DNA from: the human T2T-CHM13v2.0 reference genome, Homo sapiens
Length of the DNA stretch: 64,000 nt
NCBI RefSeq assembly: GCF_009914755.1
Contig: NC_060926.1
Strand: one strand, 5' to 3'
The notes under the pieces: model-generated
Told to the model about the DNA's origin: nothing
The model's database searches: none
What the model saw: the letters and a program-made list of their open reading frames with translations, nothing else
Position numbers and translations under genes: made by a program
Shown here: positions 1 to 64,000 of the stretch, piece after piece
Layout: every line of letters starts with the position of its first letter
How positions within the stretch are numbered: the first letter of the stretch is position 1

Positions 1-841
1 ATTTACTTTCTATCCTTCTTGAGCTCATCTATTTAAGGTCTACTTCTTCTGGGATGTGCCAGGAGACTGCACTACTTTCAAGTGGTGGAAATTTCTTAAA
101 AAAAAAAAAAATAAAAATAAGCTGAAGGAAACTTGGAATGAGAATGCACTTGGCTAATTGGTTTGCCATCTAGCACTACCTCTTTCTCTAAGCAGGGAGA
201 ATCAAGCCGCTGTCTGCTTGATGGGGCAGTGGCAGCCTCGTGTAACCTCTGTAGTTATCTTCTGACTACTCAGCTGAATCCACTGCATTCTACATATCTT
301 TCTTATTTAACGTAGAGTATGCATTTAAAAATAATATTTCTGTAAACCTTATCAAGCAAAACATGGCATGACTCGATGCCAAATTATAGTGATGATTATT
401 TTAAGAAGAATCACAGCGCTTTGGCCCAGTTTTTGGAAAATGTGATTAATAGCACTGCCAGTGCCTTCTAGTGAGCCAGCACCACAAACTAGCTATTTGA
501 TTTCATAACACAGTGCTGTTGTGATCACCAAAGCAACACTATCCGTTTAGGTGCTGGATTAGAATCCAGGCGAGTCCGCAGTATAGTCTTTACACTTCAT
601 CAACTTCCACACAGGACATAAATTGCACTAATATAGTAATATACTGAAATCTCAGACCAACTGTTTGTCATCGGATTAGAATGTGATGACACAGAATAAA
701 GATGTGAGACAGAATCTGTGCTGAGGTCTAAATTCACATTGGAAGTCTGGGAAGAGAAGACTGTTTATAAAATTATAGCCCAGGAATTGCTGCCAAAGTC
801 GGCCTTTGGTGCAGCTGTAAGTCGGATGGAATCCACCTTCC

Positions 842-849
842 TGACGTCA
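842..849. promoter_or_regulatory. Full palindromic CRE motif in a locally CpG-retaining segment
   Basis: TGACGTCA with several CpGs in 800-960; motif only, function not shown. Confidence 0.35.
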
Positions 850-1569
850 GACCCACCCACTGGAACACTGCTCCTCTGACTGGGGCTTCCCTGAATGGAA
901 ACTACATGTCATACTGCAAAGTAAGTGCTGTCGTTCTGGAGCTGTCGGCACGATTCGATCTTTGTAGTGGGTTGATTATTTGTTCTTTTCCATCCAGCAA
1001 AAAGGCTATCAGCACACTTGTAGTTTTAGCATTCATATTTTTCATCCCCAAGTTCTGAGTTTTGCTCAAGCTGACAGATTTCTTGAGTTCTACTCCCTAG
1101 GACCTTCACATCTGATGATGGGGTGCTTTTTCATTTTCTTTCCTTCTGTTTTGTATTCTTCAATTCACTTCTTCATCTTCTCTTCCCAGGAAATGATGAC
1201 CTCCTTTGTACAGATTCTGCTACCATAGACAATGTGCATTACCATTTACAAAACCCAAGGATACATTTTGGTTTTCTATTACTTAGAAAAATTGGGGCCA
1301 TACGTAAAGACGCCATGGAATAGGTGTTTATGCAGAAGGTTTGTCTGGACTAAAAACAAAATGAAGTTTGATGTCATTATTTATACATTTCAGAAGCTCC
1401 TAGATTACTATCTTAAAGGTTGTTTTTGTTTTTAATATATGACATTTGAAGTTTCAGTCACAGTGTAAAAAATATTTAAATAAGTTTCAACTGGTTTGCC
1501 AGGGAAGCAGGATGGTAAGGGCGGTAGGCATAGGGCTAACCTAAGCTTCGGCTAATTGCTTTAATACAC

Positions 1570-1720
1570 ATCACACAAGGTGATCCTCATAAAGGGTTAT
1601 ATTATGAATTCAATTATATAAGTAAGAAAACTGGTGTTGAGAGATGTGAAGTGACTTGTCCAAAGTTACCTCCTATGCAGCAGAGTCTACATGACTAGAA
1701 TCCAAGTCTTCTGGCTCATT
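1570..1720 (-). mobile_element. MIR SINE fragment
   Basis: aagaaaactggtgttgagagatgtgaagtgacttgtccaaagtta resembles the reverse-complement MIR core. Confidence 0.6.
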
Positions 1721-1845
1721 TTTGTTTGTATATAATTTATTTGCTTTTATTTTTAATTTTACATAGATAACTATATCACTAAGTAATGTATCATTTAGGT
1801 TTCCATGACATGATGTAAGTGTAGTCATTCCACATGTTACCGGCC

Positions 1846-2297
<452 letters not shown>

Positions 2298-2312
2298 AAC
2301 ATTTTTTAAAAA

Positions 2313-3036
2313 ACACTTTTTGAGGTATAATGGACATACAAAAAGCTGTACATATTTAAAGTATACAACTTGAGTTTAGGGGTAAGTATATACCCATGTA
2401 ACCATTACCACAGTCAATGTCATAAACATGTCCATCACCTCTAAAAGCTTCCTCCCACCCTCTTTATTATTATTGTTTATTGTCATAAGAACACTTGACA
2501 GAAGATCTACCCTTTTAGCAAATTTTTAAATATACCATATAGTATTATTAACTATAGGCACTATTCTGTACAGTAATATATCTCTAGAACTCACTCATCT
2601 TGCATAACTGAAAATTTGTACCCTTTGACCATTACCTCTCTGTTTCTCCCTTCCCCTAGGCCCTGGAAACCATAATTCTCCTTTCTGCTTCTATGAGTTT
2701 GCCTATTTTCGATTTCTCATATAAGTGAGACTGTGCAGTATTTATCCTCCTGTGTCTCACTTACTTCACTTAGCATAACATTCTCCAGATTCATCCATGT
2801 CATCACCAATGGCAGTATCTCTTTCTTTTAAGGTTGGATAATATTCCATTGTATGTATAGGCCACGTTTCCCTTATCCTTTGATCCAATGATAGACATTT
2901 AGGTTGTTTCCACGTCTTGGTTATTGTAAATAATGCTGAGATGGACATGGGAAGGCAGATATCTTTTCAAGACCTTGATTTCACTTCTTTCGATATATAC
3001 CCAGAAATGAGATTGCTGGATCGTATGGTACCCCGA

Positions 3037-3067
<31 letters not shown>

Positions 3068-3832
3068 TAGGAATTTCTGTACTGTTTTTCATAGGGTCTG
3101 CATTAATCTACATTTCCACTAACTGTGTACAAAGGTTCCCTTTTCTCCACACTGTCACCAAAATTTGTTCTTTTCGTCTTTTTTATAATAGACCTTCTAA
3201 CTGGTATGAGAGGATATCGCACTGTGATTTTGATTTGCATGTCTCTGATGGTTAGTGACATTGAGCACCTTTTAATATACCTGTTGGTCATCTGTACCTC
3301 TTCTGTGGAGAAACATCTATTCAGTTCCTTTGCCCATTATTTTAATTGGGTTATTTGGGTTTTTGCTAATGTGTTCTTCATATATTTGGGGCATTAACCC
3401 TTTATCGGATATGGTTTGCAAATATTTTCTCCCAATCTCTAGGTTATCTTCTCATTTTGTTGTTTGCTTTGCTGTGCAGAAACTTTTCAGTTTGATGTAA
3501 TCCCACTTGTCAATTTTTGCTTTTGCTCTCTGTGCTTTTAGTTGTCATATCAAAGAAATCATTGCCAAGGTCAATGTCAATAAGGCTTTTCCTTATTTTT
3601 TCTGGGAGTTTTATGGTTTCAGGACTCACATTTAAGTCTTTAATTCGTTTCAAGTTCATTTTTGTGTATTGTGTAAGGTAAGGGTCCAGTTTTATTCTTT
3701 TGCATGTGGATATCCAGTTTGCCCAATTTCAGTTTTTGAAAAGTCTATCTCTTTCCCATTGCACATTCTTGGCACCTTTGTCAAATATCAGTTAACCATA
3801 TGTGCCTGTGTTTATTTCTAGGCTCTTCTAAC
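2313..3832 (-). mobile_element. L1 (L1MA9/L1MB1-like) 3' end plus ORF2 C-terminal remnant
   Basis: Typical L1M 3'UTR (tgaggtataatggacatacaaaaagctg). Minus ORFs 2766-2948 (ALFTITKTWKQPKC) and 3103-3291 (KRCSMSLTIRDMQIK) are L1 ORF2p motifs. Confidence 0.92.
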
Positions 3833-4500
3833 TGTTAATTCAAAATTCTACCTCCAATAAATCATTTATATGTTAGAGCCTGGTACTTGGTTACAAACAA
3901 AAACATCCATAGATTCAGGGCAGTGAATTAGAATTGCCTAGTCTCAACTACATTTTTAGAAGTCAGTGAATGTAACTTTTTCATATTGCACAAACTCTTA
4001 ATTGCTATAGTCAAGCAGCTGATAATTATGGATTGGCTTGTTAATATTTATTCCTAACCATTTCTTGAGCATCTGCTATGTGCCAGGCTCTCTGCTAGCT
4101 TATAAACCATTAATGAATACAGTATGCTTTGTATTAAAGTATCACCCCAGATGCTTTAAAATGAACTGATTATTCTAGCTGCTGAAAGATTATTACAAAT
4201 TGATAATTTGTTTTATAATTGATTCTTGGTCTGCAGGATCAGTGAAGAGACAGTCCACCACCATATATACATAAGTGTTCCACCATTTATTCCAAGGGTG
4301 GAGTATCAAGATGGGGATCCTTTGTAATATCAGTGTTGAAATAGAGTAGGAAAACCTAAAATAGGAAACAAATTCATGAAAATGCTAAGGAGATATAATC
4401 AAATCATTAGGTTACAGCACACGTGTTTAGGGGTCAGGAGATATTGACTCTGAACAGTCATGTGAGTCTGCAGGTCAATTTTAAATTGAGGAGAGCAGAA

Positions 4501-4820
4501 TTTTTTATCTTTTTATTTTTTATTTTTTTTAGAGACAGGGTCTTGCTCTATCACTCAGGCCAGAGTGTCATGGAGCAATTACAGCTCACTGCAGCATTTA
4601 ACTTCTGGACTCAAGGGATCCTCCCATCTCAGCCTTCCAAATAGCTAAGACTACAGGCATGCACCACCATTTCCAGCTAATTTTCATTTTTATTTTTTAT
4701 TTTTGTAGAGACAGGGTCTCACTATGTTGCCCAGGCTGGTCTCAAATTCCTTCTCAAGTGATCCTCCCACCTCAACCTCCCAAAGTGCTGGGATTGCAGG
4801 CATGAGCCACTGCACCCAGC
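4501..4820 (-). mobile_element. AluJ
   Basis: Diverged dimeric Alu with J-type features (gagacagggtctcactatgttgcccagg). Confidence 0.9.
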
Positions 4821-5935
4821 AGAAATTCTTAACGAGGCAAGGCCAACAGAGGCCATTCATTCAACATCACGGCACCATAGTGGCCTCTTTTTAAGACTCC
4901 TCAGGCAAGTAGAACTTATTTGTCTCAAAGACATTGTATCATGAACCCAATGTCTAAACTTTCACATGTGTGTTTTGAAGGATGTTTTTAAGGAAAGAAA
5001 AATTTCTGTTGTATAAATTATTAAAATAAAAGTTGCTGTGGTGATCTTTACTTTTGTTTCATTCCCTGGAATTAACCACGGGCTCAAGACGTTCCTCAAG
5101 ATGCTATTGCCCTTATAGAATTCTTTTCTCCCCGAACTTCAGATGCTCTTCTGCTATAATAAATATCCATGACTTTTGGATTTGGAAAGTCCAAAACTGT
5201 TATCACATGCCCTCTGTGTACTTATAACATGTACCTTTAAAGATTTTCTCCTTAAACAAATAGCTGTCTTTCACATCACACTTTTACCCCAGCGTTTTCT
5301 GATATTATTACTTGTAACTCTAAAGAGTTATAATTATGGTGCCTGTCTCCTTAAAGGCAGCAGAGATAGAATAATTTTCATTTGTGATGTTCCAATACAT
5401 TATTTTACCAAAGTCTTTGGCTAATCTAATTGCCACTGAAATTCAAATTAGATAATTCACAAGAAAATAATTATCTATATGTGCTGTGCCTATATGGCAC
5501 CCTGTGAGGCTAACCAGTAATCTGCTTTATTTCATCAATGTCTGTAACTCACATCCCTTTATGTTCAGCATTGTGCCATGAATTAAATACTCCAATTTTG
5601 GAATTTATTTTACAAAAATGCCCTCTTTGACCCTAGCTGTATAAGATGGGGATAAGGAGACTATGAAGGATAGAAATAATGTGACAATTTATCTTCAGCC
5701 AATGGCACAGCTTCTATCAACCAAAAAAAAAAAAGGTACTGAAAACTATTCTGTTATATACAAGAGAAAGTGATCATGGGGGAGGGCTCAACAACAGTTG
5801 GCAAAGTTACTCAAATAGGGAGTCTTTGAGGGAAACAATGTTGCCTCCAAAACTAAACATTTTCACACCAGTGTTTACAGGAAAACAGCTGTGTACCTAG
5901 CTCCCTTATAATGTGGCACAAATATCTCACCCTCA

Positions 5936-6507
5936 GCTTCAGTTATTCATTGCTATATAACAAACTACCTCAAAATTTAATGGTTTTAACTACCACAATT
6001 TTATTTGCTCACAATTCTGTGGGCCAGAAATTTAGGGAGTGTTCAGCAGGGCCATTCTTCTGTTCTGTATGGCATCAGCTAGAGTTGGAATGTCCAAGAT
6101 GGCTGCCATGTGGCTGCATCCAGCTGACAGCTGAAATAGGCTGGAAAGTCCAAAAACGTTTCACTCATATGTCTGGGGCCTTCATGTACCTCCATGTAGC
6201 CTCTCTTTCTTCCATGCAGCTAGTTTGAGCTTCATTACAGCAAGGTGAACCAACATCTTACATGGTATCTAGGTTCCACAAGGAGTAAAAGTAGAAAGTA
6301 TAGATCTCCTAAGCTCCAGGCTTCAAATCCACAAGGAGTAAAAGTAGAAAGTATAGATCTCCTAAGCTCCAGGCTTCAAAGTTACATAGGGTTACTTCTG
6401 CCACAAAACAACAGGCATAAGATTCATGGAGATGAAGAGATAGATTACTTCTGTAGAGAAGAAGAGGGACAAAAGGAATCCAGATCTCTGTTTTGCAGTC
6501 TACCACA
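5936..6507 (-). mobile_element. MLT1 (MLT1H-like) ERVL-MaLR solo LTR
   Basis: Begins ttcagttattcattgctatataacaaactacc...tttgctcacaattctgtggg and ends gtctaccaca. Confidence 0.75.
6275..6380. repeat. Perfect 53-bp tandem duplication (2 copies)
   Basis: tccacaaggagtaaaagtagaaagtatagatctcctaagctccaggcttcaaa at 6275-6327 and 6328-6380. Confidence 0.97.
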
Positions 6508-7364
6508 CCTATCAACCTAGAGTGTCATCATTCATCAGGTCAAGCTAAAGCACCAAAATTTAACTCCCCTTCTTAATTTTTGAACCATTTTCTCTGCCTT
6601 CCAGGATCCCTAAAACCTGAAATCCAAACAGTTTAATGATACCGAATGTTTCAAATTAGTGTCTGTCTTATTGTTCTTGGTAGTTGGGGAAGGGATCAAT
6701 ATTAATGAAGAGAGAAGCAGCAAATATTGTTAATGAGGATAAACTAGGAGAGACCCAGTTACTGCAGGGATGTGTTTCAGCATGCATTGAATAAAATGAC
6801 ACAGGGTATGAAAGCCTGAGTCTTTGATGCACCCACAATAATAACAACCCCAAAGTTAGCACTATGGGTAAATTTTAATAGACGATGTCTTACAAAAAGC
6901 TCTTTGCGTGAAATGCAGCCCAAAGACTAAATTAGAGCCAAAGCCCCAGTCAGTTAACTGTGCTATAACATGTGAAGAATTGATTTTCTTATTTTCAGCT
7001 GTCAGACCTGCTACAAAGAATGAGTTTTAATTCTGGGGATGTTATTAAACTCCTTGCTTAACTGGCAGAAAAATGGAACTGCTAGCTGGGTGACAGTAGA
7101 GCTGCTGTCGGATTGAATGACACCTGTCAGAGTATGATGAATGACCCTGTCTTCCCCACAATCCCCTGTTCTGTCACTCAGGTGAGGCCCATTAATCTTC
7201 ATCCTGGGCCTGTCAGGCTAGGCACCCATGACGACAAAATGTCTTGAAGCATTTACCCCCAAGATGCACGGAACAATACGATCTTCTCATTGTCAGAGCC
7301 ACGTGGAATTAGCATAATTTATTATGACTTCCATCCCCCTCACTCTCTACCTCTATCACCACCC

Positions 7365-7680
7365 CCAAAAAAGCAAGTGGGGGCTAGATGGGATTAGACA
7401 GATGGAGTGTAGGACCAGACTGCCAACTACCAAACCCCCTGCAGTGCCTGATGATTGGGGGGAGCATCTCTACAAACCAATCAAAAAGCTGGCAGTTCAA
7501 TTACAGAGTAATAAAGGGACATTCATCATTCAATTAGGCACCTGTCATGGTTTCACAAAAGGGAAAACTTCTAACCTGAGACTCCTGGGAGAAGATGATA
7601 CAACCAGGAGACAGGGAAATAAATGAAAAAAGGGACAAAGTCAATTACTGGCCAACCAGACAAAAGGATATATGTTTAAA
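7365..7680 (+). mobile_element. Degenerate CR1/L3 LINE RT fragment
   Basis: Translation shows collinear CR1 ORF2 motifs KS..GLDGI, VPDDW...PIKK and HGFTKGK.SNL. Confidence 0.55.
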
Positions 7681-10600
7681 AAATAAAGTTGGGCGGGGGC
7701 TGGTTCTCCCCAGGCAAAAATCAGAAAAGTTAGATGACCTTATCTAGATTAAGAAGGGCTAATATTAAAAGTAGCATGGTGCCCTCTTCTATGGTACATC
7801 TCATGATTGAATTTTCCCTTTAGGAGCTGCCAAGGAAACTGAATTTTCTAAGAAAAAAAATATCAGGAGGAAACAGTAACTCTGTTACTCAAAAGCATTG
7901 TTCTTTAAATAACTAAGACATGAGGGTGAAGAGGAGATAGCCTAAGTGGACATTCAACTTTGATGCTTTACTGTATTGAGGAGGAATGAGCCCAAATGAC
8001 ATTTTGAAAATATTATGCCCTGCTAGTGACTGGAAATAACAGTTGACAAATTTAATTTCTTAGCAAGTGTATGTGATGGTAATTGAAGCCAGAATATAGT
8101 TTCCAATGGGAAAAATTTCCATTTTGAGCAGGGGAGGGATGTAGAATTTTTTCTTATGGTCTAACGGTTATTTTCTATCTTCATTTATATTAAAGGTTCC
8201 AGATAGATTTCATCACTCAAGATAAGCAAATGAACCACAGAATTTTGAAGTTAGAGGTAATTACAGCAATGATCTTAGCCAGCCCCATACATTTTGGGAC
8301 ACACAGGTTCAGGACTGCCTGCCCTGGAGCTGATTCCATAAGATACCCAGTAAGTAAGTCCCTGTCAGGAACTGGACATAACACCCCTCACCTCAACTGC
8401 TGTGCTCACTCCACAGCTCAGCACAACTTTGAATTATTATCTCAAAGACTTTTAAAACAACAACAAAACACTTCCGAGAAAAAAATCTAGCAAAGTTTCT
8501 CATGTTGTAAAACAGTTATAGGTTAAGTAAATTAAAATATTTCTATTTTGAAAGGCAGTTTTCATGCTATCACTTTTCTAAAATTGATTGTTCATTCTAA
8601 TAACCTTTCTCTATAGATTGTCAAGAGGCAGATTTATAATACATGTATTAATTATTTTCATAGTGACTCAAGCCATGAGTTTCAGTGTACTTGACCATCA
8701 TGTGTCATCTTTCCAGGCACCAGGCTTTTAGGCGTGGCTTTGAAAGGCCCTCTGATGTTATCATGCGCCTTCTATTTTATTTCAGGGAAAAGAGAGTACC
8801 TTTTTCCTTCTCCTTTTCTTTCTTTGTTTTCTTTATTCTTAAATTCTTTTTTATTTTCTTATTTTTTATTTGAAAAGATACTTGATATTTAATCTAGATA
8901 AACTACACAACCAAGGTGAGGTTAATTTTGAGAATAAATACTCAAGAAAATGTAAGTTTCTGTATAGAGAAGGGTGATGCTTCACTCAGGCTTTTGTGGA
9001 CATACTGGACAATGATATTCTTAACCTTTAAGATCCGTAGTGGGGAAGAAAAATATATGTCATATATGAAGCCCATAGGTATGTGTGTCTATATGTGTAC
9101 ACATACACGTTATATCTTAGATACCCACACACATACTACACACTGTAAATATATTCCTTTCTATTTTAGTTTTGAAGCTTCATCTGCTGCAAAACATAAA
9201 AAAGCAAGGCAGAGTCAACCTCAATTTGTTGTATACTAAGATATATTGGCAAGCCCTCTCTGCTCTTTTTTCAGAAGCCCTTAAATGTCATATCCTAAAA
9301 TCAGTAAGATGGGTCATTCCATCCAGAATGTATTTATCAGTTTAATAGGCCTCTAAAATATATTGTCAATTCCATTGGAGGAAGTGGAATAGAGAGGAGA
9401 GAAAATGACTTTTGCTCCCTCCTTTCCCCATCTCTATCCTCCTGGTTAGAGTCAAGCTGATGCATTTTTAAGTCCAAAAGAGAGTGTAGCATTTTTTTCC
9501 AAGTTTACATTTTTTCTATTGGGAAAATAGAAAGATTAAAGGATGAACAGTAAAAATTACCAAGGTCGTAGTAACTCAGAAGTAAAAACTTCTAAGACTG
9601 AGGAGTGTATTTTTAAGCCCAGGATTAAATCTCTAACTAGTGACGAAATCTCAATAAATTTTCATCGGTGCAAATAGCATGAAGATTTAGAAGAAGAATT
9701 GAATCTAATAAGGTTTTATACATAATTAAAATACACAAAAAGTTATACATTTTGTTTATGTGGAAATTTGCCTCACAAGACCCATGTGTGTGATGGTGGC
9801 AGGACACTCCGCCAGGCACAGAAGGCCTAATTATTGCCACAAACAAGCTGTGAGATGCCAGGTGGCCATTTCATTTCTTGGGGCTTTAGTCTACGCATTT
9901 TTAAAAGAAAAGAATTGGACCAAATCATCTCAAGATACTTTGTACCTAAAATCATTTGATTTTCTAATTTATATCCTTAAATTGCATTTTCAGAATGACC
10001 CACTCTGTTTTGATGAAGAAGCTAGTGATTGTTGGAGGCCAGCCTCTAATTAGACCTCCAAAAATTAGAGATTGTATCCTGTTTAATCACATACAGTCAG
10101 TATAAAGTGTATATTATAGATATTATAGATAACACAGAAAGAACCTATTGACTCTCACCCTCTGAGAGCTTCCCATTGCTCCCTCTGGGAATGGCAAAGC
10201 TGGACTCAGTACCCACCACTTATATCAATTGCCTGAGCTTAAAGTGCCTCAAGGACCAGCAGTTCAATTCCATCTTTAACATGTAAAGCTAAACTGAAAT
10301 TAGGTAAAAATTAATACTGTATATAAGACATGGCAAATCAGTCACAAGGTAGCTATTCTTTAACACAACCATACTGCTATTTTAATAATTTAAAAAGTTT
10401 AAGTTGAATTTAAATTATTTCTTTACCAGAAAGCTCAAATGAGAAAAAAAAAATCCAAGAGCTTAAAGCCAGGGTTTCCAATATATTTTATACCATGACA
10501 TACACAGAAAATGATTAGAAACTAAAAATCTATCCACTGAAAGACACATCATTACTTTATATATCCCTAAAAAAGAGAAAACCATTTTTCCCACCTCTAA

Positions 10601-12107
10601 TTGAAGAGCTTCACTTCAGACAGGTTTCATCTATTTGTGAGCATCTTCCTTTCTTCAAAACTCGCAAAGTATTTGTCTGTTCATCACTTCTGTGACTTAC
10701 TTTCCTTTATCAACATCACATTTATACCTACTTCTCTGTTTCCCTGCCTTTCCATGTACATAATAACTGTTTTGTTTCAATGCTGAATCATAGTGTATTT
10801 TACTGAAGACACTTTAAGGGAAACTCAACCCAATGCGAGCAGTACAATGCACATCACTCAACTGAAGTTTGTATAATATGAACAGCTGTGACCAGGTTTT
10901 GGCATGTGCAGGCAATAACAACTACCTTATCACTGCCACCTGGCCAAAAGCAATTGTAAAATATTTATGGGGAAACACATTCCAATTTCAGAAATGTTAA
11001 ATGAGAGAAAAAAAAACATGCATTTTAGAATCCATGATGTAAGATCAATGGATAAGGCCTCTCTTGGTGCAGAACAAACAGCTGGAGGGTCTCAACCATC
11101 CCAGCCCAGCTAGGTGCCCCAAGGAGTAAGGACAGCAATAGCCCAAGCACTTATAACCCATTCTCAGCATGACTGACTGATGAGAGCCAACATGAAGGTC
11201 TATAGAGAGAACTTCCAGACAATGCTTCTCTAGATACAACCCCATAGAATTGCAACTTAGTTGAGATTTAACAAGAATCCATTTGGCAAAAGTCTCCAAT
11301 CACCTTTGGCTTTGCAGCCTGCCTGCCAAAGCTGAACAATTATATCCCCATATTCTTAACTCTTTTATTCATTCTAATCATTTGGATCTTTGCTCTCTTT
11401 TCTAGTATTTGAGTAGTCATAACCAGTTGGAGATAATGCTGGGGGATGGAATGTCAAGACAGTTCCTCACACCCATCTATGCCTTGCCTCCCCTTGTCAA
11501 TCTGCCTTTCAGGTAGTGCTACCTCTACCATTCATCATCCCACCTGCCCAGGACAAATGACAAACACTTGCAGTCTTTGTTTTTTTTCTAGCCTCACTAT
11601 CTGTATGGGGTAATAACCTTGATCAGCATCACAACCTCCAGCACTTCTCTTCCTGAAGAAGGGAAACTGGCTTCCTGATTGACCCTGAGCAAGTGAACCA
11701 AATAATATACTTAGTACAAGCTCAGCTGCTGTCCCATTCCAAAGCTCCCTCCCCATTAAGCACATTGGTCTTCACTCAGAAAAGCTCACTGAAATTCTCC
11801 TCTCACTTGTATAAAACACAATTCTGTGCCTAAAACTATGGTTGATTGTGGTAAGTAATTTCTTTAAAACAAATTATTAAAATAAGCATATATAGAACTG
11901 ATTACCACAGAGACTTAGTGAGTATTCTACACCAAGCTTACAGACACATCTTCACCTGAATGACCCAGATTGTAAACGTAGAATTCTGTTTTGTTCTGTT
12001 TCATTTAGCTTCCTCTGGAACATGCAGGCAGTGCTTAGGCCTCAGCCTCACAATCTTCTTGACTATAGATAGACAGGGCTGAATATTAGGCATAACTGAG
12101 CACCCGT

Positions 12108-12420
12108 ATTCATTCATTTATGCATTGACTCATTTCCTTATTCAGTAACTGTCTGTTACATATCAGGCATTCTCTAGGAATTCACAATCTAATGGGAAAG
12201 AATCATACATAAATAGATAATTATAACACAGTGTGATTATCAGCGCAATGTACAGACAAACCCAGAGCATGAAGGAGGCAAAAAGTCGGGGTGCCCTAAT
12301 TCCCTGACACTCCCAGAAGTTACACTTCCCCTGTAGCAGACTTCCATTATCATATTTGATATCCTGGATGAGTATTGAGAAGAGATGGTGTTTGAGCAGA
12401 GGAAAAGGAAACTGTAGAAC
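12108..12420 (-). mobile_element. L2 LINE 3' fragments
   Basis: ttcattcatttatgcatt...ggaattcacaatctaatggg...ataattataacacagtgtgat matches the antisense L2 3' end. Confidence 0.6.
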
Positions 12421-15059
12421 AGAAGGCTTTGTTTACACTCCAGGTAAGGAAATGGAGGGTTAAAAAAAAGTAATCACACCAATGCAAAAAGAGGAGGAAG
12501 ATAGTGAAGTATCAGGAATGCAGCTGGATGAATAATTGATGAGCTGGTAGCCTAAGAGAGCGTCTCATTAATATGATCCTGCAGGTTCATTAAGTACTAT
12601 TCCAGGCTTGTCTTGGAGAGGGCCTCCTGAGTCTTGATTAGGGATTGTGTGGCTTTCGCTTCGACATCAGAACTTTGGGCTTTGGGTTCTGACAACTGCT
12701 TCCTAAGCTCCTATCCTTTTACCCCAGCACCTTTGGAAGCTCTTCTCCAACCCCCTCTCACTAATCATGGGCCCCTAACCATGACAGTCAGTCCTAGTAA
12801 ATAATATATCAAGATAAATGATAATTGTTCTGTTTTAAGTGTCTCCTAATGAGCATCATAAATTAAAAATTAATATTGCAAAGACTATATGAATAGCATC
12901 AAATCCATAAACAAAGCAGCGGGTATCACGCTTGCAAATGAAAGCTAAACACCTCCCTTGTCCTCTTTTCCATTCCCCACCTCTATCTACCTTCCCCCAC
13001 TTCCTTCTCCACCTCCCTCCTGGCACTCCAGACCTGGCGTCCAAGCCACCAGGAATTACATTGCAAATAACAGTACCTTTTTTTTTCCCCTCACAGATCA
13101 TTTCTGGCCTGCTACTTACCTACCTGGTTTAGTGTGACTTGAAGACCCAATCCAGACAATTTATTTCTCATTATTTATTTTGCTTAGCCAGAGATAGACA
13201 AGGCAGAATCAGATTATGGAAAACTTTTAGTTGAGGCAGATGAACTAGGTCAGATCCCTTGGAAAGATTGAATATAGAATTTTAATGGCATCAAATAGTT
13301 CTGTCCTTCCATATTAGACAATTATATTTCAACCGAAGTCACATTTTGGAGAAGACTCTATACCAGAATCTTAGTAAGAGCTTTTTATTCTCTGTGTAGT
13401 AGTAGGATAGCTTTTTGGGGGTGTTTTCCTGGTTTTTCCAAATTGCTACAATTTTAACAATTATGATCATGAATAGCAAAAAGAAAGAAAACATCACTCA
13501 GAAGTGAAGAAAAGCGCTTGGTCAGACACAAAAGCCCAGTCACAAAGGTTAAAATAACCATCATTTTGTGAGCCTTTTTACAATGCACTAGACACCGTGA
13601 GGTGTGCATCATCTCCATCCCTCACAGCAGCACTGAAGGGTAGATGATATTATTCCCAGCATCCTATTGCTATCCAGAGGGAAAGGAGGCTTAGCCAACG
13701 GGCTGCAAACATTCCAATTCCTTTTCCTGAGATGGACGCATGAACTCTCTTGGCCCAAAGGCATTAAATATTCCACCCATGTAACCGATGCCCCTTCTTG
13801 GAATTCAGAGCTCACCCTGCAACCTGCTGGTTATCATTTGGCTTCTATCACAGGCTGCCAACGGTGAGAGTACACATGGGTCACGCTCATGTAAATATTC
13901 CAGACCATATGGCAGTTGTATTTCTCACTGTAAATGAACACATTGGCTTTGTTCTATAGAAAATCAATTTCGCAAAAACTTGAGTTCAGTTACTTTTGGA
14001 CTGGAAGGATAAAAATTTCCTAAGCCTTCACTGATTGCTGAACCTTCTATACCAAGTCTACATGAGTTCCACATCCCTGAATGCTCTCTTTCAGTTGATT
14101 CGCTTGCTTTACTAATCCAAGGACTCAAACATTCACACAGCTGTATATGGAGAAAATATAAAAACAATTCACCTTTTTGGCAACTGAGCTACGTAACCAA
14201 TAAAGGTGGTTTCACTTCAGGCCATTACCCAGATTAGTTTTACTAAACTTAGCTGGAATGCCATCCTGCGCCTTTGAGGAATGTGCACAATATGCTTTGG
14301 TACTGGCATTGCTACCACTGTAATTCTCTCACACAAATAGAGGCACTACAGTCGTAATATTATTCCAGTGAAAAACTGGACCTCTCTCTCCCTGGGATAC
14401 CACAAAGCTAACAATGGCAAAGCCTCCCAAAACCAAAGTGCACAGAAGAAGACAGTGCTTAAGCTAATTAAATCTGCTGTGGAACCAGGAGAATTCCAAG
14501 AACAGCAGTAACACATTTTTATTTTATAAAAATGTCCCCATTGAAACAACAGATCTGAATGCAAATGTAAAACTAAGCATTCGATAATGCTCACTTTCAC
14601 ATCTGTCAACATTTTAGAGTAACTTCAAGAGGAATACATTTGTGGTTCTAGAAATTCTTAGTTTATGCATAGAATACATTTGAGAGGACTTTGTTTTCAC
14701 AAGTATCCAGGTATCAAATAAAAAAATACCATGGAATCACACACTTTTGAAGCTGGAAGGGATCATGAGAGTCATGTATACCTGCCCCTCATTTAACAGG
14801 TGTGATGAAAGTTCAGAGAGGTTCAGTTATCGCTCAAGATTACTCACATGACTGGATTTCAGGAAATTTGAAGGCAAAAAATAAATTAGGGATAGATTTC
14901 CCTCTGTACCCTTAGCATTTAAATGGCAAATCTCTCAGTCTGAGATAGAGGGCTAACCCAGACCAAAATTCACTGGTCACCTGACCTTTCTGTATTTTTA
15001 CAAACAAAATTAAATGGAGAATTGAAACATTTGCCCAAATTGCTTTGGTTAATTTACTG

Positions 15060-15330
15060 AGCTTTGTTTACCTTAAAAAAAAATGAAATAGAGTAGAATA
15101 AAAAGGGTGACACATCTTACAGTATTTGAATATTAATAAAATCATATTTGATGTTAAATTTACTGTTTTTATTCTTACGTGAGTATATTTCATGACACTT
15201 TTCATGTTTCAGTTATAACTATATGTGTGTATATATATGTATGTGTCTGTATGTATATATATTAGATATATGCTAAGTTATAATATATAACTTTTTCTTA
15301 CCATGAATCACAGTAAAAAAGACCAAAATT
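15060..15330. mobile_element. Probable hAT-Charlie non-autonomous element remnant
   Basis: aatagagtagaata and terminal tttcttaccatgaatcacagtaaaaaa resemble Charlie-type ends. Confidence 0.35.
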
Positions 15331-16584
15331 CACTTCAGTGGAAATTTCACTTTTGCCCCACTCACCATCTTTAAAAACAAAAAACCAACAATGAAAATAA
15401 AATGTAAAATAGAAGCTTCTCGTAACATTTTGGGGGAACCTTGCATTAAACTATCACTTTCTTGTCACTGCAGCCCAAAATGTTCTTTCTCCTTCAGGCC
15501 TAGTGCAATGTCCTATAGGTTACTAAAAAAGAAACATTAAACTTAAGAAACTAGAAAAAGGGCAAATGCACAAAAGATGAAAAAGGAAACAGATCTTCCT
15601 TTCGTTGTTTTAAGATACATGTTTTTTTCTTTCCTAATATCAAAGTTTGGGGTAAACAACAAATGTAATTTGCTCAGTTCCTAGGACAGTAGATGTACAA
15701 TAATACGTGTTAAAGGAACACCAAAATAAGGGTAAAACAGCAGACTTTAGACTCTGCTACTAACCTGTACAAAACTTGGTGGAGTTTATAATTTCTCTGA
15801 GCTTCAACTTTCTCAACCGTAAAAGGTGATGACTGGGCAAGAGCTGCATTTCTTTCAGGGATCTTTGCAGAACTCTTTCCATGGGCTCTTAATAAATGAC
15901 CCATGAAAATCATTTCTAAATGATAGGTTAATAGTGGGCCCTTCACCGATTTCTACCTTCTTATGTATTCATGATCATCCAATGAGTCCTAACTTTCCAG
16001 CTCAGAAATGGTGACCTCCAAAGAAAAAGAAAAAAAAAAAAAAAAAAGGTCCAAAGAAGAAGAAAATGAAATCACTCTGGATTTCTTAAATAAAACATAA
16101 AAGTATATCCAACTGCATGGACCAGATACTAGTAAGCTTCTCAAACTAGGAAGCAATAGTTTGGGCTGTGAATTAAAGACTTATTTTTCATATGTCCTTT
16201 CTTTTATACATGTGATCTTTCACAAAAAGAGAGAGAGAAATAGAAGGTACTATTTGGTTCCAATAAGTACCTTGTCCAAAAGACAACACAGCAATGGGCA
16301 CTGTGCACCATTTGCTCAGGAGTGGTTCTGTAGCATCAGGACCAAGTGGGAGGACTGGAATTAGCAGGAGCCCTACTCACCTACTTCTGTGACTTTGGGA
16401 TGAAAGAGAATCCAAATGAGCCCCTGCTCTGTATGGAATTGTGACTACCATTATCTACAGCTACAACTCCAGAGTTAGAAAAGATAACCCTATCTGTGAA
16501 GATAACCCTTCTGTGAAGGTCCTGAATCTGGGTAGCTAGAGGGCACGGTGTATCTGGGGAAGCACAGCATATTCCATTAGGCAC

Positions 16585-16740
16585 ACCACTGTGACTCTAA
16601 GCTTCCATTTCCTTATGCAAAATGGGAATGAAACTAGAACCTACCTTATGAGTTGTGGAAAGAATTAAATATATGTGTAGGACTTGACCCATTATCTGAT
16701 ACATAGTAAGTGCTCAGTAAATGTGCCTGTTTTTATTATA
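16585..16740 (+). mobile_element. MIR SINE
   Basis: ttccttatgcaaaatgggaatg...gaattaaat...acatagtaagtgctcagtaaatg. Confidence 0.8.
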
Positions 16741-17362
16741 GTATAACTGAATCCGGACTATGATTAAGAGAGCAAAGATAATGAAAATTTAAATGATATG
16801 TTAGTATAGATGCATTCTGCTGTGATGTGAATGCATTAGAAAGACACTGGGGAGGCATACACATTGAATTAGAAACGAGCACCACCTTCATGGTCCATTT
16901 TGTTCACTTTCCAAGCAAATGGCTTGGAAGAGTTGAAGGAATCTGGTCACCCCTAGATGATTAGCAAATCTTGTACTTAATGGGCAAAATGAGCAGCCAG
17001 GGATGCATCCATTTCTCAGGAGATAGGCTCTTGCCATACATTTCCATTCTTTGTTTAAAATTGCAACACATTTTGGACCAAAAATCTTTGGGCATTTTGC
17101 ATCTATCCTGCCATCCTGAGATTTGTATATGCCAACAAACACCTTCTAGTTATCATTATGTAGCACTGATACTTTGCTCTGGGGTCTATAATCATCTTTA
17201 TGTGGTCAAAGATGGCTTCAGTTTACCCTGGCAAAGCAGATGACGGCTGCTCTTTTATCTCAAGGAAGTGGAGACAGAACAGGGAGTTCTTGTCTCCCTT
17301 GTCCAAAGGGCACACAAGTAAGCAGAAGTGCCTGGGCTACCGGGACTCTGAAATGTGGCCAT

Positions 17363-17378
17363 CAGCCAGGTGGCAGTG
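17363..17378 (+). promoter_or_regulatory. Candidate CTCF motif
   Basis: cagccaggtggcagtg has one mismatch to the CCRSYAGRKGGCRS core. Confidence 0.4.
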
Positions 17379-19579
17379 CTGGCCGGGTAATCACCCCACC
17401 CAGCACGCAAATCAGGGTAGCACTCACTTATTTTCCTGAGCTACTCTAGGCGGTGAGCACTAGCCTCAATGCTACCAGGTGTACGTACCGCAAAAATGGT
17501 TGACAGGCTGACAGGAAGTATATTTTGGGAGGAAAATAATAGTAAAGACTTAATTGAAGGATATCTGAAGAAAGCAAAAGAAATTACCCAACCCATCTGC
17601 AAATCACACGCTGGAAATGAATGGGTTCTTTAGTGTTTGGGACATTTTCGTGTTATAAAAATGTAGACTATAGAGCTATTATATCAAGTAATTTATGGGA
17701 TGAATATTGTAATTCATTGAATGTCATGACTTATCTTTTATTCATATAGTTACTATTCCATTACCAGAGAGGGAGGTTTGTCAAAGGTTAATTATTTTAA
17801 ATTGCTCTGGCAAATTTATTTTGATTTGTACAATTTTTTTGAATAATCATAGGTCTATATATTCATACATCTTTATGAGGCTTCTTTTTTAAAAATAATA
17901 TTCTTTGATGAGGCAGTTAAAGCTAGATAAATGCTTTAGTGATGTCTTTAAAATATATTCCCTTTAACTCTGGATGTAGATCTACAAAAAATATTATATT
18001 ATTATTGTTATTGGTATGATGTCTATTTTAGAACTTTCTATTTTTCCTAGGAAAATTGCAATTAAAAATGGCCAGGAATATGAAATTTTAATTTCTTAAG
18101 GGGTTGCCCATGGTTCATAGTACCTTTGAGCTCTGAATCACTATTTGGAATCCCCTCTAAACGGTGAGTGGGAAAGCTGTTGACACCTGCTGTGGGCTGT
18201 ACCTCACCTCTGTTTCACATGAGGCTACTCCTTGGCCAGGGATACCTTCTCAGGACATGAGATTTGGTCCTTGAGGGAGAATAAATGCTGGACTACAAGG
18301 CAAATACCTTCCAAGTTAAAAAAATAATTATGAATCATAAATCTAAATTTAAAATAGAGCCACAAGTGAGGAATTAGGAAGACTACAGTACATACAATAT
18401 ATACAATAGAATACACAGATTAATCCAAGTCCCACCTCCTTCAAAATGAATAGGCTCTCCCATGAAGCCTTCCTAATTAACTCTGCTTTTCTTCTTTATA
18501 TGTCTCAAATACTTATGTATCATGTCTATATTTCATTAATATGGTTTCATTGTTATGTAGCTTTTTAATTATTCATAAATCATTTGAAAGTTAGGTATAG
18601 TAGAGTCAGAAGACCTAGGCTCACAGTTAAGTCCTGAGGTTTATTGTTTGTACAGGCTTAGATACATTGTTTGATTCGTCTGCGATTCAGTTTATTTTAT
18701 GTGAAAGAGGAATAAGAAGCCCCACCTATGTTCTTCATGCAGTTGGCAATATGTCACCTAATAATTGCGCACTTCTCTAGGTTCATAAAATTCTTGCGTA
18801 TCTATCTCGTTTAATCCCTCAAACAATAGTATATAAGATGAGCACTATTACCCATCCATATTTATGAACATAGGTATTAGATGAATAATGTGAAAATGTT
18901 ATTTTTAACATCATAAGTTATTGTTATTTTTAGCCTGTAGATTTTATATCATCAATTTAAAATTAACACCCCTGAGGCTACAGGCCATCTCTTTCCTTTT
19001 TTTATATATATAATTCTCTCCTTATGCTCTTTTCCTTTAGGTGGTTTGGTGAATAGATTCAGAAGATAGATTTTTCTAGGATAGATAACAAAGTGCTTTG
19101 CAAAATAAATGCTCAGTAGGGTGGTGTCTATACATTGCCATAGTAACTGATTAATTTTATTTGGTGTCAGGAAGAAAATAATAATCAATTATTTAATCAA
19201 ACTTTTTACTTTTAACCAGTTGTAATGGTCTTATGCACGTGGTAAAAATGTCCCTGAATAGCACAGCAAGCCTCAAGGCATACAAATAAAATACATATAT
19301 GCACTCTATCATGCTGTTACTAAGAAAAAAGCCACGGTATACGATTCTGAAAAGCATGAGTAAAGGCTTCAGGTACAGAGGCAGTGAGATGTTCCCTATT
19401 TACCCTACCAGAAGGAAAGATCCATCAGAAAAGAGCCCTTGTCTGTCTTGTTCACACTTACTATTTTCAGAACCTGTCACACAGTTGGTGCTCAATAAAT
19501 ACTAAGTATAAAATATCTCATTATATTCATATCACTCAGATCCTTAAAACACTATGAAGCTTTGCAGTTAAAAAAGAAC

Positions 19580-19900
19580 TTGGAGTTTTGAAGTGGATTG
19601 AGAAGAGAGAAACAGTGTTGGAGATAGGACCCATGAGTAAAAGTTAAGGAAACAAATTTATTACTCAAAAGGCATAAATTAAAGGGAGACTGCAAATGTC
19701 AGATAGCATCCTATGTGATGTCTATAATGAAGCAGATGTTGGCAGGGGAGTGACTCCTCAACTCTGCTGCAAATAGATGCAAAGGAAATGTGTTCACCTT
19801 GCCATACAAAAGACATGCATTAGGTAAAAGTAAATAAATATACATGTAAACACATACATACATAAAATACATCCCCATTGAGAAGTGGTGGAAAGTGAAC
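19580..19900 (+). mobile_element. Degenerate CR1/L3 LINE 3' ORF2 fragment
   Basis: Motif order resembles the CR1 C-terminus: LKWIEKRET, catgagtaaaagttaaggaa (~YEERLKE), ttaaagggagac (LKGD), aaaggaaatg (~RGNG). Confidence 0.5.
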
Positions 19901-19939
19901 AGGAAAATTACAGAATTAGCTCTCAGTGATCAAGTTTTT

Positions 19940-20100
19940 GCCCAATAATGTGTCAGGCACAGACTCTAAGTACTTGACTTACACTGTCTCACTAAACAAA
20001 TTCTCTATAGTAGATATTATCATGATGAAGAAACTGAGACTATGAGCAATTAAATAACTTGCCCAAAGTCATATGCTAGTGGTCAGCAGAGTCTGGAATG
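19940..20100 (-). mobile_element. MIR SINE
   Basis: gatgaagaaactgagact...taacttgcccaaagtcat. Confidence 0.8.
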
Positions 20101-23100
20101 AGTGTCCATCTCCACCTTCTGGGTTAAAGTCATTTAAGATACCTGCCACCTGCAACCTCAACATCCACCAGCTCTAAAGTTTTTTTTCCATGGACCCTGG
20201 AGGACCGTACAACTATTTTTGCTTAACAGACTTCATGAAAGTGGAAACTGATTGATGGCTATGATAATGCAAAACATTTACTAATGTGGCCTACAGAATT
20301 ATTTGTTTAAACTTATACATATATGTTATACCTATGCAAATATTTTACTCTTAATAAGTCTTTTTACCCAGATTTCACAGTAAAACTAGGGTCCCATGAG
20401 ATAGAGTCCCTGAATCAGCAAGTAGAGAGATTTCATCTTCAATATAGTATACTTGGCCCTAAATATTTTAATTTTCCTGTCATCTTGCTATATATCAATA
20501 AAGGGATCTTTCAATTGAAGTATTCTGTATAGCTGTGTAAACTCAATCAATTAGCCACATAGTGGTCATGTGTCCACTTCCTTTTGAATCGTAGAATCCA
20601 CTGTCTAAGGTGAGATTTTGGTAGGAGGACACACTGGACCCTGGTGTGAGCTGCACTGGCAGAAATGTCACTGTAAGATCCCAAGGTATTATTATAAATT
20701 GTCAATATGGCAGAATTAAAGGCAGCCCTCCTCAAGAATACCACTGCAACACTGAGCCCACCCTTATCCCATTCTACTGTACACCACCAGAGAACATCAC
20801 TCCGAATCCAGTGTCTTTTACCAGAGACAATCTGATTCCTATAGATTGGGATATTTCTATTTTTAATTCTCCTTAACAGAGAACTCTAAGTCCAGAATCT
20901 TCTGCAAAGGCCTGTGAAGTGCTATTCTGATCATCCCTTCATGTTCCTGAGTTGCTCTGGGATAATGTTGTCGGGGGAAGACCCCCAGGGGAACAGCTGA
21001 TTGGATTCTGGCAAGATGGACCAAACATCTGCTTCAAACAAAAGACATCTGCATATTTCACATTTATTTTTCATAATTTACAGAAGCAACCTGCCAAAAT
21101 TCAGCAAGGGAGCTGAAATATGAACACTAGCACATAATTAGCTTAAAGTTTGCTTGCTTTAGAAGTATGAGCATGAAGCCCAGGAGCTCACCTGGGAGGA
21201 CATCAAGGAATGGCGGAACTGAGGTTTGATTTCTGTGAATTTTGTTTTAGACCTCATATGCCAGGGCAGAAGACCTGGCCCTGCTAGGCTTGGAAGGGAG
21301 AAGCAAATATGCCAGAGATGACACGAGGAGGTTCTTTCGCCCTCGTGTCAAATAAAAAGCCTCCACACCAAAAGAGTGGTCAAAGATAATATCATTTATT
21401 AAATAAGATCTGATTAATCAGAAAGATTTTGCTTCAACCACTTAGCACTACAGTTCACAGGTTAGAAAATGATGCAATGCTACATGGCGCTTAATTTAAA
21501 ATGTATATACCGAGAGTACCAATGGCATGGTGAGAAATTATGTGTGGGTGTTTCATTATTGTTCAAATCATCAGAAAGCTGTTATTTGTCAAAAAAATAC
21601 TAGGAAATATATTGGTTGCCTAGATGCTAGTATATTTGGAATACATGATGAAAACATAAAGAGAACAAGATAATGGACTATATTATCAGTCTTAATATAT
21701 CCTGCTATCATGAATACAACTATTTTCCCCCTATAAACTACATCATCCCAGTTGAAATTCAAACTTGGCAAGGTCATAATTACATGAAATAACTAAAGCT
21801 TGCTTAGAGAATAAAAAGATTTGGAGGGGGGTGGGTTCTTTTTGTTTCTAACAAAGGAATTTCAACTCTATGTCCAGTATTTTTTTTTTTTAAAGTAGCT
21901 ATGAGGTCCTGTGGGATTTTCCCTGATCTTAACTCCAGGGAGAAAGCATATTTATAGTTAAAGCAAAGATTTGCAAAATATTAGGCACTGTTTTGAAATG
22001 TTTGAAACATCAGGCCCCTGGTGGGAGGAGTGCTATTTTGATTTTGCTGACTGTCTCTGATCTTCCAGTCTCGGTCATTGCTTTACAAAAGCAATTGTGT
22101 TCCTGATTTACTTGTAGACACAATGCTGACCCTATAAAAATCTCTGCAATACTACCACGGCAGTTCCAAAGGATTTAGCATCTTAAATTATGCGTACATT
22201 GTCGAAGCAACATATGCAACCCAGGCACCGTGATCCAAACACACAGTGCAGTCAGATCATTTATCTTCTTGATAATTTCCCCTGAAAATTATTTCTGAAG
22301 CACCTCCTAGAAGCATCACAAGGACTCTCCTGTGAGGAGTAGCCTGGAACCCAAATGTCCTTTGTGGTTACTGCTCTTGTGGGGAAGTGGCAGGCTCAGG
22401 GTAGCTCTGACTCTGGCCAACATGGTTGTATTTTTCTATGGGCTCTTGATTTTTAAGAAATAAAAATCAGCTTTAGTTACAGAGAAATTATGACACTAAA
22501 TAGAAAAATAACGAATTGCTGGATCATAAACAGATATTTTCTACCTCCCAAAATAAGCCTTTGGTCTTGGTGGGTGATTAGCAACACAAAAATACATTGG
22601 CATTATTCCAGGAAGGAATATCACTGAAGAAAAGAAGAATCAGAAAGATATACATTCTGTGTATAGCTGGTCCATCCTTACATTGGATAATCCCCATGAG
22701 TGACAGTGACCTATATTTGTGTTGCAGGCCCATCTCAGCTTGTAGAAGGGATCTAAATTTCTACCCAGGGAAATTATTTTGAGTAGCCAGGATCTACTTG
22801 TCTTATCTCCAACAAATTGTCAACATCATGTATGCCTATCCTTCTCCCATAGGGTAGTGTGGCCAACATATTTTTGAATGTGCCTTCATGTTCAGCATTT
22901 GAGTTTAACAATCCCCTCACAGCTTTTTGCATGGACTTTTTAGCTTCTCCACCCAAAGAGTAGATTAAAATCTCCAGTTGGAGCAGATGTGAGATCCAAC
23001 CTGGTTGAAGCATTATCTCTGAATAGCTTCTAGAACATCTTCTTTTCTGATTTGTAAAAACTACAGGAATAATATATATGTTTCTCAATTTGTTTTTCTA

Positions 23101-26100
23101 ATAGGTCTGTGATCAAATTTTGTTCCACACCCAATATCAGACAACATGTGCACATCTTGGACAAGACTATTGGGGTCTGTGAGGGGAAATCCCTGCCAGA
23201 GCCCCTCATTATCATATTTTTATTTCATTCCTAAGGTAATAAGCAAAAAAAGATTCCACCACTTCTTAGCCTCTACATTCTCCTGGATAATTTTATATCT
23301 TTGTTAGAAATATAAAATGCAGCTGTAGGAGTCTTTACAAGTCTAAAGAAAAGAGCTAATAATAGTATATTTTTATGGCCCACAATTTATCCTGCTGAAA
23401 AAGGGCAGTTACATTCTTAGAGTTGATTATTGCTACATCTTAAATTTTCTAATTGTTTTAGATTTTTCACTTATTTTAGACACTTTCACTTTGCCCCCTA
23501 GAGTAAATTAAGATGAAAGGTAAATTAAAAGAGAGGAATTCAACATGAAGAGAATAAATAAACAAAACACAGATTGCAAAGCAGGAATGAAAACAAGGTC
23601 TCTGAGATCAATCTGTTAAAGGAATGCTACAAATGTGAAGTGTTTACTATTTTAAAACATTAATCATGTACTCACCCTGTTTATTTAGCTATCAATATTT
23701 TTCCTGTAACTCTGACTTGAAAATGTGTAAGCTGTTTAGAATTAGGACTCACACTGAAGACAAATGATATTTTGATTATTTATATTGCCTAGCTTGTCTT
23801 AAAACTTCAGAGTTGTAGACTTTTCATTTCAATTTACACCTTTTTTAAAAGTCGTTATTATTTTGTATAATGTGACATCTCAAGTAACTTTTATTGCCAC
23901 CCACTACCATATGCCCAAGCCACAGGCATTAAAGATAGGGAGCCCAAGGCCTCCATCAATAGGACTATTCAGAAGATGGCTAACATCTTGCTTTTACCTA
24001 GAATGCATGCCTCAATCCCAAAACATGCCATTGTAGGACTGGCCTGGTTATCAGAATTAGCAGTTCCAAAGGGCTGAGAGTTTCCCAAGTTCCTGGGAGT
24101 ATTTTCTAGGCAGAGATAAATTATTTTTAATAAAAACTCATAATTTGGATATGATAATGAAATAGCCACCAAAGCTACTATATACTCAACATGAGCAGGA
24201 GACTCTCATCTGATCTCACAAAATTAAATGTCTTGTGAAAAAGAGAAACAGTTCACATAAGGTTGATTTACCATTTCTACCCATTGAGAAAGACAGGAAA
24301 GCATTAGAATTTTCTCCTGGAACAAGGATAGGGAAAAATTCCCCCTCATTGGAGCACCTAAACAATGGCATAGATAAGATCCCCCAAAATTGTATATTTC
24401 TCTTGAAAATTATTATTGCTGCTACAAATTTACCCATACAATATTCAAGTGTGCTAGAAAATGGTGGTATCTTTATTTTCTATGGCCGACCTAAAATTCC
24501 TCAAGTACCTCCATCCCATTTCTTCTCATTTTAACAGTTTAGCCTCCAGTGAAAGCTGTTTCTTTCCCCATCCATCATTTTCCCTGATTGGTGTGGGGGT
24601 ATAGGCCCTCATGGTGGGTATCACTCTAGCTTTTGGAGTGCCATCTGCTTCAGGGTCTCACATGGTGTTTGGGTGCTGGCTGAATCTACATGTTTCACAT
24701 TCAATATCCTGGGAACACCCAGCCTCTTGTGTTGGCAAGCCAGCCCATGCCTTGCCTGGCACTCTGCTTCAGCCTGTTTTAGAAAGCTCAGAAGCCTAGT
24801 TCCTACCTCTGACCTTTCTTTCCACAGTCCCTGAGAACCAGAAGAGCTGTCTTTTATTTCCCCTCTTGGTCAGGCCATGGGGACTTCCTCCTGCTCTATG
24901 TCGTCATCCTCCCAAGAGTGATATTTGCCTTCTGCCTTTATATATGCCATTGAGGGCAAGGTTGCTGTTGGGAAGGGATAACAAATGAAATCTTCATGAG
25001 TTTCACAGTTTCCAATTTACATACCCTTAGAGTTATGCAGAGGGCCCACTGTGGGCACAGTGGTTCCTAGGTGCTCCCAGTTTCTTCTCTCTGGGTCCTT
25101 TACCACCTTCCATCTTTCCATGGTAACTCCAACATTGCCCTCTGGGTTCCCAGTGTCCTCCCAAGATGCTCACCTCCTTCAAATTAAACATTTCTGGAAA
25201 ACTGGCTCGTACATCCTCAATGTCTGACATGACTGTAGGTATCACTCTACTGGGGGAGTTACAAAGGACTAACACTTGAGCCAAAGCAATGAATCATCAA
25301 GGGTGTCATTTTGAGCGTTACTGGTTGAAGAAGAGCATAGGGGCAGAAAAGGAGTTTTCCAGATTCCACTGGAACAATATCTTGTGGATAAGATGGCCTC
25401 CTGAGGTTTCCCTATTTATATGTTCTACCAGAGATGTATGCATATGCACATGGATTGCATCTACATAAACACACATAGACAATTTAAATTGAAATATCAA
25501 GACATGTCAGCATGAGATTAACAACCATAAGAGAACCCTGAAAACTAATAAATATTCTGTAAATATTTAGTGCTAATATGCGTCCACTTAGTTGACACAG
25601 ACCTTCTTAAATAAAGTAATAATAAAGAATTACAGAAAAAAATAAATAATTACAGAAATGACATAAACTAGCCCAAGCATATCTCAAATAACTGTGTTGG
25701 TTCCAGAGTCACCTAAAGAGCCAGACTTTAACAAAGTGTTTTTATCTAGTGAGAGAAATGACCACAGGCATCTTGCTATGACCAGTCATTAAAAACAATG
25801 TCAATTGTCCTTTTCCTAAAGGATGTAATTTCATGCAAACCTAAATGTGTTAACAAAAGCTGAGTCTTCTATTTTGTTGTTTTTATTTTACATTTATAGG
25901 CTATAGGAGTCTTGAATTAGTGGGTTTTTTTAGTTACTAAAACGATAATAATTTTTAGTATTTCTAATAATAATTCTTAAAGAATATGTGGTGCTTATTT
26001 TTATTTCACAATTTCCCTGGAATTTCTGACAAGATAAAACTTTCTGCAGGATTTGGTGGATGTGTTTCTCCTTGGCTTGGCAGCTCTGTTGATGCCTCGC

Positions 26101-26959
26101 ATGATAACATTTTGAGGTTTTGAGGAAGGAATCTAGATTTGCCCAGGTGTATCTTGATGGGCTTTGTGTCTGGATGTGTTCAGACAAACTTCAATGACAT
26201 TTCCATCAATTTCTTACTTCCTGGAAGGATCAACCATCTTTCAAAATTCAATTAGAAACTTCAGTCAAATTCCTTGCCTTTGTTGCCAAAATTGTCACGA
26301 ATACCCATCAGAGAGTGCTGACAACCACGCTGTTCTAAAGTGAAAATGTCTACAGCCTTGGTTTTGGTTGGCTTTACTAAATAGATTTTTCTCCTTTAGG
26401 AAGGATCATTATCACATCACTACTCCTGTTTCCCTCCTTTACAGCCCAAAGCATGCCTTTGTGTTATGTCCCCAGCATTCCACAGGGTGGGTGGGTACAC
26501 ATCTTGACGCACAAGCATGCCACCATGTTTTGGGTACATCTGTGTCCATGTTTTCAAGACCCTCCTCAGGCAATAGGGGACCTACGCCTCACATAACTCA
26601 CATAAAGAAAAATGCAAATGTAGGAACCCACCTCCCCCATTAAAGAGCAGCATCCTCTTCCAAGGAAGGCTGCTTGCCAAAGAAATAGTTCATATTTTCT
26701 TGAGTTTAATTCAGGTTGTCATTCAATGATCTTTTTAAATTAAATTTTATATGATAATAGTAGCTACTCTAATTGAGGAACCTACTGAGTGTTTGATTCC
26801 TCTGTTTTGTATCTTAGGTAAATGATCTCCAAATTTCAATAATTCTTTGATGTTATTTGTTATTATTTATTTTAGTAATTTTTAAGTTTTGAAATAAATT
26901 AATAGTAAAATAAATTGTTTTAATTTTTTAATTGTATTATTTATTTATTATTTGGGGGC

Positions 26960-27075
26960 ATTCTCCATTTGTGAATAAACATAGCCTCAGAGAAGTAAAG
27001 GAATTGGTCCAAGGTCATGCAACCAGTAATGGTGCAGAGTAGGATTGCAAACCCAGGATTTCTGAGTCCCTGCCC
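26960..27075 (-). mobile_element. MIR SINE
   Basis: ctcagagaagtaaagg...ccaaggtcatgcaaccagtaatgg. Confidence 0.7.
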
Positions 27076-27829
27076 AGTGTTAGATTTTATATTGAACAAC
27101 TTGGGGTACCATCTTCTATGCTCCCAGCCCACCTTGTACCCCAGTCACAGCAGTGGCAGCCAGTCTTGCACAGGGAGAGCCTGCAGTGCCTCCTGCAGCC
27201 ATATGGCATAGAGAGGTCCGCTGACACAGTGACAGGGGCCTGGCATTCACACATGGGAAGTCACAAGTGTTGGGAGTTCATTCTGTCACCACAAGAAGCT
27301 GATCGATAAAGGCTTTCTCCTCCCATTCTCTGGGACAATTCTGGAGTCTGTCTGACAACTCCTTAGAAAGTGCCAGTGGGATCAAGCTCATTACTCATAT
27401 TGACAGCTGGCTCAAAAATGCACCCTTGAATTGTTTCTGTCTTGCAGTCTTATCTCTTATTTCCTAGAACAACTTCTGAAAGAGAAAAAAGTCTTTGTCT
27501 CAGTTTCTGCTCTCCAGAGGTAACCCAAAGGTAAAGTAAGTATACCACGTCACACTCTAAAAGTGGCAGCAGAATATATCAAATGGGGAATGGTTCATTT
27601 TGCTTTGAGAAAATTCTTTAATGGGGCTCTTTGGGTTTTCAAAGGCAAGACTTAGACTCTAAACTAGAAGAAAAACCATCAGCTATGGGAAGTATGCAGC
27701 AATGTAAAATATAAGTGTTTTGTACAGGCAGAGATTTTAAGAGATGTTATTCTGATATTAACTAAGTAAAATGGTCTCCAAACTTCAACAGTCCTCTGAT
27801 ATTACTTATTTTATGGCCATTCTAAGGCC

Positions 27830-28110
27830 AGGCCTTGGGAAGGAGCTAAGTGTATAGATAGCAAAGAAAGAAGTAAGGAAAGGAGCCTCTGGCATGGGTG
27901 AGGGCATGGGCCCCAGAAAATCACAGGAGACCTAGGTCTAAGGGGGAAATTGGCCAGAGGGCTCACCTGGGATAGAGCAGGACCAATAGACTTCATGACC
28001 AGCGCTTGCTCTAGAGCTATGTGTGTTGCACAGCTTTTGTGATCTCTGCAAGCTTCAGTAAAGCTGCTTAACCATGGAAACCTAACGTGACGCCTGTGAC
28101 AACCTGGGGA
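27830..28110 (+). mobile_element. Possible ancient LTR remnant (family unresolved)
   Basis: GC-richer segment with an agtaaa poly(A)-like signal and a gtgaca end; subjective resemblance only. Confidence 0.3.
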
Positions 28111-29520
28111 ATAGAAGAAGAGTCTGTGTCTGTGCTTGGGGAAGAAGGAGGAGCCATAGCCTATAGAAGTGCTGCCTGGAAGGCCAGTGGCAACAATAGA
28201 GCAGTTTGGGGGTAGTACAGCCTGGGAAGAGACTGGACAGACAATGAATGGAACATCTAAGCACCTACCAGGAATCCACAAAACAATCCAGTGGCAGGGT
28301 TTCCTATAGTTACATAGGAAATAGATTTGAGCAGTTCTATTTAAACACTCAAGATAGAAATAGGAGAACTTGAGAACATTTTGCTAACACAAATATGGAG
28401 TTAAAGAAATGGGCAGGGAGTATGTTATTTGTACATTTCATATACAGCCCTGAATATTCCTAAAATATTTGTTAGGTGTCCACTATATGTCAGATACTAT
28501 TCTAGGCACTGGGGGGAAAAGCAGTGAATAAAACAGAAAAAAATAAAAAAAAATTCTAGGGAAGGGAGACAGAAAAAAACATACTAAAAACATAGAGCCC
28601 GTTGGACATAAAACAGGGGAGGGAGCTAGGAGTGCTGAGGAAACAGAGCAATTGGAAATGTTGACACTATTTCTATCTTCCTTGAGAAAGAGCAAGTTTT
28701 GCGGACTTAACCTGTTTTATGCATCCAGAGTGTTATTAGTTATTGAAATAAATTTGGGATAATTACTCAAATCATTTTCTCTTTTCTATGGCAGAGGTAA
28801 GGAACCCAGTGAGAAAGACAGAGAGAAGTATGGACAAGAAACAGATCCTAAACCTGTTTTGTTTTATTTTTGGTAGTAGTTGTTTATTTTTGAAAACATT
28901 CAAACCACCTGTATTGGTGGCTGTTATTATGAAATAAATAAACTGAGAAACAACAAGACAATTTGGCCTCTACAATTTGTTTAGTTTTGACTAAGTATTT
29001 GCCTTGGAAGAAGTATGTGTACAATACTCATTTTTAAAAGATGCAACAGTCACCTCGTTACTTGGAGTTTTACTTGAGACTTGAATGGACTGAAACCACC
29101 TGGTCACCACTAGAAGCTACATCAAGGAAAAGAAAGGTAGGTCCATTCTGTCCTTGACATTTCATTTTAGCTTAGTCACTTTGTATTGAGGCTTTGCCAC
29201 CTCCCCAGGAGGCTGGAGATTTTCTATTGCCTAACACTGGAAAATAGGTTTATGAGATATATTAGAAAATGTTTATGATGCCTTATAAGCTTGCCCGTTT
29301 GAGTTATTTGCTCTGTTCTGTTGTACCATCCCCATCCAGTGTCCTTGGCTATTTCTCAGGAGCTGTAGCCCATCTCACCTTCCACCTTTAGCTGGTATAG
29401 ATTTCATTCATTGAAAAAGATGTTAGTGCCCCGTAATGAAGTAATAGATTAAGGCAGCCTTCATGCATTGCTGCCAAAATCATTAGGTGAAAGGTTGATG
29501 GGAGATTTTATGATGGGTGG

Positions 29521-29871
29521 TGATATGGTTTCACTTCATCCCTGCCCAAATCTCATCTTGAATTGTAGTTCCCATATCCCTGCATGGGAGGGATTAGGTG
29601 GAGATAATTGAATCATGGGAGCAGTTTCCCCCATCCTGCTCTCATGATAGTGAGTCAGTTCTCATGAAATCTGATGGTTTTATAAGGGGCTTCCCCCTTC
29701 TCTGGGCACTCATTCTCCTGCCACCCTATGAAGAAGTGCTTTCTGCCATGATTATAAGTTTCCTGAGGCCTTCCCAGCCATGTGGAACTGTGAGTCAACT
29801 AAACCTCTTTTCTTTATAAATTACCCAGTCTTGGGAATTCCTTCATAGCAATGTGAGAATGGACTAATACA
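29521..29871 (+). mobile_element. THE1C/D solo LTR
   Basis: tgatatggttt...ggactaataca termini, THE1 body, imperfect 5-bp TSD ggtgg/ggtga. Confidence 0.92.
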
Positions 29872-29879
29872 GGTGACTA

Positions 29880-30230
29880 ATACTGGGAAGCTACACACTG
29901 ATTAACCCAATATTACGTGCTTTGGATATTATGCAATAGGAAGGACACAGCACCTCTAATGGAGTCTTATTGACTATAAATTTGAATCATAATCTAATCA
30001 AGTCTCTAGATCTAACTAGTGTGCAAGAAATACAGGAAATAGAGAAACAAGTTAAACCATTCTATGAGGTAGTGATTAACTAAATGCATTCCTCAGAATA
30101 AAAATAACAGAGTAGTCAAGTTAAATGTGGAGGAGGAAGGCACTTATAGAATAAAAGAAAATTCAGAGAAATAATAATCAAATGCAATCATGTCATATGA
30201 TTCATAGAGTTAAGCAAAACTGGACATTTT
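29880..30230 (+). mobile_element. L1ME (L1ME4-like) 3' fragment
   Basis: aatctaatcaagtctctagatctaact...aaatacaggaaatagagaaacaagttaa. Confidence 0.6.
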
Positions 30231-31339
30231 AGTCATCGAAGTGGCCACAAATCTGTATGTCCAGGCAACATTTCTTATCATAGTTTCTCTCCAGAAGACA
30301 TGTCATATCTAGTTCTATTTAGAATTCTGCTTCCTCTCCTTTTATGATCTCTTAGCTAAAATCCTGACTGTCATTGGGTGATGACTGAATCTTTGTTATT
30401 AAAACACCTCTTGTGACTAATAAAATAAGCATGGGCAATAGCATACTTCAATGCTTCAATCTTGGAGAAAATGCTGTAGAACTGGCTTGCTAACACAGTT
30501 TCCAAGGAAATTAAAAAATGCCTCATAGTATTTTCAAAACTTGGCAACCAAATAAGGGCTTTGAAGATTTTAACACACCACGTCCACACCCACACTATGA
30601 CTCATTTCAGCCCCCATGTCCAGAGACCCAGCTTTTGGTTGGCATCTGAAACTTGACTTATCACCAAACCGCATGCCCAAGAGTGTACATGTTAGAGATT
30701 AGTATTAAATAATTAGCAATCGGACCTTGAGTAGTGCCATTTTGTCTTTCTGCATATGGATTTGATCACTCTCTACCCAAACCCAAGAAACTTGATATTT
30801 CATACAAATTATACTCGGAGCATAGCTGCATTCAGCCCACAATTTCTAAGTTGCCTGAGACAGAAATGTATCAGCAAAGAGTCTAATGCATAGCTTAAAA
30901 TGATTGATTCAAGACTAAATCAGCAACGCTAATTTCTTGCAATGCTAGTTACATATGGTTGCATTAATATTCTCTTCTCAGAAATCCAGCTGAGAATCAT
31001 TATTTAATGAAAGGCTTACAAATTGCATCCTATTTAACAGCTTTCATTGCAGATTCTTTTGTAGAAATGCAGAAAACATGTAAGTGACCATGTAAATTCT
31101 ATGTTGCATTTGCAATGTGCTGGGTAATTTTCTTGATGTATACATAAAATATAAATGTATATGTGTGTATAATGCATTTATATGTATGTATTTTATATGT
31201 ATACCTATATATGATACCTATACATTACCTATTACATTACATATAATATTTTATATAGAATATATTATATATATGTCAAGAGATTATTCTGATTGGTGAT
31301 TTCTAAATTAACAAATTTAAAGGATAGATTAAAAGACAG

Positions 31340-31568
31340 GGATTAGAATTTGAGTTTTCATTATCAAACTACCCTAGGTTTGAACACTAGCTACATAATT
31401 CATTAAATGTATGTCCTTAACCAATTTTATTCTCTAATGTTTAGTTTCCTCATCTTTAAAATAACAATAATAATATCTACTTCCCAGAGTGTTGCTATAA
31501 AGATGAAATGAAAACAAATCAAGTAAAGTATCTCACACAGGACAAGAGCTCAATAAACATTAGCTCTG
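31340..31568 (+). mobile_element. MIR SINE
   Basis: agtttcctcatctttaaaataacaataataatatctac...gctcaataaacattagct. Confidence 0.8.
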
Positions 31569-31808
31569 TTTCTAATGTAAAAACAACAAAAAGAAGATTT
31601 ATAGCTTGTTACAGAATAAATTGCAGTGTTTATGAATTTGTAGTTATTGAAGAGTTCAGCCTAAGTAGGGAGATGAACCAAAGACCTGTGGGTAGTCTGG
31701 AGACAGATTGGAAAGGAAAAAAGTTTATAAAGGCATTCATGTTTAAGCAGTAAATATGTTAGAGTTTTTCTTTAAGGCCAAGATAAACTACCTGATTTCA
31801 ATTTTATG

Positions 31809-31833
31809 TATATATATATATATATATATATAT
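31809..31833. repeat. (TA)n microsatellite
   Basis: About 12 TA units. Confidence 0.9.
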
Positions 31834-31966
31834 GGTCATATATGGTTTTTATATAAAGTAATATATATTATTTTTGCTACTTTGATAACTAATGTTAACT
31901 AAATAGTAAGTTTTCAGGTAGAACATTACAATAACTTCATATTTCTTACACTTGAAAAATTAACAG

Positions 31967-32175
31967 GACACATGGTGGGGAACAACACACACTGGGACCC
32001 GTCAGAGGGTGGAGAGTGGGAAGAGGGAGAGCATAAGAAAGAACAGCTAACGGGTGCTGGGCTTAATACTTAGGTGATGGGTTGATCTGTGCAGCAAACC
32101 ACCATAGCACACATTTATCTATGTAACAAACCTGCACATCCTGCATATATACCCCTGAACTTAAAAGTTGGAAAA
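31967..32175 (+). mobile_element. 5'-truncated L1PA (L1PA8-11-like) 3' end
   Basis: gggaacaacacacactggg...gtgcagcaaaccacc...gtaacaaacctgcacatcctgca...gaacttaaaag. Confidence 0.9.
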
Positions 32176-33753
32176 TATGTATATTTGATTAAATATATAT
32201 ATCAAATATATATTTGATTTCATTATTTCAGGGAGGTATATACAAACATATATATAATGAACTTGGCTTTTCTCTCACCAAAAATCAGACAAAAAATTTT
32301 GCACAAGCAGAATCATGAACTTAAGTATTTGGGGGTAAACATTTTTCAAAGTAGCCACTGAAATGGATAGTGGAAGACCAATAAACCCTCTGGAAAGAGT
32401 GTGAGGAGACAAAGGCCCCACATACTCCATCAAGAAAGTAATCATCAATTTCTCTGTAAGGTTTCTAAAGGGAACACGAGAGAAATTTCATATAGTAGAA
32501 TCCTTATTAGTAAAAAAATTGTGGCTATCTTGACATTTGGCCACTTCATTAATTATTGTGATTCAATTAAAGCAGTTTTTTAAAGACAGGAGGAGAGTTG
32601 ACTGATTTTTTCAATGAATTAATTTTTGTTCAGCTTAAATATTCTTATTATTTTTGTAATCATTTAACAACATCAATAACAGTCACAGTTTTATTTGTTT
32701 TATAGAATGCTTCCCCATAGGTTATATTCTTAACTACCACAATGGCATTTGAGCTCATATTGTAGACTTAATTTTTTAAAAAATGAGGCTGAGAGATCAC
32801 ACGACTCCTGCAGATTTTCACAGTGCATAAATAGCAACTCCAGAGATGTCCCCACACAAGCATCTCCTTTCTGCAGAATTGTCCGGGTGTTTTGGGCATG
32901 CATTCTTCATAAGTTCGGTATTTTAAAATCAGAAGTGAGTCAATGACAGACTTTCTTTCTTTAAAAAGGAAAAAAAATAGTGATTTTTAATATTTTAAAT
33001 TAGGAGTAATTAAAATGTCCTACAGAAAGGCCTGTGCTGATTCTAACTTTCACTCAGTGAAATTGAAATAATCTAACTCCAGAGGAAGCTTCAAGCAATT
33101 GAAAGAAGCCATGAGCCTTCCATTTAAACCAGTTCAATGTCCATCTCTGCTGTCAGAAACTTGAAGAACATTCACATTTTCCATTTGCTTTATCAATAGC
33201 TACCTCAATGTTTCTAAACTATCCATCACAATAGTGCTTAGGTAATTAGACAGAGGCGCTCTGGCACTGTATTATTTAAACATCATTTCCACGCAGCACA
33301 GTCAGCCCTACCATGTGCCATTATTTTGATGGGCTTCTCATCACTTAAATGATGAAGGAGAAAAATTACAATTTCCTCTAAATTCATTTGTAGATACTTG
33401 CACAAATAATGTTTGGCTATGATCGTCATAGTGAACACTGGCTGTATGTCAACTAAATCCTTGGAGAGAATTTTAGCTCAATTGATGGTCCTAGTTAATT
33501 TCCCATAGGCAATTGTGAGAACTCTCTTCTTTCAAAGTTTGTTTTTTTTTCTTCTTTTTTTAGTGTTGGAAATCCCTTTCAAATTCACTTATTTTATTGG
33601 TTCTTCTTTTATTTCATTATCTATGGTCTACATTAAGATAAAAAAAATCCTAGGTGGTCTTAAACCATTGTAATTAGGTTTGGAGACTGGCTCTTTGTAT
33701 AGTCACCAGATGAGGAAAAATGTGTGAAAAATTGGGAGATGTTTAATCTAGGG

Positions 33754-33905
33754 CAGAGGTTGGAAAATTACAAATCAGTACCACCAAGTTGCTTATAAAT
33801 AATGCTATAGTGGGTCATAGCCCTGTTCATTCATTTACATATCACCTACATTCACTTTCACCCTTTGATGGCAGCGTCAAGTAGCTGTGACAGAGGCTAT
33901 GTAGC

Positions 33906-33938
<33 letters not shown>

Positions 33939-33995
33939 TGAAAAACTTAAAAGATTTTCTAACTGGCCCTTTAAGAAAAGCTTTACAGACCCTTG
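33754..33995 (+). mobile_element. MER58A (hAT-Charlie) with internal A29 tract
   Basis: cagaggttggaaaa...tggccctttaagaaaagctttacagacccttg; hAT-like 8-bp flanks atctaggg/agctagag. Confidence 0.8.
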
Positions 33996-34499
33996 AGCTA
34001 GAGGGAACTTTGGTTCCTGGCAGTAGTTTAAAAAAAATATTTAACAAGTTTGTTTTAGCTGGTCTTCTTTTAGCTAGGAATCCAACATTTCGTTTCATCC
34101 CAGGACTTGTAATTGATGATGACAGTGATGTCCATGAGGCACTGAAAAGCCTTGAAGCACCTTCTGAATCAGCAAAGATTAAATCTCACTCACTATGGGT
34201 CTCTGTTGTCCAGATTCATAGACTTAAAATTGAAAGGGAACTTCAGCATCATCTTTCACACAAAAAAAGTGGAAATCTTTTCCACTATATGCCTTACATG
34301 TGGGCTTTCAGTCTGTAATTATAGACCCCGTGGAAGCAGGTGAGCAACTTCTCATAATAGCTATACTAGTTCATGGCAGCTGTGGCTCTTTTACTATTGA
34401 TTGGATTGTTTTTTCCCCACACTGAGTTAATATCTCTTTCCTTGCCACTCATTTGCCCTATTATAATATTTTGACTGTTAGTATATCAGAATATCGGTA

Positions 34500-34780
<281 letters not shown>

Positions 34781-34874
34781 TGTGCTTTTTATTAACAAGA
34801 ATATTAATTAAGCAGAGCATTCCATCCTTCCACTCTGCTTTATCATAGTAGATAATGTTGTTCTTGAATAACAA

Positions 34875-35070
34875 ATGCAGGTTTTGGAATCAGAGAGACT
34901 TGTGTTCAACTTACAGTTTCCCCACTAAAAAATGGTTTGACCATAGAAAAATTGCTTTAACTTCTCTGAACATTGATTTCTTCATTTGCTAAACAGAGAA
35001 AAAAGCCTGAGAATCTGAAAGAAGGTACATAGGGTCCAACATGGTGCCTGACATTAAGAAGCTATTATTA
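34875..35070 (+). mobile_element. MIR SINE
   Basis: ttttggaatcagagagacttgtgttc...aacttctctgaac...tttcttcatttg. Confidence 0.65.
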
Positions 35071-36227
35071 GTAGTAGAAAGTAGCAGGCGTTTTAAATGT
35101 GCCATGTGCAAATGTGCAAGTGCCAGAGCATTCCAAGACCCACACATAAGGCAGAGGCAGCATTTGGAGCATTTTAGGAACTAAAGATTATCCTAAATTT
35201 AAGATTTTATTTGAAAAGACTAACATTACGTCATATATGTCATAAACATTCCAGGGCAAGAATTTATCTTGTTCTCTGAATGCCACGGTGCAAAACTAGG
35301 AGCTTCTGCTTACTTTTAGCTCATGAAGATCCCCAAGGAGTAAGCAGTGTAAATATTAGACATTCTAAATGTACACAAAAGGATATTTCAAGAAACACAC
35401 TCACCTTTTCAATTCAGATAAAAATAAATTATGCAAATAAAGAAAATGGTTAACCCATCACGGGCCAGATTATGAGAGTATCTGTTTCTCTTATCTGGAA
35501 TTACTGTGTTTTATGAAATCCAGCTATGTCTGTGGTGTCCGATTTTAATATGGCAATTCTCTCCTATTCTTGATTCTTCTGTTTTAGGCAACATATTGAA
35601 TCTCTTGGGAGAAACTCATCCTGTATCTGCTCGATTGAAAACATGAAGGTGCACATTCCAAGCTGCATATGCTCAGGTCCGAGTTTCCAAGGAAACAAGG
35701 GACTGCTCATCTATCTGCAAAACTGAACTGACGAGTCACTTTCAGCTTGTTACAAACCTTGATTCTGAATCAAATTCTAGTGTGCAGTCTAAAAATTCTC
35801 ACTGCCTTGTCATTTCTGCCGAGCAAACCCCTGATGCTATGAGGCTGGCAGTTGGGCAGGGATTTTCCTGGGTTGTGCACTCTAATTTTTTCCTCTGCAC
35901 TGTTAGTGAAATACTGTCATTGAGAACCAGCTCCACACTGCACCTATGTGAGAAAGGCCTTGGTTTCTATCAGTAAAGTCAGACAGGGCTATGTGCATTT
36001 GGGATGCCCTGGTCAACCATACAGGAGGAAGCACAGTGGTCTTCCCAGCTCTCACAGTGGCCACCAGCTCTCAGGCTCACAAACTAGGCAAAGCAAAGAG
36101 CAACAGAACAACCTACTTCCCAACTTTCATTAGTCACTCAAATCCAAGTGGGTGATCGTATTTCTGAAGGTCTTGAATACAGGACTTCCTGACCATTCTT
36201 TAGCATTTACTGATGAAAGTATTTAAG

Positions 36228-36265
36228 ATGTGTTATGTTGTTTGGCATGTGTTATGTTGTTTGGC
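36228..36265. repeat. 19-bp tandem duplication
   Basis: atgtgttatgttgtttggc twice. Confidence 0.9.
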
Positions 36266-36269
36266 AATC

Positions 36270-36410
36270 ACAATAAGTGTTGAGATAGATACTATGATTA
36301 TCTTCATTCTCTAGGAACAGGCACAGAGAGGTTAAGTAATTTCCCAAAGGTCACACAGTTTGTAAGTGATAAAACTGATTTGAAGCCAAACTATGTCACC
36401 CCAAACTCAT
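36270..36410 (-). mobile_element. MIR SINE
   Basis: ggcacagagaggttaagtaatttcccaaaggtcacacag. Confidence 0.8.
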
Positions 36411-36492
36411 ATTTTTAACACTTTATTCCATCTTCTAAAAGGCTGGCTATTCTATTTTTCTCTAAGTTTCAAATTAGTATGCCCATTCCCTT

Positions 36493-36830
36493 GTTCATTC
36501 ATTCATTCATCCAACAAACATGTGTCAGGCATCTATGCCAGGCTCTGTGGATATAGTATAATAACAAACAAGACAGATAAGATTTCTCAGGGAGCTTACG
36601 TTTTGTAGAGGAGACTAAATAAATAAGCAAGCACAAACAATGTAGAGTTTGTAATATTACCTATCCCAGCAAAGGAAACCAACACTAGTGTGAGAAAATT
36701 AAATTATAAAAGACCCTAACATTTTCAAGATACTGAAGGGGATGAGATGAAGCAGAGGTAGAGTGGGGCTGGATTATGCTGAAACACATAGAACAGACTG
36801 GATTCTATTTTAAGTGAGGTGATAAATTCT
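36493..36830 (-). mobile_element. L2 LINE 3' end
   Basis: ttcattcattcattcatccaacaaaca...atctatgccagg...ggagcttacgtt. Confidence 0.75.
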
Positions 36831-38424
36831 TAAGGGTTTGTCATTTTTGAGGTAGAACTGTCTTTTGTTCCTATTGTAAAGAAACTACATAGGTAGGCAT
36901 AAAATACACCTGTATGCCAGAGATAGAAAAATTCATATAATTCCCAACTCCAATTCTATTTCTCTAGGATAATTTTAATTGTGTATATGAAACATATCTC
37001 AATGTTCTTGAAAGACTGAAATCCACTCTTTTTATTATTTATTGACTTATTGATTTGTGGTTAAGGAAAAAGTAGACTGAAGTAAAAATAAAGAGTGCAG
37101 GAGTATAATTGCACAAGAAGTGGGAGGGAGACTTGTTGAACAGGCAACAGCCTAAAGTGAGTATCCATGAGTGGGCTCAGTATGACCCTGCAGCTCCCCC
37201 ATCACACTTGCACCCACCTCAAGGAATCCAGTTCACCTCTATGGAAAATCCCTGGGCTCCACGGGACAGAGTCTTGTTTTGTTTTACATCTGTGTGTCCA
37301 TGCCTAGCCAGTATCTTGTTTAGTGCAGCCTTTCCATAATATTTGTGGAGAGAAAGAAAAATGAAAGGAAGAAGAGAGGGAGGGGAAAAAGAAAGTGAGA
37401 GGAAAGAAGAAAGGTAAAAAGGAAGTAGCACTCTTGGTTTTGCTTCTCCTTGGCTGTTTCGTTATTCTCAGTACTCCCCAACCCATCTTCCTGGGATAAG
37501 AAAAAAAAAAGACATCTAAAATGACACTTCCAAAAGATTAATATTTTCATTTCAACACTTCTGAAAGTATTTCAATGAAATTGCTTTCAAATGGTTTATT
37601 TTATATTAGATCATTGAGAGATAGATTAATGTCATAAACGTAGGTACTAGCAAGCAATATTTTTGTCTCCTATGTGCACATATTGTATATTTCATATCCT
37701 CTGATAACTTGAAGTCACTAATTTAAGTCAAATTAGGGAAAGGGCAGTATAGTAATTGCAATATTTTCGGCTCCTTCTTGGTAACAAATGCAGCTTCTTT
37801 TTTCCCCTCCACCCATATATGAGTCTTCTTTTTCTTTGGCTAAGATATAATAGCACTGCTCTACATGAACAAAACTATTTTTACTGGCTATGTTATTACT
37901 GAGAAATGCATTGGGAAAATGTAAAAATATTTCACCTTTATGTTGAAGAAAATAAACACAGTGGATTAGATAAAATTTGCACAGCTCTTGACATGTGCCA
38001 TATGTAACATTTGGGAAACATCAAAAAAGAGGCTCTGACTTCTTCGGAGAATCATAGACTCTGGCACTGGAGGGGGACTGATCCACCACCCCACCTCACT
38101 CCAGCAATTTGGGCAAACAAGACCTAAAGAAATTGAAGGATAATCTAAAGTTTACATTATTAATGGAAGAAACAAGACCAGAACCCTTGTTATTTCAGAC
38201 CCAGCCCAGTGGAAAGCCCATTACAAAACTGCCTCCCTGCTGCTTCACTGCAGATTATGGGAGTCAGCACAGGCAGGAAGACATCAGAGCTCTGGAATAA
38301 GGACTACTAGACTTCAAGTTCTGGCCTACACACTTACTGCCTTTATGAGCCTGGGCAACATACTTTAACTTATGTAAGCCTAAGAGGTTTTTTCCATAAA
38401 ATGAGATTTAATAGTACCAACCTC

Positions 38425-38758
<334 letters not shown>

Positions 38759-38915
38759 TCAACCTCAAACATTTGTTCAAATATCAAATACTTAATTTAA
38801 AATACTGGAACATAGTAATTGCTAAATAAATGTCATCCATTACTAATATTATTAGATCATTATTAATTATTATTATTCAAACAAATGACACATGATAGTC
38901 TTAGTTTTGCAAGGC

Positions 38916-39229
38916 TTTTTGTTTGTTTGTTTGTTTTTGTTTTTGGAGACATGGTCTTGTTCTGTTAACCAAGCTGGAGTGCAGTGGTGAGATCATGGCT
39001 CACTGCAGCCTTGACTGCCCAGGCTTAAGCAATCCTCTCACCTCGGCCCTCCAAGTATTGAGGACTACAGGCATGCACCACCATGCCCAGCTAATTTGTA
39101 AATTTTTTTATAGAGATGGGGGTCTCACTGTGCTACCCAGGCTGGTCTCGAACTCCTGGGCTCAAGTAATCTTCCCACTTCAGACTCCCAAAATGCTGGG
39201 ACAACAGGTGTGACCCACCATGACTGGCC
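38916..39229 (-). mobile_element. AluJ
   Basis: Dimeric Alu with (GTTT)n tail. Confidence 0.9.
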
Positions 39230-39437
39230 ACTAGTAACTTTCAAATAAACTTTTTGGTAAAATGGAAATTCTAAGTTCTAATATATGGACATAAAACTTT
39301 GCTCAGCAATCTTCTAATTATCTGATTCTAATAATCTAAATATTAAGTTTGCTTCTTGACAATTTTTCAAATTCCAATAAATTTAAAAATATGTTAGTAA
39401 GTGAAGAACTGTAGAAAATAAACAAGAAGTGACCGTT

Positions 39438-39727
39438 GGCCAGGCATGGTGGCTCACGCCTGTAATCTCAGCACTTTGGGAGGCCGAGGTGGGCAGATAG
39501 CTTGAGCCCAGGAGTTTGACACCAGCCTGAGCAACACAGTGAGACCTCCATCTCTACAAAAAATGCAAAAATTAGTCAGGAGTGCTGGTGAGCACCTGTA
39601 TTCCCAGCTATTCAGGAGGCTGAGGTGGGAGGATCACTTGAGCCTAGGAGGTGGAGGTTGCAGTGAGCTGTGATAGCCTGGGCGACACAGTGAGACTCTG
39701 GCTCAAAAAAAAAAAAAAAAAAAAAAA
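39438..39727 (+). mobile_element. AluJ
   Basis: Dimeric Alu with long A tail; TSD aagtgaccgtt/aagcgaccctt. Confidence 0.9.
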
Positions 39728-39734
39728 GCGACCC

Positions 39735-40160
39735 TTGCAATCAGAGACCTTGGAGTCTAGTGGGAGAGAAAGATATGAATATTAATGAGGCTTATAAAAG
39801 ACAGAGTGTGGTGTATATGCTAGAAGAGAGATGACAAAGAGGGACTGTGGGAACAGAGCAGGAGAAGGAATGCAGGCTGAGGAAAGCAGAGAAGTCTTCA
39901 TGGAAGAGAAGGCATTTGCTCTGAGCCCTGAAAGGATGTGGAAATTGGAGGAAATGATGTGGGCAAAGATCCAAGTGGCAGGTCCTCTGTGATCCAGGGA
40001 GCTCCAAGCTGTGTGTCCCAGGACTGTGTAAAAGCCCATGCCCCTCAGAAATAAGGGCAGATTAGCAAGTGCTGAAGAGCACTGTGAGGCTGAGCAACAG
40101 TGCGTGGGAGGTGGGAAGACTGCAATTAGTGAAAGATGAGGCTGGAAAGGTGGGTTTGAG
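39735..40160 (-). mobile_element. L2 LINE fragment
   Basis: ttggagtctagtgggagag...gtcttcatggaagagaaggcatttg...ctgaaaggatg...agatgaggctggaaagg. Confidence 0.65.
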
Positions 40161-40164
40161 CCAG

Positions 40165-40420
40165 AAGAGCATCAGTGTGAGATGTGCAGACTCTGGAGCC
40201 AGACCACAGATATACCAGCTCTGCGTCTTTGGTGTCATGCAATGTTGGTAAATTACTTAACCTCTCTGTACTTCAGTGTCCTCATTTATAACACGGGGAT
40301 GACAGTTGCCTATCTCATAGGGTGGTTATGAGAATTAAATGAGTTACTACCTATAAAGCACTTAGACCAGTACCTGGGATATGGTTAGAGTTCAGTAATT
40401 GGTGGGTATCACCATCACTG
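40165..40420 (+). mobile_element. MIR SINE
   Basis: gactctggagccagac...aattacttaacctctctgtacttcagt...gaattaaatgag. Confidence 0.88.
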
Positions 40421-40859
40421 TCATTGTCATCATCATTAATATTACCTTTAGGGATATTTAGATGCCATGCTGGAGATTCGAGCTCTACAGAAGAAACAGT
40501 GATCCAAAGCTACAGCATAGTCAAAGTACTACTTTATGAAGATGACTTTAGTGAATTTATGTCAAAAAGGAACATGGCTTTTAACTACCACCAGAAATAG
40601 GGGAAATTTAGGTTACAGAAAAGAAAGATCAATTTGCCAGATAAAGTAAAGATCCGTGTTATGGCCAGTAAAAATTGTGTTGGCAGTTTTTGTTTTCCAG
40701 CTATATAAGGAATAGATAAATGCATTCTGGTCATAAAAATATAACAACTGCTGAGGCAAATAGAATTTAAAAAATGAAAGCTCCCTGTCTCCCAGCTCCC
40801 AGGCTCACTTTTGTCTAATTCACAGTTTATGATTTAGACAAGTGTTCCCAAGCTTGTTT

Positions 40860-41280
40860 CTAAACACTTATAATTTTAAGTACATAAAAGTTTTAAGCTG
40901 CCCATTTTAAAATTTTTCTTTAACAATATATTTAAAGATATTCACATGTAGTACAATAGATCTGTTTCATCCCTTTTAACTGCTGCATAATATTCCAGAT
41001 ATGGTTATTCCTTACCTCACTTCATTAATCATTTTATTCATGAACATTTAGGTTATTTCCCATTTTTCATTTTTATAAACCAGAATGCAATGGATTGTTC
41101 TACATATGCTTTTGTACATATATATGGTTAGATATCTATCTCTGCAGGTCAGATACTCAGTAAGAGAATTGCTGCTTAAAAGAATATAACCTTAATTTTT
41201 GACAGACTCTGCAAAGTTGGCCTCTGAAAAGTTGGTACCAAGTTACATAACCATCAAAAATGAGTGAGTGTTCTTTAATA
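40860..41280 (-). mobile_element. L1ME fragment
   Basis: ttttaactgctgcataatattcc...gaacatttaggttatttcc. Confidence 0.7.
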
Positions 41281-41376
41281 ACTCAAAGTTTAAAGTAATA
41301 ATCAGGTTCAAATTCTAGACTATTTATATAATTGCTTTACTATATAATTTACTATATACTTGCTTTACTACCCTAG

Positions 41377-41548
41377 ACTGATAATTTTTAAACCTTTTGG
41401 GGTCCCACATCATTTTGAGAGCCTGATAAAAATTATGGATTCTGTCTAAAGAAAAAAAAACACACAGGCACAAATATACTGAACTTTTACATTTCACTGG
41501 ATGTTTCATAGCCCCAAAAAGCTTGGCTCTAGATTAAGAACCTCTATT
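41377..41548. mobile_element. hAT-Charlie MITE (MER103-like)
   Basis: ttttaaaccttttggggtc...gattaagaacctct terminal inverted-repeat pattern. Confidence 0.5.
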
Positions 41549-41959
41549 CTGGATAATCCAAAGGTTGTGCATTTTTGTGTGTGATGAGTGAGCCTTGCCA
41601 CCAAGCATTGAATATCTTTGTGCGCCCTGCTGAGAACCCTTTACATTCCCTTGCTTTTCTACCTAAAACAGTTGGCATGAGATTGGGCAGAGCAGTTGTC
41701 CCTTTCCTCTGCTGCACCTCCATCTGGGAGAGGAAAGTCTGCTTTCACATATATCTTATTCAAGCCCTTTTGTTCCTCAGCTCTCAGTGAGCATGCTTGT
41801 GTCTGAGTGTGCAGTGTGTGTGTGTGTTTGCTCATACACCTATGTTCAGGGAAGGGCTCTGCAGCATCTTAACATAAAACCGGGCTGACTGGGTGCAAAC
41901 TTCCAACGCTGACACCAACCAGCTATGTGACCTTGAGGAAGTCATTTAACTATATTGAC

Positions 41960-42146
41960 CATACTGGCCAATAGAATTTTCTGCATCAATGGCAATGTTC
42001 TATAATCTGTCCTGTCCAATATAGTAGTCCCTAGCCATATATGACAATTGATCGCTTGCTATGTGGCTAATGTTACATATGAGAGATAATTAATTTAAAT
42101 TAAAATAACCACATATAGCTCACAGTTATTATTTTGGGAGGTACAA
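41960..42146 (+). mobile_element. MER3 (hAT-Charlie) nested in a MIR
   Basis: tggccaatagaattttctgc...ctgtccaatatagtagtccctagccat; MIR pieces at ~41880-41955, ~42150-42230 and ~42600-42670. Confidence 0.8.
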
Positions 42147-42232
42147 ATCTGATGTATTAGTTTTCTTACCTGCCAAATAGAAATAATAATAGTTCCTGCC
42201 TTATGTAAGTATTGTTAGAAATACACAAATTA

Positions 42233-42550
42233 GGCCGGGTGCAGTGGCTCACACCTGTAATCCCAGCAATTTGGGAAGTCAAGGCAGACGGATCACCTGA
42301 GGTCAGGAGTTCGAGACCAGTCTGGCCAACATGGTGAAACCTCATCTCTACTAAAAATACAAAAATTACCCGGGCATGGCGGCATGCACCTGTAATCCCA
42401 GCTACTCAGGAGGCTGAGGCAGGAGAATCGCTTGAACCCGGGAGGCAGAGGTTGCAGTGAGCCATTGCACTCCAGCCTGGGCAGCAGAGGGAAACTTCAA
42501 CTCAAAAGAAAAAGAAAAAGAAACAGAAACAGAAACAGAAACAGAAAAGA
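42233..42550 (+). mobile_element. AluSx-like with (GAAAMA)n tail
   Basis: Full Alu; TSD acaaatta. Confidence 0.93.
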
Positions 42551-42724
42551 AACAAATTATACATATATACACATATACATATATGCACATAAATATGTAC
42601 ATATAAGGTACTTAGGACAGCACCTGGTACCTAGCAAGTGCTACGTAAGTATTTACAATTACTATTATGGAACACTAGTGATAAAGTATCACTAGTATTA
42701 CTAGAACCACTAGTATGATAAAGT

Positions 42725-43240
42725 TATTGAGAAAGAAACAAACATGATACATCGCTTCCACCTTCAAGGAACTTAAAATCTAATTGAGGAGACAATATAT
42801 TCACGTATGTGTGTGTAAGTTATATTTATATGTGTACACACTCAGTAGCACCAATGTTAAGTGATATTTTAAGTAAAAAACTTGTGCCATGTGTGTCAAA
42901 ATAGTACCAAAGGAAGAGATAATAAACTGAACTCCTTTGTGGAAGCATTCTGAATTGAACTACTGAACTGGACTACTGAACTTAAAGGATATACAGGAGT
43001 TATTTAATCAAAAAGGGAAAAAATATTCAAAAAATAAAGCTGGAAGTATAATGGAAATGACAAAGGTTCATTGGAGGACACAGAGTAGGCCTGTGTGGCA
43101 GGCAGGTTAATGGAAGTTTCTAATAATTAAAATGTTAGGGTAGGACAATTGGAGTCAGATGGCCAGAGGTCTTCAATGTCGGGATAAGGAGATGAATTCA
43201 TTCACCAGACAAAGGAAAAACATTTGAAGATTTTGAGGGT
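42725..43240 (-). mobile_element. L2 LINE fragment
   Basis: ccttcaaggaacttaaaatctaattgaggagac...aaaacatttgaagattttgag. Confidence 0.6.
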
Positions 43241-44874
43241 AGGCACAGTAGAACCCTCTAGAATCAACAGGAGAAAGCAGGAGAAAAGAAAGGTGGACTG
43301 CAGACATTTAAAAAATATGTCAGAAAAGTGGGGTCGGAGCAAGGAGGACCAGGGACTGGCAACTAGTGTTTCCTTCTTGGGAAGGAATGTCCTTTCCAAA
43401 TTTCTCCCCGTACGTTCGTTCCTTATTCCCTCTACTGGAGACTATAAAACTCCTTCCTACAACCTGCCCTTCTGTCTACAGTGATCCTTTGAGCTTCCTC
43501 ACTGACCTTGCTCTATTTATTCCTTTATCTCTTCTCTCAAGGACAGATTGCTTAAATGTTTGTTTGTTTTTGCTGTTGTTCTGTCGTTTTGATTATAGAA
43601 GTAACAAGTACTCAGAAAATTTTTTAAGTACTGAAAACGTTAAAAGTACAGAAAAAAATACTAACTCCTACCACCAAGATTGATTGCATCTTTAGTCTGA
43701 AATGTTCACTATGTACAGAATTTCTTTATTCATTCTTCAATGCATTTCTTCCTGAAATACTTGGATCAAGACTGAGCCTTTTACAACATGCCCAAAGAGC
43801 CTAATACAGTACTTTACATCTGACAGAAGTTTAGTAAGTGTTCTTCAAATGAATAAAGAATGGGTGGAAAGTTACTCAGAATTTCATATGCCACAACTTA
43901 CTTGAAAAGTATGGCAATTTCACGCCAAATACTTTATTATGAATCACTCTGGGAAATCTATACCTATTATAAACATTTTATCATTTCTTCCTTAACATAT
44001 AAATGAAAGTAAAACCCATTTCTATGGATGCATAGAAAAACATAAAAGTAGGTGAACGAGGATGCCCACATTCTTTTATTCATATTTTGCTCACACCAAC
44101 GAATCAAGCCAGTGTCTAAGTGACTTATACAATACCTGACTATTGACAAACACACGCTCTTTGTGGATAGTTCTGCATGCTCTGTTGAGTTTCACTGTTG
44201 ATAGCTACTAAAAATCACTCAACCAGACAAGTCCACCCAAATGAAGAAGCTCGTTTATAGCTGTTAGACACATAGCACTAAACTCAAACCCCAAATCTTC
44301 CCTGATTCATTTAGGTCAAAAACGCTGAAGGATTAGGTGTGAGTCTTGCATTCTTGGTCACAAAATCAAGGGTACAAGTTTGGTTCTGCCCATGGGTTTT
44401 AGTCACCTCATAAAATTGAGATGGATTTGGAAGTACTTTGCTCTATCAGAGCTTTCCATCAGCAGGCCTACCGAACATCAAATAAATTTGTGATGACTCT
44501 CAAGAGGGCAGCTAATAAACAAGATAAAATCTTTCTTTTGTGAGCTTCAATGGGTAATACAGTTGAAACATGGAGTTACATATTAATAAAAGAGAGTCAT
44601 TTAGTTTATTACAAAGGTACACCGGATAGTCACAGCAAACACTAAATATGGCAAAATCAATAAACTAAAAAATGTTATTTAATCACTTTTATTTGCAGTG
44701 AGCTTCAACACCTGTCATTTTTTAAAAAACTTCTGAATAGCTGTTAAATAGAAGAATAGAATTTGGGCTCATTATCAACATGTGCTTGCATTTAATGTAC
44801 TCCATTATTATTACATGAAGTCACATATATCACAAGTTATATATATATTTAGGAAGTCAAATATATTCTACAAC

Positions 44875-45167
44875 TAATATTATATATGCATTATTTATAT
44901 ATAATATATATAAATATATGTTGTATTATATATTATATATTATATTTTATATAATATATATTATATATTATATTTATATATTATATATAATATATATTAT
45001 ATTATATGTATATATTATATATAATATATATTATACTATATGTATTATATATTATATATAATATATATTATATTATATGTATAATATATTATATATAAAT
45101 GTATATTATATATAATATTATATATTATATAAATATATATTATATATTACATAAATATATATATATT
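44875..45167. repeat. AT-rich low-complexity (TA/TATAT)n tract
   Basis: About 290 bp almost purely A/T. Confidence 0.95.
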
Positions 45168-45179
45168 TAGTCCACTGGG

Positions 45180-45527
45180 TGCAGTAGACTAAATATTTGG
45201 GTTCCCCCCAAATTCATGTTGAAATCCTAATGCCCAATGTGATGACATTAGGAGATGGGGCCTTCGGGAGATGATTAGGTAAAAAGGGTGGAGCTCTCAT
45301 GAATGAGACTAAGGCCCTTATCAAAGGGACCTCAGACAGCTCTCACCCTCTTTTCACCACATGAGGATAAAGCAAGAAACTGGCTGTGAACCAGGAAGCA
45401 GCCAGACATCAAATATTCTAGCCCCTTGATCTTGGACTTCCCAGCCTCCAGAACTGTGAGGAATAAATGTTTGTTGTTTAAGTCACCCAGTCCATGGTAT
45501 TCTGTTATAGCAGCCTGAATTAAGACA
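45180..45527 (+). mobile_element. MLT1A0 solo LTR, complete (left arm of inverted duplication)
   Basis: TG...taagaCA termini, MLT1A0 body, imperfect 5-bp TSD ctggg/ttggg. Confidence 0.9.
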
Positions 45528-45569
45528 TTGGGACAAAGCCAATTTAGGAAGTCAAATATATTCTACAAC

Positions 45570-45712
45570 CAATATATATTATATATATTTATATAAATAT
45601 AATATAAATTTTATATATAAAATTTATATATTTATATATAAATATATATAAATATATTCATGTATATATTTATATATATTTACGTATAAATATATACATA
45701 ATATATATATAT
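45570..45712. repeat. AT-rich spacer containing a perfect 28-bp palindrome (45602-45629)
   Basis: atataaattttatatataaaatttatat is its own reverse complement. Confidence 0.9.
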
Positions 45713-45719
45713 AGCAGCT

Positions 45720-46062
45720 TTAATTCAGGCTGCTGTAACAGAATACCATGGACTGGGTGACTTAAACAACAAACATTTATTCCTCACAGTTCTGGAGACT
45801 GGGAAGTCCAAGATCAAGGGGCGGAATATTTGATGTCTGGCTGCTTCCTGGTTCACAGCCAGTTACCTGCTTTATCCTCATGTGGTGAAAAGAGGGTGAG
45901 AGCTGTCTGAGGTCCCTTTGATAAGGGCCTTAGTCTCATTCATGAGAGCTCCACCCTTTTTACCTAATCATCTCCAGAAGGCCCCATATCCTAATGTCAT
46001 CACATTGGGCATTAGGATTTCAACATGAATTTGGGGGGAACCCAAATATTTAGTCCACTGCA
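45720..46062 (-). mobile_element. MLT1A0 LTR, inverted near-identical copy (right arm)
   Basis: Reverse complement of 45180-45523 with about 9 differences; lacks the terminal gaca. Confidence 0.92.
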
Positions 46063-46457
46063 CCCAGTTAAAGGGGTTTTGCTGCTTTTGCATTTTAATT
46101 CTACTCTTTTCATCTCTGACTTTTCTTATGGCTTTTCTTTTTTATTCTACTTTCAACATCTTGAATTAGCAATGACTGATTCCTTATTTTTCATGTATAA
46201 TTCTTTATAACATTGTTCCAGTTGATTCTTAAAGTCCCTTAGTAAGCTGACCACAGCTATATTTCCAAACAAACTTCCATTTTTTTTCTCAATCTGCTGC
46301 AGTCAAGGCTATCTTACCCACCTTTCTCACCTCTCTCGCCCATTTATGACATAAAGAGCTTTCTCTTGTCTAAACTTCCATTTCCCATAAACTCACCATA
46401 AGCAGTTAGCTAATTGCTTCACAGGCTTTCTTTTCCTTGTTCTGTTTTGTTTTTTGC

Positions 46458-46945
46458 TTTTTTGAGGTATAATTTACATACTATACAATTCATACTTTTA
46501 AAATGGACAATGTAATGGTTTTTACAGTATTCCCAAACTCGTGAACCCATCATCATTATCTAATTCCAGAACATTTTCATCATTCCAAAAATAAATTTAT
46601 ACCCATTAGCAGTCACTCCCCATTTCTCCTTCCTTCTAGACCCTTAAAACCACTAATCTACTTTATCCTCCAACTTTTGTTTTTCAACATTGCTTTGGCT
46701 GCTGTGGTTTTCTTACATTTCCATGTGAATTTTAGGATCAATTTCTTTTAAAAAACCAACTGGGATTTTGACAAAGATTGAATCTGTGGCTCAATTTGGT
46801 GAGTACTGCTATCTTAATAATATTATCTTACAATCCATAAACATGGATGTCTTCCCATTTATTTAGGTCTTCATTAGTTTCTTTCCGTAATGTTTTAAAG
46901 TTTTCAGTGTACAAGTTAAGCACTTCTTTTTCTGAAAAATTTATC
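46458..46945 (-). mobile_element. L1MB fragments (3' end joined to an ORF2 piece)
   Basis: tgaggtataatttacatac...agcagtcactcccc...accactaatctacttt, then ttccatgtgaattttaggatca...tttatttaggtcttc. Confidence 0.8.
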
Positions 46946-47102
46946 ATGGGCTTTAGTTTTGAATCTCTCTAACTCAAGTATAAGTTTCTACGTATAAAGT
47001 ATCATGGCTTCTTTCCCTTTTAAATTCATTGTGCAACTGTTAGTTCTTGCACTGGTTTTTAAAATAAAGAATAAACACTTTCCATCAAAATTTAAAGCTT
47101 CT

Positions 47103-47400
47103 GGCCAGGCATGGTGGCTCACACCTGTAATCCCAGCAATTTGGGAGGTCAAGACGGGCAGATCATTTGAGGTCAGGAGTTTGAGACCAGCCTGATCAAC
47201 ATGGGGAAACCCTATCACTACCAAAAATACAAAAATTAGCTAGGCATGGTGGCAGGTGCCTGTAATCCCCACTACTCAGGAGGCTGAGGCAGGAGAATCT
47301 GCTTAAACCCAGGAAGCAGAGGTTGCAGTGAGCTGAGATGGCACCACTACACTCCAGCCTGGGTGAGATAGAGTGAGATGCCATTTCAAAAAAAAAAAAA
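47103..47400 (+). mobile_element. AluSx-like
   Basis: Full Alu; perfect TSD aaaatttaaagcttct. Confidence 0.95.
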
Positions 47401-48356
47401 TTTAAAGCTTCTTCCTTAAATATGGCTTTCATACCCAGAGCACTATATGCTTTCCTACTCCATGTCTTTGCTCTCTCTTCTTCCCACTTAGAATGGCTTG
47501 TCTCCTCAACTCTGCTGGCAGAGTCCTTAGGATTTTTAAGATGTTGATTAACTGTTACCTTGTTCATGAAACATTCTCACCATTTCCTCTTCCTCTCAAT
47601 ATTTTATTCATTCCTCAGATACAGCTAATTGCAGTAGATCTTTAATATAATATCATAGTTGCATATGATAGCTACTCGGTATGTAGGTCATCACTACTCC
47701 CAGAATATAAGCGTATTTCAGGGTTCTTCTTAGTCACCCTTCTATTCCCATACATCTTAGCCTATTACTTCCAAATTAGAATTGTTCAACTCACTTCTAT
47801 TGCCTAAATCCAAATAATGCAAAATAGAAAGTGACTACCAGGACACTGGATCATCATTTAACAAGCAACTTAAGTTTAATAAGCAACTTAAGCACTTTAA
47901 TTAGCTTTCTGTTGTGTTCCATAAAGTCCCTGTCCTGTTTCTAATTACTTCCTTTCCTATACCCTGCAGCAAACCCTTAGAAAGTTTTTCCAACCAGATT
48001 CAACCAGATCTGTGTAAGAGACTGTGTTTTGTGGTACTACATATGGGTCACATAGTTTGTGAAATAACTCACTACGAAATGATTATTTCTTCCCCCTTTC
48101 ATTAAGCTCTATTAATCCAGATTGGAAAAAAGGTTCATGTTGACACTCTTCTGCCTAATTAACTTGTTTGAACTGTATTCAGCTCCATAGTGCTGATGTA
48201 TGATTTATCAGAAAGCCTCTAAGCTAAGTTATAAATGTAATGTTTTCAAATCTGCCTCAAGTACAATCACTCTAATGGTAAATACCAAATTATGTTCCAT
48301 TTGGGATACAAACCAAGAACATAAAAAGTAAGAATAAGAATTCTTAGCTGTGTTTA

Positions 48357-48770
<414 letters not shown>

Positions 48771-50062
48771 TCAGAATGCATTTTTACATCAATTTTTATA
48801 AGTTGATATCAAATTATTGTGAGATTTGATGTTTTACTGCTTTGTTTTGTATTTTTAAGGAGGTTGTTTTTAATTTTTTTAATGGCACTTAGCAGGTCTC
48901 TAAATGAAGTGTGACAGATGTTTTCACCAATTCACAGTATTTAGTGGCTGAGGGTGAGACACACAACTGTGATTCTAACAAGAATATGACACTGGAGAGG
49001 ATATCTATGAGATGACTGGCAGACTCCACACCAATGATCCTGACAGGTCAGTATTTTACTGGGAACTCACAAGACTAAGCCCCTCAAGGAAAAGGCCCAC
49101 ATCTAAGTTATTGTGTGTCTCTATGCTTAGCACAGCTCTTATTCCTCAGTAAGCACCTCATGCATGTTGAGCAACCAGGACCAAATTCCAGTTTTTATAT
49201 TTACTGTCCAACACATACTGAAGGCCTCTTGAGTGAAAAGCTCTATTTGAGTCATGGTGAGTAAATAAAAAAGGAAATGTCCTTGGTCACAAGCAAATTA
49301 CAATCTGATGGCACAGAAAAGAACAACACAAGAGAATATTTCGCACTACTAGAGAAATACATTGGCTTTCTTAATAACAGTTTAAAATTTTTGAATGATT
49401 CTTTTGTAGATTTTAAGGCACTGTTGTATACAATTCTTTTTAATGTTCCCAAGAAACTATGAAGAAAGTCTAATATTATTGAATCCATGGAACATATTGA
49501 TTCCAGAGCTGGAATAAGAATTTGCATGCTTTTTTCTTTCAGTGCTTCAGCTGCTTTTTTTGGATAATGCTTGGTTGATTACTGCAAGTTCTGCTGGTTT
49601 AAAACAGTCAAGACGTACATTCTATTCACATGATCACAGATATTAAGATCTCATTGTTCTTTAATTTTATATATGTTCAAGTTTAAATAACTCTTCTACT
49701 CTTTGACAAAATGTTTATTAGAGATTTGGGGTTGGGGGACATATGAGAGGGATTGCAGGAATGCTTTCAGACTACCTTCCAAATGACTCTTTACTCTAAA
49801 AGCTCTCCATTACCCACCAAACTAAGTCACTTAGCATCTATCTATTATCAAAATAAGTCACCTATTTTAGACCAAGGGATGGACCTTGATTCTTAGTAGA
49901 AGATATTTGACCACTGGATCTCAATCAATAAATCATCAAAACCATTTTTTCAACTTCTCACTTTCAAATTGTTGTTTTGATAATAATCACCTTTTTCAAA
50001 AATTATCAAAAATGATAATTTTTGGTGTGATCATCCATGTTTCCCTACATTGACTCCAAAAA

Positions 50063-50320
50063 ATAGTATATTGCAGTGGTTCTCAACATGAATTCAGGCA
50101 CCAGATCAGCTGAGTTTGAATCCTGTGCCATCGCTTATAAACTATGTAACTGGGCAAGTTTCCTAACCTCTGTGGGCCTTCCTTTCTTCATCTATAAAAT
50201 AAAGATAACAATAACACCAACTTCATAGAACTGTGGTGAGGATTAAGCAAATTACTATATCTAAAGTATTTGAAATAAAACTTGGCACAGAACAAATCCT
50301 TTCTATATTTTTGTTGTCAT
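50063..50320 (+). mobile_element. MIR SINE, near full length
   Basis: gcagtggtt...gagtttgaatcc...gggcaagtttcctaacctctgtg...gtgaggattaa. Confidence 0.88.
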
Positions 50321-51295
50321 TAGTAATTATATATTTCTAAAGTACGTGGCAGTCATATTGTATAAAGACTTCACAAAAATTTTGAGATCAATCAATAACA
50401 AGTTCAGCCTCATTACCTGCACCAAGTACCACAGATAGATTTAAGTTCCCACTACAAAAACAAGATCTGCAAAATTTCATATAAGGATGAAACTCTAATA
50501 CAGACCTTTTGCTCTTAAACATAACCATTTACCACATCTTCAATTTTCTACTTTCCCTTCAAGTCTGAATATATGTCACATATATTTTAAGATTTAATTC
50601 TAACTCCCTTAAAATATAATCATCAAGAAATACAATTGGAGAAGTATACCAATCACACTTCTACAATTGTCCTTCAAAAATTTTATTACATTAACCTTCT
50701 TTCTTTTTGTTCCTGTGAAGACTTCACATGAATATAGATCTGGGGAAATTAATACAGTTCACCCCTATTGGTAGTTCTTATTAATTTCTGTTAACTAAAT
50801 GTATGCAGCAATTTTTATTGGAAAATGTCTTTTCCTTTATTTTTCCACTTATGCTAACTGTGTTCTGGGAGAAGTGGCAACATTTCTTTTCAGAATCCTT
50901 TTCTTTTTTTAGGTTTGGGTTGAATCAAATGATGAAAGGAACTAAATAATACCACAGATGATACAGATGGCTTGCACCAGTGTGGCAATAGTTTAACTAG
51001 TAACTCTACAATTGCTGGACAATCTTTAATTTTTTTGTGATGACATTATTATTTTAAAGAAAAGTCAAACAAATACTTGGTTCTTTAAGATTTTCACAGC
51101 AGCACTTTATATATGCCCTATAAATTTTTATATAATTTATAATAAAATATGTGATATACTTTCTTTTCTAGATATGTTACTCAATCTGATATCAGAAAGC
51201 TTCAGCATGACTTAATTTTTGAAGTCAAAGCTTATGGGAAATAGCAGCAATTTCCAGTGACCTGATAATACAAAAGAAAACAGCATAAATATGTG

Positions 51296-51660
51296 TCTTG
51301 GAGCTAAGTGGGTGCTAGTGTAGGCCTTGTAAGTTAAAAGCAACATTTTATAATCTTGGCAAGATGTAATGGGTAGTCAAAGTAATGAAGCTAACCCAGG
51401 CATAATGATTAATCTCTGTGTGAGTCACGACCCTGGCAGCTGCATTCTAAATGAACTGCAATCTATATAATGCATTCTCAGGAAGACCAGACAACAAGAA
51501 GTTGCATTAGTCCACAGATGCAGATGGTAAGACTGCATGTAGAAGCATACTCAGCTCTGGCCTATAAGAGCAGAGGTCTAGGTTGAGCAATATTCATAAA
51601 AGGATAGTGAAGTTTCATGGATATTTACTGGCTCCAGTTTATCAAAACGAAGTGTGGCAT
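51296..51660 (-). mobile_element. Ancient L2-clade LINE ORF2/RT C-terminal fragment (non-mammalian-like)
   Basis: Minus-strand translation with 2 frameshifts: MNIAQPRPLL*ARAE / MLLHAVLPSASVD*CNFLLSGLPENALYRLQFI*NAAARVVTHT / IMPGLASLL*LPITSCQDYKMLLLTYKA. Confidence 0.8.
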
Positions 51661-52584
51661 TAACCCTTATCTGATTCAGCTAACAGCTGGAATATTTAAT
51701 GATGTCTCCATGGGAAAGGTAACAGAGTGGGATCTTGTAAGATTGGTAGGAGCATAAAAGCCATTCTGGATAAGAGATACAGCATAAACAAAGCTATCAC
51801 AGTGAGAATTCATAAGGTGTATTTGAGGCAAATTGACCACCTCTGCTAAGTGAAAGAATAAAATTGATGTTGAGAATGGTAAAAGACAAAAATGTCAAGT
51901 TTAGCCCATAAGTAAAACAATTTAGCAATCCTCCTTTAGAAAGGCTGGCAAGGCCTGTTGTAACTAAACAATGATAGGATGATTGGCATTATTATTTGGA
52001 GGAGGCTAGATATTGGCAAAGAACCTCATTGTTCTGGCAGACAGTTTTCAGAGTACACAAATAGATAATCTGGAGAATGGATCAGGAAACTTACAAGAGG
52101 GAATATTTTTCAGGTAGAAAAAATGGTAAGATGGGCTTCTTTATAACGACTAGACAATCTGCTTTGCAACAAAGACTCAAAGTTAGTACAGTGTCATGGA
52201 ATGGGTTCTGCACTGGATGACAGGGGACATGGAAATTAGTCCTGGCACTGCCAACACCTGGCTCAGGACCGATTTCCGTGGACTGCAGTTATCCATAAAA
52301 GAAAGATGTTGGGCCAGATGATTCCTGAGGACTCATCTTTGTACAACACTTACACATGACACTTTAAAACATGCCTATGCTGATGGTCAGAACCTCACTG
52401 CAGTCAGGAGCCATCATTCTGACAAATGCCCTTGAAAAATGCTCTCATTGTCTATCTATGTTTATACACTTTTATTTTCTAAGCACATATATGACTGCAA
52501 AAATAACCCCCAGTCTGAGTGTTCCAGTCTCATATCCAGCAAGGGAAGATGCATATGATGATGGTAACTAAGGACTATATATGT

Positions 52585-52725
52585 ATTAACTCAATCCTTC
52601 CCATGGTACAGATAAAGAAACTGAGGCATAGAGAGATTATATAATTTGCCTGAAGTTGCACAGCTAATAAGTGACTGAGCTGGGATTAGAAGATAAGCTG
52701 TGGGGCTTACGGTATGCAGTCTTAC
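52585..52725 (-). mobile_element. MIR SINE
   Basis: acagataaagaaactgaggcatagagag...cacagctaataagtg. Confidence 0.85.
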
Positions 52726-54489
52726 CCTCTCTGCAAGTCTTGCCTCTCTAAACATTGTGGAGCTGTGCCAGGGCTGGTGTGAGAACTCAAGATAATGTCT
52801 TGGATAAAACATCCTTTTTAAGGGAACTGGTGGTAAGAGGCCTCATTTCCAATGAGTGCTTGTGGCCAATGTGTTACAAGTTTCCCCCAAAAAGTTGTTC
52901 AAGGCCATATCCTTGATAGCAATTTGCTTGCATATGTGAGGTCTGACTTCCATTTAGAACCATATTGTCTCCAGTCCCACTAGCCTGTAGAGATTTTCCC
53001 TTTGGACCTCTTCAGATATTAACGGCCCATGTCAGCAGAAACACTTTAGCCTTTTATTTCCCACTCTGTCCCCTTCCTCAATATTTGTCCCAGTCAAATT
53101 TAGCTTGGGGTGGGAGAGAGTGAAAAAGTGTATGCAGCTAGTCTGCCTTCTGAAATCAAACCTGACACATCTGCTTTCTGCATACTTGAAAAGCCAATAA
53201 CCCTTTGGTTTCCTGAACATTTCACCTTGAAGATCTGGGAAAGAAGAATCAAGAGTGACTCTTCAGGGATCATAATCCTGACCAAAGGCCCCTCCCCAAA
53301 ATATTAATTCATTCTCTCTAATGCTTGCATGACAGTCTAAGGTCACTCCTAAAACATGTCAGCTGCTCTTCAAGCTGATGGAGGTATGTGTCATTAGAGA
53401 CTCTTGTTAAAAGCCCCAAGTACTTCTCACTCTGACCAGGGTGTCAGAGGTAAAAAGTCCATGAGGGTTTTATCTGCTGATCTAGCCAAGCCTTCCACAG
53501 CCACACAACCTCCAGATGGCAAGTTGTCTACCTTTAAGTCACTCTTAGAAGATCTTCAAATGCTTATTGCAAAGATGACATACTTTCCTTGCAGCTCATT
53601 TTACTACATTAAAAACGTTAAACATAAGTGTCTCTTGAGGTGCTTTTTCTCCCTTCAAAAATTATTTCTCTGAATTAAAATGTGTTTATAGAATTTCAGA
53701 CAAGAATTAGGCAATCCCTTCTTTTTCACCTGCCAGTGGATGTCTGAGTGCAGACAGTCTTTCTGAGAGCAGGAGGTCCCCAGGGTTACTAGTGTAATTC
53801 TTTTTACTCCGGGGTGCTCAAGCACAGAATTGCTGACAATCAATTTGCTTTCACATCCTGGCATTAAACTCACTGTATATAAAAGTATCACAAGTATTTT
53901 CAATATAATTCTAAGTAGCGGTGATTTAAAAGGCTTTTTATTGTAGTGAAAAAAATTACAAGGCATAGTAAAAGCTGTACAGCCTATTTGACTGAATCCA
54001 ATCAAACACATGTAAGATACTCCATAACCTCAAAATGGGTAAAAATGACTTAAAAATTAAGAAGGGCAATTGATAGGAGTCTTTTTTATATATGGCAGAT
54101 GAAGCAATATACCTAAACAATATTTTGACCTTCTGGTTTCTAAAAATATGGAATGAATCATAATTTAACTTAGTGCTATAGGAAAGCAGGGACCTTTCAA
54201 AGATATAGCTCTAGCTATAAAACTATAGGTATTGACAACATCGTCGCCTAAGTATACAGCTATTTTTCGAGGCAAAACCAAAAGACTTCTAACAAAATAT
54301 ATGTTATTAGTTGTCAGGAGTACAGATGATGTCTACTGTTGCTGTTTGATTAGAAGGCAGGAAGCATGACTTAGACATCTACAACCACTGCTATTCAAAA
54401 CAGGCACCATTAATATCCAGGTACACACAATACCCTTGAACCTGAACATAAGTATAACATAAATCTAAAAATATTATTATAACTGTCAT

Positions 54490-54558
54490 GCAGTACCTGA
54501 CACATAGTAGGCCCTCAATAAATATTTTTTGAATGAATGAATGAAGGAATAAATAATG
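54490..54558 (+). mobile_element. L2 3' terminus
   Basis: cctgacacatagtaggccctcaataaatattttttgaatgaatgaatgaa. Confidence 0.85.
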
Positions 54559-54873
54559 AACAATATCATAGGCAGTCTGCTTTTCTATACAATTTTAAAA
54601 GAGTTATTTTCACTTTTGTCTTTAAGAGAAATGAGTAAAGCAAATTAGAAAATTGAATTACAAACTGTGGCTTTATAGCTGTTTGATATACAGACTACAA
54701 AACTATCTCTTCTGACTTGGTTCTCAACCACTGGTTCCAAGTCTTCCAGGTGTTTATGCAAAGGCAGGTCTCTCCTCCCACCACCATCAAATGGCATGGT
54801 ACTGAATCCCACAAGAGCTAATGGAAATAAGACTGAGTTTGTTATTTTATTAACTTAAGAGGTAAAAGAAATA

Positions 54874-55060
54874 CAGTTGCCAGATAAAATGCAGGAAGCC
54901 CAATTAGACTGAACGACAGATAAACCATGAATAATATTTTAGTATAAGTCTGTCCTAAATATTGTATGAGACATATTTATACTAAAAATTACTTATGGTT
55001 TATCTGAAAGTCTATGTTAATTTGGTACTATGTATTTTTATTTGTGAAATCTGGCAACCC
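54874..55060 (+). mobile_element. MER53 palindromic hAT MITE
   Basis: gttgccagataaaat...tagtataagtctgtcctaaatattgtatgagacatatttatactaa...aaatctggcaaccc. Confidence 0.85.
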
Positions 55061-55983
55061 CAGAAGGAAAGCAAATGTTCTGACTAAACACCAGTTGTTT
55101 CCATACATCCAGACTCTGGTAGGATAGGTGAACCTTTGAGTAAGAAGCAATGGCACAATTATCCTGATCCATTATTCAGTGATGGCCAACTTTTCGTACT
55201 TCACTAAAATGATATTTTTAAAGACCTTTATCTTGCAGCCATGCTACAAGTTGAATAACGCTTCTAAAGACACTGATAGCATTACATGTAGACAGTGAAA
55301 GATTATGAAAAGTGAAGAAAGCAAAGACAGAAAATATGTCAAAAGGCAGAATAAACATTTTTTACATTAACAGTCCCTTTTAAGAGGATATTGGTAGCTT
55401 ATATGTTTCTATAAACTTATATTCAGATAGATCAAAGATAAAAATGACCTCTCAAAAATCTTGAATTTTGATATAATGTCAACTGTGTTATTATACTGTG
55501 AAAGAAATTTAGTGTTTATGAAAGGTGGCAGATTGATTGATTGATTATTAATATGTATTACGTACCAGTAAGAAGCTAGAGGCTATTCAAACATGCAGGC
55601 CAGGTCTCCATGGCCTAGGAAGGAAGCAGCCTATCTTGGAGTGGTGGGTTACAAGGTCTTAAAAGGTCAGGATGACATATGTTGTTGCCGAGCAGTGAGT
55701 TGAGATATTTGTTCAAATGAGATCTGACAATCCACAAAAGATAGCTCGATAGAAAATCCTTAAAACTAAGTTTATCATCTAAAAACTAAAATTGGAACTT
55801 TTCCTGCTATTTCAACAAAGGGAGGCATTATGTATATATTCATATATATACACATACACACACATATATATGTATAGCTCACAAATATTCTATATATGTG
55901 TATATATACACACGCATCTACGTACATATATATGTATATATATTCTTCTCCCTTCCCTTTGACTGTGTTAATAATCTAGATTT

Positions 55984-56387
<404 letters not shown>

Positions 56388-56534
56388 CTAAGGCCTGAAA
56401 CTGTGAACACAGGGGAACTCACTCATCTTGGTGGGGCTTTGCTTGATAGTTGGACATCAAGGGGGCCCTTGAAATAGAACTATTATGCTCAGAAAACAGA
56501 CATATATATATATATACACATATATATTTCATAA

Positions 56535-56695
56535 AGTTTTCGTAATAACACTGTATGATCGGCATTATTTTTTTGTATTACCAATAATAAACTGATAGGA
56601 TTAAGAGAATTGAAATAGTTGCCCAAGATGACAGAACCAAAACTTGGTGAATCCAAGATTCTAATTCAGGCCTATCTGACTCATGCTGCACTATA
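56535..56695 (-). mobile_element. MIR SINE
   Basis: aaactgatagg...tagttgcccaagatgacag...ctatctgactc. Confidence 0.6.
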
Positions 56696-57134
56696 ATACT
56701 TCTAAATCTGGAACATCTCTTTCACATTAAACAACGTATCAGAATCTTGAACTAGTCAAAGGAAAAGCTTTATTCAAAGGGAAGGCAAACAAGATAATTG
56801 ATTGCTTCTATTTTCAATGAGGGCATTTTCTTAGATTAATTATAAAATGGTGATTCCAAGGCAAATAAAAAGAGTTTCTATCATGAAACTCTTTCAGGTA
56901 ACTCTTGGGGTATGGCATTTTCCAAAATAAATTATTAGAAACACAAAACCTGAAGTTACATTACCCATTTAACACTAAAATTAAAAGCAGAAAGCTAATT
57001 AGGAAAAATAGACTCTGTTACCTTTATTTTCAAGGATTAGAATTCTCTTAAAAGTTACAGCTAAATAAAAAGAAACCATAAAATAGAAACTTTAGATCAC
57101 AGCACAAAATAAACTTCAAATCAGATAGTAACAG

Positions 57135-57370
57135 GCTGTAAAAGCGTGGCTTCTAGGGTCATATAACCCAGATTAAAATCACAACCCCACCTCTTACTAG
57201 TGATGTGATCTTTGCCCCTCTGAGCCACAGTCTCCTCGTCTAGAAAATAAATACGATAATAGAACCTATCTCATAGGGTTGTCATGAAGATTAAATGTAA
57301 TACTCCATGTAACGTACTGGGCATACAGCCTGGCAAATAGCAAGCAGTCAACAAATATTAGCTCTTATTT
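57135..57370 (+). mobile_element. MIR SINE
   Basis: cttactagtgatgtgatc...cctctgagcc...ctcatagggttgtcatgaagattaaatg. Confidence 0.85.
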
Positions 57371-57738
57371 TTATCATCATTACAACCTTTTATTTAAAAT
57401 GGATATGCTGACGTGAAATGAGGGGTTTGCATTTATACCTACATGTTTCAAAGCTAAAGACTCCTGGACACCAAAAACCCCAAAGAGTTTTCTCTAAATA
57501 GATATTAAAATGTTCCTGGCAATAGCTGCTTTTAAATAACTCATTTTCCGAGGCTGAAGCACAGAGTTCAAAATCCCAGGCTAAGCCCATTTATACTGCC
57601 CTGTTGTAAGATGCTGCACACAAAAGTAATTATTTGGCTTGCAGACCCTTTGTCACCCGAAAGCTCCCATAGCCACACAATTAAGTTTAGGCCACTCGGG
57701 GTTTAGCATTCTTTTTCTGAAATGGAGTCCACATGCAT

Positions 57739-57743
<5 letters not shown>

Positions 57744-57787
<44 letters not shown>
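57744..57787. repeat. (TG)22 microsatellite
   Basis: Perfect dinucleotide run. Confidence 0.97.
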
Positions 57788-57794
<7 letters not shown>

Positions 57795-59639
57795 TTCTGG
57801 ATGAATGATACAATCTACAGAAGTAGAGGAAACATTACAATGCTTAAGACTGGGTACTTCAACATCCAATTAGAGTTGGGTGAGTTGTGCGGCAGCCCCA
57901 AAGGCCAGATGCTAAAGTGACCTGGTGCAGCCCAGCACAGGCCATCACCTATCCCTCCTGCATGGAAAGCAGCCTCTAGGGATTCCACTGAGCCACAAAG
58001 CTGAAGACCCAGGCATGCTGCATTTTTTTCCTCCTAAAGAAATTTACATGCTATTTTTCTACCCTGTCCCTGAGCTGGGATATTGAGGTTAAAATGTACC
58101 TACTGAGTAGGTAATGCATTTGGTATTAAGGATCCATCATATGCGTATGTCTTCTGAGCGTAATGGTTCCTTTGGAGCTATTATAGGTATGCCGTGAATA
58201 GATATTAGAAATAATACACAAAGAGTGACTGAAGGAGATCCCATATTAACTACTGTCAGACTTTAAACATTATTCTAAAATAAGTTTTTAATTCCTAGGG
58301 TTTAATACCTCTATACTTTGTAAACTGAGCACTTTTCAAAGAGAGCTCCAAATTCCTACAGAGCTGTCTTTAAGTGAGCTTTGATCTTTGCAGAGCACCT
58401 ATCTTGTGTTTCTATAATTGCTGTGGTTTAACAAGGCTCCCTAGCATGTGAAGGGGGGCAAATCCTTTTATTAAGGCTATAAACCTAACTGACCATAGTG
58501 ACGGAATGTGCAGCTTGGTGGTAGCCCTTGGCTCCCCAGGAAAGAAAAAAAAAATTGAAACCAGGGAGTCTTCATGTTAAAACAAAATGAAATATTTATT
58601 AAACATGTTTCTGGTGTCCCAGGTGGTAAGAGGCTGCCCCGTGGTCCGCTGAAAGGTTTGATCTTTGTTAAGTATTGTGAATGCTGATTTCAATAATGGG
58701 GTGAAAGCTGAGGAAGTTATGGCTGAAATTTTGGCTAAAGATGACAGCTCTAGGTTTCAAGTTGCACAAAGCAGTCTGAGGGATTAAACCAACAAAGCCT
58801 GCTCAAAAGTATTGAGTTTCCAAAAGTGTAATCTTCCTATCAGTGATTCACACTCCTAGGATGGGGAGGATTCCTCATTTTTTACTTTGACTTTGCCATA
58901 TTAATCTTACTTAACAAATACATGTGGTGATTTATATCATGTTTAATTAACTGATTGAGGGCGCCAGTGGTAAAAATGGCATCGCATTAAGCTCTGTCCG
59001 TATGGCAAATTCGAATCACATCCTTAGCCTTGCAAGAACAAAATATCCCGAGAGTCACTGATGACAGGATGTAGGAATTGAAATCAGGTCCCTCCTGTTG
59101 TTTGAGAATCTAGGGAGGGTGCCTGCCATATGCCCATCACTTCCAGGGGGGGAAATGACAGGATAAAAGAAAGGAAGGCTCTAGTTCTTCCAATATGTTC
59201 AAATCTCAGATGAAAATGATTGTGCAGCAGTGCTGTACAGAGGCCAAGATTCACATGAAAGTACATCTCAAACTTTGCAGAGAGCTTAATGAGAGGGTTT
59301 TGTGGTGTTTTGATATGTGGGGTTTTCTTTTGTTTTGTTTTCTGAAATGGCTGCTCAGGGTTTTTGAGAACTGAGAGGCGAAAAAGCTGTCGTTTAGAGT
59401 TAAATATAATAAGCAGGATTTTTTTAATAAAAGAGGGAATTATTATTTAATAAAATATAAGTGCACTATGATTCCATAGAAATCAAATTAGGTTTGAATA
59501 CTAAAACCACACGTTGGGATACTGGTTTTAAAATTAACATCTTTGGAAATTGGAGTTGTCTAATTTTTCCCCTCAAAAATCTATGGTGATTATTTATGAC
59601 ATCTAAAGAAAAAGTATAAATTGATTACTGATAATAATT

Positions 59640-60050
59640 TTGAAATTTTAAAATGCATTTTAAATTGCATGACAACATAATAAAAGTATGAAAAGAGGGT
59701 AAAAAATCCATTTCAATCTTCAATTTGATGATTAACACTTTTGTGCATCCTCTTTTAGTGTTTTGTTTGCATGTGTTAAAATTATAATCATGCTACACCT
59801 TCATCTTGTATCCTTTTTTAACTTAGTATTTTATCCCATATTTCTCATACTGCTTTATACCAATTTTATTGACTGCATAATATTTCATCAAATGAATGTT
59901 GTCATCTTTTCCTAACCAAGCTTCCACTGCTAGATATTAAAATGCCTTCCAATGTTTGCTATTATAAACAATGTTATAAAGAAAATTTTTATATACATGG
60001 CTTTTTCCACATTTTGAATTATTTCCCTGGAGAGATTTCCTATACCTGTT
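59640..60050 (-). mobile_element. L1ME4-like fragment
   Basis: ttgactgcataatatttcatc...ttccaatgtttgctattataaacaatg. Confidence 0.65.
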
Positions 60051-60258
60051 CAGGTTGCCATACTGTTTAGGTTTCTTAAAAGATTGTATAGAAGTAAAGA
60101 CATTTTTCTTCCAAGGAAAAGTAGAAAGTAAAACATTCTATAATGGTGTCATTATACAGGAAAAAAAAAAAATCTTACTTGAAATTAACATGCAATTTAA
60201 GTGATGACTTCACTCCTATAGTAAGTATTGGCGACATGAGAAAAACATTTAATTTTTA

Positions 60259-60321
60259 CTCTAAATTAATTTGTTCTCTAAATGTTGTTCTCTAAATTTA
60301 ATTTGTTCTCTAAATGTTGTG
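60259..60321. repeat. Imperfect ~31-bp tandem duplication
   Basis: ctctaaat(t)taatttgttctctaaatgttgt twice. Confidence 0.85.
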
Positions 60322-63300
60322 TTCTTCTTTAAAATAAGCATATGGTGACAATGAAATAAATTCAGAATTTTCTATTTTGTTTTACTCCTCACTTATTGTT
60401 TTGATTTAGAAAAAAAGTCCTTTCAAGTATAATTTAAGTTTTGAAATTTTTAACAGTTTCCTGGAGGATATTACAAGTGACTATTAAGCCAGCATACAGG
60501 TCACTTTTTAAAATGATCATTATTTTGGTTAAATCTGAAGTATGGTCCTCATAATTAATAATCCTAGATGTTTTCATGGCTTCAATTCAGAATATGATGA
60601 ATTGGGTAAGTTAGGCAATATATTTTAACTAAAACCACTTTGGATTTTGACAAGGAATTCAAACTTTTCAACTGTGCTGTGTTGCTGCATAAGCAGCCTG
60701 TAAAAAGAATAATCACCTCAATTTTTTCAACTTCCTGGAATCATTCAAAACAGAGTAGTTAAGGATTGCTTCATTTGGAAGTAATAAGTTCCAAAACGGT
60801 CTGCCGCAGTATAGTTTAATTACTGGTCTCAATTCTCAACCTTCTAGATTTTCTTAACTATCCTTTTTTTGTTTTCAAACAAAAAATGTACAAACTTAAA
60901 ATTCTATTGGCAGCCTAGTTTATCAAAAAAAGTTAGCTGCTTTATTTAACTTAGTCTATGATTTTATGAAATGCCATCAAATTCAAGTCAAGGGTATATT
61001 AGGGATCAAATAATTTTGGAAGCCAAAAGTGCATTTCCCTAGATGGTTTCTTCCAGCCGATGTTATTATTAGTCTGAGATCATGTAACAGCTTTTGTTTT
61101 CCAAATCTGTTCCTTTCAGTGAAGTCTATTTCTTTGCATAGTTTAAAAACAAAGGATAAACATTCCTTATGGGGCACTGGAAGGAGAAGCAATTCATGTG
61201 AATTTGATAAAACATAATGTACGGGACTGACAGTAAAAAGGCTTTGCTTGTTTGATTGTTGACTGGTTTTGTCTTTAAATAATGGTCTTCTTTTGGCATT
61301 TAATGTATATTTGGTCACAATAAACATAATTTATGAATATTTTAACACATGCATACTCAGTGGGGTGGATTATCATACTGATATAAATAGAATTAATGAG
61401 CAGTCAACCCGCCACATGCCACGACATATGACGGGGCAGCCAGTGCACAGAAATAATCCTCATAGTTTCATAATAAAGCTTTTCTCTTAGTTCAACTTTT
61501 TAAAACTACTTACAGTCTTATGTCCCCTTTCTGTTGGAGTATGGTTCACCAACCTGTGAAACAAGATTAAGATTTTACTACAAGAATCTATTTCTTTGGC
61601 ATTCAAAAAAACAATTTTCTTGCTTTCTCTAAAACAAAATAAATATATTTGAACAAACTAACTCTACTAGGCCAAATTTCAGGGAATAGGTTATAGACAG
61701 ACAAGACATATGTCTACTAGAAAAAAATTGTTATATTCTTTTCTTTTCTTTTTATGACAATAACATGATTATGCTCAATTGCTGCTACCAGATCTTTACA
61801 AGAACAAAAACTTTCTAAATAGTTCTACATTCTAAAACAGATCCGATGGGCATATCGCCTGGATAAAATTATTCTGGAAAAAAAAATCTTCTTAGCCAGT
61901 TATCTGCTCTCCTTGAACACAAAGCAACAATCTGTTAAGCGTGCCTAATAAGATTTTTTTTAAAGGAAAGAACTCAGTAGTATAAAGCCACCTCTTCAAA
62001 TGGTAGGTATTGGGGGGGAGACATGGGCATGCAAAATCTTCAATTTAGCCATGCTTTATTCAACAAATAATTATTTTTGTGAAGAGACAAATTGAAATTT
62101 AAGATTAACCTTCATTTGCCTTATTTCCACAGTTTGATTACAGGCAAAAGTGGGAAAAAATAAAATTAGCATGTGCACTGCATTGTCCAGATGATCTGGC
62201 AGGAGGAGAGCCTTGGCAGAGATATACTATGACTTTTTACAAATGCAGATGGCAGTGTTGCAGCCTTTATTCCTCTTATCTTTCATTTTCAAAGGGAACA
62301 CTCGAAGCTTTTTGCCACCACCCTCCTCTACTCCTATCCTCACATGTAAAAACACTGTATCCCCAAATCAAAGCTCTTTCCTAAAACAGGCAAGCCCCAG
62401 GATGCATCAGGGAAGGGACAGACTGTGACACCATGCTCCTGGTCATCTGTGAGAGAAGTGCACTGTGCTATGTGGGCCAGGGCCTGGTGAACTTGCCCAG
62501 AGTGACTCCCTTGGGGAATCCAGCCCTTTCACCAGCAAAGAAAATGGGCACCACCTAGTGCTTTTTCAACGCAAAGGCTGTTTGTGCTCATGTGGACAAG
62601 AGTGGGCATGCGTTGGCTGACCTTTACAAAGGAAAAAAAAAAAAGGAGTCAGGTGGCTTTAACCCCTATGCCAACTGAAAGAAGAAGCAAGTGACAATCT
62701 TAAGACAAAGGAATTCAGTGCTTCCAAATTATAGATTTCTTTGGTTTTTTTTTTTTTATAATTATTGGTCTGTTCATGAGAAATAACATCTTTACTTACC
62801 AAGACACTAATTTCCTCTGTATCACCTTTTTGCCTCCTCATGTCCTCTGAGGTTAATTTGTAAGAATTTCTAAGAATTTTCATTTGGTCCAAAGTGACAA
62901 AGCAGAACCAGCGCTGGCCCACCCCCACCCCCAAAATCTATTCTAACAAGCAGTCTCTCTGGAGTTCTCCTAACACAACAAATAGCTTTTATGAAAAATG
63001 ATGTGTAGCACAAAATCTTTTGCAGTGCAATAAGATCAAGTTAACCACTCATGCCTCTAGGAAAAAGCCTAGGAAGTTTTATCTGATTGGCAAAATGGAC
63101 CCAGATATGAGTTCAAGGATTGAGTACAGTTTGATGAAATTTCATAGCAATGAAGTCTGATTATCTGAATGATTGCTTAAGCCTTTTAAAACATAACTCG
63201 AGGAAGCACTAGATTTTTCATTGGGAAAACAGATGGTCTTGTAGGGAATCGTAGAACCACCATCTCATGCTGTTTACTTTTTCTGTAATACTTTGCCTAG

Positions 63301-64000
63301 AATTACTCTCACCACTATTGCTTTTTAAAAATAATAATGATTTCTTCATTGCTAAAAGGTAGATCTTTCTGCAATAAAATTAGAAATCTTAGTGGAGGGC
63401 AAGGTGAAGGGCAGAAATGGGAAAAATGAGTAACCTGCTATACCTAACTGGATTAACAAGGACCTGTAACATATCCAGGAACTAACTGGCTGGCTCTGAA
63501 CTCATTAGGGATCTGCTTATCTGTTATGCTGTACAACAGAATCCAGACAAAAAACAGACTGTGAAGAAACGGATTAAAAATGATTGTAACTTCTCTAAGA
63601 GTTCAGTATCTGTGCTAAGCAACTTTGTAGAAGGACTGAAGAAAACAAAGCCCAAGATTCTGAACTTCACTCCACTGCCTATCCCCAAGTTCTGCCGTTA
63701 TAAGATCGCAATAACGCTACTTAGATATAGAACTTTGCAACTGTTTTATGAACTAACCTAAAAAGTCAAACGCACTCTCATCTCTTGGTCATTTTATTGC
63801 TGTAATTTATGATATTAAATAAGTGATTTGTTTAAAATAAATTTTAAAATTTATACCAAGGAGGAAAAATAATCTTAAAATGGGTTTGTTCTATGAGGAG
63901 CAAGAAAAAAAAAATGTGTAGTGAACTGATCTCTTTGAGATTTCACTGGCACAAAATATATCCCTTTAAGCTTAACACTAAATAGGTGATCTTGTCTTGA

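What the first reader, a model, noticed from the sequence alone, without database searches (positions are those of the whole stretch)
45174..46068. ~900-bp quasi-palindrome: recent inverted duplication of an old MLT1A0 LTR around an AT-rich palindromic centre
Seen: 45174-45523 and 45720-46068 are reverse complements with about 9 differences in 350 bp (hand count, ~97%), and the match includes the non-LTR flank actggg. The ~196-bp spacer is mostly A/T and holds a perfect 28-bp palindrome (45602-45629) close to the symmetry axis (~45621). Known: MLT1A0 is an old eutherian family whose independent copies are far more diverged than this, so these are not two insertions. AT-centred palindromes (PATRR-like) extrude cruciforms. 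Inference: a primate-era local inverted duplication, or ongoing arm-to-arm gene conversion. It is a candidate fragile or inversion-polymorphic site and, if transcribed, a ~350-bp non-Alu dsRNA hairpin (ADAR, Dicer or MDA5 substrate).
Basis: partly seen in the sequence, partly recalled or inferred. Interest (0 to 1): 0.72.

Follow-up and report, generated by a model that had tools for sequence, protein, structure and literature searches.

The report
Inverted duplicate of one old LTR
One ancient retroviral end-piece (a solo LTR of the MaLR group) was copied in reverse next to itself a few to some tens of millions of years ago, probably by a replication slip at an AT-rich repeat; it is real but ordinary, with no sign of function.

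Summary
Arms 45174-45523 and 45720-46068 are reverse complements: 341 of 350 columns identical, 8 mismatches, 1 gap. The best other genomic copies reach only 72-78%. Both arms carry the same 6-nt non-LTR flank, so they are copies of one insertion.

The element is a gene-less solo LTR, TG..CA at 45180-45527, with a 4/5 five-base target-site duplication. It belongs to a large old dispersed family (K2P about 0.22-0.25 to other copies). It is collinear with a chr1 copy that print likens to MLT1A0. The subfamily could not be tested because no named repeat library was available.

Arm divergence is K2P 0.024 (95% range 1.0-4.6%). That suggests a hominoid-era event of roughly 10-12 My, with wide bounds.

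- a 34-nt unique segment plus an (AT)n tract is directly duplicated on both sides of arm L;
- a 15-nt templated stub with 4-nt microhomology sits at arm L's outer edge.

Together these fit iterative template switching better than a plain inverted duplication.

The PATRR/cruciform reading is not supported. The spacer is 196 bp and partly unique. The 28-bp palindrome is off axis and is near chance for an AT tract. No transcript is annotated here. Orthologues, haplotypes and expression could not be checked.

The parts
44847..44880 (+). X1: first copy of a 34-nt unique segment, directly repeated at 45542-45575 (33 of 34 identical)
   Evidence: the repeat finder D5. Its 28-mer core occurs exactly twice in the whole genome, both here, with 0 hits for the reversed control.
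44877..45166 (.). AT1: (AT)n / ATATATA-type microsatellite, 96.5% A+T, between X1 and arm L
   Evidence: TRF rows 44877-45166 and 44897-45165. Composition. RefSeq mask 44876-45173.
45163..45177 (+). 15-nt templated stub. It is an exact direct copy of 46046-46060 (the outer end of arm R) and the inverted complement of 45181-45195. It overlaps the start of the inverted homology by the 4 nt at 45174-45177.
   Evidence: exact match. Its 12-mer core occurs only at 45166 and 46049 in the 64-kb window. The 8-mer beyond the shared 4 nt occurs 3 times on both strands of the window.
45174..45179 (+). 6 nt of host flank shared by both arms. 45175-45179 is the 5' copy of the target-site duplication.
45180..45527 (+). 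Arm L: complete solo LTR (TG..CA, 348 nt) of an ERVL-MaLR MLT1-type family. It has no internal region and no genes.
   Evidence: Collinear with the print-anchored chr1 copy L031.
45528..45541 (+). 14-nt 3' flank of the LTR, present once only. 45528-45532 is the 3' copy of the target-site duplication (4 of 5 match 45175-45179).
45542..45575 (+). X2: second copy of the 34-nt unique segment
45572..45713 (.). AT2: (AT)n tract, 96.4% A+T. It holds the perfect 28-bp palindrome 45602-45629 and a 49+49-nt quasi-palindrome at 88% (45612-45709).
   Evidence: TRF, the repeat finder I17, shuffles.
45710..45718 (+). 9-nt piece at the inner edge of arm R that pairs with 45729-45737 (8 of 9) across a 10-nt loop. 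This is a weak snap-back signature, because 4 of the 9 nt may simply belong to the AT tract.
   Evidence: junction J4.
45720..46062 (-). Arm R: inverted copy of the same LTR. It lacks the last 4 nt of the LTR and the 3' flank.
46063..46068 (-). Inverted copy of the 6-nt host flank, followed by single-copy DNA

Best explanation
A single solo LTR of the ERVL-MaLR group lay beside an (AT)n microsatellite. It is MLT1-type and probably MLT1A0. It inserted around the early radiation of placental mammals.

Much later, probably in the hominoid lineage, replication or repair synthesis stalled at the AT tract and the growing strand switched templates several times over about 1.2 kb. One switch was a fold-back onto the opposite strand at a natural 4-bp inverted repeat straddling the LTR's 5' edge. 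That switch produced the inverted LTR copy. Another switch re-copied the 34-nt segment X and the AT tract in direct orientation.

The result is the present layout: X1, AT1, a 15-nt stub, flank plus LTR(+), 14-nt flank, X2, AT2, LTR(-) plus flank.

Shown:
- the layout;
- the junction sequences;
- that the arms come from one insertion;
- the divergence values.

Inferred:
- the replicative mechanism;
- the order of the switches;
- which arm is in its ancestral place;
- the date.

The structure has no demonstrated function. It is a neutral rearrangement scar in a gene desert.
For: One insertion, two copies:
- 341 of 350 columns identical, with the shared 6-nt flank.
- The other 37 scored copies in each search are 74-78% or 72-77% identical.
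- K2P between the arms is 0.0237, against a median of 0.224 to 28 other copies.

LTR identity and bounds:
- 6449 and 7177 first-look candidates genome-wide.
- TG..CA ends in 26 of 40 copies. 5-bp flank matches of at least 4/5 in 16 of 40, against 1 of 40 in a shifted control.
- The locus's own TSD matches 4 of 5.
- It is collinear with, and K2P 0.245 from, the chr1 copy that yields exactly the 170-bp product given in PMC4046698 for a repeat 'similar' to an MLT1A0 repeat.

Complex event:
- X occurs twice in the genome, both copies here, and each is followed by an AT tract.
- The exact 15-mer 45163-45177 equals 46046-46060 and overlaps the inverted homology by 4 nt.
- A short insert lying inverted next to its template and flanked by microhomology is the printed signature of MMBIR templated insertions (PMC8421209 passages).
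- Short inserts at about 35% of such junctions and fold-back at microhomology are described in PMC9199198 (passages).
- Inverted repeats of 5-9 bp with 3-12-bp spacers can drive palindromic duplication (PMC7999016 passages).

Not an artefact and not a segmental duplication:
- The arms differ at 9 columns, and AT1 and AT2 differ.
- Both outer flanks are single-copy.
Against: - No outgroup or second human haplotype could be read, so the ancestral layout is unknown and the number and order of switches is a reconstruction.
- Every single-pass model I tried needs either 4-5 switches or a later deletion. The deletion could be, for example, the collapse of a near-perfect head-to-head palindrome down to the 15-nt stub.
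- The two arms give conflicting hints about which one is in place. Arm L keeps the full LTR 3' end, the 3' TSD copy and the 14-nt flank. Arm R abuts single-copy DNA and matches the 15-mer exactly.
- Microhomology is clear at only one junction (4 nt). At X1, X2 and the outer end of arm R it is 0-2 nt, which also fits end joining.
- The 9-nt piece at 45710-45718 is weak evidence.
- At 7-8 of the 9 differing columns it is arm R that carries the state rare in the family. A simple clock does not predict this (two-sided p 0.008-0.125 depending on scoring). Printed error rates near such junctions, about 2 per 15 kb (PMC4352052 passages), are far too low to explain it.
Confidence: 0.6

Rival explanations
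1. A plain local inverted duplication of the LTR around an AT-rich palindromic centre, kept similar by arm-to-arm gene conversion. The site would behave like a PATRR.
For: Arms 97.4% identical. AT-rich tract and a perfect 28-bp palindrome between them. As a single strand it folds into one long hairpin: DNA -461.9 kcal/mol, z -53; RNA -724.1 kcal/mol, z -61.
Against: It does not explain the direct duplication of X plus the AT tract, or the 15-nt stub. The spacer is 196 bp, 52 nt of it unique, and the palindrome is 6 bp off axis and near chance within the AT tract (110 of 2000 shuffles). The arms are 55% A+T. Print: a 9-nt spacer abolishes PATRR22 extrusion, and long spacers stabilise inverted repeats in eukaryotes. 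No long identical tract suggests conversion.
Confidence: 0.15
2. Non-replicative origin. One or more double-strand breaks in the fragile AT tract were repaired by end joining, with capture of nearby fragments. The captured pieces would be an inverted LTR fragment and a direct X-AT fragment.
For: Three of the junctions show 0-2 nt of microhomology. AT tracts lie at or next to every junction.
Against: The captured pieces are copies, not moved pieces, because the originals remain. That needs synthesis. The 15-mer with 4-nt overlap at a natural inverted repeat is the printed template-switch signature.
Confidence: 0.15
3. Assembly artefact: a fold-back chimera in long reads that was carried into the reference.
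For: Palindromes and AT-rich tracts are hard to sequence. I could not look at reads or at a second assembly.
Against: A chimeric fold-back would give identical arms and a trivial centre. Here the arms differ at 9 columns and X1 and X2 differ at 1 of 34. AT1 (289 bp) and AT2 (138 bp) differ in length and sequence. The centre also holds a unique 14-nt flank.
Confidence: 0.03
4. Two independent insertions of the same LTR family in opposite orientation.
For: The family is very abundant (6449-7177 first-look candidates). Inverted pairs of independent repeats do occur, such as the Alu-like pair at 39104-39563.
Against: K2P between the arms is 0.024, against 0.16-0.26 to any other copy and a median of 0.238 among other copies. 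The arms share 6 nt of flank, including one TSD copy. The independent Alu-like pair in the same window is only 82% complementary.
Confidence: 0.01

Closest known systems
MLT1A0 / MLT1-type solo LTR of ERVL-MaLR (class ERV3 in Repbase)
   Same: A 348-nt LTR with TG..CA ends and a 5-bp target-site duplication. Thousands of diverged dispersed relatives. No internal region. Collinear with a copy that print ties to MLT1A0. Repbase lists MLT1A0 under MaLR/ERV3 (PMC5753468 passages). Print places the family across placental mammals but not opossum, and active around the split of the boreoeutherian superorders.
   Different: It is present here as two copies of one insertion. I had no named library to test it.
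Replication-based complex rearrangements (FoSTeS/MMBIR; DUP-TRP/INV-DUP; MMBIR templated insertions)
   Same: A mix of direct and inverted duplication over a short span. A short templated insert lies inverted next to its template. There is 4-nt microhomology at a fold-back point, and a structure-prone repeat lies at the junctions (print).
   Different: The scale is about 1.2 kb, not kilobases to megabases. It is a fixed, old, apparently neutral germline event rather than a disease allele. Only two LTR copies remain, so a triplicated intermediate is inferred, not seen. The parent allele is unavailable.
PATRR (palindromic AT-rich repeats of 11q23, 17q11, 22q11)
   Same: AT-rich sequence with palindromic stretches at the centre of an inverted repeat. 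Strong hairpin potential as a single strand.
   Different: PATRRs are near-perfect, spacer-free, AT-rich palindromes of about 190-600 bp, whose central symmetry is critical (PMC1851657 passages). Here the long arms are 55% A+T, are separated by 196 bp, and the centre is asymmetric.
Inverted Alu pairs as sources of instability and of edited dsRNA
   Same: Two roughly 300-350-nt repeat copies in inverted orientation within a few hundred bp. They could form a long intramolecular duplex if transcribed. Alu pairs are the main A-to-I editing targets (PMC526178, search listing and start of abstract only).
   Different: The arms are far more alike (97% against 82% for the Alu-like pair in this window). 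They are not Alu. They lie outside any annotated transcript.

Membership tests
ERVL-MaLR LTR, MLT1 group (MLT1A0 proposed) | Many dispersed, diverged genomic relatives along the whole LTR | tested here: met
   6449 (arm L) and 7177 (arm R) first-look candidates, 39 scored each. The 37 non-self hits cover most of the query at 72-78% identity.
ERVL-MaLR LTR, MLT1 group (MLT1A0 proposed) | LTR termini TG..CA | tested here: met
   45180-45181 and 45526-45527. The same mapped ends are TG..CA in 26 of 40 other copies.
ERVL-MaLR LTR, MLT1 group (MLT1A0 proposed) | 5-bp target-site duplication (that class III/ERVL-type elements make 5-bp duplications is recalled, not from a call) | tested here: met
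   This copy matches 4 of 5 (45175-45179 against 45528-45532). In the family, at least 4/5 in 16 of 40 copies against 1 of 40 in a shifted control.
ERVL-MaLR LTR, MLT1 group (MLT1A0 proposed) | Likeness to a copy named in print | tested here: met
   The primers of PMC4046698 (passages) give exactly the printed 170-bp product at G000 C1:112.03 Mb (L031). Arm L aligns to that copy over 291 nt at 79.4%, K2P 0.245. That is inside the 0.160-0.255 range of its 28 best relatives. The paper calls this chr1 repeat 'similar' to the MLT1A0 repeat at DEFA1A3, so the anchor is at family level.
ERVL-MaLR LTR, MLT1 group (MLT1A0 proposed) | Best match to the MLT1A0 model rather than to MLT1A, MLT1A1, MLT1B and others in a named library | not testable with these tools
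   No Dfam, Repbase or RepeatMasker is on hand, and the RefSeq mask carries no family names. A young MaLR (THE1/MST) is unlikely given K2P of 0.16 or more to every other copy. That reasoning rests on recalled ages.
PATRR | Near-perfect palindrome with central symmetry and no spacer | tested here: not met
   196-bp spacer, 52 nt of it unique. The 28-bp palindrome is 6 bp off axis. The largest AT2 quasi-palindrome (49+49 nt, 88%) is centred 39 bp off axis. The criterion is from PMC1851657.
PATRR | AT-rich along the palindrome arms, several hundred bp | tested here: not met
   Arms are 55.1% and 54.7% A+T. Only 138 bp of the centre is 96% A+T.
FoSTeS/MMBIR-type complex rearrangement | Several junctions combining direct and inverted copies of nearby sequence | tested here: met
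   Direct X1/X2 plus their AT tracts, and inverted LTR arms, within 1.2 kb.
FoSTeS/MMBIR-type complex rearrangement | Microhomology and short templated insertions at junctions | tested here: inconclusive
   Clear at one junction: a 15-nt templated piece with 4-nt overlap. Weak at 45710-45718. 0-2 nt at the others.
FoSTeS/MMBIR-type complex rearrangement | Comparison with the unrearranged parent sequence | not testable with these tools
Transcribed inverted-repeat dsRNA source (like edited inverted Alu pairs) | Both arms lie within one transcript | tested here: not met
   No RefSeq transcript overlaps the site. LINC01828 ends 16.7 kb upstream and ETAA1 starts 91 kb downstream. Rfam gave only three sub-threshold chance hits. 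Expression data were not available, so unannotated transcription is not excluded.

The most novel reading that the evidence does not exclude
The locus is a fixed germline fossil of an iterative fold-back template-switch event of the DUP-TRP/INV-DUP kind, in miniature. The event was seeded by an (AT)n tract. Its near-perfect head-to-head palindrome intermediate collapsed to a 15-nt stub. The copied arm carries a burst of synthesis errors, with 7-8 of the 9 differences on arm R. The 350-bp arms may still flip or delete the 196-bp spacer in living people. If the convergent LTRs are transcribed, they may make a roughly 350-bp non-Alu duplex.
Probability: 0.15. Interest if true: 0.45.

Novelty: new member of a known kind. 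Interest (0 to 1): 0.25.

Why it matters
It matters little for function. The site lies in a gene desert, carries no gene and has no annotated transcript.

Its modest value is as a clean, datable natural example of how AT-rich microsatellites seed small complex rearrangements. The junction signatures are still legible after millions of years.

It also shows that two adjacent repeat annotations in opposite orientation can be one insertion plus a later rearrangement. That matters when old LTR copies are counted or dated.

If the spacer proves to be inversion-polymorphic, or the arms are co-transcribed, it would add one non-Alu case to the known inverted-repeat sources of structural variation or dsRNA.

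Tried and rejected
Rfam at a permissive threshold over 44300-46600 gave three hits, all far below their gathering scores (20 bits against 50-80). I treat them as chance.

I asked whether the outer flanks belong to an older repeat whose other copies would reveal the pre-insertion layout. Both flanks are single-copy. The only other hit is a 40-nt, 90% match on chromosome 8, stored as L056 and not used. The test therefore gave nothing.

I tried to anchor the name on the DEFA1A3 copy that print calls MLT1A0. The 21-mer gave 3 exact hits (chr1, chr6, chr12) and none on chr8. Only the chr1 reference copy could be used. L032 and L033 lack the second primer, so I left them out of the counts.

Error-prone repair synthesis as the cause of arm R's excess of rare states: considered, but the printed rate of about 2 per 15 kb is some two orders of magnitude too low. 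I leave the asymmetry unexplained (note).

Gene conversion: no long identical tract. Neither shown nor excluded.

A spacer flip by recombination between the arms, tried as a way to simplify the history: worked through on paper, it does not reduce the number of events.

[quoted passage not shown] I know it only from the reference lists and citing sentences seen.

Literature searches for this locus or for inverted MaLR hairpins found nothing on this site. The searches were 'MLT1A0' (33 papers), 'inverted repeat + MaLR + hairpin + dsRNA + LTR' (5 papers) and 'LINC01828' (8 papers). Supplementary files were not opened. Those of PMC10735291 and PMC8421209 could hold locus lists that bear on this site.

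Primate orthologues, other human haplotypes, reads, expression, editing and break maps were not available. The date rests on arm divergence and on recalled genome-wide species divergences.

My sample of family copies is the best-scoring few of thousands. Its divergences are therefore biased low. The column counts also lean slightly towards the query arm, which is why I repeated the search with arm R.
Full report
**1. The observation.**

Reading 44900-46400 and aligning the two stretches confirms the finding. 45174-45523 and the reverse complement of 45720-46068 align over 350 columns, with 341 identities, 8 mismatches and one single-base gap (97.4%). The repeat finder reports the same pair as two gap-free blocks of 245 and 103 nt, each 98%.

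The spacer is 196 bp and 86.7% A+T, but it is not uniform:
- Its first 52 nt are 67% A+T. They consist of the last 4 nt of the LTR, a 14-nt unique flank and a 34-nt unique segment.
- Only 45576-45713 is a 96% A+T tract.

45602-45629 is a perfect 28-bp palindrome. Its centre lies 6 bp from the axis of the arms. When the AT tract alone is shuffled with dinucleotides kept, a perfect palindrome of 28 bp or more appears in 110 of 2000 shuffles. With the whole spacer shuffled it appears in 10 of 2000. The palindrome is real but is about what an (AT)n tract gives.

**2. One insertion, not two.**

A search of the whole reference with arm L plus flank found 6449 first-look candidates, of which 39 were scored. 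These were the two arms (100% and 97%) and 37 other copies at 74-78%. The reciprocal search with arm R gave 7177 candidates, 39 scored, the others at 72-77%.

In my own local alignments:

| Comparison | Sites or pairs | K2P |
|---|---|---|
| Arm L vs arm R | 343 sites | 0.0237 |
| Arm L vs its 28 best relatives | 28 copies | 0.160-0.255, median 0.224 |
| Among 29 other copies | 406 pairs | median 0.238 |

The arms also share 6 nt that lie outside the LTR. No alignment of 29 other copies to arm L starts before 45177.

For comparison, the window's other inverted pair is 39104-39240 and 39427-39563. It is Alu-like by recalled motifs and is only 82% complementary. That is what independent insertions look like.

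**3. What the element is.**

The unit 45180-45527 begins TG and ends CA. It is flanked by 5-mers that match at 4 of 5 positions.

Mapping these bounds onto 40 other copies gives TG..CA in 26 of 40. The 5-bp flanks match at 4/5 or better in 16 of 40, against 1 of 40 for a shifted control. The bounds are therefore true LTR ends and the family makes 5-bp target-site duplications. That a 5-bp duplication marks class III/ERVL-type elements is my recall.

Nothing resembling an internal region adjoins either arm. The neighbours are AT tracts and single-copy DNA. It is a solo LTR without genes, and nothing was translated.

For the name I had no repeat library. The RefSeq mask has no family names and covers only 44876-45173, 45418-45522 and 45568-45824 here. 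As a print anchor I used PMC4046698 (passages read). It gives primers for 'an MLT1A0 dispersed repeat' at DEFA1A3 and 'a similar repeat' on chromosome 1, with a 170-bp product.
- The 21-mer hits chromosome 1 at 112.03 Mb, and both primers there span exactly 170 bp.
- Arm L aligns to that copy over 291 nt at 79.4%, K2P 0.245. That is within the range of its best relatives.
- The two primer sites fall in the corresponding order within arm L. This last point is my reading of the sequence.

Repbase lists MLT1A0 under MaLR, class ERV3 (PMC5753468 passages). The assignment 'ERVL-MaLR, MLT1 group' is therefore supported. 'MLT1A0' is consistent but untested against sister subfamilies.

**4. Ages.**

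Family. Print says that most MaLR members are widespread in placental mammals, absent from opossum, and that MLT1A0 is older than MLT1A1 (PMC10735291 passages). Clade-specific MLT1A0 insertions mark both Supraprimates and Laurasiatheria (PMC1395351 and PMC1914374 passages). The family was therefore active around the split of those superorders. This copy's K2P of about 0.22-0.25 to other copies fits such an age. My sample is the best-scoring few of thousands, so these values are biased low.

Duplication. There are 8 substitutions in 343 sites, K2P 0.0237, with a Poisson 95% range of 1.0-4.6%. X1 and X2 differ at 1 of 34 positions, which is compatible.

Two paralogous copies diverge at the same pace as two species' orthologues. 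The recalled genome-wide values are about 1.2% for human-chimpanzee, 1.6% for gorilla, 3.1-3.4% for orangutan and 6-6.5% for macaque. On that scale the point estimate falls between the gorilla and orangutan splits. That is roughly 10-12 My at 1e-9 per site per year, and about twice that at pedigree-based rates. The range runs from about the chimpanzee split to well short of the macaque split. Gene conversion would make this a minimum. A burst of copying errors would make it a maximum.

**5. The layout is more complex than the finding says.**

The repeat finder also found a direct repeat: 44847-44880 equals 45542-45575 at 33 of 34 positions. Its 28-mer core occurs exactly twice in the 3.1-Gb genome, both here, with no hit for the reversed control. 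Each copy is followed by an (AT)n tract:
- AT1, 44877-45166, 289 bp;
- AT2, 45572-45713, 138 bp.

From left to right the order is:
1. unique DNA;
2. X1;
3. AT1;
4. a 15-nt stub;
5. 6-nt flank;
6. LTR(+), complete;
7. 14-nt flank;
8. X2;
9. AT2;
10. LTR(-), lacking its last 4 nt;
11. 6-nt flank;
12. unique DNA.

The stub 45163-45177 is an exact direct copy of 46046-46060, the outer end of arm R. It is therefore the inverted complement of the start of arm L. It overlaps the inverted homology by 4 nt. Its 12-mer core occurs only at these two places in the window. The 8 nt beyond the overlap occur 3 times in 128 kb of both strands, so chance is below about 1e-3.

The 4-nt overlap is one half of a natural 4-bp inverted repeat, with a 4-nt loop, that straddles the flank/LTR boundary.

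A second, weaker hairpin-like piece (45710-45718 pairing with 45729-45737 at 8 of 9) sits at the inner edge of arm R. Four of its nine bases may simply be AT tract.

**6. Mechanism.**

A short insert lying inverted beside its own template and bounded by microhomology is the printed signature of MMBIR templated insertions (PMC8421209 passages). Supporting points from print:
- Replication-based rearrangements commonly carry short inserts at junctions and mix direct and inverted copies (PMC9199198 passages).
- Fold-back at a few bases of microhomology makes inverted duplications.
- Inverted repeats of 5-9 bp with 3-12-bp spacers can drive palindromic duplication in yeast (PMC7999016 passages).

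I therefore read the locus as the product of iterative template switching at a stalled fork or one-ended break in the AT tract. One switch goes onto the opposite strand at the LTR's 5' edge and gives the inverted arm. Another goes back to X and gives the direct duplication.

One economical version is a miniature duplication / inverted triplication / duplication. Its head-to-head, nearly spacer-free LTR palindrome would have been unstable and lost one arm, leaving the 15-nt stub. Another version keeps arm L in place and needs about five switches.

I cannot choose between them. Arm L keeps the full LTR 3' end, the 3' target-site copy and the 14-nt flank. Arm R adjoins single-copy DNA and is the exact source of the stub. 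Only an outgroup sequence can settle this. An end-joining origin with captured copies is a weaker rival, and an assembly artefact is unlikely. Section 8 gives the reasons for both.

**7. An unexplained asymmetry.**

I counted, at the nine differing columns only, the states found in other copies. The copies were 29 found with arm L as query and 11 further ones found with arm R as query. Eight of the 11 appear in the arm R list only.

- Arm R carries the rare state at seven columns, and probably at an eighth.
- One column is ambiguous by counts. There the 15-nt stub agrees with arm R, so arm L may be the changed one.
- The changes are four transitions, four transversions and one single-base indel.
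- Two neighbouring pairs lie within 2 nt of each other (random expectation 0.056).
- A two-sided binomial gives 0.008-0.125, depending on how adjacent changes are merged and how the ambiguous column is scored.

Error-prone repair synthesis of arm R would fit the direction. However, the printed frequency near such junctions is about 2 changes per 15 kb (PMC4352052 passages), which is far too low. I leave it as suggestive, possibly chance.

**8. Against the functional and structural claims.**

As a single strand the region folds into one long hairpin: DNA -461.9 kcal/mol, z -53; RNA -724.1 kcal/mol, z -61, with 20 shuffles each. That follows trivially from the inverted repeat.

Extrusion of a cruciform from duplex DNA is another matter:
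- A 9-nt central spacer with four nearby mismatches abolished extrusion and instability of PATRR22 (PMC1851657 passages).
- Inverted Alus 52 bp apart no longer stalled eukaryotic forks (PMC7999016 passages).
- Ty repeats 280 bp apart are stable in wild-type yeast (same passages).

With a 196-bp asymmetric spacer and arms of 55% A+T, the locus fails the PATRR criteria.

The rivals on origin fare as follows:
- End joining with captured copies is weaker because the originals remain, so synthesis is needed.
- An artefact is unlikely because the arms differ at nine columns, AT1 and AT2 differ, and the centre holds unique sequence.

No RefSeq transcript or functional element overlaps the site. LINC01828 ends 16.7 kb upstream and ETAA1 starts 91 kb downstream. 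The nearest listed enhancers lie more than 23 kb away, outside the window. Rfam shows nothing above threshold.

The two LTRs are convergent, so promoter activity in either one would read into the antisense of the other. This is inference only, and nothing shows these old LTRs to be active.

**9. Verdict.**

This is a real, old solo LTR of the MaLR group. It was duplicated in inverted orientation within a small complex rearrangement at an AT-rich microsatellite, probably in the hominoid lineage. It is a new example of a known kind of event. The junction detail is neat, but there is no evidence of function.

What I could not see: primate orthologues, other human haplotypes, reads, expression, editing, break maps, a named repeat library and papers' supplementary files.

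Noticed in passing
window 39104-39240 and 39427-39563: A second inverted repeat in the window: 137-nt arms, 82% complementary, 186 nt apart. By recalled motifs it is an ordinary pair of Alu elements in opposite orientation. It served as a local yardstick for independent insertions.
   Followed up: partly
window 45174-45523 vs 45720-46068: At 7-8 of the 9 columns where the arms differ, arm R has the state that is rare among 40 other family copies. Arm L has the rare state at one column at most. Two pairs of changes lie within 2 nt of each other. A simple clock does not predict this, and printed error rates of repair synthesis are too low to explain it.
   Followed up: partly
window 44877-45166 and 45572-45713: Two (AT)n / ATATATA-type tracts of 289 and 138 bp, about 96% A+T, rich in short and medium quasi-palindromes. 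Examples are 66+66 nt at 82% with no spacer at 44927-45058, and 49+49 nt at 88% at 45612-45709. They sit at or next to every junction of the rearrangement.
   Followed up: partly
G000 C1:112033539-112034559 (L031): The chromosome-1 reference copy used in a published paralogue-ratio assay is present in this assembly, with both primers exactly 170 bp apart as printed. The 21-nt primer also hits chr6 and chr12 copies exactly, without the partner primer. No exact hit was shown on chr8, where the assay's DEFA1A3 target lies; this may reflect a primer mismatch or a closed region.
   Followed up: no
window 45418-45522 and 45568-45824 (RefSeq mask): The public soft-mask covers only about a third of each LTR arm (stretches of 100 bases or more), plus the AT tracts. 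Most of this old LTR pair reads as unmasked sequence in that annotation.
   Followed up: no
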